Below are positions 1 through 6,133 of a DNA stretch of 6,133 nt, piece after piece. Location: IMG/VR virus record IMGVR_UViG_3300045988_027062, positions 1 to 6,133 of that record; one strand, written 5' to 3'. The first letter of the stretch is position 1, and every line of letters begins with the position of its first letter. The translations under genes and the position numbers were made by a program. This stretch comes from a virus. The notes beneath the pieces are model-generated. The model saw nothing but the letters and a program-made list of their open reading frames with translations, did not search any database and had not been told where the DNA came from.

Positions 1-55
1 TCAATGCGTTATTATGTAACATTGCATTGTATAATCGAATTGGACAGAAGAAAAA
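1..55. repeat. Terminal redundancy copy 1: identical to 6079-6133. Wrap-around of a circular 6078-nt genome.
   Basis: Read directly: bases 1-55 (tcaatgcgttattatgtaacattgcattgtataatcgaattggacagaagaaaaa) recur exactly at 6079-6133. The VP1 reading frame is continuous across this junction. Confidence 0.9.
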
Positions 56-304
56 GTCGTTTTGTTGTTTGAAGCTTCCGAACAACGGACCAATTGTTGG
101 GTGTGTTAATGTATGACACCTTGTTTTGATTGGAAATGTATCTCCTGGTAGTATTAATTGCTTCATTGTTGGTACTAGGACTCCTGGTGCCATACTTGTC
201 CTGCATACAAAACTCAAATCGTGTGTACTACGGTTATAATTGTTTAACCGTGTTGTCATTTTTTTACCACCGCCGAGGGTGTTTTTCCCAATTGCTACTT
301 TCAT
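1..304 (-). CDS. VP1: VP1 N-terminal segment; the same gene as 4361-6133, joined through the circular junction. Candidate starts are ATG 304-302 (ATGA overlap with ORF D's stop) or ATG 259-257.
   Basis: The minus-strand frame with codons at 302-304 ... 20-22 has no stop from 316 down to position 1 and is in frame with the 6100 ORF via 1-55 = 6079-6133. Translation from 304: MKVAIGKNTLGGGKKMTTRLNNYNRSTHDLSFVCRTSMAPGVLVPTMKQLILPGDTFPIKTRCHTLTHPTIGPLFGSFKQQNDFFFCPIRLYNA|MLHNN... This parallels the phiX174 F N-terminus: PHDLSHLGF, IAGDSFE and FTFYVPHRHVY correspond to HDLSF, LPGDTF and FFFCPIRLY. The His falls at residue 13 if the start is M259, as in phiX174 F. Confidence 0.8.
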   Translation of the reverse strand, partial: MKVAIGKNTLGGGKKMTTRLNNYNRSTHDLSFVCRTSMAPGVLVPTMKQLILPGDTFPIKTRCHTLTHPTIGPLFGSFKQQNDFFFCPIRLYNAMLHNNAL

Positions 305-576
305 TTTTCTTCGTTTTTAGAGTTATTTAATTCTTCTTGTAAAATAATATCTCTTAGTTGTGAATACATAGCTCCGATAATGGAGAGTTCTAAATTATTT
401 AGGTTGAAATTTTCTTGAAGAAATTTTTCAGCTTCCTCTCTACTATCAAATACGATGGGTGATACATTATACTTACCGAGTGTAAATATATATTTATCTT
501 CTTCGTTTACTTTAATTGCATTAATTTTTACCACGCTTTGGTCTTTTGCCCAATTTACTGTTTCTTGTTGATCCAT
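301..576 (-). CDS. Accessory ORF D, hypothetical acidic 91-aa protein. Its TGA stop overlaps the candidate VP1 ATG (ATGA at 301-304).
   Basis: ORF on the coding strand with about 17 acidic versus about 10 basic residues. Stop/start overlap with VP1 is read directly. Confidence 0.45.
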   Translation of the reverse strand: MDQQETVNWAKDQSVVKINAIKVNEEDKYIFTLGKYNVSPIVFDSREEAEKFLQENFNLNNLELSIIGAMYSQLRDIILQEELNNSKNEEK

Positions 577-578
577 AA

Positions 579-857
579 TTAAATGTTTTTAGTTGCTTCA
601 ATTTTTGTTAATATAACTCTACTTTTGCGTAATTCATTTTCTAGCCGTTCTGCTTCCTTAAATAGACAGCAGTTCATGACTACCCGGAACCCTTTGACAC
701 AACAGCCTGTATCCCATTCGAACCCTTCCCACATGAGTGCGTAACTACCTTCGCTAAATGATTCAAATGGAATTTTAGCGCTTCTTATCCATTCTTTTTT
801 CCGGAATTTCCCGTATTTCGTTATTGATGGTATCATTGTGATGTGCGGTTGAATCAT
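579..857 (-). CDS. Accessory ORF C, hypothetical 92-aa protein. Its first 83 nt overlap ORF B in another frame, and it contains a CC-x9-CC cysteine cluster. The real start may be an internal Met (e.g. M42 at 734).
   Basis: Six-frame ORF on the coding strand, overlapping ORF B. Cys pairs at residues 52-53 and 63-64. Confidence 0.4.
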   Translation of the reverse strand: MIQPHITMIPSITKYGKFRKKEWIRSAKIPFESFSEGSYALMWEGFEWDTGCCVKGFRVVMNCCLFKEAERLENELRKSRVILTKIEATKNI

Positions 858-1017
858 TTTGACATTTGTTGTTTACATTTACAGTGTTCCCGGAGATCCT
901 CCAGGTACTACCACACCCTTCAAATATATAGGATATTGCTAATAATATAGCTGCACCTATAATACTTGCTACTGTTTTCCAGTTCTCTTTTAAAAATTGT
1001 TTAATTTCATTTTTCAT
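775..1017 (-). CDS. Accessory ORF B, 80-aa small membrane protein. It has a charged N-terminus, one transmembrane helix (TVASIIGAAILLAISYIF) and a polar, basic C-terminal tail. Candidate lysis/membrane effector.
   Basis: Hydrophobic 18-residue segment read directly from the translation. The ORF is tightly packed against ORF A on the coding strand. Confidence 0.5.
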   Translation of the reverse strand: MKNEIKQFLKENWKTVASIIGAAILLAISYIFEGCGSTWRISGNTVNVNNKCQNDSTAHHNDTINNEIREIPEKRMDKKR

Positions 1018-1326
1018 TCAATAAAGTCTTTTAATGTTAGTTGTATAGTTTGAGTTCGCTTCTTTCATTTTCCGTGCTAAAAGTACAGCTTCTTTTTTAG
1101 AAAAGCAAATTATATACTTTGAGTACATTTTTCCTTGTTCGTCAAATTTGCTGTACATTACTTCGTATCTGTGTCCACATTCTTTCCTTTCACCTTCGTG
1201 AATAATTTCCCATTCATCTGAACTTGGATAGTATTTCCACCACTCAAGAGCTTGGAGTTCGTTTTTGAAATACATCGATATGATGATTTTTTTCTCGATG
1301 TGTTTTAATAATAACAGTATTTTCAT
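1018..1326 (-). CDS. Accessory ORF A, hypothetical 102-aa protein.
   Basis: First ORF after the intergenic region, on the same strand as all the other genes. Stop TGA at 1018-1020 directly abuts the ATG of ORF B (TGAATG). No motif recognised; the call rests on coding context only. Confidence 0.45.
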   Translation of the reverse strand: MKILLLLKHIEKKIIISMYFKNELQALEWWKYYPSSDEWEIIHEGERKECGHRYEVMYSKFDEQGKMYSKYIICFSKKEAVLLARKMKEANSNYTTNIKRLY

Positions 1327-1614
1327 AATTTTGTTTTTTGATTACACTCCAAAGATAGTGCAAATATCCCATTTTACGAACAAATATCCCCATTTTAACT
1401 TGGCTTATTAACATTTTTAACTATTGCCCGATTCCTGCAAGGAATACAGCGAAACGAGCTCCGCCGTTGAGCGTATGAATTAAGGAAAGCGGAGCTTTCC
1501 GCCTTATACATTTTAAAATACTGTCTACGTTACTTCCGCAAACGCTCGCCTAATTGCGGAGACTGCGATTAGGCGTTTGTGTTTGTGGAATGATGTCACT
1601 AACCTCTCTCAGTA
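1327..1614. promoter_or_regulatory. Main non-coding region between the VP4 stop and ORF A's start, AT-rich with repeats and hairpins. Candidate promoter, replication origin or packaging region.
   Basis: 288 nt with no substantial ORF. Tandem direct repeats at 1361-1397. Hairpins at 1431-1445 (attcc-tgcaa-ggaat), 1484-1500 (ggaaagc-gga-gctttcc, perfect 7-bp stem) with an alternative 8-bp pairing 1457-1464/1490-1497, and 1547-1575 (cgcctaat ... attaggcg, 8-bp stem with 13-nt loop). Confidence 0.55.
1361..1397. repeat. Tandem direct repeat caaatatccc(c)atttta x2, with starts 20 nt apart; possible iteron or regulator-binding site.
   Basis: 1361-1376 caaatatcccatttta and 1381-1397 caaatatccccatttta, read directly. 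Confidence 0.6.
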
Positions 1615-2733
1615 TTAAAGCCATTCATAAATGCTCCCAAGGTTTATGCTCCCTCGACCTGGCCAATTATTATTTTCTAAATATTTCCAATGATCGTATA
1701 CTTTTTTATCCCAATCATTATATTTTCCTTCTTGCATAGGAAATTCGGCCTGTAATGGTAACTCTGTTAGAATTTCCGTGCTGAATTTTTCAGCTTTCTT
1801 TTTAGCTTCTGCGATAGCCCGTCGTTGTTTTTCCTCTTTTCTACGTTCTTTCATAGCATTCCAAGCGATAGGGTCATCTCCCATTACGTCGCGTCCATAT
1901 TCTTGCCAATACCTTCTAAGGTTATCTATTGTTTTCCAATCGTTTGCTTTAACTTTTTCTCCGTATATCCATAGCAGTCCCCTATTTAGGTTATTTATCC
2001 ACATTACTTCTTTTTCTTTTTCTGTGAATATTTTGTTTTTATAGTATTTTGGCATGGCCATCTTGGTACCATTCCGGAATGTATATGTAGCTACGTTGAT
2101 TGTCCTGTAGTTTTGTTTTTGCCATAGATAGTCTAATCGATCCATGTATCCAGCTCCAATTCCGGAACTGGCTAATACGATTTGTTTGAATGTAGGGTGT
2201 TTAGTATCTACTTTTAGCATGTATTTTGTCATATAGTTGACGCTTCTGCTATTACAATAATTTCCTATAAACACAAATCCGTATTTCCAATGTTTTCTAA
2301 TTAGTTCGGCTGTTTTTTGGCCGAAGAATATACCGTGTAAGTGTATTCTGTCTTTTTTTTCCCCCAGTTCGGTAACACACCAGTGTTTTACGCTTTTTCC
2401 TGTATCTTTTCTTACCCGTTCTAGAAATAATCTTATAGCTTTTGTTGCTATTTCGTTTGGGTTTTCTTCCCAGTTTAGACCGCTTTGTTTTTCAATCTCT
2501 TTTATACCTTCTGGGCTTACCGTTAATGTAGTAAAATACCCAAAATTCGATCTCAGTTCTTCTTCTAGCCTTACTCTCCATTCCCTTTGTTTTTCTTTTC
2601 GACATTCGATACAATTTCCGCATTTCGCAGGTATATAAAGGAGCCGCTTATCTTTGCAGATAGGCGGTTTTCCTTTATTTTTTTTATTAGGTTTATATTT
2701 AGGATTTTTTACGTATTTAGGATATAAACACAT
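1615..2733 (-). CDS. VP4: Replication initiation protein VP4 (rolling-circle HUH endonuclease, phiX174 gpA-like), 372 aa.
   Basis: Read directly: RCR motif I-like FTTLTV, motif II HLHGIFF (HUH), and motif III VNYMTKYMLK (two catalytic Tyr in YxxKYxxK spacing, as in phiX174 A YVAKYVNK). The N-terminus MCLYPKY matches the conserved C..P start of microvirus Rep proteins. Cys pairs (C..C / CGNCIEC) suggest a zinc-finger element. Confidence 0.9.
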   Translation of the reverse strand: MCLYPKYVKNPKYKPNKKNKGKPPICKDKRLLYIPAKCGNCIECRKEKQREWRVRLEEELRSNFGYFTTLTVSPEGIKEIEKQSGLNWEENPNEIATKAIRLFLERVRKDTGKSVKHWCVTELGEKKDRIHLHGIFFGQKTAELIRKHWKYGFVFIGNYCNSRSVNYMTKYMLKVDTKHPTFKQIVLASSGIGAGYMDRLDYLWQKQNYRTINVATYTFRNGTKMAMPKYYKNKIFTEKEKEVMWINNLNRGLLWIYGEKVKANDWKTIDNLRRYWQEYGRDVMGDDPIAWNAMKERRKEEKQRRAIAEAKKKAEKFSTEILTELPLQAEFPMQEGKYNDWDKKVYDHWKYLENNNWPGRGSINLGSIYEWL

Positions 2734-2734
2734 A

Positions 2735-3868
2735 TTAGTATGATTCTGTGTATGTTTTTGTTGTTACGGTTTTGCCTTCTCTTTTCGATACTGTATTTGT
2801 CGTGCTCCCTTTTCTCCTAAGTTTATAGAACATATCTACGATGTTTTCTCCGAATTCTAATCCTAATCCAATTCTTTCATTGAGTGTTTGAGATTCCCAA
2901 CGTTCGATTAGTGCTTCTATTTGTTTTCGATAGGTTTCTTTATCCCATTTTTCTTTATCTGCGCGTTCGTTTAATTCTTTTGATTCTGCTTCTAATTTTT
3001 TAATTTGTGCATCTCCAACTTCGACGTCTTTTTGGTATTTTGCAGCTAATGTAATAGCCACGCAGTTATTGTAGTATGCCGCGTCAACTCTCTCCTGGTA
3101 CGTATCTTTAAGGTACTGGTTTTCTATTTTTGCATTTTGAGTATTCCAATAAGCTGTTCTAGCTTCTTCGCTATATTTTGTTGCTAATGCAAACGCTTCG
3201 GATACTTGTGCTCTTGTCAACGCTTCTTTCATTTCGTTAAGACGTTGTAAGGTTTCTTCGGTTTTTTCTTTGGCTTTTGTTAATTGAGTTAAAGCATCTT
3301 TATACTCACCTTCTTTTATCATAAGATCAATCTTTGTTCCTATTTCTTCGATTCGTTTCCACGCTTCGGCAGTGTCTACGCCTCCGATTTTTTTAGCCTC
3401 TTCTTTTGCTTTGCTAGCTTGTGCTTCGGTTAAAGATATTTGCGCGTCGGCCATTCTTCTTTGCTGTTCAATTTGTTGTGCTTGTAGAGCCATTCCTATT
3501 GGATTCCCTTGTGGTTGTTCTGGAGAAGCTTGATGAGCTCCGCCGCTAGCTCCCATTCCTCCAGCTCCGCTTTGTCCATACATTAGTCCAATATTTAATC
3601 CTGCATTTTTTAAGTGTTTTGCTTGGTTTTCAGCATTTGTGTAGTCCCAATAATCTTTGGCATATTGCTGTGATTGTGCAGCTGCTTGTTGTTGATATTG
3701 GTTTTGCAAGGCCATGATCTGTTTGTTATATTTAAACTGCTCTTCCATTGCTTTTCTTGGAGACCAACTTAACCCCAATGCTTGGCTTATACCTCCTGTT
3801 ATAAGTCCTGTTAGACTGCTAGCTCCCGATTTTGCTAACCCTTCTGTAAATAATTCTCCGAATCCCAT
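2735..3868 (-). CDS. VP2: Minor capsid / DNA pilot protein VP2 (377 aa).
   Basis: Gly/Ala-rich N-terminus and Q-rich stretch (QNQYQQQAAAQSQQ). A KNAGLNIGLMYGQ motif resembles the AGLNP(M/L)L core of microvirus VP2/H pilot proteins. A long predicted coiled-coil, K/E-rich C-terminal half follows. It lies immediately upstream of VP4 with a 1-nt spacer (TAA t ATG). Confidence 0.8.
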   Translation of the reverse strand: MGFGELFTEGLAKSGASSLTGLITGGISQALGLSWSPRKAMEEQFKYNKQIMALQNQYQQQAAAQSQQYAKDYWDYTNAENQAKHLKNAGLNIGLMYGQSGAGGMGASGGAHQASPEQPQGNPIGMALQAQQIEQQRRMADAQISLTEAQASKAKEEAKKIGGVDTAEAWKRIEEIGTKIDLMIKEGEYKDALTQLTKAKEKTEETLQRLNEMKEALTRAQVSEAFALATKYSEEARTAYWNTQNAKIENQYLKDTYQERVDAAYYNNCVAITLAAKYQKDVEVGDAQIKKLEAESKELNERADKEKWDKETYRKQIEALIERWESQTLNERIGLGLEFGENIVDMFYKLRRKGSTTNTVSKREGKTVTTKTYTESY

Positions 3869-3890
3869 ATTTTTTTGTTTTGGTTTTTCG

Positions 3891-3910
3891 CCCTTGTAAC
3901 CTTACAAGGG
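3891..3910. repeat. Near-perfect 20-nt palindrome cccttgtaa-cc-ttacaaggg (9-bp arms) about 22 nt upstream of the VP2 start codon. A possible regulatory hairpin or operator.
   Basis: Read directly. In mRNA sense the hairpin is followed by an A-rich leader (cgaaaaaccaaaacaaaaaaat) and then the VP2 ATG. Confidence 0.5.
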
Positions 3911-3954
3911 TTATACATATTACTAGATAATATATGCTACATGCGTACCATTTT

Positions 3955-3994
3955 GTGAAAAATGGAGGGAGAAGGAGTTAAACTCCTGTCTCCC
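3955..3994 (-). terminator. Rho-independent terminator-like element downstream of the 111-aa ORF in coding (minus) sense. An imperfect GC-rich hairpin is followed by a UUUUU run.
   Basis: Plus strand 3967-3994: gggaga aggagtt a aactcct g tctccc (13 bp with 1 bulge). In minus sense the stem is followed by tccatttttcacaaaa. It lies 20 nt after stop codon 4014-4016. Confidence 0.4.
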
Positions 3995-4013
3995 AGCCTT
4001 TTAGATGTGTGGT

Positions 4014-4349
4014 TTATCCCACCGAATCCTGTTGCGAAGGAGTATCTCCAATCTCCTTTGATTCGAGGGCATTTTGTTCCTGTTGTTCTATTTTCCCGTA
4101 GTTTTTTGACTTGGCCAGATTGGCCTGATTAACGGCGTCCATTGCTTGTTGTGCAATTTCCCAACGATCAGTTCGAATATTGTAAGCTGGAAGCACTCCA
4201 TCTTCTCTATTTGTGTAGATAATTGGTGCTCCATCTGTAATTGGTTCATTATTCTCTGTAATTCTTCGAACTTTATCTTCAATAGATTCTCCCACCTGAT
4301 ATTCGTAATTAGTTTTTGGTGGTCTTGGAAAAAATGTTGGTTTTTTCAT
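4014..4349 (-). CDS. Hypothetical 111-aa protein between VP1 and VP2. It has a basic N-terminus and an acidic, Q/E-rich C-terminus. It could be a scaffold/VP3-like or other structural accessory, but this is unproven.
   Basis: ORF with ATG 11 nt downstream of the VP1 stop and stop TAA at 4014-4016. It sits on the same strand inside the structural block. I recognise no motif. Confidence 0.5.
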   Translation of the reverse strand: MKKPTFFPRPPKTNYEYQVGESIEDKVRRITENNEPITDGAPIIYTNREDGVLPAYNIRTDRWEIAQQAMDAVNQANLAKSKNYGKIEQQEQNALESKEIGDTPSQQDSVG

Positions 4350-4360
4350 AATTGTAGTTG

Positions 4361-6133
4361 TTAAATGTTAGGAATTACTTTTGCAGACATAACGCGTCTA
4401 GGTTCCATATTAAATGCGATTTGTACCCAGAAATTTTGAGCTGTTATATCTGTATCCGCGAAGATGTTATTGTATAAATCAGGAAATATATAAGTTGTGT
4501 AAGAATCTATATTACCGAATACTCGGTTTAAACACATCCATCCTTCGTTTTCAATGAGTGCGAAATTGCCGAATGTTTTATTTACATTGGTCATGTATTC
4601 CACCCATGCAGGTTGTTTTCCTATTGATTTTTTCAAATCTGCTATATTGGCATTGGCGTTGATATTTTGGAACAATCTATCTTGAAACCCGATACCGTCT
4701 AATTGAGGTTTGTGCAGGTCATCCATTGTATTAAGATATATATCCCAGTCATTTCCTTGGAAATAATCAACTCTTGGAGTGAGAGAGGTGATACAAAGTA
4801 TATATCCTGGTTCGTCTGCTTTGAAAACAACATTTCCTCCTTTGTGATTGCTAGCTACACCCCTTCCAGCTAGTGTTCCTAATGGTTGATCTTCTGTTCC
4901 ACTATTATTTATTACTTCTTGGAATTCAATTTCAAGTGAGCTACCTCCGAGATATATAGGTGTTTCTACATGATTGAGTCCTCCGCTTGTGTATACTGTT
5001 TGGATCCATGCATTATATGAGCCGTCGCTAACGGCAATACGGTTAAGCATGGTATATACTTTTTTTGCGAGGTTTAATGTGTCAAGAGTAAAGCTGCCGC
5101 TGCTTGTATCAATAGCTGTAATGGCGTTTATACCTGTTTCTCCGTCTATCCATTCGGTATTTACCCAATTAGTATTAATATCGCTTTGATATGTTTTTAA
5201 TACTAAACCTACCATTGGAGAGGCGCAATCATATACTTGATTTCTATCTGGATCAATTGCATTTGGATCTATATGGGTTTTGAATATATTAGTTATAAAG
5301 CTTTCTGAACATTCGTAAGCCGTTCGCCCTGCTGCTAATATATTCTCGCGCATATCATCTATTTCGCTTAATTTTATTTTTTTATACGTAGCTTGTTGGT
5401 CTCTTGCTTCTACTTTGTATTGAACTCCAAACGTGTGTATTCCTTCGCTTGATCTTGTACCATTAATAATATACCCTTTTGTATTAGCTCCCATTGGTGA
5501 GCTTCTTGATATAAATTCTTTATTTAATAAATCGGTAATACTTCCTTGTATATTTCCGAAGGAGTTTTTATCATGTATAAAGTTAGGAATTTGTATATAC
5601 ACATCATCTTCATTTATATTTGTTGGACTGCTTAAACTAAAGCCGACATAATAAACTGCACCAGTTGGAACTTGGATTGTGTCGCTTGGAGGGTTACCGT
5701 TATATTTTTTAATTTCGCTCCATTTTTGTGAAACTTTCGATTGCAAATTAAAGTAAAAAGCTCTTTGATTTGTGCTTTGGGTTGTATATATGTAATCTCC
5801 TCCGTGAACTATTTGATAAAATGAATCTTCCTGTTTATTGGCATAGTAGTTTTTAAAGATATCAAAATACATAATTATAGGAAGAACTTGTACTTGCCCC
5901 CTATCTTGTTCTGCCTCTTCTGAATTGAGCGCTTTATATCCGAGGTAAAAAGGAAGAGCACTTGGGTGTACTTGTTTTCTTAATGTATTCGAGCTTGCCT
6001 CTAGATATTCTTCGGTTATTTTTGAATTTAAAATTCTTACATATGGGAATTTAACTTTTTTCATATCCAGCCCTATATTCAATGCGTTATTATGTAACAT
6101 TGCATTGTATAATCGAATTGGACAGAAGAAAAA
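4361..6133 (-). CDS. VP1: Major capsid protein VP1 (Microviridae F-protein family), C-terminal about 590 codons. The 5' end continues across the circular junction into window positions 56-304; the track's start at 6100 is an internal Met.
   Basis: ORF of 579 aa from the internal Met, with stop TAA at 4361-4363 and no in-frame stop between 6100 and the window end. Size and composition fit a microvirus capsid protein. It is co-linear with VP2 and VP4 on the same strand. The N-terminal continuation (separate feature below) carries F-protein hallmark motifs. Confidence 0.85.
   Translation of the reverse strand, partial: FFFCPIRLYNAMLHNNALNIGLDMKKVKFPYVRILNSKITEEYLEASSNTLRKQVHPSALPFYLGYKALNSEEAEQDRGQVQVLPIIMYFDIFKNYYANKQEDSFYQIVHGGDYIYTTQSTNQRAFYFNLQSKVSQKWSEIKKYNGNPPSDTIQVPTGAVYYVGFSLSSPTNINEDDVYIQIPNFIHDKNSFGNIQGSITDLLNKEFISRSSPMGANTKGYIINGTRSSEGIHTFGVQYKVEARDQQATYKKIKLSEIDDMRENILAAGRTAYECSESFITNIFKTHIDPNAIDPDRNQVYDCASPMVGLVLKTYQSDINTNWVNTEWIDGETGINAITAIDTSSGSFTLDTLNLAKKVYTMLNRIAVSDGSYNAWIQTVYTSGGLNHVETPIYLGGSSLEIEFQEVINNSGTEDQPLGTLAGRGVASNHKGGNVVFKADEPGYILCITSLTPRVDYFQGNDWDIYLNTMDDLHKPQLDGIGFQDRLFQNINANANIADLKKSIGKQPAWVEYMTNVNKTFGNFALIENEGWMCLNRVFGNIDSYTTYIFPDLYNNIFADTDITAQNFWVQIAFNMEPRRVMSAKVIPNI
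6079..6133. repeat. Terminal redundancy copy 2 (circular-genome overlap).
   Basis: Exact 55-nt identity with 1-55. Confidence 0.9.

What the first reader, a model, noticed from the sequence alone, without database searches (positions are those of the whole stretch)
775..1017. 80-aa N-terminally membrane-anchored protein: candidate single-gene lysis protein (amurin-like) or membrane effector
No endolysin, peptidase_M15 or holin-like gene is visible anywhere in the genome, yet the phage must exit its host. ORF B has the architecture of microvirus protein E-type amurins: small size, a single N-terminal TM helix (TVASIIGAAILLAISYIF) preceded by a short charged segment, and a polar C-terminus ending basic (EKRMDKKR). 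Its position among the fast-evolving accessory ORFs rather than in the structural block fits a host-interaction role. It could equally be a superinfection-exclusion or membrane-targeting factor.
Basis: inference. Interest (0 to 1): 0.55.

Follow-up and report, generated by a model that had tools for sequence, protein, structure and literature searches.

The report
Conserved small membrane protein of gut microviruses
The 80-codon gene is real and strongly conserved in a group of gut microviruses, encodes the phage's only membrane-targeted small protein (probably a tiny lipoprotein), and is the best, still untested, candidate for how these phages, which have no cell-wall enzyme, burst their host.

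Summary
The ORF (775-1017, minus strand, 80 aa) is real. It has 631 homologous protein clusters on ~6 kb microvirus contigs and is under strong purifying selection. It is not fast-evolving: 75-88% identity in most close relatives, against 56-75% for the capsid protein VP1. The hydrophobic segment is confirmed. It is followed by an invariant Cys35 with Gly/Ser/Ala at -1 in all 129 distinct family sequences, so it reads as a lipoprotein-type signal peptide, though an atypical one (Glu at -2). The conserved parts are residues 1-14 and 35-53. The polar, basic C-terminal tail is not conserved; it is shaped by the overlapping, more conserved gene p92. A small gene with the same N-terminal build occupies the same slot, upstream of VP1, in 41 of 44 related genomes. 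In one relative that slot holds an M15 peptidase instead. The window has no endolysin, holin or other membrane ORF. There is no detectable similarity to phiX174 E, colicin lysis proteins, entericidin, Rz1 or any Pfam, PHROG or NCBIfam family. Best reading (confidence about 0.4): an envelope-acting lysis protein, not a member of the E family. Superinfection exclusion remains a live rival. Function is inferred, not shown.

The parts
775..1017 (-). p80 coding sequence (80 aa; ATG at 1017-1015, TAA at 777-775)
   Evidence: ORF list; 631 homologous clusters; purifying selection.
976..1017 (-). Codons 1-14: charged, moderately amphipathic N-terminal segment MKNEIKQFLKENWK, the most constrained part of the protein
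   Evidence: pN/pS 0.04 at pS 0.70. AlphaFold2 helix 2-11. Hydrophobic moment 0.51, in the top ~6% of shuffles.
922..975 (-). Codons 15-32: hydrophobic helix TVASIIGAAILLAISYIF, either a signal-peptide h-region or a transmembrane anchor
   Evidence: Kyte-Doolittle peaks 1.95 (19-mer) and 2.33 (15-mer). AlphaFold2 helix 13-32. pN/pS 0.38 for codons 15-34.
913..924 (-). Codons 32-35: lipobox-like F-E-G-C with invariant Cys35
   Evidence: Across 129 distinct family sequences: Cys 129/129; -1 is G 89, S 39, A 1; -2 is E 98, G 18 and others. The strict PS00013-like pattern passes in only 20/129. Divergent members carry canonical boxes such as LSAC, IIGC, NLGC and TGSC.
859..915 (-). Codons 35-53: conserved core after the Cys, CGSTWRISGNTVNVNNKCQ. 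C35, G36, S37, W39, N44 and K51 are invariant
   Evidence: Alignment A1; pN/pS 0.09 at pS 0.61. AlphaFold2 gives no confident fold here (pLDDT below 50).
778..858 (-). Codons 54-80: C-terminal tail overlapping p92. It is not constrained in the p80 frame, and most relatives terminate after codon 72
   Evidence: p80-synonymous sites are frozen (pS 0.05 and 0.00), while the p92 frame has pN/pS 0.03. Family lengths are 72, 77 and 80 aa.
579..857 (-). p92: overlapping downstream gene (92 aa from Met1, or 85 aa from Met8 at 836). Cytoplasmic, with a CC...CC motif; function unknown
   Evidence: 83-96% identity at 100% coverage in most relatives. The L020 homologue starts at the equivalent of Met8. 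No family hit.
1018..1326 (-). p102: upstream gene whose TGA stop abuts the p80 ATG. Variable, and absent in many relatives
301..576 (-). p91: small gene between p92 and VP1. A p91-like gene lies directly upstream of VP1 in nearly all relatives and marks the slot
1327..1614 (-). Intergenic region ahead of the p102-p80-p92-p91-VP1 gene string. It holds a Bacteroides-type TTTG...TAnnTTTG motif (1350-1384) and a hairpin with a 13-bp stem (1547-1575)
   Evidence: The motif count is not above chance (66 of 200 shuffles).

Best explanation
p80 is a genuine, conserved gene of a 6,078-nt circular Alpavirinae-like microvirus, probably infecting Bacteroidales. Its product goes to the cell envelope. A conserved amphipathic N-terminal segment and an 18-residue hydrophobic helix insert in the inner membrane. 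The invariant [G/S/A]-Cys35 that follows is most likely a lipobox. Lipid attachment and signal-peptidase II cleavage would then leave a lipopeptide of about 38-46 residues, whose conserved business end is CGSTW-x-I-x-G-N-x-V-x-V.

I propose that this is the phage's host-exit (lysis) protein. It would act alone on the envelope from the membrane or periplasmic side. It could block a membrane or periplasmic step of wall synthesis. Alternatively it could destabilise the envelope, as the small bacteriolytic lipoproteins (colicin lysis proteins, entericidin B) do. It would not act as an E-type MraY inhibitor.

Shown: the gene is real; it is under selection; its domain layout; its synteny; and the absence of any other lysis gene. 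Inferred: the topology, the lipidation, and above all the lytic function.
For: - Real and constrained: 631 clusters; pN/pS 0.04 and 0.09 in the two conserved blocks.
- Core-gene behaviour: present in 32 of 32 VP1-related genomes from IMG/VR plus Dulem virus 224. A gene of the same build sits in the same slot in 9 of 12 further GenBank relatives.
- More conserved than VP1 and VP2.
- Lipobox-like context: Cys 129/129 and -1 always G, S or A. Divergent members and sister lineages have canonical boxes: LSAC, IIGC, NLGC, TGSC, IIAC, LLSC, TTAC. Some have h-regions too short for a membrane span, for example 13 residues in Dulem virus 224.
- No endolysin, holin or M15 peptidase, and no other hydrophobic ORF with a start codon on the coding strand.
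- Complementary distribution: bajarodmic virus 740 (VP1 40% identical) carries a Peptidase_M15_3 gene exactly in this slot and no such small gene there. Five further M15-bearing genomes, including the cultured lytic Bacteroides phage phiHBP1, have no credible counterpart.
- Literature: outside phiX174-like phages only the M15 peptidase has been proposed for microvirus lysis (PMC3394797, PMC9239249).
Against: - No experiment and no homology to any protein of known function.
- The lipobox is atypical: Glu at -2 in 98/129, and the classical PROSITE-type pattern passes in only 20/129.
- Sister lineages break the rule: -1 is Asn in L043 and Asp in L052; L049 has no Cys; in L041 the ORF ends at the Cys.
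- Charge flanks give no topology call.
- The N-terminal segment is more conserved than expected for a disposable signal peptide.
- The exclusivity with M15 is confounded by phylogeny, and its within-group support rests on one genome.
- Two relatives (L048, L051) have neither gene.
- Gokushoviruses also lack a known lysis gene, so the argument from elimination is weak.
Confidence: 0.4

Rival explanations
1. Superinfection-exclusion or receptor-masking lipoprotein. Like T5 Llp or phi80/N15 Cor, a small envelope lipoprotein would bind the host receptor or entry machinery. This would block further infection and protect released virions from adsorbing to debris.
For: The architecture is the same in outline: a small protein with a signal peptide, a lipobox-like Cys and a short polar exported part. 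Virulent phages also use such proteins (established knowledge of T5 Llp). Nothing in the sequence excludes it.
Against: - It behaves as a core gene, not an accessory one (41 of 44 genomes).
- It is far more conserved than the receptor-binding capsid protein VP1, with which an Llp-type protein should co-vary.
- Its slot is taken by a peptidase in L050.
- The L041 variant (25 aa, ending at the Cys) and the L049 variant (31 aa, no tail) have no exported part to bind a receptor.
- It is absent from the only prophage found, L036.
- No similarity to families annotated for exclusion.
Confidence: 0.2
2. Uncleaved single-pass membrane peptide whose helix is the active part. It could be an E-like amurin that inhibits a membrane step of wall synthesis (MraY, MurJ and the like), or a Hok- or holin-like membrane-damaging peptide. 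The juxtamembrane Cys would serve dimerisation or a disulfide with Cys52, not lipidation. This is still lysis, by a different mechanism.
For: - The part common to all lineages is the amphipathic N-terminus plus the helix. The tail is missing in L041 and L049.
- The N-terminal 14 residues are the most constrained (pN/pS 0.04).
- The lipobox is non-canonical, with exceptions at -1.
- Cys52 is co-conserved in 124/129.
- Four sister lineages give in-register but sub-threshold hits to the 29-residue 'smalltalk' family of Bacteroidetes, which ends just after the Cys.
Against: - The residue at -1 is G, S or A in 129/129 family sequences and in most sister lineages, which an uncleaved anchor does not require.
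- Residues 35-53 are as constrained as the N-terminus.
- Some h-regions are too short to span a membrane (13 residues in L034).
- No similarity to E.
- Cys35 stays invariant in the five sequences that lack Cys52.
Confidence: 0.2
3. Non-lytic envelope or membrane role. Examples: tethering replication or assembly to the inner membrane through the conserved cytoplasmic N-terminal helix, or modifying the cell surface or a host defence.
For: The short N-terminal segment is very strongly conserved. The gene sits in one string with p92, p91 and VP1. Function is unknown for all three small neighbours.
Against: - There is no precedent in microviruses.
- The sharing of the slot with an M15 peptidase points to lysis.
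- The constraint on the exported segment 35-53 is not explained by a cytoplasmic tether.
Confidence: 0.12
4. Chance ORF or annotation artefact.
For: Small size, and no database family.
Against: 631 homologous clusters; strong purifying selection with saturated synonymous sites; conserved position.
Confidence: 0.01

Closest known systems
phiX174 protein E (amurin; Pfam PF04517)
   Same: A small protein of a microvirus with one N-terminal hydrophobic helix. It is the candidate sole lysis factor in a genome without an endolysin.
   Different: - No sequence similarity.
- E is N-out/C-in with a strongly basic cytoplasmic domain: flank charges are 0/+5 in E against +2/+1 here.
- E has an essential proline in the helix; p80 has none.
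- E is overprinted inside gene D, whereas p80 has its own slot.
- p80 has an invariant Cys in a lipobox-like motif and a conserved segment after it.
Colicin lysis proteins / bacteriocin release proteins (Pfam PF02402 Lysis_col)
   Same: A precursor of about 45-80 aa with a signal peptide and lipobox Cys, followed by a short polar mature peptide. They cause (quasi-)lysis on their own. The BRP signal peptide is itself stable and toxic (established knowledge), which would fit the conserved N-terminus here.
   Different: No homology: hhalign aligns only 15 columns around the Cys with probability 6.9%, and there is no Pfam hit. BRPs are plasmid-encoded in Enterobacteria with canonical lipoboxes. 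Their action through OmpLA is unknown for Bacteroidales.
Entericidin B (Pfam PF08085)
   Same: A small bacteriolytic lipoprotein of about 48 aa (established knowledge).
   Different: No sequence similarity (control). It is chromosomal, paired with the antidote EcnA, and its mature part is an amphipathic helix. Here the exported part has no predicted structure.
T5 Llp and phi80/N15 Cor superinfection-exclusion lipoproteins
   Same: Small phage-encoded envelope lipoproteins with a short mature domain.
   Different: Those genes are linked to, and co-vary with, the receptor-binding protein. p80 is far more conserved than VP1. No sequence similarity.
Rz1-type o-spanins (Pfam PF06085)
   Same: A small phage lipoprotein with an intermolecular Cys. 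Two relatives give weak, non-significant PHROG hits to 'Rz-like spanin' through the signal peptide and lipobox.
   Different: There is no i-spanin partner, no endolysin or holin and no proline-rich mature part, and no Pfam hit.
NCBIfam NF033879 'smalltalk protein' (Bacteroidetes small proteins of about 30 aa)
   Same: A short N-terminal segment with Trp, then a hydrophobic helix, then Ser-Cys at the end. Sister lineages (L026-type, L042, L044, L045) hit it in register at 14-20.7 bits.
   Different: All hits fall below the 24.7-bit cutoff. The p80 family itself gives no hit. The function of smalltalk proteins is unknown.

Membership tests
Microvirus lysis protein E (PF04517) | Sequence similarity to E or a match to PF04517 | tested here: not met
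   No Pfam hit at E up to 0.1. BLASTP of p80 against E finds no alignment at E up to 100. E itself scores 79 bits on PF04517 in the same library.
Microvirus lysis protein E (PF04517) | N-out/C-in topology with a basic cytoplasmic C-terminal domain | tested here: not met
   Flank charges are +2/+1 for p80 against 0/+5 for E. The basic tail is missing in 18 of the 19 relatives aligned and is not under selection in the p80 frame.
Microvirus lysis protein E (PF04517) | Conserved proline within the transmembrane helix | tested here: not met
   Residues 1-34 of the window protein contain no Pro. The same holds for the 120 close homologues.
Microvirus lysis protein E (PF04517) | Gene overprinted inside another gene | tested here: not met
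   p80 has its own slot between p102 and p92. Only its last 27 codons overlap p92.
Microvirus lysis protein E (PF04517) | Inhibits MraY and depends on SlyD | not testable with these tools
   Needs genetics or biochemistry.
Bacterial lipoprotein precursor (Sec/SPII, lipobox) | Positively charged n-region followed by an uncharged hydrophobic h-region | tested here: met
   K2, K6, K10 and K14, then 18 uncharged residues 15-32; AlphaFold2 helix 13-32.
Bacterial lipoprotein precursor (Sec/SPII, lipobox) | Lipobox [LVI][ASTVI][GAS]-C with the Cys within about the first 35 residues | tested here: inconclusive
   Cys35 is invariant and -1 is G, S or A in 129/129. But -2 is Glu in 98/129, and the PS00013-like pattern passes in 20/129. 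Divergent members have canonical boxes. Sister lineages include -1 Asn or Asp and one with no Cys.
Bacterial lipoprotein precursor (Sec/SPII, lipobox) | Diacylglyceryl modification and globomycin-sensitive cleavage by LspA | not testable with these tools
   Needs labelling or mass spectrometry. SignalP and LipoP were not available.
Colicin lysis protein / BRP (PF02402) | Match to PF02402 or profile similarity of the mature peptide | tested here: not met
   No Pfam hit. hhalign gives probability 6.9% over 15 columns. Control BRPs score 93-117 bits.
Llp/Cor-type superinfection-exclusion lipoproteins | Co-variation with the receptor-binding protein | tested here: not met
   p80 is 75-88% identical where VP1 is 56-75%.
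Llp/Cor-type superinfection-exclusion lipoproteins | Blocks adsorption or DNA entry of the same phage | not testable with these tools
   Needs a host and phage stock.
Two-component spanin, o-spanin (PF06085) | Partner i-spanin gene plus endolysin and holin in the genome; Rz1-like mature part | tested here: not met
   None of these is present. There is no PF06085 hit, while lambda Rz1 scores 72 bits.
Holin | Small membrane protein paired with a cognate endolysin gene | tested here: not met
   No endolysin or M15 peptidase in the genome. The only PHROG 'holin' hit has E 0.093.
NCBIfam NF033879 smalltalk protein | Score at or above the 24.7-bit cutoff | tested here: not met
   The p80 family gives no hit at E up to 1. 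Sister lineages score 14-20.7 bits.

The most novel reading that the evidence does not exclude
The protein would kill by jamming the host's lipoprotein-maturation pathway. It would be a pseudo-substrate 'signal peptide plus lipobox Cys' that engages Lgt, LspA or Lol but is processed abnormally, in effect a protein version of globomycin. That would make it the first phage single-gene lysis protein aimed at lipoprotein biogenesis rather than peptidoglycan precursor synthesis.

What fits:
- The only near-universal module across lineages is the N-terminus, the helix and the Cys.
- The lipobox is systematically odd: Glu or Gln at -2, occasionally Asn or Asp at -1.
- One relative encodes just 25 residues ending at the Cys (L041).
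- The 'signal peptide' is under stronger selection than signal peptides normally are.
Probability: 0.07. Interest if true: 0.9.

Novelty: new variant of a known kind. Interest (0 to 1): 0.6.

Why it matters
How microviruses outside the phiX174 group leave their hosts is an open question. The literature I could search offers only a horizontally acquired M15 peptidase in a minority of genomes (PMC3394797, PMC9239249). These Alpavirinae-like phages are abundant in the human and animal gut.

A conserved gene of 56-99 codons (25-31 in two relatives) is the only envelope-directed product in genomes that lack the peptidase. That gives a concrete, cheap test: induce it in Bacteroides or Phocaeicola. 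If it lyses cells, it would be a new kind of single-gene lysis protein. It might be the first lipid-modified one, with a target in Bacteroidales that could point to a new antibacterial weak spot. If instead it blocks superinfection, it would be the first such system described in microviruses.

Tried and rejected
- Megablast of the whole window and tblastn of p80 against 50,697 GenBank phage records found nothing. Dulem virus 224 does encode a divergent homologue, which appeared only when its ORFs were read directly.
- The scan of 185,579 species genomes with p80 patterns found no relative. With VP1 it found one Phocaeicola prophage that lacks the gene. The host is therefore inferred, not shown.
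- phiHBP1, the cultured Bacteroides fragilis microvirus, is only distantly related (VP1 22% over a local match) and uses an M15 peptidase.
- The profile search of 1.84 billion representatives found only 8 small-protein clusters and no cellular relatives.
- hhalign between the p80 family and the syntenic L026-type family aligns Trp and Cys in register, but at probability 7.5%. Common ancestry is unproven.
- AlphaFold2 gave no confident structure for residues 34-80, so I ran no fold search.
- The long contigs carrying family members (13.0 and 11.9 kb) are concatemers, not integrations.
- The positive-inside rule gives no topology call.
- The Bacteroides-type promoter motif upstream of p102 is no more frequent than chance. 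Sigma-70-like sites are also at chance level.
- There are no Rfam families in the window.
- The antisense ORF 843-950 (+) and ORF 12-206 (-) are by-products of T-rich or out-of-frame sequence.

Full report
**Setting.** The window is a complete microvirus genome. Its first 55 bases repeat at its end, so the circle is 6,078 nt. All genes lie on the minus strand. Read around the junction, the capsid gene VP1 is 673 codons, starting at window 304. The gene order is:
- an intergenic region (1327-1614)
- p102 (1326-1018)
- p80, the finding (1017-775)
- p92 (857-579)
- p91 (576-301)
- VP1
- p111 (4349-4014)
- VP2 pilot protein (3868-2735)
- VP4 replication initiator (2733-1615)

The nearest GenBank relative is Dulem virus 224, with VP1 54% identical. 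One related prophage (VP1 54%) sits between bacterial genes in an uncultured Phocaeicola genome. Together with the literature on Alpavirinae (PMC3091885, PMC3394797, PMC9239249), this makes a Bacteroidales host likely. That is an inference.

Across 20 genomes, synonymous sites are close to saturated while amino acids are held:

| Codons | pN/pS |
|---|---|
| 1-14 | 0.04 |
| 15-34 | 0.38 |
| 35-53 | 0.09 |

- The gene is not fast-evolving. It is 75-88% identical in most of 24 relatives (46-62% in four divergent ones), where VP1 is 56-75% across the full-length matches. The neighbouring p92 is 83-96%.
- The basic C-terminus is incidental. 18 of the 19 relatives aligned stop after ...REIP (72 aa). 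From codon 54 the gene overlaps p92. There the p80-synonymous sites are frozen, and selection is visible only in the p92 frame (pN/pS 0.03).

Directly after the helix comes an invariant cysteine.
- In 129 distinct family sequences Cys35 is present in every one. The residue before it is always Gly (89), Ser (39) or Ala (1). The next residues are always Gly-Ser-[Thr/Ser/Ala]-Trp.
- Divergent family members found in loci and by an exhaustive profile search keep C-G-S-[T/A]-W. They have textbook lipoboxes: L-S-A-C, I-I-G-C, N-L-G-C, T-G-S-C.
- Dulem virus 224 has I-Q-S-C after a hydrophobic stretch of only 13 residues, too short for a membrane span.

This is the layout of a lipoprotein signal peptide.

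It is not a clean case, however.
- The residue at -2 is Glu in 98/129, which the classical pattern forbids. A PS00013-like pattern passes in only 20/129.
- The flanking charges give no topology call.
- The 14-residue N-terminal segment is under stronger constraint than a disposable signal peptide would need.

I put the lipoprotein reading at roughly 0.55-0.6. The alternative is an uncleaved anchor with a juxtamembrane Cys.

**Synteny.** I scanned the coding strand of every related genome I could fetch for a small ORF with an N-terminal hydrophobic helix.
- All 32 genomes of the VP1-related set have exactly one. It always lies upstream of the p91-like gene and VP1, and none of these genomes has an M15 peptidase.
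- The set includes lineages with VP1 only 37-51% identical, whose small proteins are not alignable to p80 by HMM. Examples are MKITGNQWVEIIRAISTAIIAIITTLCVQSC|TMSLSV... and MKKTYIMIVMCCFMIALIIAC|STTRIQV.... The first of these is itself a family of 756 clusters.
- Profile-profile comparison puts p80 and that family in register (Trp to Trp, Cys to Cys), but at probability 7.5%. Common origin is plausible and unproven.
- Among 12 further GenBank genomes with VP1 39-46% identical, nine have such a gene in the slot. Six of those have S-C after the helix. One has N-C and one D-C. One is a 31-residue peptide without Cys or tail. One of the six S-C genes encodes only 25 residues and ends exactly at the Cys (MKDWVKALLQAIAAAIGALLGGVSC*).
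- Two genomes have nothing in the slot.
- One, bajarodmic virus 740, has a confirmed Peptidase_M15_3 gene in precisely this slot.

The nearly universal module is therefore the N-terminal segment plus helix, usually followed by small-residue-Cys. The exported tail varies in length from 0 to about 65 residues.

**Function.** No family in Pfam, PHROGs or NCBIfam matches p80. Positive controls in the same Pfam library recover Lysis_col, Microvir_lysis, Entericidin, Rz1 and Peptidase_M15_3. The exported part has no confident predicted fold. Function must therefore be argued from context.

For lysis:
- The gene behaves like a core gene.
- It is the only envelope-directed product in a genome with no endolysin, no holin and no other hydrophobic ORF with a start codon on the coding strand.
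- Its slot can be taken by an M15 peptidase. That is the one lysis function previously proposed for these phages.
- The M15-bearing microviruses I examined lack it.

For superinfection exclusion there is only the general resemblance to small phage lipoproteins such as Llp and Cor. Against it:
- The protein does not co-vary with VP1.
- The variants without a tail have nothing to bind a receptor with.
- It is absent from the one prophage found.

I therefore commit to a lysis role at confidence about 0.4 for the lipoprotein form. A further 0.2 or so goes to a helix-driven (E-, Hok- or holin-like) version of lysis. Exclusion gets about 0.2 and other membrane roles about 0.12.

**Comparison with known systems.** In outline it would work like a single-gene lysis protein. 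It is not a member of the E family: every testable defining feature fails. Its build is closest to the small bacteriolytic lipoproteins (colicin lysis proteins, entericidin B), without detectable homology.

A lead I could not close concerns four sister lineages, though not p80 itself. They give in-register, sub-threshold hits to NCBIfam 'smalltalk protein'. This is a 29-position model of Bacteroidetes small proteins that ends just after the Cys. The one paper that mentions a smalltalk gene lists BT_RS08645. That locus tag falls just before BT_RS08660-70 (BT1708-1710), which the same paper lists as sugar-transferase and glycosyltransferase genes.

**Novelty.** I found no description of this family, or of any lipoprotein-type gene, in microviruses in the searchable literature. 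I rate it a new variant of a known kind: a small phage envelope protein and candidate single-gene lysis factor. The function is untested.

Noticed in passing
window 1-55 and 6079-6133: A 55-nt terminal direct repeat shows the window is a circular genome of 6,078 nt cut inside VP1. The full VP1 is 673 aa, starting at 304 (minus strand) and wrapping to 4361. The listed 579-aa VP1 ORF is an N-terminally truncated reading.
   Followed up: yes
window 12-206 (-): The 64-aa ORF lies out of frame inside the VP1 N-terminal coding region. Its tblastn 'conservation' in relatives reflects VP1 DNA conservation, so it is probably not a gene.
   Followed up: partly
window 579-857 (-): p92 overlaps the 3' end of the finding and is the most conserved protein of the clade (83-96%). 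It has paired cysteines (WDTGCCVKGFRVVMNCCLF) and hits no family. Its first 7 codons are less constrained (pN/pS 0.34), and the L020 homologue starts at the equivalent of Met8 (window 836).
   Followed up: partly
window 301-576 (-); e.g. L026:1889-2128, L036:3289-3552: A p91-like gene (motif ...EDKYIxTxG...F.S.EEAE...) lies directly upstream of VP1 in nearly all relatives, including distant ones and the Phocaeicola prophage. Its function is unknown.
   Followed up: no
window 4014-4349 (-): p111 carries a conserved block, EPITDGAPIIYTxRxDGVxPxYNIRTDRW, in the relatives whose ORFs were listed. It is probably the VP3-like scaffolding protein and matches no family in the libraries.
   Followed up: no
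window 1327-1614: The intergenic region after VP4 holds a hairpin with a 13-bp stem (1547-1575), a tandem AAAATGGGATATTTG repeat (~1360-1400, minus strand) and a Bacteroides-type TTTG...TAnnTTTG motif ending 24 nt before the p102 start. It may hold the origin and promoter. The motif count is not above chance.
   Followed up: partly
L036 (CAZAUU010000012.1, uncultured Phocaeicola MAG) 3289-8462: An integrated microvirus (p91-like, VP1, p111-like, VP2, VP4) lies between bacterial genes, including a 915-aa lipoprotein and PEP carboxykinase. It lacks the p102-p80-p92 block.
   Followed up: partly
L050 (PQ006963.1 bajarodmic virus 740) 5374-5754 and 2057-2152: Peptidase_M15_3 sits in the slot where relatives have the small membrane gene. 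There is also a separate 31-aa hydrophobic ORF right after VP1, which may be a holin-like partner.
   Followed up: partly
L041 (MZ089806.1 Microvirus mar60) 5927-6004; L049 (MG945248.1) 452-598: Minimal versions of the syntenic gene. One is 25 aa and ends exactly at the Ser-Cys. The other is 31 aa (from the inner Met) and has a helix but no Cys or tail.
   Followed up: partly
L026:1679-1885, L042:38-439, L044:5387-5701, L045:5344-5541: Recurrent, in-register, sub-threshold hits (14-20.7 bits; cutoff 24.7) to NCBIfam NF033879 'smalltalk protein', a ~30-aa Bacteroidetes family of unknown function.
   Followed up: partly
L053 (13,008 nt) and L057 (11,928 nt): These metagenome contigs carrying family members are head-to-tail concatemers. 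L053 is a dimer of one genome and L057 joins two related genomes. Neither is an integration into a host.
   Followed up: yes
L035 (PV598014.1 Bacteroides phage phiHBP1) 84-488 (-): An ORF annotated as 'hypothetical protein' is a Peptidase_M15_3 (62.6 bits), homologous to endolysins of Bacteroides and Stenotrophomonas phages. It is the likely lysis enzyme of that cultured microvirus.
   Followed up: yes
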